A stretch of DNA of 64,000 nucleotides from Rhizodiscina lignyota. Its lineage: Eukaryota. Shown piece after piece: positions 1-64,000 of this stretch. The first letter of the stretch is position 1, and the number at the start of each line of letters is the position of its first letter. Where the stretch lies: positions 310,001-374,000 of the forward strand of contig ML978133.1 in the NCBI GenBank assembly GCA_010015805.1. The letters are read 5' to 3'. The notes under the pieces were generated by a model. The model was not told the DNA's origin. It did not search any database and was given only the letters and a program-made list of their open reading frames with translations. The position numbers and the translations under genes were made by a program.

Positions 1-432
1 GTGATATCTCGGCTTCCACATCATCATTATCATCCTCCAAGATCAGATCTCCGTCTTCATCGTATCGAGGTGGGTTGCGGTAGATTATGTTTCGTTCGTA
101 ACCCGCGTGGTTTATCTTCTGAGAGGATTTTAGCGCTAACAACTCAGTAACCATCCTGTCCACATACCCTGGAGTAGACGGATGGACCTGTCCCAATGTT
201 CAAGCGACCCTCCTGAACATAGCGCGCATCATGCCTCAGTTTGTTGCCGCGATTCGTTGGTCGATCGATCGGGTCTTCGCCGTCCGAGTCTGCCAATTTC
301 AGAGTTAGCATTTGCTTCAATTGAAGGGCATGGAACTTGAGGGTAGAGAAATGTCTCACCATCATTCAACCGAGCCAAAGTCCTCTTCATCTCGACAATG
401 GTGTCGACAATTCGCGCTTGTGCTGCTGCCAT
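1..432 (-). CDS. RXT2: Rxt2-like subunit of the Rpd3L histone deacetylase complex; 5' part, spliced, runs off the window start
   Basis: Spliced reading MAAAQARIVDTIVEMKRTLARLND / DSDGEDPIDRPTNRGNKLRHDARYVQEGRL / KINHAGYERNIIYRNPPRYDEDGD matches the fungal RXT2_N pattern (TNRGNKL, HAGYxRxI, NPxRYD). Confidence 0.8.
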
Positions 433-907
433 GTTGGGTGGTGGGATCGGAGAATCTGCGAATGCGAGCTATTGGTTTTGGGTGAGGGACATGAAAAGCA
501 GCGCAATAAGCGCAGTCTCGCGATGATTCAAATGGCTAAGTTCGAAAGTTGCATAAAGAGAAAGTGGGCGCGGTGATGGAGGAGAGATCTAGTCGGTCGC
601 GGAGCTCCACGTTCTTGAATCTGGAATCGCGTTAAGTGCAGGGATATTCGCGGTCCGTGCTCCACTGACGCACCGAAGTCTTGGCAGCCTTTCGGGACTT
701 GCCATATTCACCTTCCCGTGACATCGCGTCTGAAAGTCCAGCGATATAGCATAAAGACCGAGTGAGAGAAACACGAAACTACTGGAGAGGCATCTCTGTG
801 GCTAGCTGCACCCTGCCCGAAGTCCGCGTTTTCGCCGAATGTACCTACTTCAAATTCATCATGCATCGATGACCGGTCTCACCATCTGATACGTCGAAAC
901 CACGGCG

Positions 908-3900
908 ATGGACGCATATCCTGAGGAATATGTCGAGCACAACCTCCCATTCATAGTGTTGTTTGGTCTTGAACAAGAAGATGGGTTCGAGGATGATGCC
1001 TATGAAAGAGCTCTGTTGCGAACTGGTGGCTTTATCGTCAAGTCAGAACTACCTCCTGTTTCGGGAGACCAAGCGCAATCCCTCATTCGAGAGCTTCTGA
1101 AGACCGATGCAACTGGCCAGGCATGGAATGGGAGAAATGGATCGGGCCAGAGCACTAATATAGGATTCAAATTTCATCAAACGGGGAGGGTACGTTGACC
1201 TATGCTGGAAAGACTCCTTTCATTACTCATGCTCTGGACAGAAGTATGTTCTCCCTCCTCGCAAAGCCAACCCGCCTGAAAGTTCCTTTGGAGCCTCATC
1301 ACCTAGAAGTCCCAACTCGTCGCCGCCAGCATTGGTCTTACATTCTCCATTGTCTCCACTTTCTCCAGACTCCCCTATTTTCCCAGATGGGCTGATGTCC
1401 CATCTATGGCTCAAGAAGCACCAGAACTACGTGCCATCAACTTTGGTATCGTTCTTCAACTTCACATCAAACGCAAATCTCAATTCGCTGAACGACAATC
1501 AATTGAAATCGGATATCAACCAGATTAGCAGTGCGCTGCGAAGCTCAGGCTGCAAGACACGGCACGTTGTTGTTTTGGTCAGCGACAAAAGCATCGCAGC
1601 AGCTCCTGATGTTGAGGAACGGCTTGCAGGTGTCAGACGATCGACTGGGTTGGATCCCAAGAATTCATTATTCTTCTTCCCTCCAGCCACGTCCAATGTA
1701 GAAGTTGCAGCCTTTGCAAGTTCGTTGTTGTCCGCGCTCCAACCGTATTGCGTCGAGTATTATCGCGATCTCACCAAGCACTCGCGGCGAAAGAAAGCTC
1801 GCGGAACCATTCCGCCGCCAACCGCTCCACCAACGAAGGGAACGTCTCAATCACTGTCTGCACCGGGTTGGAACGTGCGCTACGAATTCAAGCTCGGTGT
1901 ATTTGCCGAATTTCGCCAGGAGATGGACGCTGCAGGCAGACACTACAACTTCGCGCTTGACGCGCTGCTGAGTGCTGATGGGATGTTTGAGACTACTGCC
2001 AGTTGGTCGCCCAGGTGGGACGAAATGCGACTGCTCGCGGATGCGACTTGCATTAGACTGATTCGGTCCTTATTATGGAACACTATGACAACGCAGGCCG
2101 TACAAACTTGGATACGATACCGTGACCGAATTAGAGAGATTGTTGACAAAAGGGGCAAGGGATCTTCGAACTATGGCTGGGAGGCGTGGGAGTCGCGTTG
2201 GGCCAGAACTATGGCCGAGCTCATTCAAAGAGCGGATCTGCTGGTATTTTCTGTGCCGTCTTCCTCCATGGAGTCTGAGACGTTATTGGAGAGGATCATC
2301 AATTATTTTGCGCCTCCTGAGAAAGCAATACCACTCGGTGAGAGGCTTCCGCCATGGCATCTGCTGCACCACGCTGGCTACTGGATGGCGCTCGCTGCGA
2401 ATCATGCCGAGCGGAGACGAGACCTGGCTGAAAATCTAGCTGAAGAGGATAGAACGCCACCAGGGCAATCACCCGCAGCTCTTGTTGCCAGCCGCCACAA
2501 TACGTACGACACTTATTTGTGTCCGGATCCCCACGAGGAGTTCCCATTTCCCAACCAGAAGGGCTTTGACCACTGCTTTGACATCGTTGAGAAACTTGAT
2601 CATTCTACAAACGAGTTTGCGATCAGGCGCCAGCAACGATTCGTGGATCAGCTGAAGCTTCGCCAAAGCAAAGAATTAATGCGCAACAATCAATTTTCGG
2701 AGGCTTTGAATATTCTAGAACCTCTATGGAGGGGAATGATGTGGCGGATAGAAAAGTGGTGGAGCCTCGCCTATGAAATAGCACTTGCGCTGCATGAGAC
2801 GGCGAAACGTCTCGATCATCGTGAACTGGCTGTGGGGACGAGTTGGGAGCTACTCAATGAAGGTATGATGAGAGTTCGAGATGTCTGATGTTTGTGCTCA
2901 CTGTGGGCGTAGTATTTCCCCCTCCACCTGAGAGCGCTCGTGATCTCTCACTCTGCTTGAGTGGTGGGCATGCGGATTCTCCATCCAAATCAAATTCCAC
3001 TCTTCATTTAAAGGAGAGTGAGATCATTTCTTTCCGTAAGGATGAATCGCATGCCATGTGGAGCATACACTGACGGTACACAGTTTCCGTCGGCTTCAAT
3101 TTTGCATCTGCAGAAGCCCACGTTGCAGATCATCTGGAATGTCAACTATCCTTGACTTCTCGAGCTCACCAGGGAACTGCGCCAATAACATTCTCTAGCG
3201 TCTCAATAAATCTCGACGGTCCAATTGAGCAAATCAACTTACATCACTCCGCCGCCGAGGCTAAGGCATCATCCTGCGTCGTCCAAGTAGATCTTCGTGA
3301 AGAACATACTTCCGGAACCAGAGGCCGTGTCAGTGGCTCTGCTGATCTGACAATGTATCCAGGCCACACGAAAGCCTTTACTTTAAGCGTTGTTTTTAGG
3401 GAATCCGGTGATGTAGCGGCGCGCCTCTCAACGTTGACAATTAACACCGGTAACTTCAACCTCACTTTTGAGGCAGATGTCCAAGCAAAGGAAGGTGTCG
3501 CGGCTTGGTGGCAAGACCGCCCGGCAGGCCTCAGACCGAAGCGGATATTGAGACAAGACCCGCATACGATCAAGATCCTACCCAAACCTCCCAAAATGGA
3601 GATTGCTATCATAGATCCAAAACAAGTCTACTTTACTGATGAAGTGGCGATATTCAAAATAGAACTAGCCAATATGGAGGAGGAGGAGACCGAAACAACC
3701 TTGGAGGTCAGGTTCCTCGACCGAGCAACAGGCCATCTGGATTTTACTTGGGGCCCGGAGCCTCACATCAAATCAGCTCAGGTCGGACCTGATGGACTTC
3801 CAATGTCTCCTACTGGCCTTCCTGGCCACCACATAGGAGATCTTGCTGCTGGAGAGCAACGAGTCGACACTGTCTCAATGAAGGCGCCTTCGATCCCAAC

Positions 3901-4828
3901 GGAATGCATACTGGAGATAAAGGCACTCTATCACTTGAAATCCGATCTCGAAACCCCAATTTCGAAGATATTCTCCGCAGACATCAACTTCCTTTCGCCA
4001 TTTGAAGCCAATTACGATCTTACCCCACAGGTCCATCCCGATCAATGGCCGAGTTACTTCTTAGTTGATGAGATGGAAGGCCGAGATTTTGATGATAATG
4101 ATGCAGCCGACCACGCGTGCGGCCTGTCGCAGAGATGGTGCTTAACAGCCCGTGTGGCATCGTTCGCCGAGGAGCCTCTCATCATCCAAGACGCCGACGT
4201 ATTTTTGCACTCTCCTCACGGAAGCATAAAGTGTGACATCACGAAGTACCGACATCAGGCCGAATCGAGTAACGAGATAGCGCCGCAGGAAATGCATGAG
4301 CGCAAATTCACCATGGATATTCAGAAGATTAGCTTGGAGGACCGGCGCTCTTCAGCTCTTGAAATGAGCCTTCAGATATCGTGGCGGCGTGCGAGTGCCG
4401 CACATGCGCAAGACAAGCTCATCACAAGCACTCTTGCAGTCCCGCGACTTGTCATTCCGAACAGCGAGCCGCGTGTCCTGTTCTCAGCTCGAGCGTCGCC
4501 AGTAGTTCCGAGCCTCATGCTTCTGGACTATACGCTGGAGAATCCGACGAATCATTTTCTCACATTCGACCTGACAATGGAGGCAAATGAAGAGTTTGCA
4601 CTCAGCGGACCGAAGCTGAAAAGCTGCAACATTCTACCCATGAGCAGGCAGGTTGTGTCCTTCAACGTGCTGCCACTGGTCAAAGGACAGTGGATCACCC
4701 CTCAGTTGAGAGTTGTAGATCGGTACTTCAACAAGACTTTGAAGGTGCTTGGGACCGAAGGAATGAAGGTTGATAAGAAGGGAATTAGCCTGTGGATTGA
4801 TGCCGAAGATGGAGATGATGAGACATAG
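908..4828 (+). CDS. TRAPPC11: TRAPP complex subunit 11 (foie gras / gryzun-domain protein), multi-exon
   Basis: ORFs 908-1198, 1332-2888, 2888-3073 and 3152-4828 join via GT-AG introns. Motifs MDAYPEEYVEHNLP, YYRDLTKHSRRKK, GWNVRYEFKLGVFAEFRQEMDAA and C-terminal LDYTLENPT..LTFDLTME are typical of fungal TRAPPC11. Confidence 0.88.
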
Positions 4829-5032
4829 TGGAATTGCTTCAGGAAGGAGAGATACGATCAATGTTAGAGAATCATTCATGGGTCCTGCATCCAAAAGCCA
4901 AATGATGCAAGGCCATTCCACAGGGTTCGCTTTCTGCATGTGATTGCCCTACTCGCCTGCCATCTCCTTCTAGTACCTGAACGATATGGCACATACACCT
5001 GACCTGTAGCGCGATTTGGATGTTTGCTGAAA

Positions 5033-5298
5033 CTCTTTAAGCAGCGCATTGCAACTTCACCGAATTTACATATATACAGCAACGAGTGGGATAAGAGCAA
5101 GCATGAGCTCGTAACCTTCCCTAATTTGTCTCGGAACTTTAAATCTGCAAAGGCTGCAGGAATTCCTGCAGCCTTGCTGAACTTGCAGCTGTCAGGATCT
5201 CTCGCTAGACGAGTCATGTTCAGATGCACTCACATTAAACTTTGTGACAAGCTCCTTCTATTGAGATGCGTTTGAAGACATGCAATGCCTTTAAAGCT
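5033..5298. repeat. Degenerate long inverted repeat centred on a perfect 26-bp palindrome (5150-5175)
   Basis: AAGGCTGCAGGAATTCCTGCAGCCTT is self-complementary. Outer blocks pair roughly symmetrically: gcatgagctcgt (~5101) with acgagtcatgt (~5208), and ctttaa..gcattgca..cttca (~5035-5059) with tgaag..tgcaatgc..tttaaag (~5273-5297). Confidence 0.55.
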
Positions 5299-7957
5299 GC
5301 CCTGATGATATTGCAGACGCGCGGAAGGGAATCAACTACGACCAGAGTCGTTTGTATCGAGATCTTCATGACCTGATGAGCATAATTGGTCAGGTTCCTG
5401 CTCTTACGCCGGAATCACAGACGGAAGCATCGAAGCGTCGAATTCACCGTAGGCGAGCGTTCTAGCGCGTCAATGGCACGTGGGTGAATGAGTCTTGTCT
5501 TCAGAGTGAAACAGAGACTCAGTGCAGCAATGAGATCGTCCGAAGTAGCGAAATGAGGTGCAGGATGTGCTATTGTGTATCTTCATTGGAGAGTCTAGGA
5601 ATTGCCACTTTCGCGACTCATATTAAGCATTGCTCCAGTTGATAGCGACGTCTCTGCTTCCTTCAAGACGAGTGGTCCCTTTCCCAACCTCCAGCTCGAA
5701 ACTGACACGAGTGACGATGGTGGGTGAACCCTTAACCCACGCGGCACCTTAGGGCCTGAGAGTCGAGACAAGCTGGAACTCGGAAAGGAGGTTTTCAGCG
5801 GGTGTGGCTCATGCCTTGCTGCTTCCGATTGGCTGCGGGTAATGAAACATCTCCTTTTCGGCTTTCTCTTCCGCGTCAAGCAGATCAAGCATCTGGCTCT
5901 GCCGTCGTCCATTCCATCCATGGCAGCTCGCTCCGCATTGCGACATGTTCGAAAGTCAGACCAGAGCACGGTGTAGGATATGTATGGCCACTTCGCGGCA
6001 CCTACGCATCTCTCTTGTCCTCTAGCTTTCTCTATAGTCGACCCTCCCGGCCTGTGGGACCTGCGGTTGGTCTCCGGTGGGAGTTCGTCACAGACATGGG
6101 TGGTTCTCCTTCTGGCACCTGTCACAGTGAGGTGGATTGCTAATGCGCGTTCCTGGAGGTGCGAGCTGCAGCTCTTTTTGGCAATGGTGAGCTCGAGGGC
6201 GCGTAGTGAAGAAGATCCTGGCGCTCAATCTGCGGGTCGCGTCGATCGCCTATCTGGTTGTTCTACGGCTGAATTTATTGTCTATTGTCAATCTGGACCT
6301 GAAGAAGCTCTCCGTGTAGCGATGCATGTTGGCAGCCTCGGCCCTCACGTTTCTTGGTACCGAGCGGGCAACGGCTTGGGGCACTTCACGATTTATGGCT
6401 TCGCCTTTCGCCGGACCTTAGAGCGGCGCGAGAAGGCAATTTAACAACCTTACTCCCACGTGTGAATGGGGCTATCAGTTCTCCATCAGTCCCAAGCGTT
6501 TAGTGCCGTTCTTCGTCAGTGATCGTGAAACATAGCGCCGTTGCCGGCGAAGGCGACATAGCAACGAAAGAACGTTCGCAGTCCATGGGATGTATGTTCT
6601 GAAGAGACTTTTTGCCTCAAGCGGACGTGTCTCGACTTGCTTCGGGTCAGTGTGTCGTTCCTCCGGACGATTATACTTTCGCAATGGCTGACGACGACAA
6701 TACTGGGCCATTTAGAAACGACCAGCCCAGAGTATCGCTCAGAAGAGTCTCAAGGCTTGCGGCTTGCGGCTAGCAACCAGATGGTGCCGAATCTGGGTCC
6801 GAGGAGGCAAGAAATTCTACGGGAAGGGAAGGAGGGCGCCGTCCATTTTGTATCATTGGTTGTCTTCGGGCGACGGCAGAATTCCAAGATTAGCATCGGT
6901 GGCTTGCTGAAGAAAGAAAACCTCCGCATGCCCTATCGCTGTCTGGATTGCCAAAAGTGAGATGCAGCGCAGTAATGGTGCGTGGTGGAGATGATGTGTT
7001 AAATGCAAGCTGCAGGAATCGGGGTATATGGGAGCGCGACGAGTGGGCGGCGGCATAGAAAGGAGAGCGCTCGCCCAGTCCCTGGGTCGAAGATGGGTGT
7101 ACACGTATGCTATCATGCTCTGTAGGTAAGTAGCTGTACTACGTGAGCGAGTGTAACGATCTCGCTGCCGTGCGCGCAGAGTCTCGAGCACGGCAGCAGC
7201 CACTGCCTTATCTTGCACGACGGGTGAAGCGCATCTCGAACATCGCGCGGAGGCCTCAGGTTGACTCTTTTTTTCGGCGCTCACGGTCCCCTGTCTGGCA
7301 TCCCTCGCCCTGCATGTGGGTTGACGAGGGCTTGGGGGGAGCCTGTGCAGTGGGAGAGCCCCTGAATGGCAAAGTCAGTCTAAAAGCACGAGGCCCGCCA
7401 AACCGCGCCGCGCTGTGCAGTGAGTGGCTGATCCTGCCGGCCACTCAGTTCTTCTAAAGGAGGCCTCCCGATACTACTACTCTGACACGCCTTTTCCTGC
7501 TCGCACCTCTGCCCACGCGTTGCCGGGCATCCCTGAGTTGCAGAGGCAGCACATCCATCACTGCAAAATTCCTCTTTTAATCCCGCCAACTCCCCGTTTC
7601 GACGCGCGCTGACACCGCACAACACTGTCCCCTCGAAATCAACAAACATCGCTGCCTCGAGCAACCGCGGCAGCGTCGCGTCCGTATCTCGCGCAACTCA
7701 CCTCCAACGACCTCTCTGAATGAACCTCCAATCACACCCGCCCTCTCCAACCCACATTCCCCGAACAAGCCGCACCCACATCTGAGACCGCCCGGACCCC
7801 CGGATTGAGCGAAACGTACGTCGCACATTGTCCGCAAGGGCGCCGGAAGGCCGAAGTCCCAGCAGATCGGGAGTAGACGGTTGCACAGCAGCTTCTGTCT
7901 ATCCGATCTCTTATCACGTCCGCATTGTCGGACGTTGAGTGAAGAGGGGAGCGAAAA

Positions 7958-10900
7958 ATGGCCTCGTCGCCTCCCGGCTCACCTGCCCCCCCGGCGGCAC
8001 AGCGACCTATGAGCGCGATGATCAGGCCGAATAGAAGTTCGAGTCGCATGAGTGTGAGCAGCAAGCAGGGTGGAGGAAGCAGAGCGTCTGATGAAGATGG
8101 GAAGACTGCAGTCAAAGTCGGTACGTGAAAGAGCCTCTCGCGGAAGGCGCGTTCCAAGACATGCATCGCCGTTGTTGGCTGACAATATTTGTGAACTTAT
8201 AGCCGTTCGTGTGCGACCTCCATTGAAATCCACAGACCCTGGATACGATCTCATTCCACAGCGCTTCCGCGGCTCCACATGTTCAGTGACCACTCAAACA
8301 GGTTTAGCTGTTGAATCTGGTCAGGGAAGGAAGCTATTCGTCTTCGACCGCGTATTCGGTGAAGATGTGGATCAGGAAGGAGTATGGGACTACCTGAAAG
8401 AGTCTGTCAACTCCTTTGTGGAAGGCTACAATGTCTCAATTTTGGCGTATGGCCAATCCGGCGCGGGTAAATCATATACGATGGGCACAACAGGCCCGGC
8501 AGAACAAGCAGACCCAGTCTTAATGGGTAAGTCAAATTACCCATGTGGAGTGACTTTGAGAATCTTTTGACCAACTCAACTGGCAGGCGTGGTTCCTCGT
8601 GCTGCATCCGCTCTCTTCGAGAAGCTTACCGGAAGTTCAAATCGCATGTCTTCGTCTGGTCTCAAATCGCCAAAGCGGTACTCAACTCTGGGCTTCCAGA
8701 ATCTCGCTCAACCTCAGCCCGTAAATAATGCCAACAGAAATTGGCAGATGCGGGCGACTTACGTCGAGGTATGACCCACTTACTCCAGTAGGGATTCGTG
8801 GTACGTTTTACTCACATTGCCTAGATCTATCAAGAGCAGCTCCGGGACTTGCTGATATCAGAAACTACGCCAATGAGCGAACGGCCACAAATCGCAATCC
8901 GAGAAGATACAAAGGGAAGGATCCTCTTGACTGGCCTCCAACAAGTGACTATTAATTCCGTGGAGGACCTCCTTAATGCTCTTAACTTTGGCTCCTCCAT
9001 TCGCCAGACCGACGCGACCGCTGTCAATGCTCGCTCATCTCGTTCACACGCCGTCTTCTCCCTCAACCTCATCCAAAAGCGCACAAAGGTCACGTCATTG
9101 CAAGACAAGCGCCGCTCAGTGCCGCTTGAGGCGATGTCTGGAGACTCTTGGGTGACTGTGGATAGCAAACTCCACTTTGTCGACTTGGCCGGAAGTGAAC
9201 GATTGAAGAATACTCAGGCTTTTGGGGAGCGAGCAAAGGAAGGTATTTCGATCAATGCTGGCCTTGCTAGCTTGGGCAAGGTCATTTCCCAGCTGTCTTC
9301 TCGGCATCCTGGATCACACGTCTCATATCGCGATTCTCGACTCACCCGCCTACTTCAAGATTCTCTCGGTGGTAATGCCATCACATACATGGTGGCTTGT
9401 GTCAACCCTGCCGAATTCCACCTGAGCGAAACTCTCAACACCGTCCAATATGCGCAACGAGCTCGTGCGATACAAAGCAAACCACAAATTCAGCAAACGT
9501 CTGATGACGGTGACAAGCAGGCCGTAATTGAGCGGCTTCGCGCAGAAGTCTCTTTCCTGCGTGATCAGATTCGGCTCTCTGAGAAGACGGCCCGCAAGGA
9601 TGGCGATCCTCAAGAATTCAACGAACGCTCACACGAGCGCGAAATGGAGCTTCAGAACCAGCTTCTTGATATCCAGGAAAATTATCGTGCCTTAAGCCAG
9701 AGACACGCGAAGCTCATCTCTGAGATCACCAAAGCGAGAGATGGCGATACTGAGGACTCTGCCAATCTCAAGGAGGCCATTGGCGAAAGTGCGGTAGATC
9801 GTCTGAAGCGCTCAACATCCTTTGGTGAAGCCGTCGAACATGTCGTTCTCGAGTACGAAAAAACCATCCAAACTCTAGAGTCATCGCTATCTAGCACTCG
9901 TTCGACTTTGTCCAACAGTGAAAGCAGCTTGTTGGAGAAAGAGACAAAGCTCGCGTACATGGAGACTGTTCAGGCGCAGCTCCAGGCGCGCATTCAAAAG
10001 GCTATGGATCGAGAAGCAAATGACGAGAACTACCTTCGAGACCTGGAAAGCCGTGTCGTTGGCGCGACAACTGGTGAGGAGAAGAGCAACGCCGCCATTC
10101 AGAGCCTGCGCAAGGAGCTGAGCAGAGCTCGAGAGAACGAAGCTAGTTGCGAAGAGTACATCTCAACATTAGAAGAGCGCCTTGCAGAGGCAGAGCAGGA
10201 CCATGAGATGATGCAGCGTGAAATCCAGCGACTAGAGCACGTCGTTGAGAGACAGCGAAGCATTGGCAAACTTGACAATCTCCTGTACGAGCTCGACAAC
10301 ATCCGACGGACCGACTCCAGAGCAGAAGCGCATCCTACTGTCAATGGACATTCGAAGAAGGACAGTGACACTTTCCACTCCATCGCCGAATCAGACCAAG
10401 AGGGCATGGAGGAGGGCCAAGCGCCTGAAGTACAAGAGCCTATCCATGAAGTCCCTAGCGAGGCGGAAGCTGCTGTCGAGGAAGAGACTGTCGAAGCCGC
10501 CGCTGACGTCCCAGAGGATAATCTACGAGTCGGGCGAGGCAACGATAGTGTTGACCTGCCTCAGAGCCCTGCTCAATCTCGCTTTGTTGCCGACAAGCTC
10601 GAGTCCGTGACGCAGGAACTTTTTGACCTGCGCATGGAGCACGAAACCACAGTCACCGACTTCGACGAGCTCCAGAGGAAGTACGAAGTTGCGCTGAGCA
10701 CGCTGGCAGAGATGCAGGATGCAGTGGAGGAGGCGCGCCATACGGCGCGTCCATCGTCTTTTTTAGCGGACGCGGGGGTGAATGGGCACACAGAAGAGGA
10801 TGGACAACCTTCATCCTCGCGTACCTTGTCTTCGGAATTATCTTCGCATGGAGAATCGACGGATACTATGGGCAACGCGACACCGACGGTAGATGAAAGC

Positions 10901-13541
10901 GTCACCACGGCAGATGACAGCGTCACCGAGGCCGGCGCCGAGAAGGAGGCAGATGCAGAGAAGGAGGCACCAGCAGCAGCAGAAGAAGATGCGGAGAAGA
11001 AGGCACCGGTAGCAGCAGAACACGATGCTGTCGATGCTGTCGATGCCGTCCTTGCGGAGGAAATGGAGAAGCTGAAGAGGGCTAACTCTGAGAAAGAGGA
11101 GACGATGACTGAGTTGAGCAAGCAGTATGTCCACTTGCAGGAGCAGCATCAGGACATATTGGACTATGTGGAGGAGCTCAAGGCGGAAGTGCAGAGGGCA
11201 TCGTTGAGGCCTTCTTCGCCATCGAGCATGCTTAGGCGTAAGTCCAGTCAAGTGATGCCTTCAGAGCGTGCAAACCGATCTGTCACAACGTTACGCTCCC
11301 TAGCCACAGAGACGTTCGAGAGCGAGCCGGACAAGATGCAAAACTTCGAGACGAACCTCACTTCCGTCGTACATGAATTGCAGAACCGCTCCGAACGCGT
11401 CGGTCTCTTGGAAGCGGAGCTTGTAGCAGCGCGCAAGGAGATGGAATCGAAGATGCAAATCATCTCTGGTTTGACGAGGGAGCGATCCAGCTTGAAGTCT
11501 TCAACACCACTCGACATTTCCGTTGTTGCGCAGATGCAAGATCAACTCAGCCAGAGCGAGCAGCAGATCCGCACATTGCACGAGGCTCACAACGCTCGCG
11601 AACTAGAGCTGCAAGACCAGATCGAAAAACTCAAGTCGGCAATCAGCGCTGCGGCTACGGCTACTCCTGCCCAGACGCCTGGTCCCGATGCTGTTCCTGG
11701 GGGCTTCCCAGCTACTCCTGCTCTGGAAATGCAACGTGAACTGGCACCACCAGCTGGTGAAGGCCAGCAGCAGAAGATCGTCGAATTGCAACGTGAGGTT
11801 GAAGAGTGGAAGTCAAAACACAACGTGTCCATGGAGTCGATGAAGTCATCCGAAGATCAACTCCTTAATACAATCAGCCAGCTCGAGACGGCGCTCAAGA
11901 ATGCGGAGAAATCGCGTGTGGACTCGCCAACAACTCCTGAAGTGACTGAAGGTGCAGCTGCCGTGGTTGAAGGAGATGCGTCTGTTGACCCGACCCATCG
12001 CGAAGTCATCTCACAGCTACGTGAGAAGGTCGAAGAGTATAAGAATAGCGCAACCGAAAACGCCTCGAGGCTGGCCGAGCTTGACAAGTCGTACCAGAAT
12101 ATACTCCAGCAAGTCGAAGAGGATGCTCGCGCAAGGGAGCTCACAGAGAAGGAGTTGGAGACGCATCGCAATCTGGTCTCGAACCTGGAGGGCCAGCTGG
12201 AGGAGCACAAGTCTGCAATGACCGCTTACCAAGATGGTCTAAAGTCGATCCAGGATGGCCACGCAAAGGAGATTGATGAGCTCAACTTGAAGGCTCAGAC
12301 TGAGGCTAATGAGAAGCTCGCCCAGCAGATGGAGGAGCACCAGAAGGCTCTTGCTTCGGTCAAAGAAGAGCTTGCAAAGGCACAGAGCGATCACCAGAAG
12401 TCGACCAGCAACTTGCAGGCTGAGCTCAAGAAGGCCCAGAACCAGTTGCTGCATCTCGTCGACAGCATTGCCGTCGCAATGAACCAGGAGAGCGATTCTA
12501 CGAAGATCGAGTCGCATGTACGCCAATTGGCAAACGAGCGCAAGAACCTAATTTCCCAGCACGAATCCGTTTCTGCAGAGCTCGCCGCACTGAGGAAGTC
12601 CTTTGAATCTTCCCAAAAGAATGTTGACTCGCTAGAGTCGAAACTTAGCGAGCTCAAGAAGATTAATGAGGAGACAGTTGGCGAGATTCAGCGTATTAGC
12701 GAAAAGGAACAGAAGAGCTCTCGCCTCGTCGAAGAGCTGGAGGAGCAGCTGAGCTCCAATTATGACCAGCATCAGGCTGCAAATCACAGGCTGTCCGCGT
12801 TGCAGACGGAGCGCCAAGTCAACCTTGAAGAAGCGATGCACGCAAGGAGTGGAATTGAGAAGGAGTTGGAGGAGTCAAAAGCACTGATTGCTTCGCTTCA
12901 GGTACGTTCCATTTCATTATTGTGTTTGGACGGCGGAATTCTAACAGGTAAACTAGATTCAATTGAGTGAGAAGCGTGGTTCACAGCGCGTGTCGGGAGA
13001 GGCTCGCGATGTCAATCTCGACCGCTCCAATTCCTCATCAGGAGACCCCAACCTCAGAAAGAGCACCTCTCACGGATCCTTACCTTCTCCACCTCCCGCC
13101 ATTCCTCTACCACCGCTACCGGGCAGCCCACCAAGTGCCCCCGCTCCTTCGCCGCCCACTTCTCGTCACACAAGCAAAGATATTGCACAAGCACAGCTCG
13201 TCGAGGACCAAGAGGCTCGTATTCGCACAATCGAGAAGCACCTCTTCGCAGAGAAGCAGCTTACTGCCACTCTTGAGGAGGCTCTCACCGATCTTGAAGC
13301 GTCGAGCACCAAGCTCAAGTCCGAGATGGATGGTTGGCGCCGGAAGTGTGTTACCCTAGAAGAGGAGCTCAGTGGTCTCAAGAAGGAGAGGAACACGGCT
13401 CGGTTGTCGGTGCAGCAGCTCGAGGAAGAGCGCAATGCGCGTGCACGTGTGGAAGCGGAGCGCGCGAACCTCGAGGCTCGCATGGCTCAGCTGAGCGCGG
13501 CGACGAGGAAGAAGAAGAAGAGCAGCATCAACTGCTTCTAA
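7958..13541 (+). CDS. Kinesin-4/KIF21-like motor protein with a long coiled-coil tail, multi-exon
   Basis: ATG at 7958 (MASSPPGSP...KTAVKV), then VRVRPPL, P-loop AYGQSGAGKSYTMG, NARSSRSHAVF, LHFVDLAGSER and HVSYRDSRLTRLLQDSLGGN. About 1200 aa of heptad-rich tail ends KKKSSINCF. Confidence 0.93.
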
Positions 13542-14587
13542 TGAAGATCAACGGACGGACTTTTCACTTCACTCCCCTTCTCTTGCTAATTGCTTGAGAT
13601 CGCCCCCGAAACGGCTTTCTCGTTCTTTGCACTTGGATTTTTCTTGCTTTCGAGCTACATACCCCTGACAGCAAAATGACAGTTTCTCTTTATCACCGGC
13701 GCGTACAGACAGACACAGGTCGTTCTTTTCCACGTCTCCTTTCAAAGACCGTTTTATGGCGTCGGGTGCAGTTTACAGATTGAGGCCATTTGGCTGAGCG
13801 ACGTTCGAGCCTGGTCCACTCACTTGTATCTATAGCTCTTTCTGGCGGATACTTTCACTTTGCCTGGACACACGCTTCGTCTACTCGAGCTGATGGCGTG
13901 GGTGGATGTTTAATGGCCTTCCGCAAGGCCGCAAAAGATTGTCGATATTTCCCTTTGATGGTTTGGACTCTTTGATTTTCGAATTTCTCACGATTGAACG
14001 GAATGGGAAAGGGAAAGAACAGCGGCGATGGATTAATGGCGACAAGCTTTTTCTCATCTCAGATGGGCTCCCCAGTTTTAGTCGTCTTTGAAGATGTATG
14101 ATAAACATAATCCGAACCAATGCAATCACTTGGCCAGAATTCATACTTCCGTCTAATAAGTGTTTGCTAAGTTATCGAAGTGGGCCGCCCAGCAACCTTG
14201 GTTGGTGGCCCTGGTGACTGTCGTCGTTAAATTGGACAATATTGATACTGCCGCAACGAATAAAGTATACCAGCGGTTGAGTGTATTTCTATGCATTTTA
14301 CACTGGAAATAGGATTGAGGTGGCTTCTGCCTCTGGTGCACCCGTTGATGTGGGGCAGGTCAAGGGAAAGAAATGCCTCTTCAACCTTGACGAAATAGTA
14401 TTATTACTCTTGCGCTCAAATTCTAGAATATGTATTGAGAACATTTAAACATCACATGCACTACATATTCACGTGGCTTAATTCAACAGTTCCGGGTCAA
14501 CGCTTCAATCACTGCCGAACTGTGAAACTTGGATCTCACACGACAGCTCCGACGCCGCAACTCCAATTACCTTCTGCATATACCACC

Positions 14588-15450
14588 ATGTCCCTCCGCT
14601 CGCCATTGCAGTCACAGTCTCAATTCAGTTATGACACCTCCACACCTCCCCCGCCACCGCCGAAGCCATCGACGCACTCGAGCGGACGTGGAACGCCGTT
14701 GACAGGTCCTCCCCTTCCACCTCCTCCGCATGGCCAGTCGCCGCATCCAAGCATAACCAGCAATCCGCAAGGCTATTCAGGATCACCAGGACCCAATCCT
14801 CCAAATCAGCATGCATTTGAGCAGGAGATTCCGCCACCAGAGCCTGGCTGGCTCCCGGACATTGTCAAGCAGCAGACGTGAGTCTTCCCCGCATCTCCAA
14901 TTCTCAAACGTCTCAAACGCTCACGTCTACACACAGCACGACGGACTTGACAACCCTTCTGCGCGACCCCAGCCTCCAGTCCGCCCTCCTCAATAACCCA
15001 GCGACCACACATCCCTCCCTCCCAGCCAGCACCGCGCAGCTCAACGCCATCCTCGCCGCAAACCTCCAGCTCGCACAGCAACTCGTCTCCCTCGAATCGC
15101 ACCTCCGCTCACGGCGCGATGCCACACAATCGCGGCTGCTCGCGCTGCGTGCCCTGGAGCGACAGTGGCGCGCGAAGCAGAGCGAGCAGGACGCCGCGCT
15201 GCGGGACTTCAGCGCGCCGGCGCTGTACCAGCGGCTTGTGGCAGCCGTGGGCGAAGGGGATGAGGTGTGTCGGGGGATGGAGGAGAGCTTCTTGCATGCG
15301 AGGGGTGGAGCTGGTGGGGAAGGGGAGAAGATGAGCGAGAGGGAGGTGATGGAATTCGTGAGGCGGTATAGGGAGGCGAGGAAGATTGCGTTTTTGAGGC
15401 GAGAGAGGAAGGAGAGATGGGACGAGGGTAGGGTTGGAGGGTGGAGATGA
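14588..15450 (+). CDS. VPS37: Vps37-like ESCRT-I subunit (Mod_r domain), one intron near 14878-14936
   Basis: Pro-rich N-terminus, a coiled coil, and the fungal Vps37-type C-terminus FSAPALYQRL...FVRRYREARK...RERKERWDEGRVGGWR. Confidence 0.75.
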
Positions 15451-17167
15451 TGGGCTGTCGATTGATTCGGTTCTCATGTGATAATGAGAATTACAAGCAC
15501 ACAGACGAGAATGGTCACGACTCTTGGATGGTTGACATGGCACTGATGCAGAAGGGTGGAATATCCTTTCAAATACATTGGTGCTATGGTTAAGCTATCT
15601 AGTGCGGGAGTGACGACGAAGCTCATCCATTCAGAAAGCAACAGATGGCTTGCGTTTAGCAGCCACGCTATGTCGGGATTTGCGTCTACGTCGACCTACG
15701 AAACTGTTCGGCGAGTAAGTAACAGGTTTGCAAAATGCAATACAGGAAAGATGGGTAGATTGGATGGATCAGGTCTCCAAAGTGATGATTTGAATCTTCA
15801 GCGGATAATCAGGAAGAACGCAGCAAATCGTGTACTCATCAGGGAATATGGCAGAATTATATGGGAGTTACTGACCACGGGATTGGCTCCAACGCTAGCT
15901 GAACTGAAAGGGTCCTATTCGAATAGCACAAGAATTAGTCGATGTACATGACGTGGACAACGTTGTCTTGTGCGAAAGGTCTGAGATGTGCGAGGCCATC
16001 TGTATCAGGCTGTCACCATTTCGTTAGCCATCGTCCACAGCTCTGGACAAACTAACGGGACGGACGTACCTCATTAAATCAGAATTTTCAGTGTTAATGT
16101 TCATTTCGAGCGAGTCCTCGTTACAGACTCGCCGATCAAACAGTGTGAATAGCTATCATCATTGAAGATGGCCTGGCAAGGGGGGATCGCATGATAGGAA
16201 CAGCACCTACTCTGCAATTCAGTCAGTTGCTAGTCTTCCAGCCACACTCGTACAGCAATTTATGGACGGTTGTAAAATCAGCTGACGAAATCTCAACAAG
16301 TACATCCCCAAACCAGCACCCAGGAGGTGTACAGCCTCGCTTTTGCGAACACTGGTTGGAGTATACGCAGTCTGTCCGCCCGTTCGTTCAAAATATCTTC
16401 ATGCAGGATCGAGGGACAGGAAGGAGAGCTGTGTATGTGGAGGCGCATACCTATATCAGCCAACATTAGCTACGTATACTCCAGACGAGCACAGAGCAAG
16501 ACTGATGATAATGCAGAGAATTCAGACAAGGCTGAAACAAACGAAGGTTCATCAAAGAAATTCAGATTGAGGAATGCCTTTCCGGTCGGGTATTGTCATC
16601 ACTGGAGGTGGTGTGTATGCAAAAAGATTTGCCGTACCTTTACTAGATTATTGAACTAATCGACCGGACCTACAAGAAGCCGGAAGGAAGCCAATGAGTC
16701 GGCCTATATCTATACAATGTCCCTTTAACATCTGTCAGTAATAGGTCCAATGAGAGATAACGTGGATGTTGAAGTATGAAGACTGGTCATGGTAATTCTA
16801 GGTTTAAAGTGGTCCTTCATGATGGATAGGATTTGGATTGTTCGTTGTCTTTAATCATTCGTGTTTGGTGAGAGAAACATGTAGATACTCACATGGATAT
16901 ACACATATTGTGATTGAATTGAATTGACGACCTAAGTTGTCAGTAGCTGGAGTAGTGGAATGAATGAAAGTAGATCGTCCTCGAGGTCGAAATTCTGTGA
17001 AAAGAATTGGAGCAGAAGCTTTGGCCATCATCGGTCCACGGCATACGGCTTTTTCCGTTGCCGTAGAATACCCGGGCGGCCCGACGAACCATTTGAGGAT
17101 GCACGTGACGTCACTGGATCTTTAAATATCCCGATTGTCGATTTTCTGTCTATATCTGCAATACGAG

Positions 17168-18068
17168 ATGGCTCCCAATAACGACGATCATGTCCAGAAG
17201 ACGAGCAATACACTGAAGCCAGAGCCAGATGAACAACCGTCAGATACACGTTTCTCAGCAGAGGAAGAGGCTGTGCGTTTGAACTAGACTTTCTGTCCGT
17301 TGGAGCTCAGTTATGCTGGAGAGACAACTGACTGTCAGTAAATCGTAGGCTCTCTTATCGCAGTCACACGAGCAGAAGGCAACAGCGAACAACTTCTTCA
17401 CGACTGGCAGTTACTCAGACGCGATAACGCGCTATGGCCAAGCAATTGCATCGTGTCCCAACTACCTCGATTACGAGCTCGCGGTCCTGCACTCCAACAT
17501 CGCTGCCTGCCACCTCAAACTGAAGGAATGGAAAGAAGCGGTTGACAGCGCTTCGCGAGCTGTGGATGGTCTGGAAAGGCTTGATCCCGTCCCCAAACCC
17601 AAGGCAGCAAATGGGAAAGATGGCCAGACAGCAACGGAAGGAAAACAAGGACAGGAAGTCGTAGAGATTGACGATGAGACCGAAAGGCGTTTGGAAGACC
17701 TGTCGAGGACAGGGAGGAGTCTTGACGACGTTCGCAAATTACGCGTCAAAGCTCTGCTTCGTCGTGCAAAGGCGCGATCAGAGCTGAATACGTGGGCCTC
17801 GCTTCAAGGTGCAGCCGAAGACTACAAGCAGCTGTCGAACATGCCATCACTAGCGCCGTTGGATGCCCAGACCGTTCGGAGGGCGCTCACGGAGCTTCCA
17901 CCGAGACTGGAGGAGGCACAGAAGAGAGAAATGGCGGATATGATGGGCAAACTGAAGCAATTGGGTAATGGCATCTTGAAGCCCTTCGGCCTGAGCACTG
18001 ACAATTTCAATATGGTAAAGGACGAGGCCAGCGGAGGCTACAGCATGCAGTTTAACCAGGACAAGTGA
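17168..18068 (+). CDS. Tetratricopeptide repeat protein 1 (TTC1)-like co-chaperone, one intron
   Basis: TPR motifs (KATANNFFTTGSYSDAITRY; AVLHSNIAACHLKLKEWKEAV; KALLRRAKAR) and the TTC1-type C-terminus MMGKLKQLGNGILKPFGLSTDNF..GGYSMQF. Confidence 0.85.
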
Positions 18069-18641
18069 AATCCGAGCTCCGAAGTACAGTCGTATGTGCA
18101 AATGCCGTCTCCACCCAATAGCTACTTACCCGTTTGGGGCTCGCTTGTCTTCCATGCCTATTGGACGACTGGCCGGCGCACCATACACTGCGTATTCGGT
18201 AGGTGATCACAAAGAAAGCCTCGCCCCGCACACGGCCGTGGGTCTGCGTAACGCATGTGTTAATCGGCGCAGCCATGCGATTCGTGATCAGTGAACACGT
18301 TCTTGCCGCTGGAAACTGGAGTGAGCCTGGTGCCTGGTCTATCAGGCGCATACGTATGTATGCTCGGATCCTCTGCGACAGCCCCCCACGCCAGGCTGAC
18401 TTGCAAGCTTGGAAGCCTTCTAGAAGGAAAAGCTTCGCCTCTGCCGAGTTGCTTATCCTCTCCGTTCGGTCGACACTGCCTGCCGATCGCGGATTCGCAG
18501 CATTCCACCTTAGTCGCTGCATCGCCCCGTTCCGTGCTAAGACGACTGCATCACCGCGATCCTGCGTGATATCATTTTCTATATAACAACTCTTCTCCTC
18601 TACATTCACCCGCTTCTCCTAGATATGCCTTCCTGATAACT

Positions 18642-21384
18642 ATGGAGGACAAGAAAATCGACGAAAAACCGCCTTTCAACGGCGCTGACCCTCCAGCTTA
18701 CGAGGGTCCAACAAATGGACAACCCCCACCAGACTTTGAAGATCTAACAGCGAGACTGAACAACTTGAATCTATCGCAGTCCTCTGCAGTTCCAACTCCG
18801 GATCAATGCATCGCGCACCTCAAGTTTCTCGAGGCTCTGCATCAGCTTCGTGAGAGCGTTGCCCAGACTGAGGGTCTCTTCGACCTCATCTCGCCACCTG
18901 AGAAGAAGTCCGAGAAACCATCTGAGCAGCGCGAGAATGCTGAGGCTCAAGTTCGGGTGCGAGAGAAGAGATGGGCTGTCTACGTTGCCAGAGCTGTGGA
19001 TCGCTTCGAAACCTGGTGGAACATGTGCATTCCATCTACCGTGGCTGGCACGCCGTCTGACAGACTCACTGCTGAAGTGTATCTTGCAGAACAGAGCCCA
19101 GAATTTCGACCCCTCAAGGGAAAGCCGATTATGCAGCTTTCACAGGATCAGTTGCCACCACTTGGTATTAAAACAAAGCCAGATGTCCTGTATACCTAAC
19201 TGACCTCTATTAGATGTCTTGATGGTTTGGCACAGCTACATGCTGAACCCACGCTGCTTCTTGGAGGACTGCATCAGATTCACAAAGCTTGACTTTTATG
19301 CGACACCTTTCCCATTTCAACATATCGACCAATGCATTGACAGTGTCACCTTCGAATATATCCCAACTGCAAGGGCTCGATCGCATTGGGAGCAAGCGAC
19401 CAGTCGAATGTGGGATAACCTTCACGAGCCGATGGAGAAGACTCTACTGTGTCCCAACAGCGGCAACGGCACGCCGAAGCATTTCGCCTCCTTCCCTTGG
19501 ACCTCGGGCGCGCGTATCCGCATTATGGAGAACGGAGAAATGAATGGCGGTTGTGGTTATGCTGATGCTGATTTTCAGGGTGTCTGCGAGACATGCAGTG
19601 TCAAGTTCACTCATGACTATCTTAGGGTTCAAAAATTCCGGAACGATCTGGTTGCCTGGAATACGAAACACTACCCGCTTCCTGGAACGATTCTTGGACG
19701 TCAGGGTCTACCCGAGCCAGCTACCAAATACACTCAGCTACCACCCGAGTGCTGGGTTCCGAATCTTCTCATTTCCGGCATGACAGTCTTCGACACTCTT
19801 GAAGGCGCTACGAAGCCCGACAATGACGCAGCTACAATGACTGACGTTAAAGGTGTCTTCGAGGCAGGTGTCAAAGACCGGAAGACTATCATTGCGCTGG
19901 GCATGCGCGCAGGCAGACTGCCTCCATCTGCGCGCACTGCTATTCGCCGCATGCTCAATCGCTATTGGTTCAACTCGTCCCCATTTGCACTCGACCTCGT
20001 CGGTGCTGTTGTCCGACAGGGCTCTTTCATCGACAAGATGCATAACATCGACTGGTTGCGTTCTCCGGCTCTCCAGAGTACGATGGTGCGACTGATCGAG
20101 AAGTATCAGCGCTTCTTTGGCATCATGAAGGATAATCCGTGGAAACTTGCTGTCCCGACCCTTGATGTTGATCTGGCCTGGCATACACATCAATTGACTC
20201 CACAGATGTATTATACATACTCTGTGAAGGCGACTAGTCAGCTCATCGATCACGACGACAAGATTGCAGAGGCCGACCTTTCCGATGCGTTCGAGTGGAC
20301 AAGTAAGACATACTCGAAGATGTATAACGAAGCATACTCCCAGTGCAATTGCTGGTACTGCGAGGCCGTCCGCGAAAGTCACACTTCTACGTTCTCGCGA
20401 ATGACTAAGAAGAGCGACATGCGCCAGCCTGACGAGGGTTGTCCATCAGACCCACTCAAGTCCGCTCACATCTCCGCTCACAATGCGGTTCGCGATACGG
20501 ACTACACTGCCCAGGCTAGAGCGAGAGTCAAGGCTGCAGAACTGGACAAGGCTTACCACAAGGCTTGTGCAAGAGCAAGGAAGAAGGGTCGCACCCCTCC
20601 TCCGAGAGACGATTATTTCTACGCCTATGCGTACGGCTATCCATATTTTTTCCCTCTTTATTACCCTTACGCCGTGGACCCATGCATCGGGGGAGCTGGT
20701 GTATATGCCTGTGATCCTGCAGGAGTGAACACGGGTGCAGGCAGCTACGGCGCTTGTGCTGCAGGGACGTGCGGCGGAATGGCTGCTGCGGGCGGTTGTG
20801 GTTCCGGGGGCTGCGGAGGTATGTTCTGCCCCTTTTACTTATATACAGCGAGTTGCAGAGCCGGCTTCCAAGGATTTTCGATCGTCGATTTTCGAATCTC
20901 AGCGTCTGACCCCTTTCGATGTCACAAACCTGGAGTATCTACATAGGAACATAGGCCGAGAGTCATTTGATTCAACTAATCTATAGGATTCTTCCGGGAT
21001 TTGCAATGGCTAGGCCTGCCTTGGGCCAGACTTATAGGGTAGGCAAAGTCCAAGTCCTTCCAGGACAGATCTGGTCACCGCAAATGACTTCTCCTAACAG
21101 CAGCTTACCGAACAGACTCTGAGATTCGAAAATCGAACATCGAAAGTCGAAAATTCTTAGAAGCTAGCTCCGCAAACTTCTGTAGCATTGATTTGTCAAG
21201 TTCATGCGTTGCTAACGAAATCCCTTAGGCGGTGGATGCGGCGGAGGCGGAGGCGGATGTGGAGGTGGAGGTGGTGGCGGATGCGGCGGTGGCGGAGGGG
21301 GAGGCTGCGGAGGAGGAGGTTAGATCTGACGTTTGGTTTGCCAATTCATATGTTGCTAACGAATTTCTTTTAGGTGGAGGCTAG
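18642..21384 (+). CDS. Glycine-rich domain-containing protein (GRDP/DUF1399 family)
   Basis: Motifs PTPDQCIAHLKFL, LPPLDVLMVWHSYMLNPR, VVRQGSFIDKM, VPTLDVDLAWHTHQL and DHDDKI, then a Tyr-rich and a Gly/Cys-rich tail. Introns near 19165-19213 and 20819-21228, possibly also 21319-21373; the stop is at 21323 if the last intron is retained. Confidence 0.88.
20846..21182. mobile_element. Non-autonomous Tc1/mariner-type MITE (337 bp) inside an intron
   Basis: Imperfect ~65-bp terminal inverted repeats (20846-20908 vs 21113-21182), CAG...CTG ends, TA on both sides (20844-45 and 21183-84). Confidence 0.8.
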
Positions 21385-21739
21385 AGAATAGACTTACTCA
21401 TGAAATTTCCTTACTGCGATGTCACGTGGACTTCACCGGCGACGATATTGCCCGAGGGATTTGATGGCATAGGGAAGTGGACGTCGGAATGAAGGCTAAG
21501 AGTCTGGGTTTCCTTGTATTATTTAGTGCACTCGATACCTTTCTCAGTCCAATGACGGCCGTGTTTTTGTCTTTTCTCATCCAGTCATGTTACTTGACCT
21601 GGTGACAAGCCTTTCTCGATGACTATTCAATCACCCCATGTTATGGGCGCCAAAAGCAGTGCCTCTGAAAATCATTATAGTGACCTATATCGTAATGCCC
21701 TTGCTATGACTGTGCCTGAATTCTAACAAAACAAGAATG

Positions 21740-22260
21740 CTACTCTACTGCTCTCTCGACCACCTTCTGATTACGCTCTTTCTTCCAAACATATGCGTAT
21801 GGTAGCAATTCCTTGACACACACGACATTCTCCGTCCCAAGCTCATCAACAACGATAACGTCAATGTCCGAATTGAGGTCAAACATCTGCTGGCGGCACC
21901 TCCCGCATGGATTGATTACCTTCATAGCAGGATCGCGGTCATTATGGACGCGCTTTACTGCGACCATGAGGAGCAAATCCGCAGGTAGGACGCCTGATGC
22001 TGCAGCTGATCCGATAGCGACGGGCTCAGCGCATGGCCCGCCGGTGAAGTGAGAGACATTGATGCCGCTTCAGAGGTCAGCTTAGACGTCTACTGGGAGT
22101 ATGAAGGCAGTGTGGAATACGTGAAGATTCGCGAATCCTGGGAAAGACAGGCTGCTGAAACACAGTGCGTTCCTTCGGCGGTGACTTCGGGAGGGAGATT
22201 GCGCAAGGTAGCTTTAGCTGCTGAAATGAGCTTTTGAACAGCGTCGTCGTCCGGTGCCAT
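21740..22260 (-). CDS. bsd: Blasticidin S deaminase-like cytidine deaminase family protein, one intron
   Basis: Spliced reading RIFT|GINVSHFTGGPCAE...NPCGRCRQQMFDL...KELLPYAYVW closely parallels Aspergillus terreus BSD (RIFTGVNVYHFTGGPCAE, SPCGRCRQ, RELLPSGYVW, from memory). Confidence 0.85.
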
Positions 22261-22903
22261 GGTATCGGAGCAAGGGGTAAACGTAAGCAGATGAACTTTT
22301 TAGTACTGTGAGGACAGAAAGAAACGAAGCATGTAGACTCAACGAAAGATGAAAAGGCTTTAAGGATTTCTTTGTGGAGTAATACACGACACCGGTTCCG
22401 GGGGCGGTGATCAAATTAGGCAGTCTTGACGACTTGGGAGAAAAGAATAATTTTCTACTCTTCATCGTATTATTATACGTCTCTTGTCTTGATAAAAATA
22501 AAAAGGTCTCGGTTTAAAATGGCTCTGTTAGACATTTCGATTATATTACGAGAACTTTACTTAAAAACTGGTATCGTTCCATAGCTGCGTTTAACAAGAG
22601 ATGGTGTGGAGGACTCGCAGGGTATGCAGACGCATTGTGATATCACCAAGTTACCAGTACTAGACTTCTTGTAATAAGAGCAGATTGGATGAATGAAGGC
22701 TTGATGTTTACATAACTATCGCTATGATGTCGAGTTTGGAAATATGTAGCTCAGTGATAGCAACGTCCGATCCATGTTGCAGTCGTCCTCATCTGCCACA
22801 TCCTCCAATCTACCACATTCACTAATCCACCACATCCACAGCTAATGGAGGCATTGAGATGCATCCCCACTTTGAAGAGTTCCAGAGGTGCAAAATTACT
22901 GCC

Positions 22904-24513
22904 TTATGGCAACGATACTGTTTTTCTCAAGGCAGGACCAGGCTTTTCCATGTTCGGGGACACACTCCTTGCAATCGGATTGTTCAATGCGGCTGCTACT
23001 GTAGGTGCAGCGCCCCATTCGCTATCCAGAATTCTTCGTACATCAATTTGGATTAGCAATCCCACTGCCAATGGACCCACTATCGTATTCAACACGATGG
23101 CCCAAATGGCTGTAATGAATGCTTCTGTGGAGAGATAGCTTGTCTGGTTGTATCCAATTTGTATGATGAGTAGACCGATCTCGCCGCGCGCAACCATCGC
23201 CAGACCGACCAACATGGTTGGAGAGATAACACGCTTCAGAAATGGAGTCGGCCCCAAATCTTGCTTGCTCTTTCGGCTGGATCCAATGCCGTATCTGGCG
23301 GACAGAGTCCAGAGAGGAATATACAAGCCAACGATGAGCTTCGCCAGCATCATCACAATAGCGAAGGCTACGCCTCTCCAGATTGCTTCGCCTGTCCACA
23401 TGTCCAAAAACGGCACTGCAAAGCCAATGCTGGCAAAGAAAAGAGGTTGCAATACGTACTGTTGCACGCTGGCCAAGAATTGATCGAAAACCTTGGTGAA
23501 AGGTGAGACTTCGGAATCGTTGCAAGGTCCAGTCGTAGCCGTTAAATAGACTTGATTCGCCGGAGGACTTGGCAGGTAGGCTAAGAGCATCCCAGCTAGA
23601 AAAGCCCCGTACAGTACTGAACTTCCAGAATATGCGGAGATAGCCAGGAAAGCGCACAGCACACATGCCATGAACATCAGACTAAAAGCGCGTCCCAACT
23701 TGAAGAGGCGAGGTTCAAGAAAGTGACGAAATGCCGGCGTTAACAAATACTTGGCGAGCAATGGAGTAACGATACTCATCGCGAAGGATGCGACAATGGG
23801 CCGTCCGATGAGCCATCCGAGATTGATATTTGCGCCTCCCGAGAGTGCTCCCAGGTTCTGAATTACACTCGCCATGACCAAGCCAGCCACATCGTCAATG
23901 ACAGCGGCGCTGAGAATGACCGTGCCTGCCTTCGTCTGGGTCATGCTTACTCTGCCGGCAGCATCCTTCAGGACCACAAGTGTAGTCCCCAGAGATGTGC
24001 AGGAGAGTGCCGCTCCAACGATAAAAGCCTCGAGTGCGCCGTAGCCATATGAAACATAGAGGATTAAGAATGATAGGGCAATGGGCATAGCTGACCCTGT
24101 TGTTGCTACTATCAGGCTCAAAAATAAATTTTGTTTCAAGAGATCGAGTCGTGCTGTAAGGCCACCTACGAAGATGTTAGGTATCTTGGGTATATTCCGT
24201 GAACGTATATTACCTTCGAAGACGATGACGATTAATCCAACATAGCCCAAGGCTACGAACGTCTCTTGCCATTCAACATGTAAGATATTGCTGAGTGGCC
24301 TGCCGTATATTATTCCCACGAACATCTGCCCGATAAGGCCGGCGCGGAAGACCTTGTTCGCCGCCCATTCTGAAATCGAAAGGGCAAGAAAGAATGATAT
24401 CAGGACAAGGATTTGGATTACTACTAATTATCAGACCTAAACTTAGCATCGAAGAAAGCGGGCTTCTTACTGTCTGGCTCCTCGTATGGTAGAAATCGGT
24501 TCGTATCAGTCAT
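22904..24513 (-). CDS. CPA2-family cation/H+ antiporter (Na_H_Exchanger), spliced
   Basis: Start MTDTNRFLPYEEP, many TM segments, and motifs GAALSCTSLGTT, SAAVIDDVAGL, PLFFASIGF and GLAMVARGEIG. Confidence 0.88.
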
Positions 24514-24946
24514 TCTCACAGAAATCTACGGAAGTAGAGATTGCTTCAACAAGCCTTGAAGACGCCATCAAACAGGTTTCAGTTTTCTACTGCGAGATCC
24601 TTGGAGTTAATTATCTGTGAGACAAAGATTGACTCCAATTAGATCGTATTGGCTGATTTCGAGGGAAGAGGCTAATAGGTCGAGATCGCAAGATGTCGAC
24701 AGACGGCACGAGGGTTGATAAATCTTCCGCTGGGCGGGCACTAGGGCAAGCCCACTTTAGGGGGCTTTCCCCACTTAACTTAGGGACCAGCCACCTAGAA
24801 TTCTGCAGAGGGCTCCCAAACGTGCTACGTCTGCATTGGAGAGCCACGAGTGACAATCATTCGTTCCACCAAACCCAAATGTACTAAGCATCAGAATGGA
24901 TTGGCTCTAATCTGTGGAGTATTAATTTATGTGTTACATAAAGCTG

Positions 24947-25984
24947 CTACTCTACTAATCCGTCATCAATCTCCTGAAAGATGGCCAGACCTATTCTACC
25001 CAGCGCCGTTCCAACTGCAACGGCAGAAGCACCAACGGATCGCATACGCTTGTACCCTTCTGCATCACTCACGCCACCCACGCCTATGATCTGGATATGC
25101 TGAAGCTCAGGGCGGGCTTTGATAAACTCTGAGAGAACCCGAACATTCCCTAAAGCGAGCGGATGAAGAGGAGCTCCCGCCATTCCTCCTATGCCGGCTC
25201 CAGTGCTTGAGTTAATGGTGGGCGTAAATGCGTCCTCATCGGCATCAATTGGCGAAAGAATCAGAGATGAGCCTAGTGTGTTTGTAGCCGTAATGAAAGA
25301 GACCTTGCAATTGCTCGCGCAGGTCGACAATGCATCGACGAGTGCCTTGAACTGATCTGAATACGTGTACGGCGGGACCTTGAGACCGATTGGGATCATG
25401 GGGTACTCAAGGACTTCAAGATACTCGATCAGACGCTCCCCCGAGTACGCTGGCGGAGGCTTGTCGGCTATGTTTGGGCATGAGAGATTTATCTCCATCA
25501 AGAGAGGGATGTCAACCTCTTCCTGTGTCGTGGCAATTGCATCGTGACATCGCCGGATCTCTAGAGGGCTGCCCGTGACTGATATGATGATCGGCTTGAT
25601 GTTTTTTGGCTTTGGAGAGAGGCCCTTGAGTACATCGGACAATTTTGCGACTATTTCCAAATACTCCGAGAGCAGCAGTGGTGAATAACCCAGTGTATTA
25701 AGGCTTCCGGTCTGCGTCGGATTGGCTTTGCCGAAAGCTGGTGTCGACGAATGCGACTGCGGATCGAAGAATGTGTATTGATGTATGGAATCATCGTGAG
25801 CAAAGCCGTCTATTAACGCAGTCCTTGTAGTTACCGCTCCGGTATATGGACAAGAATATAAAGCTTCGAGATCAGTAAAGTCTGTGGCCCAAGGATTCGA
25901 GCTGTTCAACAGTGGTGGTTCAATCTCAATGTGATCCTGCCGGCTGCTCTCTCCTGACGCCCACAGGGCATGTGGGACGCGCAT
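24947..25984 (-). CDS. Class 1A dihydroorotate dehydrogenase-like FMN oxidoreductase (possibly dihydrouracil oxidase)
   Basis: Intronless 345-aa ORF with LNSSNPWAT, GAVTTRT, LNTLGYS, EINLSCPN, ITATNTLG, GGMAGAPLHPLALGNV and IIGVGGVSD. Confidence 0.85.
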   Translation of the reverse strand: MRVPHALWASGESSRQDHIEIEPPLLNSSNPWATDFTDLEALYSCPYTGAVTTRTALIDGFAHDDSIHQYTFFDPQSHSSTPAFGKANPTQTGSLNTLGYSPLLLSEYLEIVAKLSDVLKGLSPKPKNIKPIIISVTGSPLEIRRCHDAIATTQEEVDIPLLMEINLSCPNIADKPPPAYSGERLIEYLEVLEYPMIPIGLKVPPYTYSDQFKALVDALSTCASNCKVSFITATNTLGSSLILSPIDADEDAFTPTINSSTGAGIGGMAGAPLHPLALGNVRVLSEFIKARPELQHIQIIGVGGVSDAEGYKRMRSVGASAVAVGTALGRIGLAIFQEIDDGLVE

Positions 25985-26468
25985 TGTGAATCAATGAGAT
26001 CCCTTTGAATTCGTGGGCTATTCTTATATACGAGAGAGATCGATTTGGAGAAGAGGAAGTGGGGCGTAAGGGAATTAACTAGATAGTGTAAATCCGGCGT
26101 TGTTGTTGAAAGCGGCAGGGTAGATAAGAAGTAAGTCTCATTACCAAATCATGGCGTGCCCAAGCTCAGGTAGCAAAGTGTCGGAAGAGCCTCGAGAAGA
26201 AAGAACTTTCACGTTACAAAACAATATAGATCATACAGCATCGGCACAACGTCCTTGTAAGAAAAACACTGGATGGCCTGCCAATAATATTGATTACATA
26301 AGTAGCTTCCATCGTCCTTCATCTGACAAATTCTACAGAAAACACAAATATGCTGTCGGAGCTGCACAGATTGTGCCTCATGCAATTCTAACGATATTGT
26401 ATCCTTGAACCGAGCCGACGGGGGAAGTGATGAGCCATTGAGCTTTGAATACGCTCTTGATCCTTCGT

Positions 26469-27475
26469 CTAATCTTCTCTGCCTGGACGTAGAGGGTCGT
26501 CCACTCGAGTAAAAGAAGGAAACTCTGATAAAAGATGCCCAGTGGCCCATTCCTTGATTGCGTCGAAGTCGCGGCATGTGTGAGGTACTTTGGGGTGGTT
26601 CGCATATCTTGGTGGGTCCAGTATGAGTTCCCATCGCCAGTAATGGGTGCTTATATCACTGTGACAGGTAACCAATTGCCGAAGAGAGTCGATACAGTGC
26701 TCTAAAAACATATCAGTGATCTCCCACTTCCTATGTATTCGAGATATCTCAGTAAACGTACCAACATGATGCATAGTTATATTCCTGTACTGATAACCAT
26801 CCCACAGTTGTCCATGATATCGCTCCGGATAGATAGTTCTGCGAATAATATTCAAGCAATGTAGCTGATGGAAAACATCAAGCATAGTGATATAACTGCC
26901 TTCATCTCCAGGCACAGGAGACGTGTAGTTCACTAGCTTCGCAGCTGATTCTTGCGGTATCTTGATGATCGTAGCTAATATGCTTGTTAGGAATGATGTC
27001 TGGAAGCCGACACCTTACCTGATAACTTACATTTGTATAGATTTTCCCAATTCCGATCGACTTCGTCATTGGGCATACCACCTTCCTCGGGAGGCATATA
27101 CTTCGTTTGAGGATCCAACTCTCCAGAGAACATCATGGTTTTATACGAAACGAGATGATTCGCAGGAGCTGAATTACAGTCAGTCAGTATCATGTGTTAT
27201 GATCCAGAGATCAACTCATCGGAAGAGAACTTACAATACAATGCCAAAGTCGGATCAGATTGATGCACTGGCTTGTATAGTATTATGATCAAAAAGAGAA
27301 AAAGATTCGAAATTGAAAGAATGACTAGTCTGTAATCCGGAAACTGCTGCAAGAACCTTTGACGTAGGGTATTTGCATGGCCTTCTTTATGCCATCTCGG
27401 CTCGTTTGGTTCGAGAGTACAGGTGTCTTTCTCAAGGAAGGGAAGTGTCTCTGCCGTTTGATTGGTATCATCCAT
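26469..27475 (-). CDS. UstYa-like DUF3328 oxidase (4 exons)
   Basis: N-terminal TM anchor (LVILSISNLFLFLIIILY), then SPANHLVSY, EVDRNWENLY, paired motifs VFHQLHCLN and HHV|EHCIDSLRQLVTCHSD, and HTCRDFDAIKEWA. Introns about 27169-27234, 26975-27030 and 26702-26761. Confidence 0.92.
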
Positions 27476-27656
27476 CGTAGGAATACTTTGATACCTCAGG
27501 CACTGGGTCGATTAGTCAATAAAAAGATTGGATATAAGGTGACACTTATATATCCAATTTTCTTTAGTGAGCGGGTATAGAGAAGCGGTTAAAATGGATG
27601 TATCACGAAAGACTAATGCAATCAGCCTCCCATTCTTTCACCGCGTTAGAAATTTC

Positions 27657-28003
27657 ATGTCTTTCTGTATAGAGTATCATGCCTAAAACAGGGGACAAGA
27701 ACGATAGATCTCGCTACCGTGGTTTGCTAGCTCTTTCGCTGCCTAGTGGGGGGGGGGGGCTGGCTTAGCGCTCGTACCTACAAAACTATATACCCATCTG
27801 TTGTTGTGAGTGAGTGCACAGTTTACTTTAGAATCCTAGCGGTGGCTTTTAACTCCTGGGCCCTACTAGCTTCAGCGAAAGAGCGAGAAACCCACGGTAG
27901 ACTTCTGTGTAGCTCGCTTACGGTTATTCTACAGCGCTAAAAATACTATGTCTTGCTGTTTAGAGTATCATACCTACAAGAGGAACGATAGATCTCGCTA
28001 GAC
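27657..28003 (+). repeat. Local direct duplication; the first copy is interrupted by the MITE
   Basis: atgtctttctgtatagagtatcatgcct...aacgatagatctcgcTA[MITE]TAgac (from 27657) vs atgtcttgctgtttagagtatcatacct...aacgatagatctcgcTAgac (27948-28003). Confidence 0.8.
27717..27897. mobile_element. Small TA-flanked MITE (181 bp)
   Basis: Left end ccgtggtttgctagctctttcgctgcctagtggg pairs with right end ccctactagcttcagcgaaagagcgagaaacccacgg. TA at 27715-16 and 27898-99. Confidence 0.78.
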
Positions 28004-28149
28004 CTGTATCTAGTTTCACATCGCTTCCGGCCGTAAATCAGTTGCGGCACTGTCGTCTTAATATTAGATAGATATAAGAGGTATTTGAAAGTACCTGGAA
28101 TTCTCTTTCCAACTTCGTCTCAAACCATAAACTAGACTCATCTTTCAAC

Positions 28150-28359
28150 ATGAAGTTTTCTATCGTTCTGCTTTCTATCTTTGCAGCTGGATCAATGGCA
28201 TCCCCTGTTGCGCAGACCACTAGTCTAGCAGCCTCGCCCACAGCTACTGTCGGACCCAAAACCCCACAGGATGAGGCAGTTATCAAAGCTCTCGTCGAAA
28301 ATAAGATCCTCCCAGATTACTACGACGGCCCTTATGGAATGGGAATCATCAAAGTCTAA
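28150..28359 (+). CDS. Small secreted peptide, candidate RiPP precursor (69 aa)
   Basis: Good start context (caacATG), TATAAG at ~28073, signal peptide MKFSIVLLSIFAAGSMA-SP, Tyr-rich C-terminus ILPDYYDGPYGMGIIKV, and a canonical intron just after the stop (GTATGT 28363, CTAAC 28396, CAG 28410). Confidence 0.78.
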   Translation: MKFSIVLLSIFAAGSMASPVAQTTSLAASPTATVGPKTPQDEAVIKALVENKILPDYYDGPYGMGIIKV

Positions 28360-28456
28360 TTTGTATGTTACGAAGGATCCTGTGATATTAAAAATCTAAC
28401 ATTGGATCAGGTGTTTTCAACAGCCCCGAAAGGCTGGGATCCCGGAGTCGGATGTT

Positions 28457-28547
28457 GATAGTTGAGGTGGTAGTTGAGGTGGATAGTTGAGGCGGATAGT
28501 TGAGGCGGATAGTTGAGGTGGAAAGTTGAGGTGGATAGTTGAGGTGG
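28457..28547 (+). repeat. 13-bp minisatellite (GATAGTTGAGGYG), about 7 copies
   Basis: Directly visible tandem units with minor variants. Confidence 0.9.
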
Positions 28548-29143
28548 TTCGTCTTGTCTGTACCTAATAGGCTATAACGTCACAATGAGTCACCCCTTTG
28601 TATAAAGGGGTCATAGTCTATCGTATAGTTGAGCAGAAATCACTCCTTCAGGACACTAGCTGCAACAAGACCTACCGCAGTGTGTTGATTGAGACTGTCC
28701 CACCACTATGCGATCACCCGCCACCATGCAATCGTCCATCATTATGTGATAGCATACGCTATCCTATGTATCCAGGCTCAGCATCTCCAGTAGATTGGAT
28801 GAAGCATTCCAATCAACGAGTATTGGTCAAGCCGTCGATCGTTTCTCGTGCACCATTGATCGCAGCTTTAGTTGCTCCTTGCTCAATCGCGACTGTGGGA
28901 GTCTCTTCGAAGTTCGAAGTGCTAGGGAGAATCCGCAGGAGAATTATATGGTTCCAAGCTTTGAAGACAGTCTACTTTCGGAACATGTATAGCAACAATC
29001 TTTGCTGGGTGGAGGAAAGAGGCGTCGATGGCTTTTCAGACTGCATCGATGTCCATATATCCACACTAAGCGTTGAAGGTGAGAACTAGCCCTGTTCCCT
29101 CACTGCCCGGTGGCCCAGCACAACTTTATATTGCCACTAAAAG

Positions 29144-30639
29144 CTAAGTAGTTGTAGACATTTTGCCACCCACGGTCTCGTTTGCGAAATATAGCCAGCT
29201 CCAGTGCTCTTCGGGGCTGTCCCACAGGCTCTGCATCGTCATAACATCCTCATCTTTCGGTCCCGCCAACAGTATCGCCAACTCTATGCTTAGCGCTGCG
29301 TACATTTTCGTCTTCTCTTTTTGGCCTATGAAGCTACACTCTAGCGCTGCATGTAGGTATGCGTTGGCGAGGATGTTTTCTAGGCCCTCCTGCTTTACCA
29401 GTGAAATGAGTAGCTCTGCATCATCAATAGTCGCTGTACGATTGACAGACTGGTCAGAGAGCCTGTCAAAAAGGTCACTAATGACCACGAGGCGAGAATC
29501 GGAGATGTCGGTATAGAAACGGGGCTGGTTGCATCGTGGACAGGTACAATTGAAGCCACAGTTGCTGTAAAGAAAATCTAAACGCTTCTGCCGAACCAGC
29601 AGAGGGTTTATGTCTAGTAGCGACGTGGTTAGCATTAGTGTCCTACAAGTCATGTGCATACTACGCCAGTCATACATTGCATGTAGAACTCTTCGTTAGG
29701 GTCGATATCTCTGATTGCGTGGAAGTGCTGCGTCCAGGTGTCGGGATCTAGAAAGGAAACTACACTTTATACACTTTAGCGAATTTCGAAATGCACGAGT
29801 CTATGCACCTACTTCGGCCTGCACGCATGATTCAGTCGCTGTATCTGGTGATTAGTGTATAGCAAGCATCTTGAGCGGGTACAGCTCACCGCGGTCTCTG
29901 GGACGACGATCAAGTAATCTTTTCCGTCGCTACTAAGCTCCGTCCTGAAGGCGTTGGTAGCGATGATATCGTTTACCAAATCTCCACCAAATTGGCCATG
30001 CAGAGCTAGATAGGCCTCTCTCGTCTTCTGGGGAAGCCTCGCAACACCACGCTTCTGTAAGAACTCCCGGTCGCTATTCGGCATGGCCTTGTATATCTTC
30101 GTATTGATGACCAGTACGGGAGTATGGGAAAAGATTCTATCCCCACGATATATTCTAGTGTTTGCAATTAGACCAATACCTCGTCCTGGCCGCGCGCGAG
30201 CTTCGTAGATAAAGGGCGGTTCCGTGTTTGCTCCCCGGAGAGCCTCTTTATTCGTAAAAGCTGCCATCTCTTCAATTGACTTTGCGGCGGTTGGAGTGGT
30301 AATAACTGATACACCGCGGCTGTCCGCAAAAGTGAGACTCGTGTAGAGGCAAAACGGTTCGATATCATTACTGCTCTCTACGCAGTCCGGTTTATACGAC
30401 CATGGGGGCGTGATTTCAAGCTCCTGCACCACGCGGTGATGTCGATGGGTAGACTCGATCCGAAGTGTCGTTGGAAGATCAAGACCAGGCTGTTCGCGCC
30501 AATCGCAAATCGGGCTAAATCCGAGAAATTCAGAAAGCAACGAAATAGAACAACTGCCAACGCCCAGCTGCATAATCTCAGGGGCAGAGGCTTGGGAGAG
30601 GGACGCAATTACCAAGAAAAGAAAGAGCGGCATATTCAT
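29144..30639 (-). CDS. SET-domain methyltransferase with an N-terminal signal peptide (4 exons)
   Basis: Hydrophobic leader MNMPLFLFLVIASLSQAS, SET motifs PGRGIGLIA, RLNHACRPN and HAIRDIDPNEE, post-SET GFNCTCPRC, and a helical C-terminus ending PEEHWSW. The second intron needs an AAG acceptor to stay in frame. Confidence 0.85.
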
Positions 30640-31283
30640 CGTCAATGTCCAGGCGTTCAGATGGCGAAGAGACTAGAGTTCCAGTTCCACCGCACAGCGG
30701 GATGTTTAATGTATGCGTTGGAGTTCAGCTACCAGCTTCCGAGCCAGATGCACGCCTACGCGATGTTTGGGAGCCCAGAAGCGAACGGATAAATAGGCGA
30801 CTTTTCGTCCACTCGGCACAATGGGAGGCCGTAAGGATTGAATCAAGTCAACCGCTTCTCCTGGATACAAGAACATCGTACAAGAAAAGCCAATGGAAGT
30901 TTGTGAGACATGTGGGTCAGCTTACGAAGGGGCTAGTGTCCACGGCTGGATTTAGTTAGTGTATGCCAAAGGAGCCGCATACACTAAATTTTTGCGGCAA
31001 AACGCCGGCCTCTTGCATTTACTCCCTGGATAATGGCCCCTTCGTACTGTAATATCCCGTACTGCTAGCACTTAGGCTTCGTATTTGCTATTGATATGTT
31101 AGAACCATGCTAGCTCCATCGTGCAGACGTGCTTGCAAATTACGATTGGAGAATGGGAATATCAACCCTTGTATGATAGGCTGGTATAAGAAATGTTGTT
31201 GTCCACCGGATATGCAGGACACTTACACGCTTTGAGGCAGCATAGCTTGCAGACTTTCAATATCTTGCCTTACCGACGTCAAC

Positions 31284-33441
31284 ATGCTGTGGTATTTTCT
31301 CTTTATTGCGAGCTCAGCACTTACTACTGTCTTAGCAGCCCCAGCCAGCCATGTGCTCCACGAGAAACGGGATTCTAGGAGGCAGCTCCCTCGGCGACGT
31401 GTGGAACCCGATGCCTGGATTCCCATTCGAGTGGCGCTTAGGCAGAGCAACCTGGATGCCGGCCACGAGCGTTTGATGCAAGTGTCACACCCCCGCTCAC
31501 CAGACTATGGCAAGCATCTGTCTCGAGAAGATGTGCACAACCTTTTTGCTCCAGTCGAGGAGAGCATCAAGGCTGTCAAAGATTGGTTACTCAAATCAGG
31601 TATCAAGACCGGGTCGGTTGTCGACTACGCGAATAAGGGATGGCTCGCCGTGGACATGCCGGCTCGACAGGCGGAACTTCTTTTCCATACCCAGTATTAT
31701 GAGTATTACCATACCGACGGCGCACGGATCGGCTGCGACAGCTACTACCTACCGAGCGAAGTTGCCGGACATGTAGACTTCGTCAAGCCGGGGGTTAAGC
31801 TTTCAGGAACCCTCAAGAAGCGACAAGTGGAGAGGAGAGATATTCTCTCAAGACCTGTTGGCCCGTGGGAAAAACCACACCACATTCATCCTCGACATGA
31901 TCCGGCCTACTCAATGTTTCCAGGAGCCCATGCGCTCGCTCCAGACCTGCAAAACTGTGGAGTCAACATAACCCCAACTTGTATCAAAGCTCTTTATGGC
32001 ATTCCACCAGCAAGTCATAGTGATCCTGTAAACGCCATGGGACTTTTCGAGCATTTCGACGCATTCGCACAGGAGGACATCGATCTTTTTTTCAAAACTT
32101 TCGCCCCCAATGTCCCACAAGGAACTTCACCAACCGTACTCTCTGTCGATGGCGGCACAGCACCAGTAGCTCCAAGTGATTTGCGCAATGGGGCAGAGTC
32201 AGACAGCGACCTCGACATATCTTATGCACTAATTTACCCCCAAAATGTCACTGTTTACGAGATTGACGATCTACCCAACTCTTCGGGTGAAACAAACAAG
32301 ACTGGGTTTCTCAACACATGGCTTGATTCAATCGATGGGAGCTATTGCAGCTATTCCGCTTTCGGAATCACTGGAAATACTCCAAGTATCGATCCCACGT
32401 ATCCGGATCCGCTTCCTGGTGGCTTTAATGGGAGTCTAGAGTGTGGTGTGTACGAGCTTACTCGTGTTGTGAGCATTTCGTACGAGGAAGCTGAAATTGA
32501 CCTTCCAAAACGTTATGTAGAACGCCAATGCAACGAGTTTATGAAGCTCGGTCTGCAAGGACATTCTATCGTCGTGCCCACTGGGGATTACGGTGTTGCC
32601 ATTTTCCCTGGTGCGAACGGGAACGAGTTTGGATGTCTCTCTGGCTTCGGACAGAACGGAACCATTTACAACCCGAACAATCCTTGCGGCTGTCCATACG
32701 TTACGGCGGTCGGTGGAACGCGTTTATATCCTAACCAGACCGTCATTGATAGAGAGAGTGCGATGCAGGTCAATATCCAAGCTCTTCATCCAAGCCTACC
32801 ACCGGCCTTCGCCCTCTCCTCCTCTGGCGGAGGCTTCTCCAATTATTTCACCCAGCCTTCATACCAGAGAGCTGCAGTCCAAGGCTATCTTTCGAACCAT
32901 AACACTCTACCATACTACCTTGCTAATGAGGCTGCAACAAACATTGGAGCAAACGGTGGTGTATATAATCGTGCTGGGAGAGCATATCCTGACGTTTCCG
33001 CGAATGCGGCCAACTTGCTGGTCTTCAGTGATCTTACGGTATTTCCTAACTTCGGGACAAGCTCGGCATCTCCCATATTTGGGTCTGTCTTGACGCTTCT
33101 AAACGAAGAACGAACAGCAGTTGGCAAAGGCCCCATTGGCTTTGTGAACCCGGTATTGTACGAGTGTAAGTGGTACAAGTGGCTGCAAGCTTCTCAATAT
33201 CGGGGCGTATTGCTAAAGGTTTCCATAGACCCGGAAGTACTTAACGATATTACGAATGGCTCAAATCCAAATTGTGGTAAGTCTCCTTGCGCAATTGCAA
33301 AATGATCAAAGAGTTCGAGAAGTTGACCGAATATGCTTAGGCTCCTCAGGCTTTCAAGCGGCCAAGGGTTGGGATCCTGTCACAGGTTTAGGTACTCCAA
33401 ATTTCCCGAAAATGCTTGAGCTGTTTCTGGCTCTGCCATAG
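31284..33441 (+). CDS. Secreted S53 sedolisin / tripeptidyl-peptidase (aorsin-like), 2 introns near the 3' end
   Basis: Signal peptide, Pro-kumamolisin prodomain (VSHPRSPDYGKHLS), ITPTCIKALY, ESDSD, GDYG, SGGGFSNYF, GRAYPDVSA, GTSSASP, DITNGSN and GWDPVTGLGTP. Confidence 0.93.
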
Positions 33442-34135
33442 GCAGCCTTGGAGGGGTTATGAGGTATGGTGCAGCTGGCTCCAGCCAACATGGTCGCATA
33501 GCATGAGGGAGGGTCCTGGGCTGGTGATTCGGGAGGGGTGTCCCAAGGAGCACGGGATAGTATGGACAGTTGCGAGGTGGGCAGTCTGTCGACAGATGTC
33601 CAGGAGGCGGAAGCTTTGGAGGTTGACCGCGAGGACGATGAGCATGAGCGTTGGGCTGGTTTCGACGTGCATTGGGGTCTGAGTCGGTCAATGGACGCAT
33701 GCAAGACTAAGAGAAGAATCTCGTAATAAAAGAAAATACACTCACTGCATACACAGCGAGTCATATTGCCTTGCAGTAAAGTTGGACTTGTGCCATAATC
33801 TGAAGGCTGGGCCACATGCAGATAAGAAGTTCAGTTCTTTCCGAGTGATGCTTAGCGTGGAAGAGGCTCCGCCACGTGACCTGGCCTAGTGGGGCCTCGG
33901 AACGTTATCTCAGCATGCTCAGACTTCAACGTTTGCCCAGATTCCACTCAAGAAGAAATCAATAGCCAATGTGTGAGCATTTATATATTAAACATTACTA
34001 GCAGTGTTTAGGAAGTAAACGGCACATCTCAAGTAAAACTGAACATACGCCAGCCTCATTAAAGCATTCACCACCCTCACTTGGAAGTTGGTCAATACAG
34101 AGTCTCCTCTCCAGTTTGATATAAGTCCACCGCCG

Positions 34136-35240
34136 TCATGAGGCCTCACAATTGCCAATGAAGAACGCAATGCTGGGCGTGAAATTGACAGTCATCTCAA
34201 GATCCGTCTCCTCTGTGTCGTCCGCGAAGACCCTAACGCGCTTCACCTCTTTACAGCCCAACCGCGATTTATGATTGAGCAGCAACCAGGCAACGCCTTC
34301 GCCATTTGGAGTACCCAATAAAGCTTTGGCCGACTCGTCCTCGATTGGGCTATCTTTAGCTTCGTTGAAGTATCCATACTGGTTGCCAGATTCCTCGACT
34401 ACCCTGCGGGCAGCTGCGAGCGTTATCTTGTCCGTGATACCACAGCGGACGATGAGGTTGATGTTTGTAATGTGGTCTTGAGCTAGTCTTTGCCATTCGA
34501 GGAAGACAATGTCTGACCAGTAACGCAGAGCAGGGACGTGATACTTCCCGGCCTGGTAGCCCTCTTTGTCCGCTTTGAGGAACGCCCCCTGTGGGCTGAG
34601 ATTCCGCAAAGCAAATATGGCACCATCGAGAGGGTCGTAGAGTTGGGTGAAATGCGGCATTTCAGATTGTTCGGGCTTCTAAAAAGAGTCAGTGAGTAGT
34701 TGTGGACGGGAGTACACGAACCCGCCTCTCCGCTTTTGGCAAGTTGTGTTGAGAATCCCCCCAAGCCGAATGAATTTGTCTCATATCGTTCAAACCCTTA
34801 AAACTTAAGGTGTGATAGAGGGTGCTAAACTGGTGCTTGAAAATCCGACCGTATCCCGTCTCACTCGTTTTCCAATCATTCTGCTCGAGACTCTCGTAGT
34901 TCGTCCACTTGCTCTCAGAACCCTCATGCTTGCCATTGTTTATTTCGGAAAGAATGTGAGTTGCGGCGTTGGCATCTTTGGCGCGCATCGCATCACCCAG
35001 TATTCCACCTTTGCAAATCAGCCTCTGCCAGGTGCTGTCATCGGCCGGTCCAATGTGCTCGAGGGATATTTGTCTGGTGCCACGAATCACATAGCGCCCC
35101 AAAGACTCGGTGACGCTTGAAGAGAGCGGGGGAGGAAGAGAAACGGATTGAACATGACGATTTCTTGCTGCGTCGGAAATGGCTCCCTGAAAGAGCGACA
35201 AGACATAGACAAAGGCGAGATTGAGAATCATACGATGCAT
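34136..35240 (-). CDS. Secreted protein of unknown function, tandem paralog 1
   Basis: Signal-like MILNLAFVYVLSLFQGAIS, WQRLICKG, one phase-0 intron (~34679-34722), PALRYWSDIVFLEW and ALLGTPNGEGVAWLLLNHKSRLGCKEV. Confidence 0.75.
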
Positions 35241-35688
35241 GGCCGGAGCGGTAGACTGACCAAGATTATTGAAGCTGCTGAGGACTGAGGCAGAACATAC
35301 GCTTAAAAGGATTACTGCAAACTGCAATGACGGCGTTCGAGGCATCACTCTACGTAAGTACCGGCTTCGTTGATCCCGCGGCGATTATGCGGATACGTGA
35401 CCAAGAAGCCTGTGATAATGCGTAAATGCCGCGAAAACAATACCTTTCCTCAAGGCATACTAGGTCACATTTCACTAGATATTGGGCTTAGCTGATTAAC
35501 ATTAAGCTTGAGGCGAGTCGAAATAAAGGAAGAACGCAGACAAGGCAAAGAGCATTAGTAGATAAGTATGAACCATTGCTCCGTGATAGCCAATTCAACC
35601 ATTTCCCGATGTACGAAGTAGAGATATCCCGAATGCGACACCACTCTCCACATTAGACTCGCATACCAAATTCCTCCAAGCTACTACC

Positions 35689-36891
35689 TTAACAATCATC
35701 GATGTAGAAAGCATACGAGACTGGTGAGACTACGTCGTGGGTCTTCCAGTCCACCAGATCTTGAGGTGAATCCATCAGAAAAATCTTGATATGGGTAACC
35801 TCTTTGCGACCCAGCTGGGCCTTGTGCTCTATCAAAAATAAGGAAACACCCGTTCCAATGGGTGTTCCCAGCAGTGCTTTGCCGGCTTCTGAAGAAGCGA
35901 TAATCTTGTCCATCTCTTGGAAACCTTTAAATTGCCAAGCTCCTCGCTCTAATGCCCTCTCGGCGACTTCCAAGGTAAGTTCACCCTCGTCGGTTCTAAG
36001 GTCTGACCCTCGAATAATAAGATTGATATCTTTCACTTTGTCCTTGGCGAAACGTTCCCAGCTTAGAAACGTAACGTCGGCCCATTGGCTAAGGGATGGA
36101 ATGGAATTAATTGGAAGGATGCCCTTGGCCTCCAGCTGATCGAACACATATCGAGGACTTGTGGATGACAGCTCGAGAATGGCACCGGCTTGTATACTGT
36201 ACGCTGCAGCATAAGAAGCTGAGACAACCTAGAGAGTCATTAGTCTATTTTAAGCAAGACTTTATTGAGTGCTTACAGGATTATCGGCAAGCTCTTGAAG
36301 CTCCGCGTCCCAATACCACGCATAAATCTGAGTCTTCGAGCCCATGAAGTTGAGATCATCCATAGCGCTACCGTAGAATTTGTCCAGAAATGTCCAGCCT
36401 GTTCCAAAGCTTTCGTGCAGCACCCAGTCGTTATCCGCAAGATCGTCGAAGAACATCCAAAGGCTTTGGAATTCGGTTTTATATTCATCACGCATCTGTT
36501 CGAGAATTTGACCACCTCGACATTCATAGACCTGCCACTCGCTTTCAAAGGCCATGCCTTGCGGAAGGCCATCACTAAGCAACTTTTCCCAGGTCTCTTT
36601 CCAGCTCTTCGAGTTGAAGAGGGATTCGGAATCGGGGTAGACTTTCCGTTTCGAGTTTGGCCTATGTATGGTATTGACTTCGATGTCCGAACGACCACGG
36701 AGTCCATCGGGACGTTTGTGAGGAGGGCTCAGCGTAGTATGCGTAAAAACAAAGGAGATCGTCCAAACAAGAAGTACGCATATATACGCCTTCGTCGTGT
36801 CGATGCGAAGCGGTTGATGAACAAAGGCGAGAAAGGTGATCACGCAGTTGGTACATGTGCGTTCTGGACTGCTGAAAAGAAAGTGGAACAT
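35689..36891 (-). CDS. Secreted protein of unknown function, tandem paralog 2 (start uncertain)
   Basis: WQVYECRGG, phase-0 intron (~36229-36276), PSLSQWADVTFLSW and ALLGTPIGTGVSLFLIEHKAQLGRKEV. Confidence 0.7.
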
Positions 36892-37347
36892 CCAAGACTC
36901 CAACCGGAGGTATATATATGAGAGAACGAAGTTGATGATGCAATAGGACTCTCCTTGACGTCATGCCTAAGCTCCATCAAGACAGTCATACTTTGAGAGT
37001 CGGGGAGACGCGAATGTCCAACATGCTCCGCGGATGTCCTGGTTTCGAAATTCTGCCTTCAGACATTGAGAGGTGTGACGTAGAAGAGACTGGCCCTAAG
37101 AGCTTCTCTCTGCTTTATAAGGTAGTGACTTGATGAGCTGTTATCGTGTGCCTTGGAAATGAAAAAGAAATGATTTCATAATTAGTGCGAAGCAAAACCA
37201 AACATATAAATCAGCAATCCCAAGAAAGTCAGGTAACCAAGTTTTCCCCCTATTAGCTATTAAATCCATTCTGTGATTCCGCCAAGACCTTGTCAATCAG
37301 GCATCAATGGCAGTAGAACGCGTCCATGATCAAGTCGATTGCCATCA

Positions 37348-38499
37348 TCAGCAATCCTCTATGAAGAAAGCAAGAGCTATTGGGGATTCATCCTCTTCCG
37401 CGTTCGAAGGGCTGTGTTCATTGTCTTTTAGGAAGACCTTGATTCTCGTTACTTCTTTGCATCCAAGCTGTTCTTTATGGTTGACCAGAAACCAGGCCAC
37501 ACCTGCACCAAGAGGTGTTCCTAGCAGTGCTAGACCTGGAGCTGTGTCTGCGTATATATCCGGTGCCTTACGAAACAGAGGAAGCGACTTCCATTTTATT
37601 ACGTGTAGCGCTCTCTTAGCAACCCCAAGAGTCTGGCCGTCATTGTTGCTTAGACTGCGGACGATGAGCTCCACTTTTTTGGTTTTATCACCTGCAACCT
37701 CCTGTCATAACAGGAAGGTAACGTCGGACCACTGTTTGAGACTAGGAGCGACTGTCGGATCAACATCCTCATGGTTTTTCCAGAGCGTTTGGTAAACATG
37801 CGTCGGACTCATGGATGCGATTTCCATAATAAGACCGCGGTCAATGTTGTAGACAGATTGATACTGCGCTCCATGGAGCTATAAAAATTGTAAGTATAGT
37901 GACCTGAAGAAGATTTAGAAACATACTCCGAGTTCATTGTTCTGCCACTCCGGGTGGGCCCAAGACCACCATGACGCTTTCGTCGCTTTATTCGAGCGAG
38001 CATTACGGATACCAACGCTCTCGAAGACGGAGCCAGCGGAAGCAACGGCATCAATCATAAGCTCATCGAGATAGAGGTCAAAGGACGTCCACCCACTCTC
38101 CTCAATATCATCCCACGATTTCCATTCGCTTTCGAGCGACTGATCATTGCCACGGTCCCGCATAAGGGCTTTCAACCTCTCTCCTTTGCAGCGAAGCGTG
38201 TTCCATTGTTCGTTGGAAAGTTCGGAGCTCGGGTCATTGTCAGGCAACTTTGCACCTGACCGAGTATCTAAGTCTGAAGAGGTGTCATTCAGACCAGTCC
38301 ACGAAGCTAATTCATCTGACCGTTTGGCACGATTATCAAGGATCCCGAATTTTTGTATCAGATGGTGTGCATGCCCTGCATTGGCTCCTTTGGCAGCTGA
38401 ATGATCCGGAATTGTGGCTCCTTTCGACAAGCCAGGAACGACGATAGCGCAAAGTAAAAGGAATGATAAGGTGGTAATTAACGTGGTATGCAATTCCAT
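37348..38499 (-). pseudogene. Tandem paralog 3 with an in-frame TGA at a conserved Trp (37705-37707)
   Basis: Signal peptide MELHTTLITTLSFLLLCAIVVPGLS, WNTLRCKG, same phase-0 intron, PSLKQWSDVTFLL*QEV, then intact ALLGTPLGAGVAWFLVNHKEQLGCKEV. Confidence 0.72.
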
Positions 38500-38977
38500 T
38501 GCAACGATATGAAATTTCGAAGGAAGACAAAATCAGAGGAGATAAGGCGCTGGCTTGCCTGCTGGAGGACTCTCAGTGTTGGAAAGATTAAAGGGAAATA
38601 CAGGAGAGATACAGATATCAATACTTTAAATAAGAGCATTTTCCGACCAATACATTCTCCGACGTCACCCTAAAGGCTTGCGAGGACAGATTGTACTTCG
38701 AGACTGGAGGATACTTGGATGTCCAAAGTGCTGCTTCCCGCGGATGAGGTAGCTTTTGCACTCCATCATCCGCGGATGTCGAGAGGTGTGACGCAGGGAT
38801 ATCAGCATCAAGAGCCTCTCTGTATATGAAACAGTTGGTTGGCTCTATGAAGTAAGTTGGAATTGGAGGAGTGATGTACTTTGAGATGCAAAATTGGAGA
38901 GGAGGCAAGGCAGGATCTCTTGAAGTTGATGTTGCACGTAGGGCGCTAAACCAAATTTGGAAACATAATTGGATAAC

Positions 38978-38988
38978 ACGCGACGCGT
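38978..38988. promoter_or_regulatory. Overlapping MCB-like elements (ACGCGACGCGT) upstream of ORC6
   Basis: ACGCGT MluI cell-cycle box about 115 bp upstream of a replication-gene ATG. Confidence 0.5.
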
Positions 38989-39103
38989 CCTTAGCGTCAA
39001 GTTGAGTTGCAACTTTTGGGTATGGACTTCGAAAACAATTTTTGAAACTGCGGCCCTGCACCAACTCTTCTCTAGCTTGTCGAATTCCTCATCTACCAGC
39101 ATA

Positions 39104-40400
39104 ATGAATCGAGAAATCGAGAAAGCACTTACCACCATCATACCGTCTCTCAGCGCGCTGCCACTTGAGCTCGTTGATCTTGCAGTCTCGCTGCTCGCAC
39201 AGAGCCGCAGCAAGGCTAGCGCACTCAAACCTGACGAGGAGATTGCTCGTTCATACATATGTGCTCATATCGCATGCGAGAGGTATGTGTTCAATTGACA
39301 AGCCTCTTCGCCGAGTCCTGCTCAACAATTGACAATCTGACCTGATCTAATCCCTTACTAGGTCTAAGCAAAAGTTAAACCTCCCACCTATCACTCCACG
39401 GCCGCCATGTGCTCCTCGAGTATACAAGAAGCTATACACCTATCTAGACTCGGCACTTTCGTCGCGTCCCACCCGTCCAAGCGCTCATCGCGCTGCTTCT
39501 CTGGAGCGAAGAGATTCTGACATTAACGTCTCTACACCTTCTCGAACCCGCAAATCGGCTCTAACGACGCCAACGGGCACACCCACCAAGCGGTCGAGCG
39601 TAGCTGTGGATAGATACGGTACACCAACGCCTCGGAGGACGACAAAGCCAACCACCGGTAGTGGGCTAGGGGAAGATGGAATAGCACAGCATTTACCTTT
39701 AGTCCGCGCCATCTGTATCGCGCTTGATCATCGGCTCTCTATCCCTCATGTCGTTGCTGGGGTTCGATCTATCCTCAAGGCTCATGGCGAATCGAAGCAA
39801 TCTACAACACCATCCCGGCCTGGCGTCCGAACCCGCCGTTCAGGAGCTGACCAACTCAATGAGACGCCAATATCTGAGGATGAGATCCCTGCTTTGATCA
39901 TTATTGTCATGGTCATGGCAGTTGGAAGACTGAGTGGAGAAGATGTGAATGACGCTTATGTTGCAGAGAAAGCCCAAGCAGCAGTGGACAGTCTGTCGGC
40001 TTCGAATAGTGATGTCGCACAGAAATTCAACGTTGACATGGTAGTGTTGACTAAGAACGTTGCGGACCTGACACGACGGGCGGAGCAAGGATGGCTGGAT
40101 ATGGAATGGTTTTGCAACATTGAAGAGCCAGGAGCCGACAGTGACCACAGACACAGTCAGGGCGACATGCTTAAAACTGCGAATGTGGAAGATGATGAAC
40201 TCCTGCCTATATCATCATCGCGACGTGCATCGAGAACGTCGAAAAAGAGGAAGAGGGATGAATATCCAGCTGAGCCTTTCCTGCAGCCAGGGCTTGGGAC
40301 GATGTTCTGTGATGCGGTAGATTGGCTGAGCGAGGACAGAAAATCAAGGTACCAGATCTGGAAACGGGAGATTATGGCCAAGCTAGAAAGCGCAGCGTAG
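39104..40400 (+). CDS. ORC6: Origin recognition complex subunit 6, one intron
   Basis: SLLAQSRSKASALKPDEEIARSYICAHIACER|LKQKLNLPPITPRPPCAPRVYKKLY, plus C-terminal PGLGTMFCDAVDWLSEDR..YQIWK. Confidence 0.9.
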
Positions 40401-40444
40401 AACGGAGACCAGCTCCTGGCAACGCACGTATTTTTGAGCTAGTT

Positions 40445-41825
40445 TTAATACCAAATGCTACGCGTCCTGTGATGCGGTATCATTTCTCTTACCTCTTCGT
40501 TTCGCTCAAGCTCACCCCTTCGTGCTCGTCGAATTGAACCAGCACCAACATCAGCATTTTCTTTGCTGGCAGTTAAGCTCTCTTGAGCTTTCTTCTCCAG
40601 CTCTTTCATTGCATCATACAGGAAGAAGTCAATCAGTATCGCGTTTAACTCTGCATCAGGGTGCTTCCTCTTGATTTGCCGGCGTATCGACTCAACGCTC
40701 CAAATACTGCAGCCCCTGAGCTGTATCTCCCAGGAACTGCCAGGGGGTATCTCCCGCTTAGCTCGAATATGAGCATCCAGTGGGGGAGAATAGGACATAC
40801 TCCCCAGCGTATGCAAGATCTGAGGTATTCGGTAATCTGCAGAAAGTTAATGATCAGGCATTGTTACGGAATCGGTTACGATTGAGCATACCTGCGAACA
40901 TCGTGATTTTGTCAATATCATCAAAATCTCCCCAGTCTTGGCCGTCAAATGCGGCCCAGAGATCTGCCACGAAGATCTGTGCACGCTTGAGGAAGCGCAC
41001 TTTTCGACCTTCAAACCTCGACTCATCTCGAAAGCTTGGAAAGTGTTCTGCAAGTATGTTGGCCAGCCCAGGCGCGGAATGATCAGCTGATGTAACAAGA
41101 CTACTGATGCAGCTTTCGAAATTCTACTATGTCAGTGAGAGCTGGTTTTGGAAACAATTATGAAGCCTCTAGAGAGTGAAGGCAACTCACCATGCAGAGC
41201 ACCTCCCCAGCTTCTATCATTACATCGAATCGTTCCTGCAAAAGTGGCATCTCGTCATCTGTTGCAGAACGGAAGACGTGCCTGATGGTATCGATCGTCA
41301 TGTCGCCATTGTGCCAGAAATGCGGCGATGTAATCTCGATTCCTACAGTGAATAACACTATTAGTATACTACCTAGAGAGTTGCTCCCCCGTGGGCTCTC
41401 TAACCTTCTTCCAGCGCCCTCCTGAGTGCAGCAACTAGGGCCCAGTATCCCGTCCATCTTTTGTCCTTGTAATCAACCGCAAATCTGCTGTCCCCATCTC
41501 TTTCAGTCCAGAAGCTGAAATTCAGGAGATCCATGGTGAATATGAAGTTGAGTCGGTCTTCATCGCCCATTTCTTCCTTGCTCGGGTGGAGTTCATGCTC
41601 AGACCAACTCTTCCTGCTGTATCCACGTTGCTGCATCTGGCTCCAGATCGATTCTGCCGCTGATTGAGTACCATACATGTCCAATGCGACATCGATGCTA
41701 TTGTCGCAAATGAAAGACGCTGATTCAAGTACTTTCGTCTCCGGTGCTGCTGGAGGCCCAGAGCTTATTCCCAGACTCTTCCTCAACAACTCGAGAAGCT
41801 CTGGATCAGCCTCATCGTCCGACAT
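40445..41825 (-). CDS. QNG1: Queuosine salvage protein (DUF2419, queuosine 5'-phosphate N-glycosylase), spliced
   Basis: FIFTMDLLNFSFW, GYWALVAALRRAL, KRAQIFVADLWA, ITMFA|DYRIPQIL, EIQLRGCSIW and C-terminal PHHRTRSIWY. Confidence 0.92.
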
Positions 41826-42294
41826 TGTACCCTTCTGAAATTTAAAGGAGACGAAAGACTGCGAATAATGTCTTTGGCTCAGAAACCACTTTGTGAATTG
41901 AAGGTGGGGCAGCCTGAGATGCAGCGGATGCGGAAGTGTTCGAATTTTCCGGCTCAAATTGAGTACCGAGACACTCATACGAGTTGAAAGAGTGAATAGT
42001 GCTTTTCACTCCAACTCATCTTCTCAGGAGAAGTTTGTTAGGAGCAAGTGAAACGACATGGGTGGCCCCCAATCTTAAAATGTCGGTGATGACGTTCCTA
42101 GGCACGGCGTGGCGTGCAGATCTCGCGGCAAGTGCTTGCATGCGACGTGCAGCAGCGATCAACTTCACGTTTCCCGCGCGTTTGTCGTAGCTTGCGACCT
42201 CACCTCTCTTCCTCATCATCTTCTCTCGCTCCCACCTTCAAGATCTTTCATCTCTGATGCCTTGAAGCGACACGCTACACCTTGCTCCACCACA

Positions 42295-44380
42295 ATGGCA
42301 CGCGACAAGTATGTGCGACAGAGCCTTGGCTCTCTCTACAGCACGATCAAGGAGGTGAGATTTGGCCGATGCGGCGCAAGTAGCTAGCTACCTTCAAGCT
42401 AATCACAGTATCTAGTCGCGAGTCTTGATGGTCGGCGCCGGTGGCATCGGCTGCGAACTACTCAAGAACCTCGTCCTTACAGGCTTCGGAGAGATCCACG
42501 TCGTTGACCTCGACACTATCGATCTCAGTAACCTCAACCGCCAGTTCCTCTTCCGTCATGAGCACATCAAGAAACCAAAGGCACTTGTAAGGATATTGTT
42601 TTCAAGGCTAGCCGTTATGCAGCACCACTAATGCGGCTGCACAGGTTGCGAAGGAGTCAGCGTCCAAATTCAATCCCAACGTTAAGATCGAGGCGCATCA
42701 CGCAAACATCAAAGATCCGCAATTCAATGTCGACTGGTATCAGGGCTTCGCATTGGTCTTCAACGCGCTGGACAATGTTGAGGCGAGGAGACATGTCAAC
42801 AAGATGTGCATCGCAGCGGATGTGCCTCTGATTGAGAGTGGCACAACAGGGTTCAACGGTCAAGTGCAAGTCATCAAGAGGGTACGTGCGAATCTATCAC
42901 AACATGTCTTGTTCAATATTAATATGATTCTAGGGCCGAAGCGAATGCTATGACTGCAATGTCAAAGAGACACCGAAGACGTTCCCCGTTTGCACAATCC
43001 GAAGTACGCCAAGCCAACCTATCCACTGCATCGTTTGGGCGAAAAGCTATCTCTTCTCCGAGATATTCGGCATCAGCGAAGATGATGCTCCTGAGCTGGA
43101 TCACACCGAGAATTCAGATAATGCGAATGAGATTGCCAACCTACGGGAAGAGGCGGCGGCACTGAAGAGGATTCGAGAGTCAATGGGCTCCGAGGACTTC
43201 CCTCGGCTAGTCTTCGAGAAGGTTTTCACGGAAGACATCAATCGTTTGAGGTCAATGGAGGATATGTGGAAGATGCGGAAGCCTCCAGAGGCCCTCGATT
43301 TCAATAAGCTGTCTCATGAAGCACTAGGGGCTGGGCCGGCAGTCGCACAGCAAGACCAAACGACCTGGACTCTGGCAGAGAACTTCGCGGTCTTTGCAGA
43401 TAGCCTGAAGCGATTGAGTGACCGATTGGAGGAGCTCAAAGCAATTGCCGACACTGGCAATGCGCCACCAATTTTGACCTTCGACAAAGACGATGCTGAT
43501 ACTCTCGATTTCGTCGCGGCGAGTGCAAACATGCGCTCACACATCTTTGGGATTGATATGAGGTCAAAATTTGATATCAAGCGTACGTTTGCCTCTCTGC
43601 CGCTATCTAAAGTATCGTACAATTGCTTACATAAATACAGAAATGGCAGGTAATATAATCCCTGCAATCGCAACCACTAACGCCATGATCGCCGGGCTAT
43701 GTGTGTTGCAGGCCTTCAGAGTCATGCGAGAAGATCTTGCGAAGGCCAAGATGGTCTTCCTCACCCATTCAGTAGACCGTATCATCACCGCCGAACCTCT
43801 GCAGCCTCCGAAACCCGGCTGCCCCGTCTGCGGCGTTGCCCATACCAAAGTTATCATCGACCCATCACGTGCAACCCTGCAGGATCTAGTAGAGGGTGTC
43901 CTTAAGCCTGAGCTTGGTTACGGTGAAGAACTCAGTGTCAGTAGCGAAGCTGGCATCCTCTACGATCCAGAGCTTGATGACAACCTCTCCAAGAAACTGA
44001 GCGAGCTTGGTCTGAAGGCGGACAGCTTCATTACAGTTGTTGACGATGAGGACGATCCTAGAGTCGATCTCAGGCTCTCGATAGTAGAGCAAGCTTTGCC
44101 ACAAGACTCCAACTCCATCGTCCTTCCGGAAAAGCCTGAACTGGGAAAGAAACCAGTACCACCCCCAACCGAAGCCCCTGCTGCGGACAGCCAAACAGGT
44201 ACCGTATCGAACGGCGCTCCAGTTGCGGGCAAACGCAAGCGTGATGTGGATGAGGTCGGTCTTGAGGATGAGCAGATTCGCAAGAGAGGCAAAGTCCCTG
44301 AACAGCCCGTCGCCGCCCAAGACGATGATATTGTCTTCCTGGGCGACCCTAATGGTGGAGCCATCGTGATTGACGACTGA
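42295..44380 (+). CDS. UBA2: SUMO-activating enzyme subunit 2, multi-exon
   Basis: [28 protein letters not shown], catalytic [23 protein letters not shown] and [14 protein letters not shown]. Confidence 0.95.
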
Positions 44381-44504
44381 CAGCTCCGAGATTTCGGCTC
44401 TGCTCGATAATTTCCGTCCCTCTTACTTAGGTCGCTATCCGGCCTTCAACAAGGTATAATTGTCGATACCCCTGGATAAATCGTTTGCCTGCTCGGGCAA
44501 TGGC

Positions 44505-45521
44505 TTACAGATGGGCGCTAAGGCCCCCATCAAGATTGAGCACACAGTTATTTGCATATTCGTTGAGCGCAAGAAATGATGCGGCCTCAGCTACTTCGGA
44601 TGGATGTCCGAAACGGCCAAGTGGGATCTTTCCAAGCAGAGCATCTTTCTGATTCGTTTTGAGGCCTGATCAAATGTATATTAGCCGCTGAGACGTCAAA
44701 GGCGGATAACTTCCACATAGCTTGGCGGTTTTGATATGATCCGCTAATAGCATTGCAAAAGTAGCAAGAATACGGAGTAGGTATGACTGGCAATGAAGAG
44801 GCATAAATTCAAACTTAGGAGTCCTCAATCAGCACTCACCTTCGGTCATACCGGTCATGATGTAGCCTGGCACAATAGCATTTACTCGAATATCCATCGG
44901 ACCCATTTCCGCTGCAAGAGCTCGAGTGAGGCCTGAGCTATGTTAGACGTTCTGCAAGAAATGCCTGATAAACTCGGAGAAACACCCAGTGATCATACCT
45001 AGGATTCCGGCTTTAGATGCCGCATACGCAGCAGAACCTCTGCCTCCCTGAAGTCCCAGAATGGATGAGATGTTGATGATGCTCGCTGGACCTTCTCGCT
45101 TTTTCTTCATCAATTTTGCGACCTCGCGACAAGCCCACATCGTGCCCATCAGATTCGTCTGCACTACAGCCTCCGAATGTTCCATGCTCGCTCGCATAAA
45201 AAGAGCTTCTTGAGAAATGCCTGCAGCATTGACTAGAATGTCCGGAGGGCGCTCAGCAATCCATTCTGTGCTCCCAAAATCTTTCCAGAATGACGCCTGC
45301 CCTACTGAAGCTGAGAGAAAAGAGACTGTGCCTTCGTTCTTGTTGTTTCCATCCGCCTGAAGTTCATTTGCAGCGTTCTCTAAGTGTTTCGCCTGCCGGC
45401 TGATGAGGAGGCAATTCGCTCCTTTACTGAAGAATAGCTTTGCAATTGCGAAGCCGATGCCCCGTGAGCCTCCGGTGATGATGCAGTTGCGGCCTTTGAG
45501 AGTTCCAAGGGTGTACACCAT
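44505..45521 (-). CDS. Short-chain dehydrogenase, 3-oxoacyl-ACP reductase (CBR4/OAR1-like), 3 exons
   Basis: TGGSRGIG, VNAAG, NISS, YAASK, RVNAIVPGYI and last exon IPLGRFGHPSEVAEAA...NNCVLNLDGGLSAHL*. Confidence 0.85.
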
Positions 45522-45529
45522 TCTCGTTG

Positions 45530-45604
45530 GAAGGTATTGTTGTAGAAGGCTATTGTTGTAGAAGGCTATTGTTGTAGAAGGCTATTGTTGTAGATAGCTA
45601 TTGT
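45530..45604 (+). repeat. 16-bp tandem repeat (TATTGTTGTAGAAGGC), about 4.5 copies
   Basis: Directly visible, immediately upstream of the SDR start codon. Confidence 0.9.
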
Positions 45605-45854
45605 CAGACACAGCTATTTCAGCGCCAGTTCGTCACACATTTCTAAGCTCTTTCAATTTTCTCTTCAACGTACGGCGAAATAGCAATTACAAAATCAGAG
45701 CAGCGATCCTTATTGCGGCTTCCGGACGTTTGGTCGAACTTCAAAGTCTCTCACGTGCAGACGCGACTCCGAAAATCGCGCTAGCGTGAACCTCTCAATT
45801 CTTCAACCGCACGGCACCCTCTTCAAGTGGTCGCACTTCTACTTCACCGTAATC

Positions 45855-46215
45855 ATGGCGGAAGAGAATCAACAGTCAGACTATGTCACTCTTGTGTCAA
45901 ATGACGGCTTCGAATTCAAAGTGCAGCGCTCAGCCGCTTGCATCGCGGGCGCCATCAAAAAGATGTTGGACCCATCAAGTACTCATCTACCTCCTGTCGA
46001 TTGTGCAGTCAGCTAACGTATACGCAGACAACTTCGTCGAAGCGCGAGAAAACCGATGTCACTTCGAATCGATCAATGGCATCGTCCTCGAAAAAGTGTG
46101 CGAATACCTCTACTACGCCGAGAAACACAAGGATGCGAAGGATGTGCCGGATATGGACCTCCCGCCGGAGCTGTGCTTAGAGCTTTTGATGGCTGCAGAC
46201 TTTTTGAATTGCTGA
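45855..46215 (+). CDS. ELC1: Elongin C, one intron
   Basis: YVTLVSNDGFEFKVQRSAACIAGAIKKML, VLEKVCEYLYY and LCLELLMAADFLNC. Confidence 0.93.
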
Positions 46216-46675
46216 TGTCTTGCAATGGGGACTGCATTCAAGGCAATGATATCACTGGCGCATAGGAGCACACAGGTCGGATGGTGGAGCGGACATTCTG
46301 GTAGCATTTGCATGGCGTTTTCGGAGAGAATCGTGGGCTTCAGTCAATGACAGCAGCCGCTCTGCGATTTCAATCCACGAGAGGACAAATATATGACTGG
46401 TATGAGGCACAGGGCAGATTATGCGCGAAGAGTTGCATAGCGATGTCTATCAAATAACAATTGCACAGCTCATCCCCCATTCCCATATATTCATCACATC
46501 GTCAAGCATCACGAGCATATACGTCCCGCATCTTATCAATGAACTGGACGTCTATAGTTGATGCAAGAACAAACCTCCACTCTATCAATCAGCCCTCTTA
46601 AACCGTGAGGTCCTGATTATTGCAGTTGGAAACATCTCCCGTCTCGGACTCTTCTCTTCAATCAACTTCTTACTC

Positions 46676-49409
46676 TCACATCAAACACCCGCTCTTCTTG
46701 CTCGAGTGCAAATCCGACATTCCCAGTCTCATCTTCTTGCCCCCCACATTGACAAAGCTCTCTACAATCCATTCATACCACACTTTTCGATCGTCGGTCT
46801 GTCTCCACATGCTAACTTGAAGCTCTGAATCGTCGGGGATATACAACGGGACCTAAGTAAAGTCAGTCTCGATCTAGATGGAGCCCTAGCAGCCACAGGT
46901 CGTAGTGAGGATGTAATTTACCTTCAAAGGAAAGAATATTGGGAACCAACTAATCATATCTTTGCTCTTCCTGTCCATGGTCACTGGATTAGTGCTCAAC
47001 TCTACTCTTTCCCATTCGTTACTCCCATTTCCCTCGTACAGAACGGTTTCAAAATAGCCAGCCAAGCCGTGACACACGCCTCTTGATTTGCAAGCAAATC
47101 GCAACCTGCAAAACCTCGCATTGTGCTCGTTTGCACCGTCGCCGCCTGTCATACCACCACCACCACCTGATGCTCCTCCTCCGCGCCGCAAATTGGACTG
47201 GGCCAATATTCGTGATGGGATTGGGTGCGTGAAAGACCAGCAGGTCTGCACATCCGGCATTGGCGAGTGCGTCTCCAAATTCGGTGCTGGCCCAGACATG
47301 GTCTGCCGTTTTGCTTTGGATTCCGAGACTCGTCGAGAAGGTGACATGGTCATACTAGTTGTATCCGACTTTGCTTCGGAGTCACTCCTGGCGCGTGTCC
47401 CGTCGGTGGAGAGATAGTCAACTGCATGGAGCATGACAACATGCGGTGTTTCCGGAACGTTTGGATCCTGTGCAGCACGAGCGAGGATATCCGCATGCAG
47501 CTTAGGTGCAGCAATAGGGCTAAGGTGGGCAGTATAAGACGCTGGAATCGATATACCGCTGTATGAATTAAGGACATGTTGAGCACCATCGAGACACTCG
47601 GGGGAGAGCTCGTTGTCCGCAAATGATCCTAAAAGTTCGGAAATAAGAATGTCAACCTGTCCGATGGAGCCGTCCGCTCTGAGGGGGCCTTTCCAGGCGC
47701 GCATATCAGATTTGATGACCGTAACTCGATTGGCCCAATCCTCGTCATTATGGCGTTGAAGCACCACATATGCATTTGGATTCTTTTCGATGGCATATAG
47801 CTCGATAGGCACACCGGAAGCGGCACTTGCTTGGAGTGCTCGAGTTACGAGAGGCCCTCGACCAGCTCCAACTACAGCCACAACGACATTGCCGTTGAGA
47901 GAGGAGACTGGCTTGTTCTCCGTTACCCAATCTTTGAGAGCTTGAGTGATAGCTCTCTCGTACCACTCGTATTTGATGGGATCCTTTTCGAAGACCTCGT
48001 AGGTAATGCTCTCCAGATTGTCCGTAAGAGGCTGTAAAGGCGCTTGCAGGTAATCCTGGTATCCTGCACCGAAACGTTCAATGATTGGTTTTGGTGGTTG
48101 ATGCTTCTGTAGGTACCTGATATAACTCAAGTGCGGAGTGGGATCGTTGATTTCTTTAGCTGATAGATCTTGGCCATGCGCTGCTTCCGCAGGGGTTGGA
48201 TAGGTTGACGCCCCTACAGAAGCGTCCGCTGCTCGATCCGGAGATAGGAAACCTGTCGCAACTGGAACGAGCATGTTAGGGTCGTTTAGACCCGGAATTG
48301 GTCCAACATCACTCAGCAGGACCCACGGCTGTTGCTTTAAGCGCATGAATCTGGAGATTAGAGCCTGATGACCTCTGGATAGAACTGGTTGCCGTCTTTT
48401 GTTGAGCAGAAACGACACGCCGGGTAAGACTAAGAGACGGACTGGTTCTGAGTACCACCTCCATTGGACGTGAACGGGGGGAAGATGTTGAGGTAGGCTC
48501 AGAGCTTCATTGGCAATCAGTTAGTGGAATGTGCAGCCTTGTACTAGGATGTCAAGTCACAATAAATGGTGAAGAAAAGGGAAGTGCTCTTGTCAATATG
48601 AACAAGTAGTGAACCACAGATGTATGAGTTGCTCTTACCGACTGATAGTCTGGCATTGTATTTACACAACGTGCGGATCGTATTCCAAGCATCCCACGCA
48701 TCGAGAATATCACTGCCCTGGCTGCCATCACTTGTAAACTCTCGAAACTCAGGTCGAGCCAGCGGTGCCAAATGTCCAACTCCGCCAGTGTTGTCCCAGT
48801 CTGGATCTGGTACTATTGGCAGGTGGATGTGGATCTGAACGTAGGGTCCCAATGATAGAGCCTCATTGATTGCTCTGGCGTACTGCGCTATCCCTTCAGA
48901 GCTCGCTCGTCCGCGCCCTAGATTGGGCCCTCGCACAACGATATTGCCACTTCCACAAAACGCAGCATACGCGACTTCCTGATTGAATATCTGGCGGGAT
49001 ATATTTGACACGACCGGATCAGGCGAGGAGAGGTCTATCCAAGGGCTGGTGAAGGCAAGAAGCTGTCCAATTATCTCGTTTGGCGTAAGATATGTTTCTG
49101 AGGGCTTAAAAGGCGGAAGGAGGGGGATGGGAATCTCGTCAGCAGACACGCCCCCTTCGAGCTCTTCGAAATATGATGGGAGCAGTTTCCAGACTTCTGC
49201 ATGCAGATGCGGCGTACTGATCTCGGTCGTGAGCATGTCATACTACTAGCACGTCAGATAATTGGAAGCGCGTTCGAAAATTTCACTCTTACCCCACAAT
49301 CTCGAGCTTGCTGGAGGACCTGTTCTGTGACTGGTACAGAACGTCTAGACTCGTGCTGTCCAACGTAGAATATGGGCATTGGCTCCGCGCCAGAAGCCGA
49401 AGAGTCCAT
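46676..49409 (-). CDS. PRMT5: Protein arginine N-methyltransferase 5 (Skb1/Hsl7), multi-exon
   Basis: YQDYLQAPLQPLTDNLESITYEVFEKDPIKY, VVGAGRGPLV, AIEKNPNA, ISELLGSFADNELSPECLDG and SWFPIFFPLK; last exon MWRQTDDRKVWYEW...SGCLM*. Confidence 0.95.
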
Positions 49410-49777
49410 AGTGGCCAGGTTCAATGTGCAACAGCGCTGGGCCAGTATCACCTGTAGAGAGCAAGTTGTGCGAGTGAATGCCTTGGCGGCTGTTGGGGCA
49501 AGAGACACATCGCGGAAGTCACATTTCGTTGACGCCGAGTGTTGGTTAAGTGAATACTCTGGAAGCCAGGGAGCATCCTGACAACCGCATTTGGACTCGT
49601 GTGTGCGACTGAGCAGTGCATCCATTGGCAGCGCAATGCAGGAACACACCCTTCGAGGCTGCGCGGAATTTGCCGTTAGACTACTCTAGCCTCCGAAATT
49701 TCCTTGTCGCCTACAAAAGTTGCCCGCAAAACCAACGTGCACCGCCGATCCACCCATCTCTCACAACTTCTCACATC

Positions 49778-52192
<2,415 letters not shown>

Positions 52193-52685
52193 GCTAAGAC
52201 GTCCCGATGCAACTCTGAATCAGATGGATATGTAAGAGGATTGAATGGCATAGAAAGCTCAAATAACGACGAGTGAAAATGACTTCTAGATAACAAGTTT
52301 CACGTGCTTTCGCGTTTTCTTTAGATCGTGCACAGCCACAGTAAATCTCCGTTAGGTTAGAACAGGACCAAGCTTGACGCCTCAATGACTCCTCTGCATC
52401 ACTTTCGCAATAATTGAGTACAGCCCTCTTCCATCGAATATATCGAGCTTTTTGCAAGTGAAGAATGCTTTTTTTTTGCTCTGTTCTAGATACTGAACGC
52501 GAAATTGTATCGATACGCTGTACCAACTACCTAGCACGATAAACGTGATTCCTGACCTCAGTTACCGCGTAAGTCTCTAGCAGTTCGATCACCATTTTAC
52601 CTTCTTCAAACTTAACAACATTTTGGGGCGGCCAGATGGAGATGGCATGATGGCGCAATGCTGGCTGGACTTCAACAGTAAGAAG

Positions 52686-54170
52686 ATGCCATCCCCTCTT
52701 GAAGAGTTACCCGCGGAGCTTCTCCAGGAAATTGTCGCTCAGCTCATCTGGCCAAAATGCCGTATATGTCCTAAAGAGAAGTGGTGCCTGACGATGCCCA
52801 CCAACTCGGCCGGGTGGAGACGATTGATGCCAAAGGCTCGCATAAGATCCGCGGGCGCATTGCCTGACGGTTTATTATGTTTGAAGCGAGATCTGTTCTC
52901 GTTGCGTCTCTCCTGCCGTTCCGTTTGCTACAAGATTGAGAATCTTTTCGAAATCTTTTTCAGACACATGTATGTCGATACGAGCCCGGAGAGCATCCAA
53001 CGTCTGCAACAAGTCTCAATGCATCCAAAACTCTCCCTGGTAGTAAAATCACTCAGCGAAACAACACCTGGGCTAGAGTATAGCAAGGGGGGATATCAGA
53101 GCATCCGAGACCACTATGCAGAGTCAGTGAAAGAGGGAAAGATTGACTCTGACTTGGTAAAAAGAAGAGCAGATCAGATTCGTAAATCCGACCAATTGGG
53201 CATGGATCTCGATTACATGGAGAGATCAGGAACGCTGACGGCAATGATGGTACCGATTTTAACGCGGCTGCGAAACCTTCGCTCCTTAACTTTCTACACC
53301 CATGGCTCCAAATCGTTCCGTACAGCCACCCCATACGGACGACCTTCTCTGTCACGGCGATTTGGAGCTTACTTGGCTGCTATTGGAATGTCTGGTTGCC
53401 AGCTGCACGTCCTCCGCGTCGAGGGTGTGCGTTTCATCAAAGTTGGATCTGGAGTAGCCATCCAGGATCTTCCGTCCATGTTCTTTCCGCAATTTCAAAA
53501 TATTCGAGAGCTTGTCATCACTTTGAGCACACAAGACAAGAGCTATCGAGGCCCTGGCGATACCTGGACGAGTATCCCAAGCCGCTTTTTGTCCGCAATG
53601 CCGCATTTGGAGAGCCTCACTCTTGAATTTGATGATCGGGAAAACACCGAGAAAGTCTTTTCTCACATCGCTGAGGACGTGTATTTGCCGAAACTCCACA
53701 CTCTGAACTTGAGCGGATTTTCTTTTGTAGCTGACCAACTCTCGTTCTTCCTGGCAGGTCAAGCACCGCTCTTGAGCCACTTGAGGTTGAGGTATAGTAC
53801 TATCGTCCAAGGACTATTCTCCGATGTGCTGAAAGGACTTGAGAAGTGCTCGACATTATCAGACTTGTTGTGCCATCAGATAACTCAGGACAATCTTCAC
53901 GTCGCCTTCCCAAACACGGGAGACATCGTTACTCAATGCACCGGCGCAGAGTTCTCAGACTGGACAAACATTCTCAGCCAGAATAGATATACACTCCGGA
54001 TCAACGACAAAGAGAATATGACAGCCTGGTTGCAGGCACATTCGGCCGATCTCACGGTTGAAGACAGAAATTTGGAAGGGGTTTCTGCGCTAAGCTTACG
54101 TGGTATTTCTAGTAAGTGTCTCACGAATGCAGAACGACGGAGATGCTCACAGACTCATAGGATTGAATAG
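52686..54170 (+). CDS. Divergent F-box/LRR-like protein (3' end uncertain; may splice to a stop at 54231)
   Basis: ~495-codon ORF starting MPSPLEELPAELLQEIV, with LRLSCR and several LxxLxL repeats (MPHLESLTL, LPKLHTLNL). Confidence 0.65.
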   Translation: MPSPLEELPAELLQEIVAQLIWPKCRICPKEKWCLTMPTNSAGWRRLMPKARIRSAGALPDGLLCLKRDLFSLRLSCRSVCYKIENLFEIFFRHMYVDTSPESIQRLQQVSMHPKLSLVVKSLSETTPGLEYSKGGYQSIRDHYAESVKEGKIDSDLVKRRADQIRKSDQLGMDLDYMERSGTLTAMMVPILTRLRNLRSLTFYTHGSKSFRTATPYGRPSLSRRFGAYLAAIGMSGCQLHVLRVEGVRFIKVGSGVAIQDLPSMFFPQFQNIRELVITLSTQDKSYRGPGDTWTSIPSRFLSAMPHLESLTLEFDDRENTEKVFSHIAEDVYLPKLHTLNLSGFSFVADQLSFFLAGQAPLLSHLRLRYSTIVQGLFSDVLKGLEKCSTLSDLLCHQITQDNLHVAFPNTGDIVTQCTGAEFSDWTNILSQNRYTLRINDKENMTAWLQAHSADLTVEDRNLEGVSALSLRGISSKCLTNAERRRCSQTHRIE

Positions 54171-54614
54171 ATCGATAGCTGACATATAACTGTCGGTAGC
54201 GGCTATTCTTGATATCATACTTGTATACTGAAGTGAAGATAGTGGAAGAGGAGCCATCAGAGGCCAAACTTGTACTTTAATTGAACGTGGATAGAGGCTG
54301 ACAACGGAGCAATCGCGTTGGAACTCACATACTGGCTTCACATGCGATGAGCACGGGAGAAGATGGATCGGGCTTTTAATTGTACTTCCACTACTTCCTT
54401 CAAAGTGGCAGAGGAAGGGAAGCTGTAATTGAGACGGCAGATCAAGTGCCTATGTAAGTAGCTCAGAAGAGTAACTGGAGGGTGTGCTAGAAACCATTCC
54501 GACTATGGTGACTGGAAACCTTGGGAGACCTTAAGGATTCGCCATAAGCTTCTAAAACAGGTAGCGCGACTGGTTTGAATGGGTCCAAACTGCGAGAACT
54601 GCAATTGTAATTGT

Positions 54615-55637
54615 TCATCTATGGACAAGGTCCGTAGTTTGGATATTAGAAGGAATCTGTGATCGGTGTCTTTCATGAAAACTCAGCGCCCATTCTATGT
54701 CGCGGTCGTGCTGAGAGGCTGGTTGGTACAGCCACTTGTGTTGCTCCGAGCTGTATTTTCGGTTCGGTACGTATGCTTCGAGATGGTAGTAAGTGTCCCG
54801 CCGCCACGGAAACTCGTACGTGTCGGGTCCTTTTCGTTCCAGCCAGCGATCAGTTCCAGAATCAGCGTCTTCTGCCGTCATGTCGTATGGGACCGTACTC
54901 TTGCCCGTCCGTTTATACCGCCGTATTGTGCGCACAGTAGTGTCAAGATGTCTTTCAAGAATGAGTGCATACCAAAGGGTGCTTCGAATAGACTTGTCGA
55001 CGATGGTAGCATTCTTTGCAACCAGATCTAAGTTCCACTCCGGATTCGTGCCTCTCTCTATAATCGGCAGCGGCTCGTGGCGATCGAGCTGACCTTGCCA
55101 ATGCGCCAGATCCACAAGGAGACAGAGGTTGTTCCAGGCAAGAATGCATGTCAGGCAAGAGCAGATCTGGGTCGGTTCGGGCGACTTGACATGCTGGTAC
55201 GGCCGCTTGTGAATTTCTAGCATCCGTTGGCGGCCTTTGCTCAAGAGCGCGTCATGATACTTGGCATCCACGGCGCTGAGATAAACCGGGCGGGGGAAGC
55301 TTTTCGCGAGTGACGAATATCGCTTGTCAATGAGATGCTTTGCCACAGCTTCACCATGATACTGAACGACTTGATTCAGGTCCCGGCAAACCGAAGCGAG
55401 TCGTAAGCAGTCGCTGGGTAGCAGCAGCTCGATAATATCCACTAGGAGTTCGGTGGGGAGTGACAACAAGTTTGCGGCTTCGGTGGCCTTCTTCGCCTTC
55501 TTCTGCAGCTTTTTCCTTTGCCGTTCCGTTCGTTTGGAGTGCAGTGACAACGCCTTCGTCATATCTACCAGTGGCTCTTCTCCATCACTTCCATCATCCA
55601 CCTCGGTGGCCAGATGTTGGCCTCGCCTGATTCGCAT
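54615..55637 (-). CDS. F-box domain protein
   Basis: LLSLPTELLVDIIELLLPSDCLRLASVCRDL F-box, ICSCLTC, intronless 340 aa. Confidence 0.85.
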   Translation of the reverse strand: MRIRRGQHLATEVDDGSDGEEPLVDMTKALSLHSKRTERQRKKLQKKAKKATEAANLLSLPTELLVDIIELLLPSDCLRLASVCRDLNQVVQYHGEAVAKHLIDKRYSSLAKSFPRPVYLSAVDAKYHDALLSKGRQRMLEIHKRPYQHVKSPEPTQICSCLTCILAWNNLCLLVDLAHWQGQLDRHEPLPIIERGTNPEWNLDLVAKNATIVDKSIRSTLWYALILERHLDTTVRTIRRYKRTGKSTVPYDMTAEDADSGTDRWLERKGPDTYEFPWRRDTYYHLEAYVPNRKYSSEQHKWLYQPASQHDRDIEWALSFHERHRSQIPSNIQTTDLVHR

Positions 55638-56335
55638 CGTGCTGGCCTGGACACTCCGTGGATGAGGTGGCCATGAGAAAATCTAGTGCTACAGCTTAAT
55701 GGCACTTTTTGAGGAGGGGCCCCAGAGGCAGGTGGCCCCGATGAGGTTAGCTTAAGAGCTAAGTCGTATTTGGAAGAGCGATGCCTCATTCCTCCCCCTC
55801 TCGTCTTTTCGGTTTTCCATTGCACTCTAATCGCATTTCATTTGAAATACCATTGACCGGTTCACTAGCGCAGTCTCATTTATTCCGACGGTGTGATATC
55901 AGGTGGCATATTGTCCAGTGGCTCATAGAATAAGGCTGGGGAAATTGTTGCTATTTCTATCACGATCCGCAAGGAAAGGCTCAGAAATTGAAACCTGCGG
56001 CGCGGGGCATCCCTATCCTGTGATCAGGCAAAGATATCTAGAGACTTACGTAGGTGCTGCATCCGACGGTTCTTATCTACTGGAGGACAACCTTTGTGTT
56101 GTGGTTCACAGCCACGACAGCTAGGATTTGCTGTGTCTTTCAGCCTTGATTCTTGTGTAACCTCCCACATTCATCTGGGGCTGTGCTCGCTAAATCCTCC
56201 TGAAGGATCATAGTTCTAGCCGAGAGCGAAAGGGCGCCAGGTATGAATCCCTTGAGTGTCGTTCATATCATCCTGGAGTCGGCCATGCGAGCAACCCGAT
56301 TTCCAGTGTGAAGTTCTTCAAAGAGTAGTGCAGTT

Positions 56336-57265
56336 ATGAAGCTTGTAGTGTTTTCATTTATTTCCTCGTATATGTTCTCAATTTCGCCTATGGCGTTATC
56401 GAGTTTCGTAAATCAGACCTCACCATCAATTAGTATCACTCCAACGCCGCCTCCGCAGGTTGATCCTATAGCTATCGGCTCGACAACTGTTCCTGCCTAC
56501 TCCTCATGGACGACTTGGACTTGCGGTCTGGGCTCAACTTGGACGACGCTTATGCCATACGGACGATGTCGAACCACCGACAGCTCTCAGGTTCCAATCT
56601 ACACGGGCTGTGTAAACGCTTCAATCCTTGTCGGACCGTTTGATACCACGCCCTGTTCTGGAACAGGTGCACAAACTTCGTGTGTGACTGGTAGCATCTT
56701 CTACAATAACCATGTCACGGTCACAAACTACGAGTGTTGGCCGTCATGGACGGATGGAAATTGGTATGCATGGCGAGAAACTTCAAGCCGTCAACCACCT
56801 GTGAAGGTCATCGCACCCGCTGTTATCGTACCTGTGGTAGCCATCATCGTTGGCGTTGTTCTGTTTTGCCTGCGTTTGAGACGGAGGAGAAGAGCCAGAA
56901 GGGCTGAGTTTGTAATTGGACAAACACCGCCAGGCGCTGAGATGACTCACTCGACTGTAGTCACCACTCTTGAACGTCCCAAAGAAATGGACAATAGCAT
57001 GCCCGGCTGTGAACTCGAGGGCCATCGCAGGATTTCAGAGCTGTCCAGTCCACTTCCACGATATACGAGCATTGCAGGACCTTTGGATGGCATGGGACGA
57101 GCCACTCGAGAAGATGATCAAGATGATACGTCGTCATACCATACTACAAACTCAAGAATTATTCCACAAGAGCTTGATGCGGCATACTTTCCTTCCGACT
57201 CCCACAAAAGAATCGAGAGACGGCAACGATTCTTCGACTGGGTTCTCAATCCGGCCAGGGTGTGA
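56336..57265 (+). CDS. Single-pass membrane protein with a small Cys/Thr-rich ectodomain
   Basis: Hydrophobic leader, six-Cys ectodomain, TM segment VIAPAVIVPVVAIIVGVVLFCL, RRRRR stop-transfer, and ELxG/ELxA-type cytosolic motifs. Confidence 0.65.
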   Translation: MKLVVFSFISSYMFSISPMALSSFVNQTSPSISITPTPPPQVDPIAIGSTTVPAYSSWTTWTCGLGSTWTTLMPYGRCRTTDSSQVPIYTGCVNASILVGPFDTTPCSGTGAQTSCVTGSIFYNNHVTVTNYECWPSWTDGNWYAWRETSSRQPPVKVIAPAVIVPVVAIIVGVVLFCLRLRRRRRARRAEFVIGQTPPGAEMTHSTVVTTLERPKEMDNSMPGCELEGHRRISELSSPLPRYTSIAGPLDGMGRATREDDQDDTSSYHTTNSRIIPQELDAAYFPSDSHKRIERRQRFFDWVLNPARV

Positions 57266-57472
57266 TAGGGGAACTAAATGGAAAGCTTCTCGCCGATGTG
57301 GATGACGTACGGACATAGGACGACGAATTTACAAGCGGTGTTGCACGGAAGCTGAAGGGCTAATGGTTTCATAGAGCTTGAAAACAAAGGTTGATGTCGC
57401 AGTTCTTATGGTGTGTCGTGTTACGGCTGAGCAAACCTGGATTTATTGTTAAAATAACCGATCGCTCACTCT

Positions 57473-58066
57473 TCACTCAATACAAAAATGTGCCTCGACA
57501 GTCTTCCAACCATTGATCGGCGTAACGTCATTCGGACAGGCTGAAAAGGCAATAATCAAATCAACTTCCGCCCGAAGCTTCAGATACTGGCCCTGTTCGC
57601 ACGTCGACTTTTCCCAGCTCAGCTTTCCACCCTCCGCCACTGGAATGTTCATGAACACATTCAACGGATTCGGCGAGAACTCATTCCCACCAACGCCCAG
57701 CTCATCCAGCGCCTTCCGCAGGTTGTCGGTACAATTGTCATGATACTCCTTGATTCCGAACTGTTTCCTATAGCGGTGGCTATCACACGCCGGAATCAAG
57801 ATGTCATGAATACCAGGCGACGTATCTTCCACAATGGTGAGGATGGGGCTCCGCCTGTTGGTCATGAAGGTATCGCCGACGGTTGGGAAGATCTTGTCGA
57901 GGTGTGCACGCGTGTGTGCCATGCTCATCTCCTCAGATATATCGTCCTTTACAAATGCCCATGTGTCGATGACTTGAGTGCCGTGAGTATTGATGATTTT
58001 GACAGTCTGGCCTTTGTTGACATAGGCGGCCTTGCCGCTGCGGGCGGGTATGGCCTGGATGCTCAT
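57473..58066 (-). CDS. DUF1989 / urea carboxylase-associated family protein
   Basis: IPARSGKA, INTHGTQVIDTWAF, HDILIPACD, HDNCTDNL, PLNVFMNIP and FSACPND; intronless. Confidence 0.88.
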   Translation of the reverse strand: MSIQAIPARSGKAAYVNKGQTVKIINTHGTQVIDTWAFVKDDISEEMSMAHTRAHLDKIFPTVGDTFMTNRRSPILTIVEDTSPGIHDILIPACDSHRYRKQFGIKEYHDNCTDNLRKALDELGVGGNEFSPNPLNVFMNIPVAEGGKLSWEKSTCEQGQYLKLRAEVDLIIAFSACPNDVTPINGWKTVEAHFCIE

Positions 58067-58681
58067 GTTTGAGGAATTAAAGTGGTAGATAGATTGGTAT
58101 TGGAAAATGGACAAGATGTAACAGATAAAGTAAGATAAAGTCGAGATATGACTAATTGAGTGTAACGTGCCGGATTCTATTAGCATGCTGAACTCACCGT
58201 CCTGATCTAATTAATACCGCCTGAGTCATTGCAGAACGCTGAGTACATCTAAAATGAAGTCAGACCTCCATGGTAATGTTCCTTGATGCTTATGTTGATC
58301 GCCATATCCTCACCCTTGGTAGGAGAGAGGAACTTGCGCTCATACAGGGGGAAGAATGTATATTTCCTAATATCTAGGTGCTTCAAATAGAGTCTTTGCG
58401 TTAGTCAAAGGTAACCCAGAGTATTAAAGGATATTAAGAGAAGATAGAATTCCAGAAAGAAACTGTTCATGATGCACGAGACAATTGTACCGGATGGCGG
58501 CTAATCTTCGGTAGCCGCGCGCTTGCAACCTCAGACGCGTCCATTCGCTGCCTTCTTCAAGCTACCTAGGCGTCACCCTCTAATAAGCCTCTAGAGTTCT
58601 CTTCGACACACTCTTTTCAACACGCTTTCTTCTTTGGCCATACTCTCTTGAACCTTCTGAAGCTCCTCCATACCTGCAAAG

Positions 58682-59261
58682 ATGGTACACACTCGCCTGC
58701 ACCATCATCAGCCTCATAGCTAACCGTACATCTCCAGTCACTCCGCATTACGCCTCTCCCTTCAAACCCAAGCTACACAACGCCCGAGCGCGGTGCTCCG
58801 TCCGCGCCTGGCGTTCACGATACCCTCCGTCACAACCTTAGCCTTACCTCCTCTACAGCGTCTACTGGTATCCAGCAGCCTGCATCTCTCACGTCCGCAC
58901 ATCCACTGGAAGCCCGCCTCGCGAACTGGCGTGCCACACAAGATGCACTGAAGATGGAGGGTCTGAGGCGAGTCCATGGCTTGGGCGAGCCTCTTCGACG
59001 AGGGATGGAGCTTAAGATCGCAAGGGATGGAGAGTGGATGCCTAGGATGCTTGGAGGAGGCTCCGGTGTGCATGTTGATGTGCTGGCCGGGCGGGACTGT
59101 GAGATTGGGTGGGAAGATGTGTTTAAGGGTAAGATGATATCTCCTGGCTATGGAGCAGCTGGCTCTGGAATGGTACTAATATGCGCTTCACAGGCGACGA
59201 GATGCGTGATCTGCCGGATTTCCACTCGGAGATGGAGGCGAGGTTGCGGATGAACTGGTAG
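58682..59261 (+). CDS. UMP1: Proteasome maturation factor Ump1, 3 exons (first exon ATG only)
   Basis: ATG|gtacac...cag|SLRITP..APSAPGVHDTLR, HPLEARLANW, GLGEPLRRGMELKI, WEDVF and FHSEMEARLRMNW*. Confidence 0.9.
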
Positions 59262-59726
59262 AGCGCTGACAACGGACGACTTTGGTTCGAGAGGCTTCCA
59301 GAACAAACATTCGCTGCGGCGTGGAAGAACAGCATTGGAGGAAGCTGTATACTAGCTACCTTCGTGTATCATCCTGGCTAGGGCAACGGTGGATCGAAGG
59401 GACTTTGTAGCATAGAGAAAGACAGGCTGAGGCGTTATATCAAGTATGCTTATGCCAACTTTCTGAATACTGAGAATTATCTATAAACAACTCGCCCAAC
59501 CCCATGCAGTTTGGTCAATGTACAGGAGTTGTCTACATGAAGCAGACCAAAGAGTGCTAAAAGTGACGCCGGATTTTGGTATCAACGCCATACGCCGCCC
59601 CCATCAGTCGTATGCCACGTTGAAGAAACGAGAAACAGAAAGAACCAAGAAAGCCTGCGTGGTCCTCGATCCCGGACCCAGACGATTGACCAATGGCGAA
59701 AACACAACCCGATAGAGACTGCGCGT

Positions 59727-60656
59727 CTATAAGATGACACATCGACACCCAGCATCTCGGTCTTCTCCATCACGGTCTCTTCCGCCTTTGCCCGTCTTCG
59801 TGTCCTCTTCATCAACAATTTCTTGGGGCTTAACGGTCATGTGGACGATGTTCGGGGCGTCGTGGTTGAAGCGGCATTCTAAGATGTATCAGACCTTCGC
59901 TCGGCAGATTGTGGAAGTAGAAATGATGAGTGATATACCTTTGAGAGGCAGCTTATCCTCCAACATGCGGCCAAAATGGATAAGACGAATGTAGCTGGGA
60001 TTAGAGGGACGCGGCTCCCATTCTGCGTGATTGGTCATTGTCAGCCTTCAAGCCTCTCGAAGCACTCAACAGTGTTTATGAAATTATATCGTGCCCAGAT
60101 AACGTATGCAACCAAGATGATAATCGAGGGGGTGATGCTTACCTGACCTCCAATCGCGCCATATCAGCTCCTTCAGCGTATACACACTGATGTTGAACGG
60201 GTCCATGTTTTCCACATCGACGCTCCGTTTCCGAAGATATCTCTGGTCAATCTTGTATGGGTGTCGCGCGCCATTCGTGAGAAGGAGCGTGATATGGACC
60301 GCAGGTCCAGTAGAGGGTGCATCTGATTTCGACACGGCGCTCGTGGAGGGTCCTATTGCTTCCGTGTCCTCTACATTCTCAGCTGGTGCTTCTGTCTGAG
60401 GTGCTGTCGATGAGACAGCGGCTTCTGTCGCGGGAGCAGCTTCCTGATTCGATGATGTAGCAGCAGGTTCTGAAGATTCCGTTGCTGGCGGCGCGCTGGG
60501 AGCGTCCTTGGAAGCAGTAGCAGTCTCCACTCCGCCTTCACTCTGTGATTGTGGCGGCAGGTCGCTCATCTCATGAGAATTGGGCACTGGTGCCCTCTCT
60601 TGTGATGTGTCTGTTTGCTGACCAGCAGGTTGCTCGCTTGGAGCGGAGGAGGCCAT
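59727..60656 (-). CDS. Membrane-anchored ubiquitin-fold protein (UBL3/MUB, Rad60-SLD_2), multi-exon
   Basis: ITLLLTNGARHPYKID, ISVYTLKELIWRDWR, IRLIHFGRMLEDK, NIVHMTVKP and C-terminal CaaX GCRCVIL*. Confidence 0.88.
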
Positions 60657-61158
60657 AGTTGGCCGGCGGCGAAAGAGCGCGTACTGACTATGCGAGTAAG
60701 GGAGAACGAGCGACTGCACGAATAGAAATTGAGGTTACAATGCTCTTGGGATAGCGCAAGCACGTAGGCTTGCCGTTTGGGGCTTGAGAAGTTGGGGTTT
60801 GAGAGGTGGGAACAGAAGTCCTGCGCTGCGCTTCGTCTTTCTGGGCATCCCGGCCTTCCGCAGGGAAGACCAAGCGGGAACACCTCGTCCGTCCTCTTCG
60901 TTTTAGCCAGGCACTGCGCACGAAAGAGGCAGGTGAAGCGTCGAATTTATGTCCCTCTGTTTTGGAATTCTATCAACAATGTCTCTGGAACCCCCGACGC
61001 TGACCCTCCACTTCCCAATCGTTCACACGAGCAGTTGGCAGTTGCGGAGCGCATTGCATTGCATCTCCTGGGGAAGCGGGAAAGGTGTGGCTAAACGCCT
61101 GCGCGTTTCAATGCGAACCACCCTGAGGCTTGCACGCTTACGGGGCTTATTCAGGTGA

Positions 61159-62700
61159 CTATGTCCATTGCGCGTACATTGACACGTCTTCGATCCGCAC
61201 CCCTTCCATCTCCTCTCGCACGCCCAATATATTGACTTTGCCTACCTGTTGGCCGCTGCTGGAACTGTCAGCCTGCCTGTCCTGAAGATAATCCCGCAGT
61301 CCGCTGAGAACCTCTGCTCTATCCTCTATCAGCAACGCAATAGCATCGAATCCTCCTGCTCCAGGCACAACACCCCCAATCACTCCTGGCACGTTCGAAC
61401 AGTCATCGAGAAGCTTCGTCTGAGCGGGGGGCTCGATTGGAACATCTGACTTCTGGGACATCTCTCTGATCAGAGCCCTGGCTTTGAAGATGATCTCTCG
61501 GAGGGCCGAGTAGTTGTCGTCCTGGTCTTGACCGAGTCGAACAAGCTCTGCTGCGAGCTCTTCATTATGCTTTTGCAACTGCTTCCAAATGCGCTCAGCA
61601 TCTTCATAGTTCGCACTCCGCCATGCGAGGACTTTCTTGACCATTCCAGGCGTCTCCGAGCCACAGTCCACATCGCACATCACGAGCCGAATACCCTTTG
61701 GAACAGTAACTGCTGATTTTATGATTTCAGTGTCCCATTTATATTTCGGATCCGTGTCTTCTACCAGGGTCTTAAGTTGCTTTGCAAAGCCCGGAGAGGC
61801 CGGCTCTCCATGATGTTGCAATATTGAAGGCGAGAAGCGTCGATATAGACAAGAACCATAAACTGCGGACGCAACATCAAAGCCTGATCCAACTTTCCCT
61901 TGTGCCGCACAATGTGCTGCTTGCGCGAGATTGTGCAAGATGGATTTGCCTTGGTCGTTTGATAGTGAGAATTCCTCGATTGGGAGATAATGCACCAATA
62001 GAGCGGCAGTAAATGCAGTGACGAGGGCAGCAGACGATCCGAGACCGGTCTTGTTCGTCTTATTGAGAGGAGTTCCAAAATCCGCAAATTTGGGTGGATT
62101 GCTTGAGCCTGCCGCACAAGGAATGTCGGAGGGTGCCGAGTAGTAGTCGTTGTCAGCGAGGATCGTCACAGACGCTGGCTGTATTCTGGCAGGCTGTATG
62201 GTTGAGACATACGTGAGGACGTAACCCAGCGCAGCCTCGACGAAGAGATTCCGGCTGATACGCTGAGAGGCAGCACTAGGAAGTCGAATATAAAAATGAG
62301 CTTGAATTGAAAGGACATCAAGTCACAGTCAATTGAGAAGTGGTGAATTTGGTGCGCAAAAGTGGATTCAATACACAAGATACCAAACAACATAGAGCAT
62401 GCAGTCAAGTAAGATGATTTGGTCAACTTACGCCCGTAGCTGTGTCAGATGTATCCCTCCATCCTCTTCAGTCTGCCTGTAGCTGTATTCCCACACGGCA
62501 TCTCTGAATTGTGGTGACTTAACAATGATCTCAGATAAAGTGACCCCTGGAGCTGTAGGAATGTCGTTGACGACTACATGTATTCGCGCGTCAATGCCAA
62601 ACGTCAGACCGGTGTACGCGCGGTCAAGGACGAGGAAACCTCCGCAGAGGAGCACCTTGCCTGGGCTACTGACAACTGTCCGAGTCGGCGATAAAGCCAT
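61159..62700 (-). CDS. ERG8: Phosphomevalonate kinase, one intron
   Basis: SPGKVLLCGGFLVLD, KTGLGSSAAL, AHCAAQGKVGSGFD and VPGAGGFDAI. Confidence 0.95.
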
Positions 62701-63535
62701 CGTAACCCGCGGAGGCTGGGCAGGAGTAACGAGACAACCCGACAACGTCCTGCAGGACGGGGTTGCGATATTCGTGGGGTAAGCTCGATAGCCGTGCGAG
62801 ACGAGCAGATGACCTCAAAAGCGGCAACGAGGCTCAGAGGCACTGGTGGAGCAATTGGCCTGAGGGATCCCGTCGCATGCTCGTTGCTTGACTCACCAGA
62901 AAAGGGGAGCCCGAGAGGAGGGAGTGCCACTGAGTGCTAGAGCCCTGGTGGCCTAGTCGCTCGCGTAGCTGGACGGGCCAATCGACTTCCGCTCCGTTCC
63001 CTCCCGCGCCCTCGCATTCACTATTGCGTGTACGAATCTGCACCGAACACGTCCAGCGTGCGAACACGTATTTCTCTGCCTTCACTTCTTCTTGGGGCTG
63101 ATACCTGTTAATTCAGGCCAGCCGTCACCTTCACTTCCCTCCTTCACACACTACGATAAGTTTGATTTTGATCGTTTGACGGGGACTTGCCCTGTGCCGT
63201 CTCGTCTCGTATCGTCTCATCTCGCACCTATCACCATTTCCACCTCGAGTACCCCTACAACTCCATTCGCGCGTTTGTTTGGCGGCTGTGCGGTCGTCAA
63301 ATGAACCTGCAATTATTGTATATTTCGAGTATCCAAGTAGGTTCTTTTCGCATGTCCATACTGTCGTTCCGCATCCTTCCTATCACCTCTTCGTCTCGTG
63401 CGCGAGATATTTCGACTCCTCCAAGAGCTCCATCGAGCTCCATTATCACAGCTTCCACTGCCGAAACGTCGAAACACATTCTGACTTGCTTTGTAGTCTC
63501 ACCCTTCAAATCTGAAGGGTTCCTCGATATCCTAA

Positions 63536-64000
63536 ATGGTCTTGAAGTCCCTCAACCTCGCGCGCCAGAGTCTAGCAAAGACCTTCACCCACGGTTATGC
63601 CCAATCAGTAGTTGCCGCCAGCCAGTCATCCTACGCATCGCAAAATCATCCCTTCGGTACACTCCATACTAGTTTCGCCACTCGATTCGGTGGCAAAGCT
63701 GGCGTCTCCCAGCATTACAGCGCTTTCCAGGGTACCACTCAACAGCCTGGAGCTTCCAGCAAGCATGGACAGCAGGAGAATACCGATTCTGGCCTCGCTG
63801 CCTACTACGCGGCATGGCAGAGGGCTCAGAGACTAGGCGAATGGCAGCAGTTTCAATTTACAAAGCGCATTGAGTGGAAGGCACCCACCGCTGTTGCTGA
63901 AGGAAAGGCAACGTCAAAGGAGTCCGCTACTTTTGAAGATGTCGATGAAACAAAAGCTACAAAGGCCGTGCCAGAAAGAGCATACTCGTCAAGCGCCGTC
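63536..64000 (+). CDS. 5' end of a probable mitochondrial pentatricopeptide-repeat protein (runs off the window; absent from the ORF track)
   Basis: Open frame MVLKSLNLARQSLAKTFTHGYAQSVVAASQSSYAS...DSGLAAYYAAWQ..WQQFQFTKRIEWK, an N-terminus I recall from a conserved Pezizomycotina PPR family. The PPR repeats themselves lie outside the window. Confidence 0.6.
   Translation, partial: MVLKSLNLARQSLAKTFTHGYAQSVVAASQSSYASQNHPFGTLHTSFATRFGGKAGVSQHYSAFQGTTQQPGASSKHGQQENTDSGLAAYYAAWQRAQRLGEWQQFQFTKRIEWKAPTAVAEGKATSKESATFEDVDETKATKAVPERAYSSSAV

Follow-up and report, generated by a model that had tools for sequence, protein, structure and literature searches.

The window, by which we mean the whole 64,000-nt stretch of Rhizodiscina lignyota DNA that was analysed (contig ML978133.1, positions 310,001 to 374,000), carries four genes arranged in two divergent pairs, DUF3328/69-aa ORF and SET/S53, between positions 26469 and 33441 (less than 7 kb). 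A candidate peptide precursor, a DUF3328 oxidase, a SET methyltransferase and a serine protease are all co-located in this interval, the protease being of class S53 and not S8. The features are the following:

26469..27475, minus strand: UstYa/DUF3328 oxidase gene, 274 aa (exons 27475-27235, 27168-27031, 26974-26762 and 26701-26469)
27476..28149, no strand: divergent intergenic region from the DUF3328 gene to the 69-aa ORF, 674 nt, containing a dispersed-repeat element
28150..28359, plus strand: 69-aa ORF, candidate precursor, signal peptide plus 52 residues (from the ORF list, codon usage and a Tyr cluster)
29144..30639, minus strand: signal-peptide SET-domain methyltransferase gene, 444 aa (exons 30639-29890, 29838-29813, 29764-29676 and 29613-29144)
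30640..31283, no strand: 644-nt intergenic stretch separating the divergent SET and S53 genes (from the gene coordinates)
31284..33441, plus strand: sedolisin gene (S53, tripeptidyl-peptidase-like), 676 aa, with signal peptide and pro-domain (exons 31284-33165, 33229-33276 and 33341-33441)

The coordinates given to all four reading frames in the initial annotation were borne out, and its account of the gene content, topology and secretory targeting was right, as judged from Pfam and profile matches, from the two divergent pairs and from N-terminal signals recognised by eye. DUF3328, SET and S53 are real genes. An N-terminal signal peptide or anchor was seen by eye on all four products, and the four genes form an island amid housekeeping genes; both observations favour a common pathway. 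No NRPS or PKS gene was found among the 47 long ORFs of the window that were scanned, in agreement with the initial annotation; all belong to housekeeping or unrelated families. A 174-aa neighbour of the locus gave no usable match in the ESM Atlas.

The last-exon ORF of the DUF3328 gene matched the Pfam UstYa family (PF11807; E 1.1e-21, 78.2 bits for a cut-off of 25), and the motifs HQLHC (residue 162) and HVEHC (residue 196) are both present in the protein once a 60-nt in-frame intron is spliced out. This intron (26761-26702) was recognised by alignment with P0019 (KAF2094773.1), an annotated partial protein, and with its homologues, which skip the segment. Reading through the intron was rejected, as it yields a degenerate second motif in which Phe replaces the His seen in 64 of 67 relatives; in the alignment of these 67 family members, the His and Cys columns of the motifs are conserved in 64–67 sequences. 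Residues ~48–67 are hydrophobic and were taken, by eye, as an N-terminal membrane anchor. Among the matches listed, the closest named relatives are from Thozetella sp. (65%) and Lojkania enalia (51%), and orthologues include KAH8897713.1 of Thozetella sp. PMI_491, KAF2261377.1 of Lojkania and the fragments P0022-P0024 and P0052. DUF3328 is multi-copy in R. lignyota: four of its proteins stand among the matches listed (P0019, P0038 and P0126 being named, with the window copy counted once), which amounts to at least three distinct genes. The best 120 of 159 matches included no protein from Epichloe, Ophiocordyceps, A. versicolor or A. bombycis, and thus none from the species reported to have GigB orthologues, which argues against the pathway.

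The 69-aa ORF starts with a hydrophobic segment and a small-residue cleavage motif, a canonical signal peptide by eye that also passed a crude rule, and its Tyr-rich tail contains N-K-I-L-P-D-Y-Y-D-G-P-Y. Neither dibasic KR/RR (Kex2) sites nor internal repeats were found in its sequence. Codon usage in this ORF resembles that of genes (-3.97 log-likelihood per codon, compared with -3.93 to -4.09 for the long exons of the window) and ranks at the top of its six frames and fourth of 195 small ORFs, which favours the pathway, as does the occurrence of three Tyr within six residues (P ~0.011 in random 52-mers, calculated post hoc). The codon usage and the Tyr cluster of this ORF are unusual, beyond chance. 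The mere presence of a signal-peptide-like ORF is not significant, because small ORFs that are signal-peptide-like by crude standards reach 0.25 per kb in the window.

Searches with the 69-aa peptide gave no match in Pfam and no homologue by tblastn in 66 metagenome loci that carry SET relatives. The exact sequence was absent from a collection of 15 billion proteins and is therefore probably not annotated; this and the tblastn result count against the pathway. In the ESM Atlas the best score, 0.80, was obtained with clusters of bacterial lipoproteins because of signal-peptide features only, and no usable relative emerged. An alternative spliced C-terminus was considered; the one donor that precedes the stop (GTCTAA) is of poor quality, and the 69-aa reading was therefore kept.

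The intergenic region of the DUF3328/ORF pair contains direct repeats (27633-27716 and 27924-28000) and inverted arms (27714-27741 and 27873-27900). Positions 27796-27858 are a break in the assembly contigs of run X1, which are genomic DNA and showed no joints; the piece is matched by a 284-kb contig. That a repeat element separates the DUF3328 gene from the ORF is a point against the pathway. The promoter regions, when compared, had one 11-mer in common, which was equalled in 14 of 200 shuffles and is not significant; this too counts against the pathway.

The 444-aa SET model contains letter for letter the annotated 422-aa R. lignyota protein P0001, and its upstream ATG adds a signal-peptide-like N-terminus that passes a crude hydropathy test. 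An acceptor 6 nt farther upstream was ruled out by P0001 and the homologues. P0001 matched the Pfam SET domain (PF00856) with 38.3 bits (cut-off 22.4). The protein is laid out as a SMYD-like SET domain, a post-SET Cys motif and a helical C-terminal domain, and in its matches to SMYD2/3 (E ~1e-6) the NHxCxPN, Tyr-bearing and post-SET Cys motifs were aligned. It belongs to a signal-peptide SET family with 768 representatives at E<=1e-30; a hydrophobic N-terminus was found in 75 of 107 full-length representatives by the crude hydropathy test, and the 20 representatives that were looked up span Dothideo-, Sordario-, Leotio- and Eurotiomycetes, none of them being an Epichloe or a GigC-named protein. 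The closest named relatives, among the matches listed, are from Trichodelitschia (45%) and Aulographum (38%). A literature search on the secretory SET family returned nothing relevant; this family, large across Pezizomycotina, has apparently received little or no prior study.

The S53 protein matched the Pfam Pro-kuma_activ domain (E 1.3e-37) and human TPP1 (3ee6; E 2.4e-37), with the serine motif GTS(S/A)xxP aligned; its Glu/Asp motif was noticed by eye only, and the last two exons of the gene were deduced from splice consensus. Like TPP1 and other sedolisins, it has a pro-kumamolisin activation domain followed by an S53 catalytic domain. Known sedolisins are lysosomal or secreted general proteases, an ordinary role that speaks against a dedicated one in the pathway, and a literature search found no paper tying a sedolisin or tripeptidyl-peptidase to UstYa/DUF3328. 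Judging from the sequence, the three enzymes look intact, with both HxxHC motifs in the oxidase, the SET motifs aligned on SMYD2 and the serine motif on TPP1.

The complex of the SET protein with the mature peptide was predicted with a score of 0.50, compared with 0.01 for the best control; at least 28% of contacts agree between runs and the pLDDT of the partner is at least 41. In a calibration set free of peptides, the mark applied to such scores was cleared by 51 of 78 solved complexes, as opposed to 2 of 108 mismatched pairs; at 0.60 or below, however, it was cleared by only 5 of the 78 solved complexes and by all 4 passing mismatches (of 180). This prediction weakly favours a link between SET and the peptide.

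The same four roles are found in the epichloecyclin gig cluster of Epichloe festucae, in which a precursor (gigA), a DUF3328 protein (gigB), a SET lysine N-methyltransferase (gigC) and an S8 kexin-like serine protease (kexB) are described within ~7.7 kb, each role having been tested by gene disruption (PMC10540207). The R. lignyota locus is thus a candidate DUF3328-type RiPP locus whose gene composition mirrors that of gig. In the proposed pathway, the 69-aa ORF would be translated into the ER and lose its signal peptide; the membrane-anchored DUF3328 protein, with a lumenal catalytic domain, would then oxidatively cross-link the Tyr-rich C-terminal D-Y-Y-D-G-P-Y, by a chemistry analogous to that of AprY on FYYTGY or of GigB on the Tyr of INFKIPYT. 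By analogy with GigC, the SET enzyme with its signal peptide may act as an N-methyltransferase on a lysine of this peptide. Since the peptide has no Kex2 site, liberation or trimming of the product may fall to the sedolisin. We assign a probability of about 0.5 to the reading that at least the DUF3328 protein and the peptide form a RiPP enzyme–substrate pair. The participation of SET in the pathway is doubtful, and a full four-gene pathway is unlikely. A Kex2-independent single-core pathway, in which a secreted 52-mer devoid of repeats would undergo Tyr cross-linking by a lone UstYa, lysine methylation by a lumenal SET enzyme and excision by a dedicated sedolisin, is unlikely as well.

The initial annotation had proposed such a RiPP pathway as a combination of genes for which it knew of no characterised cluster, and had listed a lack of conserved linkage in other genomes among the outcomes that would refute it. 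The RiPP reading is reasonable in view of the gene content, topology and targeting, whereas these two parts of the proposal did not hold. The combination already has a characterised example, since gig unites the same roles in a cluster tested by knock-out, as described in PMC10540207. What would be novel compared with gig is the replacement of the kexin-like S8 protease by a sedolisin, and a single-copy precursor that lacks Kex2 sites. With regard to linkage, the outcome was negative: DUF3328 was detected in none of the 66 metagenome loci carrying SET relatives (567,769 nt), either by tblastn or with a custom HMM that recovers the window copy at 3.4e-53, and in Lojkania enalia and Microthyrium microscopicum, the two other species present in both the DUF3328 and the SET match lists, the listed DUF3328 and SET proteins are on contigs that differ in length.

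These linkage results favour the view that the genes are neighbours by chance, the locus consisting of an orphan UstYa oxidase, a SET enzyme with other substrates, a nutritional sedolisin and an ORF that encodes an unrelated small secreted protein or is not a gene. This is a serious possibility, although short of even odds. Among the matches listed, the closest named relatives of DUF3328 and of SET are from different species, and the genes found beside the SET relatives are of unrelated kinds (Ybp2, a glycosyltransferase, MFS transporters, Vps23 and GH3), which argues against the pathway. Nor are signal-peptide-like small ORFs enriched beside SET relatives (0.20 per kb near and 0.22 far, in 23 of the 66 loci that were picked for long flanks, some near-duplicates being retained). 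A chance neighbourhood also agrees with the large size and wide distribution of the SET family, with the presence of several DUF3328 genes in R. lignyota and with the density of signal-peptide-like small ORFs in the window, as well as with an ORF for which the searches listed above gave no homologue, dibasic site or repeat. What chance accounts for poorly is the presence within 7 kb of the four roles of a cluster analysed by knock-out, which favours the pathway, together with the unusual codon usage and Tyr cluster of the ORF. Moreover, adjacency of DUF3328 and SET is expected in only ~2% of genomes, by a rough estimate with assumed copy numbers. The predicted SET–peptide complex also points, weakly, away from chance.

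The same prediction weakly agrees with a partial link, in which SET and the sedolisin would act jointly on secreted proteins or peptides, possibly on the 69-aa product, while DUF3328 would serve an unrelated substrate. The two genes have the 644-nt divergent promoter in common, and an S53 gene was found in one of the 66 SET-relative loci (L008), where it lies 77 nt from the SET relative, tail to tail, with GH3 adjacent and no DUF3328. However, one locus in 66 is near the chance expectation that we estimate for a multi-copy protease family, the SET–S53 orientation is convergent in L008 but divergent in the window, and the S53 proteins of L008 and the window share only 28% identity. No biochemical precedent for a SET–sedolisin pair is known to us, and we consider this partial link very unlikely.

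Returning to the RiPP reading, characterised fungal DUF3328 RiPP precursors are described as Kex2-cleaved, usually with repeated cores, features on which the rules used in genome mining rely. A single-core, Kex2-free precursor freed by a sedolisin would, if confirmed, broaden these rules and would account for some of the numerous 'orphan' DUF3328 genes. By extension, the signal-peptide SET family would consist of secretory-pathway lysine methyltransferases acting on peptides or proteins, of which GigC would be the sole characterised example, and a defined peptide substrate would, for the first time beyond Epichloe, provide this family with a function open to testing. Should the four genes be neighbours that have nothing to do with one another, the finding is an ordinary one.

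Compared with other known systems, the ustiloxin and phomopsin clusters are described as encoding two-HxxHC UstYa oxidases, secretory precursors, a methyltransferase and a peptidase (PMC12048977, PMC10540207), all of which are also features of the window. They differ from it by class I SAM methyltransferases, tyrosinases, several DUF3328 proteins and Kex2-processed repeats, none of which is present here. In favour of the pathway, PMC12048977 discusses, for DUF3328 clusters, both peptidases encoded within the cluster and precursors in which no repeats are detectable; against it, the precursors described for ustiloxin, asperipin-2a, epichloecyclin and the dikaritins as a class have Kex2-type sites or repeated cores, whereas the window ORF has neither.

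In Aspergillus flavus, a single DUF3328 oxidase makes the Tyr-derived ether cross-links of asperipin-2a in the core FYYTGY (PMC6514808). The D-Y-Y-D-G-P-Y of the window ORF resembles this core, which favours the pathway, and apr is a minimal cluster of aprA, aprY (DUF3328), aprR and aprT. The AprA precursor has many KR-flanked repeats, whereas the window ORF is single-copy and without KR; apr encodes a reductase and a transporter where the window has a SET enzyme and a protease instead.

With respect to gig, neither orthology of the window DUF3328 with GigB, among the best 120 of 159 matches, nor conserved microsynteny, in the 66 SET loci, was observed. The protease is a kexin-like S8 enzyme in gig and an S53 sedolisin in the window, and GigA has LxKR sites and 27-aa repeats, which the window ORF lacks. 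Both clusters have the same four roles in a similar size of ~7–8 kb, GigB has 281 aa and the window DUF3328 274 aa, and GigC has 422 aa and the window SET protein 422 or 444 aa (gig lengths from the description in PMC10540207). Both precursors are secreted and contain Tyr and Lys, and the K-I-P-Y order of the epichloecyclin cores (PMC10540207, Table 2) recurs in the window ORF with two one-residue insertions, a likeness that favours the pathway.

The four reading frames that the initial annotation had placed at 26469-33441, as two divergent pairs, were all confirmed:

Exons 27475-27235, 27168-27031, 26974-26762 and 26701-26469, minus strand: DUF3328 gene, spliced model of 274 aa
28150-28359, plus strand: 69-aa ORF, candidate precursor, signal peptide by eye
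29144-30639, four exons, minus strand: SET gene, 444 aa from the upstream ATG
31284-33441, three exons, plus strand: S53 sedolisin, 676 aa

A Pfam scan found no NRPS or PKS in the long ORFs of the window, the rest of which is mostly housekeeping (TRAPP subunits, kinesin, PRMT5, DEAH helicase, UBA2, UMP1 and others). On the minus strand, at 22904-25984, Na+/H+ exchanger and dihydroorotate-dehydrogenase-family genes directly adjoin the DUF3328 gene, the DHO_dh ORF starting about 480 nt past the DUF3328 stop. Two tandem paralogues on the minus strand (34136-34660 and 35689-36228; 37% identity over 166 residues, E 1e-32) had no Pfam family and no atlas match; the ORF between them (34689-35345) has a signal-peptide-like start.

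The DUF3328 protein matched Pfam UstYa (E 1.1e-21) and carries, by eye, a hydrophobic anchor around residue 50. Both HQLHC and HVEHC are present once a 60-nt in-frame intron is removed, and alignment showed that this stretch is absent from the annotated protein P0019 and from homologues. The model without this intron, which seemingly lacked the His of the second motif, was ruled out by the same proteins. P0019 (KAF2094773.1) is itself a partial annotation of 171 aa, without the anchor-bearing first exon and the C-terminal 27 residues. Among the best 120 of 159 matches, the closest named relatives were from Thozetella sp. (65%) and Lojkania enalia (51%), all others being at 45% or less.

The SET gene, searched with its large exon, retrieved an annotated 422-aa 'SET domain-containing protein [Rhizodiscina lignyota]' (P0001), which is contained letter for letter in the spliced 444-aa model; the fungal DNA of the window thus most probably derives from this Dothideomycete. 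As the annotated start is an internal Met, the signal peptide is hidden in the public annotation. The protein has a Pfam SET domain and aligns to SMYD2/SMYD3 across the NHxCxPN motif, the Tyr-bearing motif and the post-SET Cys motif. A profile search among 1.84 billion representatives gave 22,066 matches at E<=0.001, of which 768 had E<=1e-30. The 20 that were looked up belong to Dothideo-, Sordario-, Leotio- and Eurotiomycetes and include Pyricularia oryzae MGG_08614, Venturia inaequalis, Ustilaginoidea virens and Botrytis hyacinthi. A crude test detected a hydrophobic N-terminus in 75 of 107 full-length representatives (most others looked similar by eye); a secretory SET protein is therefore a family trait and no peculiarity of this locus. 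Across Pezizomycotina the family (proteins P0139-P0281) is about 400-480 aa long with N-terminal signal peptides, and a literature search on it found nothing. The sedolisin has a pro-kumamolisin domain and matched human TPP1 (2.4e-37) with the serine motif aligned.

The 69-aa ORF contains neither KR nor RR, and no repeats. It had no match in Pfam, in the atlas or by tblastn across 66 metagenome loci with SET relatives, and is probably unannotated, since its exact sequence is absent from a collection of 15 billion proteins. A crude rule counts 0.25 signal-peptide-like small ORFs per kb across the window, so that the mere existence of this one proves little. Its codon usage and its Tyr cluster exceed chance: the former (-3.97 per codon) is inside the long-exon range, top of the six frames and fourth among 195 small ORFs; the latter, D-Y-Y-D-G-P-Y, has three Tyr in six residues (post hoc P about 0.011, random 52-mers of window composition). 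This tail resembles the asperipin-2a core FYYTGY, cross-linked by one DUF3328 oxidase according to the cited part of PMC6514808, and, with two insertions, the K-I-P-Y of epichloecyclin cores (Table 2 of PMC10540207); both likenesses are leads, not tests.

Starting 3 nt past the stop of this ORF, the 48-nt stretch 28363-28410 has textbook fungal intron signals (GTATGT ... CTAAC ... CAG) and, judged by its sequence, may be a 3'-UTR intron. The 13-nt unit GATAGTTGAGGTG is repeated in tandem (7.1 copies) at 28457-28547, some 100 nt downstream of the ORF. The DUF3328-peptide intergenic region holds a repeat element, 27633-28000, with direct repeats (27633-27716 and 27924-28000) around inverted arms (27714-27741 and 27873-27900), which may be a MITE-like insertion. 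At 27796-27858 the genomic assembly contigs from run X1 are broken; this piece is matched by a 284-kb contig and is therefore repeated elsewhere in the genome.

The predicted complex of the SET protein with the mature 52-mer scored 0.50, against 0.01 for the best control, on a calibration without peptides; contact agreement between runs was at least 28% and partner pLDDT at least 41. Of 78 solved complexes, 51 reached the mark used for such scores, as did 2 of 108 mismatches. With a score of 0.60 or below, just 5 of the 78 reached it, and so did every one of the 4 mismatches that passed out of 180. The prediction thus weakly suggests a SET-peptide pairing.

Conserved linkage in other genomes, which the initial annotation had proposed to look for, was not supported. 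The 66 loci (567,769 nt altogether, many of them flanked by 10 kb) came from a scan of metagenome contigs, for which five full-length SET relatives supplied the profile. None was matched by the spliced DUF3328 protein in tblastn. An HMM of this protein and 66 full-length relatives, which recovers the window's own copy at 3.4e-53, had zero matches at E<=1 in their 11,760 ORFs. The window S53 matched a single locus, L008. As DUF3328 and the peptide had no match in any of the 66 loci and S53 matched one, the linkage is unconserved for the SET family at large. In L008 (2-5754), a GH3 glycosidase, a signal-peptide SET relative and an S53 sedolisin lie side by side, SET and S53 tail to tail; these genes are intron-free and GC-rich, and no DUF3328 is present. 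Recurring neighbours of the SET relatives were unrelated (Ybp2, a GT28-type glycosyltransferase, MFS transporters, Vps23, DUF4360). The surroundings of SET relatives showed no excess of signal-peptide-like small ORFs (21 in 106,379 nt close by vs 53 in 237,709 nt far, in 23 of the 66 loci picked for long flanks, some near-duplicates retained). For Lojkania enalia and Microthyrium microscopicum, the DUF3328 relatives listed lie on contigs that differ in length from those with the SET relatives. One 11-mer is common to both divergent promoters; 14 of 200 shuffles attained as much, making it non-significant.

We consider that DUF3328 and the peptide, at minimum, form an enzyme-substrate pair, with a probability of about 0.5. 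The RiPP interpretation of the initial annotation is partly supported. By analogy, the presence inside 7 kb of the four roles of the knocked-out epichloecyclin (gig) cluster of Epichloe festucae would favour a shared pathway, as would apparently intact catalytic motifs, products all predicted to be secretory, gene-like codon usage of the ORF and a Tyr-rich tail of the kind that DUF3328 enzymes cross-link; the modelled SET-peptide complex adds weakly to these. Participation of the SET enzyme is a tentative proposal, and the full four-gene pathway of the initial annotation is unlikely.

A chance neighbourhood is a credible, though less likely, alternative: conservation was found nowhere examined, the closest named relatives of the DUF3328 and SET proteins belong to different species, no recognizable homologue of the ORF turned up in the searched collections, and sedolisins are ordinary secreted proteases. 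The ORF also has no dibasic site or repeat, unlike the precursors described in the cited reports. A SET-sedolisin link without DUF3328, which L008 alone of the 66 loci would suit, is improbable.

The gig cluster, in the cited sections of PMC10540207, spans 7.7 kb and has four genes that were probed one by one through gene disruption and metabolite analysis: gigA (precursor), gigB (DUF3328, required for cyclisation), gigC (SET-domain enzyme, required for lysine N-methylation) and kexB (S8 protease). The initial annotation knew of no characterised precedent for its combination, but this cluster of DUF3328, SET, protease and precursor is one, and the claim of novelty is reduced accordingly. The window locus holds the same four roles at equal scale; however, its protease is a sedolisin where KexB is of family S8, and its ORF is without the LxKR sites and repeats described for the gig precursor. 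Its DUF3328 protein appears to be no close relative of GigB, since the species that the cited sections report with GigB orthologues are absent from the best 120 of 159 matches. If real, the locus would be a gig-type variant in a Dothideomycete, with a sedolisin replacing the kexin and a single-core, Kex2-free precursor.

Follow-up and report, generated by a model that had tools for sequence, protein, structure and literature searches.

We describe here ORF69, a single-exon open reading frame of 69 codons that is very probably a real gene and not a chance ORF, and whose product is a small secreted peptide with homologues in a few other proteins. It lies beside an intact UstYa/DUF3328 gene, and on its other side stand a probable SET-type methyltransferase gene and then a sedolisin gene (Table 1). 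We propose, tentatively and a little short of an even call, that ORF69 encodes a single-core, kexin-independent precursor of a ribosomal peptide modified by DUF3328 and SET enzymes. All positions refer to the window, that is, the whole 64-kb stretch of DNA analyzed; it is of fungal type, has a G+C content of 50%, and carries short spliceosomal introns.

Table 1. Features of the locus by position in the window, with mean pairwise identity across the four sequence types for each part of the peptide
Feature	Position	Strand	Details	Mean pairwise identity
UstYa/DUF3328 gene, divergent from ORF69	26469..27475	-	exons 27475-27235, 27168-27031 and 26974-26469; 294 aa	
Putative core promoter and 5' leader of ORF69	28073..28149	+	TATAAGA at 28073-28079, then pyrimidine-rich up to the ATG	
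ORF69, single-exon, 69-aa secreted peptide	28150..28359, including stop	+	sequence, codon usage, homologues	
Signal peptide, residues 1-17	28150..28200	+	hydrophobicity; alignment; predicted cleavage after S-M-A from the -3/-1 rule	0.59
Variable Thr/Pro/Ala/Ser spacer, residues 18-34	28201..28251	+	AlphaFold2 pLDDT <50	0.21
Conserved leader-like stretch, residues 35-54 (GPKTPQDEAVIKALVENKIL)	28252..28311	+	predicted helix 39-50	0.53
Near-invariant motif P55-D56-x-Y58-D59-G60 (PDxYDG, residues 55-60)	28312..28329	+	proposed modification site	0.75
Hypervariable tail PYGMGIIKV, residues 61-69	28330..28356	+		0.14
Probable SET-type methyltransferase gene, convergent with ORF69	29144..30639	-	inferred exons 30639-29890, 29844-29813, 29764-29676 and 29613-29144	
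Secreted sedolisin-type (S53) peptidase gene, divergent from the SET-type gene	31284..33441	+	Pro-kuma_activ PF09286, E 1.3e-37	

The gene, its peptide, and its relatives

A preliminary description of this DNA had called a 69-aa frame here, and the frame is present exactly as called: it runs from an ATG at 28150 through 69 codons to a TAA at 28357-28359, and encodes a protein that begins MKFSIVLLSIFAAGSMASPVAQ and ends ILPDYYDGPYGMGIIKV (full translation MKFSIVLLSIFAAGSMASPVAQTTSLAASPTATVGPKTPQDEAVIKALVENKILPDYYDGPYGMGIIKV). Because ORFs of this size are abundant in the region, codon usage was scored against a reference of 13 long Pfam-supported exons from the same window. ORF69 scores 0.187 per codon. 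Genuine 69-codon exon windows average 0.117 (n=95), and 89.5% of them fall at or below ORF69, whereas wrong-frame ATG-ORFs of 50-120 aa average -0.038 and none of the 57 reaches its score. The remaining five frames of the same stretch score from -0.111 to 0.0.

It could be argued that ORF69 is non-functional: an ORF present by chance, or a relic in decay, within intergenic DNA rich in repeats. Open frames of at least 50 aa are indeed common, with 51 in the 13 kb around ORF69, and its flanks carry a duplicated segment of ~80 nt, an inverted repeat, a G12 run, and a 13-nt tandem array of seven copies. The exact protein is also absent from a collection of 15 billion proteins, and therefore this copy has apparently never been called as a gene. 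Nevertheless, the codon usage exceeds that of all 57 spurious ORFs, homologues at 50-60% identity retain the mature portion and stop at the same point, and upstream lie a TATA-like box and a pyrimidine-rich leader, which we read as a fungal TATA box and a CT-rich leader, respectively. We consider a non-functional frame very improbable.

The stop codon is taken as genuine because the homologues end at the equivalent position, 6-9 residues past the conserved motif. An extension through an intron-like GTATGT..CTAAC..AG (28363-28410) was considered and rejected: its donor lies past the stop, there is no good donor inside the ORF, and the homologues end alike. A tblastn search of the 64-kb window gave no paralogue (next best E 0.96), and a comparison of the 3' flank of ORF69 with the sedolisin gene gave no significant likeness.

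As the preliminary description had supposed, the N-terminus is organized like a signal peptide (n/h/c), with Lys2, a hydrophobic core (best 10-residue Kyte-Doolittle mean 2.66), and S-M-A before S18 in agreement with the -3/-1 rule. The homologues align at this site as SIA/AP or AIA/AP, where the slash marks the predicted cleavage, and a signal-peptide-like N-terminus is conserved in 7/7 aligned sequences. The Thr/Pro/Ala spacer said to follow is there too, with Ser as a further component, and is 8 residues longer than that of the homologues. The next stretch had been called amphipathic, which does not hold: the helical hydrophobic moment of DEAVIKALVENK is 0.18 versus 0.28 on average for shuffles, of which 76% equal or exceed it, and none of the four sequence types (ORF69 and three homologue types) has a moment above its shuffle mean. 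AlphaFold2, given the family alignment, predicts a single helix at residues 39-50 within a block of pLDDT ~75 and nothing else ordered (model mean pLDDT 57.5).

The reported lack of both a KR site and a repeat is upheld. There are no dibasic sites in ORF69 or in its homologues P0002 and P0003, and P0001 has only a C-terminal RK; no internal peptide repeat was found in ORF69, where the one periodicity reported by TRF is an 8-nt one in the DNA of the signal-peptide codons. Since ORF69 has neither feature, the further claim that repeat-based mining would overlook it necessarily holds. The peptide has no Cys and matches 0 Pfam families, and the best score in the Atlas search, 0.80 to bacterial lipoprotein clusters, is in the noise range.

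The relatives of ORF69 are few. A phmmer search, exhaustive over 1.84 billion representative proteins, gave two matches at E<=0.001, namely P0001 (62 aa, 7e-7) and P0002 (59 aa, 1.3e-6); a profile search added P0003 (62 aa, 1.1e-15), for three matches among 38 candidates, and the 90% cluster of P0001 added P0004-P0006. The six homologues of 59-62 aa together with ORF69 make up four distinct sequence types, and each homologue has a single motif and no tandem repeats. The likeness does not hang on the signal peptide, as BLASTP with residues 30-69 gives 5e-15 for P0002 (63% over 32 residues), 2e-13 for P0004, and 8e-8 for P0003. A word-index homology search with ORF69 alone gave no match. A profile search for longer proteins found none at E<=1 among 7999 scored candidates, which speaks weakly against the family being part of longer proteins. 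One metagenome match (L001, the one of 373 pattern-matched stretches to pass tblastn) was set aside as a chance GPKTPQEE..LKAL in a 169-aa frame on a high-GC bacterial contig. The family is tiny, rare, and narrowly distributed.

Conservation within this family is uneven. The residues invariant in 7/7 sequences are G35, P36, T38, P39, L48, P55, D56, Y58, and D59, and Ile/Val53 is kept along with Tyr58. A conserved leader with a variable, Tyr-containing tail had been predicted, and mean pairwise identity is 0.53 in the leader, 0.75 in the motif, and 0.14 in the tail; the four tails (PYGMGIIKV, PGWVTRK, TYSAGK, and ELPPYEE) are 6-9 residues long, and 4/4 contain exactly one Tyr or Trp. With no Cys, one predicted helix, and no globular fold in the model, this layout appears precursor-like.

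Position 57 is Y/T/L/N/S across the family, and T or L even within the >90% identical P0001 cluster, with Tyr in only 1/4 types; neither position 60 (G or D) nor position 62 is fixed. The Lys positions vary as well: K37 is K/T, K46 is K/D, and K52 is Lys in 3/4 types and Asn in the P0001-type.

The neighboring genes

The UstYa gene stands upstream of ORF69 on the opposite strand, 675 bp from its start codon. Its largest exon matches PF11807 (E 1.1e-21, 78.2 bits against a cut-off of 25), and the gene model is intact, free of internal stops and with GTAAGT donors and CTRAY branch sites; the protein has an N-terminal hydrophobic anchor and the motifs HQLHC and EHC. Fungi have large numbers of UstYa genes, many of them with no known substrate, and for that reason adjacency to one is by itself weak evidence. 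A predicted complex of UstYa exon 3 (167 aa) with ORF69 residues 18-69 (score 0.00, mark 0.34, alignment unused) speaks neither for nor against an interaction. The two bidirectional promoter regions, 27476-28149 and 30640-31283, share three 10-mers versus a shuffle mean of 0.87 (max 8), and therefore no motif beyond shuffle expectation.

On the other side of ORF69 is the gene that we assign, probably, to the SET type; the 3' ends of the two are 785 bp apart. The exons of its model join into a self-consistent frame of 1341 nt (446 aa) free of internal stops, and the protein starts with a signal-peptide-like MNMPLFLFLVIASLSQASA (hydrophobicity 3.05). The spliced model unites NHACRPN, RDIDPNEE, and CTCPRC, which we take to be SET and post-SET signatures. 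Because introns split the SET domain, PF00856 appears on exon 1 only and below threshold (E 0.027, 15.3 bits, under the 22.4 cut-off). The Atlas search with exon 1 scores 0.97 to Ascomycota clusters, where 13/30 matches fall in a set named SET domain-containing, with PF00856 on 11% of its members; PDB sequence searches with the SET-type exons gave chance matches only.

The sedolisin has a hydrophobic N-terminus, and its last exon (33256-33441) carries GWDPVTGLGTPNF. From its position, it is a possible cluster member and processing protease. Beyond the UstYa gene are genes for a DHODH-family flavoenzyme and a Na/H exchanger, and the ORFs scanned in the rest of the window are mostly housekeeping (TRAPP subunits, kinesin, PRMT5, DEAH helicase, Uba2, and UMP1). 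Several signal-peptide ORFs occur in the 26-39 kb region.

No other candidate substrate for the UstYa enzyme was found nearby: no signal-peptide ORF with KR repeats lies in the 18-38 kb region, and none of the 49 long ORFs scanned across the window is an NRPS, PKS, tyrosinase, or S8 peptidase. Neither a transporter nor an AprR-type reductase was identified at the ORF69 locus.

Known systems and competing readings

Among the papers that a literature search for DUF3328 with SET domains brought up, only the one on the epichloecyclin cluster appears to place the two in a shared biosynthetic context. As set out in the accessible portion of its description, the gig cluster of Epichloe festucae comprises gigA (precursor), gigB (DUF3328, 281 aa), gigC (SET-domain Lys N-methyltransferase, 422 aa), and kexB (S8 peptidase) (PMC10540207). 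GigA has a signal peptide, LXKR kexin sites, and 27-residue repeat units with cores such as INFKIPYT; GigC dimethylates the core Lys of epichloecyclins (PMC10540207). Knock-out of gigB abolishes the cyclic peptides and that of gigC gives desmethyl forms, and single-repeat gigA-like genes in Aciculosporium take supply a single-core precedent within the gig group (same source, PMC10540207). The proposed ring joins the N-terminal Ile to an internal Tyr (PMC9233826, accessible portion).

The ORF69 locus is likened to this cluster by gene type, not by sequence: within a few kb, each has a DUF3328 gene (~280-295 aa) and a secreted peptidase gene along with a gene for a small signal-peptide precursor and one of SET type (~420-450 aa), the precursor being a candidate and the SET type probable at ORF69. 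The core residue conserved in both is Tyr, with Ile/Val upstream. However, where GigA has a conserved Lys and an adjacent Pro-Tyr, the ORF69 motif is P-D-x-Y-D, in which D-x separates Pro55 from Tyr58, and no Lys is invariant. Unlike GigA, with its LXKR sites and repeats, ORF69 has no KR and no repeat, and the only peptidase found at its locus is the S53 sedolisin instead of an S8 kexin. The preliminary description had suggested Lys residues as substrates of the SET enzyme; GigC gives this a precedent in what is accessible of its report (PMC10540207), but no invariant Lys backs it up (K37 and K46 are replaced by T and D, and K52 is kept in 3/4 types).

The UstYa-dependent peptides described in the accessible parts of four papers all come from Kex2-processed repeat proteins (PMC12048977, PMC7329392, PMC6514808, and PMC10540207), and a survey of such proteins found that DUF3328 genes peak at the position adjoining the precursor gene (PMC7329392, accessible part). 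Like ORF69, the ustiloxin and phomopsin precursors UstA and PhomA have a signal peptide, a Tyr-containing core, and a nearby DUF3328 gene; unlike it, they consist of KR-flanked tandem repeats, in clusters with a tyrosinase and a methyltransferase as far as the accessible account goes (PMC7329392), and none of these is present at the ORF69 locus. In terms of the features used to recognize dikaritins, the locus thus has the signal peptide, the Tyr in the core, and the nearby DUF3328 gene, and has no tandem repeats or KR sites.

Asperipin-2a, with the core FYYTGY, comes from the apr cluster of aprA, aprY (DUF3328), aprT, and aprR (PMC6514808). It is a useful comparison inasmuch as apr is a minimal cluster in which, on the part of the report accessible, one DUF3328 enzyme suffices for Tyr-based macrocyclization, and AprA, like ORF69, has a signal peptide and a Tyr-rich core (PMC6514808). 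AprA is a Kex2-processed repeat protein, unlike ORF69. The YYxGxY pattern that had been likened to this core does occur in ORF69 (Y57-Y58-x-G60-x-Y62), but the likeness to asperipin-2a does not extend to the family, since within this pattern Y58 alone is invariant and Tyr57 is found in 1/4 types.

Two further reports concern precursors without repeats. In the accessible part of a 2025 survey, the lichen UstY clans R1/R2 are UstYa-type genes with no repeat-bearing precursor in the cluster (PMC12048977); that part names no candidate precursor and only speculates on single-core peptides, whereas ORF69 is a specific, conserved candidate family. AcaA, the precursor of the fungal RiPP acalitide, is, like ORF69, short (81 aa), non-repetitive, and single-core, and its leader and follower are removed by a dedicated peptidase (PMC10840396). 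Unlike what we propose for ORF69, AcaA is macrocyclized by a peptidase and disulfides, with no DUF3328 enzyme in the account accessible to us, and there is no sequence likeness (PMC10840396).

If ORF69 is a precursor, its signal peptide would take the product into the ER/Golgi lumen, where stretch 35-54 with its predicted helix may serve as the recognition (leader) element, and the membrane-anchored UstYa/DUF3328 oxidase would cross-link the invariant Tyr58 of P-D-x-Y-D. By analogy with the epichloecyclins, the partner of Tyr58 might be Ile/Val53 at a newly exposed N-terminus, or else the lone aromatic residue of the tail. The signal-peptide-bearing SET enzyme would perhaps methylate a Lys (K52 or K68), and release of the product would fall to a non-kexin protease, perhaps the adjacent sedolisin. 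The UstYa, SET-type, sedolisin, and ORF69 products have signal-peptide-like or hydrophobic N-termini, and therefore all four would enter the secretory pathway; a SET enzyme bearing a signal peptide would be difficult to account for otherwise. Each enzymatic step is our inference, and so are the ring topology, the sites of cleavage, and any co-regulation of the genes.

Several observations count against this precursor reading. ORF69 departs from the described UstYa substrates in having no KR sites and no repeats, and no conserved basic or other cleavage site lies ahead of the motif, K52 being Asn in the P0001-type. The SET enzyme would find no invariant Lys. Residue Tyr58+2 is Gly in 3/4 types, so a ustiloxin-type ether from Tyr to the beta-carbon at i+2 is impossible in those types. 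In addition, the peptidase belongs to S53, whereas the gig cluster has an S8 kexin; the SET assignment draws on a sub-threshold Pfam match and motifs, the family is tiny, and there is no shared promoter motif.

In a different account, ORF69 is a stand-alone small secreted peptide acting, for example, in signaling, adhesion, or host interaction, unmodified or processed by general means; it would lie beside the UstYa and SET genes by chance, and the UstYa substrate would be unlinked. We regard this as near-equal to the precursor reading and, like it, as something less than an even call. In its favor, ORF69 is evidently a gene, complete with signal peptide and homologues; it lacks the repeat and KR hallmarks of known UstYa substrates, no promoter motif is shared, and the signal-peptide ORFs at 26-39 kb may mark out a stretch rich in genes for secreted proteins. 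Ordinary small secreted proteins, too, often have a conserved segment and, after it, a variable, disordered C-terminus. Against it, three coincidences would be needed, namely a directly adjacent, divergent UstYa gene, a SET neighbor that, unusually, bears a signal peptide, and a secreted peptidase beyond, which together mirror the epichloecyclin cluster; moreover, the invariant residues center on Tyr, the residue that UstYa-type enzymes cross-link.

A secreted regulator is a further, improbable, alternative: ORF69 might inhibit the sedolisin or assist it in a chaperone-like way, becoming helical on binding, or it might be a signaling peptide with a sulfated or phosphorylated Tyr in D-x-Y-D. 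Protease inhibitors that become helical on binding and acidic Tyr-sulfation motifs do exist, and it would suit them that the peptide is disordered with one predicted helix, that its invariant Tyr is flanked by invariant Asp, and that a secreted protease gene is ~3 kb away. Yet that gene is not an immediate neighbor of ORF69, which matches 0 Pfam families and has Atlas scores of <=0.80, in the noise range, and we know of no tyrosine sulfation enzymes in fungi.

What the locus would mean

Fungal UstYa/DUF3328 genes are abundant and, in the accessible parts of the reports, have been assigned products only beside Kex2-repeat precursors (PMC12048977, PMC7329392, PMC6514808, and PMC10540207). Single-core UstY substrates have been proposed before, in the accessible text with no candidate (PMC12048977). 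Our literature search, with subscription journals mostly outside its reach, turned up neither a single-core UstYa precursor free of kexin sites nor any mention of the ORF69 family motif. What the ORF69 locus offers is a concrete, conserved single-core candidate flanked by the enzyme types of the epichloecyclin cluster, in four genes over ~7 kb.

We put forward the hypothesis that ORF69 represents a precursor class. In its full form, the ORF69 family would be a new kind of RiPP precursor, with one core, no kexin sites, a helical leader, and the P-D-x-Y-D motif, matured by DUF3328, a lumenal SET enzyme, and a sedolisin; this we hold more cautiously than the precursor reading itself, and we lean somewhat against it. 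Should the precursor reading fail, ORF69 would still belong to a family of small secreted peptides that is new, has a narrow distribution, and tends to escape gene callers.

If the full form of the hypothesis is true, some of the many orphan fungal UstYa genes would act on small, unannotated, single-core substrates that are invisible to repeat-based mining. If the precursor reading holds, precursor mining would gain a rule, which is to look for an uncalled signal-peptide ORF adjoining a UstYa gene, and signal-peptide-bearing SET-domain enzymes would gain a second peptide-tailoring context.

Sequence elements on either side of ORF69

Between the UstYa/DUF3328 gene and ORF69, the divergently oriented gene for a 69-aa secreted peptide, lies a diverged direct duplication, both copies of which end in the identical 18-mer GAACGATAGATCTCGCTA. 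Taken together, this duplication, the inverted repeat, and the G12 run (Table) may have been left by a small mobile element within the promoter shared by the two genes.

On the 3' side, a tandem array begins ~100 nt from the ORF69 stop codon, within the convergent 3' region common to ORF69 and the probable SET-type methyltransferase gene; an eighth near-copy of its unit is found at 28622-28633. The intron-like element, whose first nucleotide is 4 nt past the ORF69 stop, could be a 3'-UTR intron or could be due to chance. Read from K68 across this element, the ORF69 frame would go on as ..APKGWDPGVGC, similar to the C-terminal ..AAKGWDPVTG (33256-33441) of the sedolisin, a secreted S53-type peptidase. 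We rejected this likeness as too short for significance, and tblastx gave no matches at E ≤ 0.01.

Table. Sequence features around ORF69 and its neighbors
Feature	Positions	Strand	Remarks
Dihydroorotate-dehydrogenase-family flavoenzyme gene	24947-25990	-	PF01180, E 8.7e-22
Diverged direct duplication	27633-27716 and 27924-28000		77% identical
Inverted repeat, 28 nt	27714-27741 / 27873-27900		bracketed by the duplication
G12 run	27748-27759		bracketed by the duplication
Intron-like element, 48 nt	28363-28410		GTATGT ... CTAAC ... AG
Tandem repeat, 13-nt unit GATAGTTGAGGTG	28457-28547		7.1 copies, 92% matches
ORF, 218 aa	34689-35345	-	signal-peptide-like N-terminus; without Pfam family
ORF, 194 aa	37915-38499	-	signal-peptide-like N-terminus; without Pfam family

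The metagenome match

The only metagenome match (positions 413-496 of its contig) was rejected as a relative of ORF69: the contig is bacterial-looking and high in GC, and GPKTPQEEAELKALAAQ occurs there by chance, inside a 169-aa frame. This frame adjoins an ORF of 366 aa that resembles a secreted metalloprotease and contains an HELGH motif.

Neighboring genes

The flavoenzyme gene follows the UstYa gene immediately downstream, on the same strand. It could have a housekeeping function or encode an oxidoreductase of the cluster, in the latter case with a position comparable to that of AprR in the asperipin cluster.

The SET-type protein (29144-30639, minus strand) has a signal-peptide-like N-terminus, which is unusual among SET-domain enzymes and fits a lumenal peptide-tailoring role. 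Its gene has an inferred intron of 45 nt (29889-29845) that is in frame; the reading therefore remains open without splicing.

Just past the sedolisin are the 218-aa and 194-aa ORFs (Table), the former perhaps continuing into 34136-34660 (34136-35345 in all). Between ~26 and 39 kb, the region resembles an island of genes for secreted proteins amid housekeeping genes.
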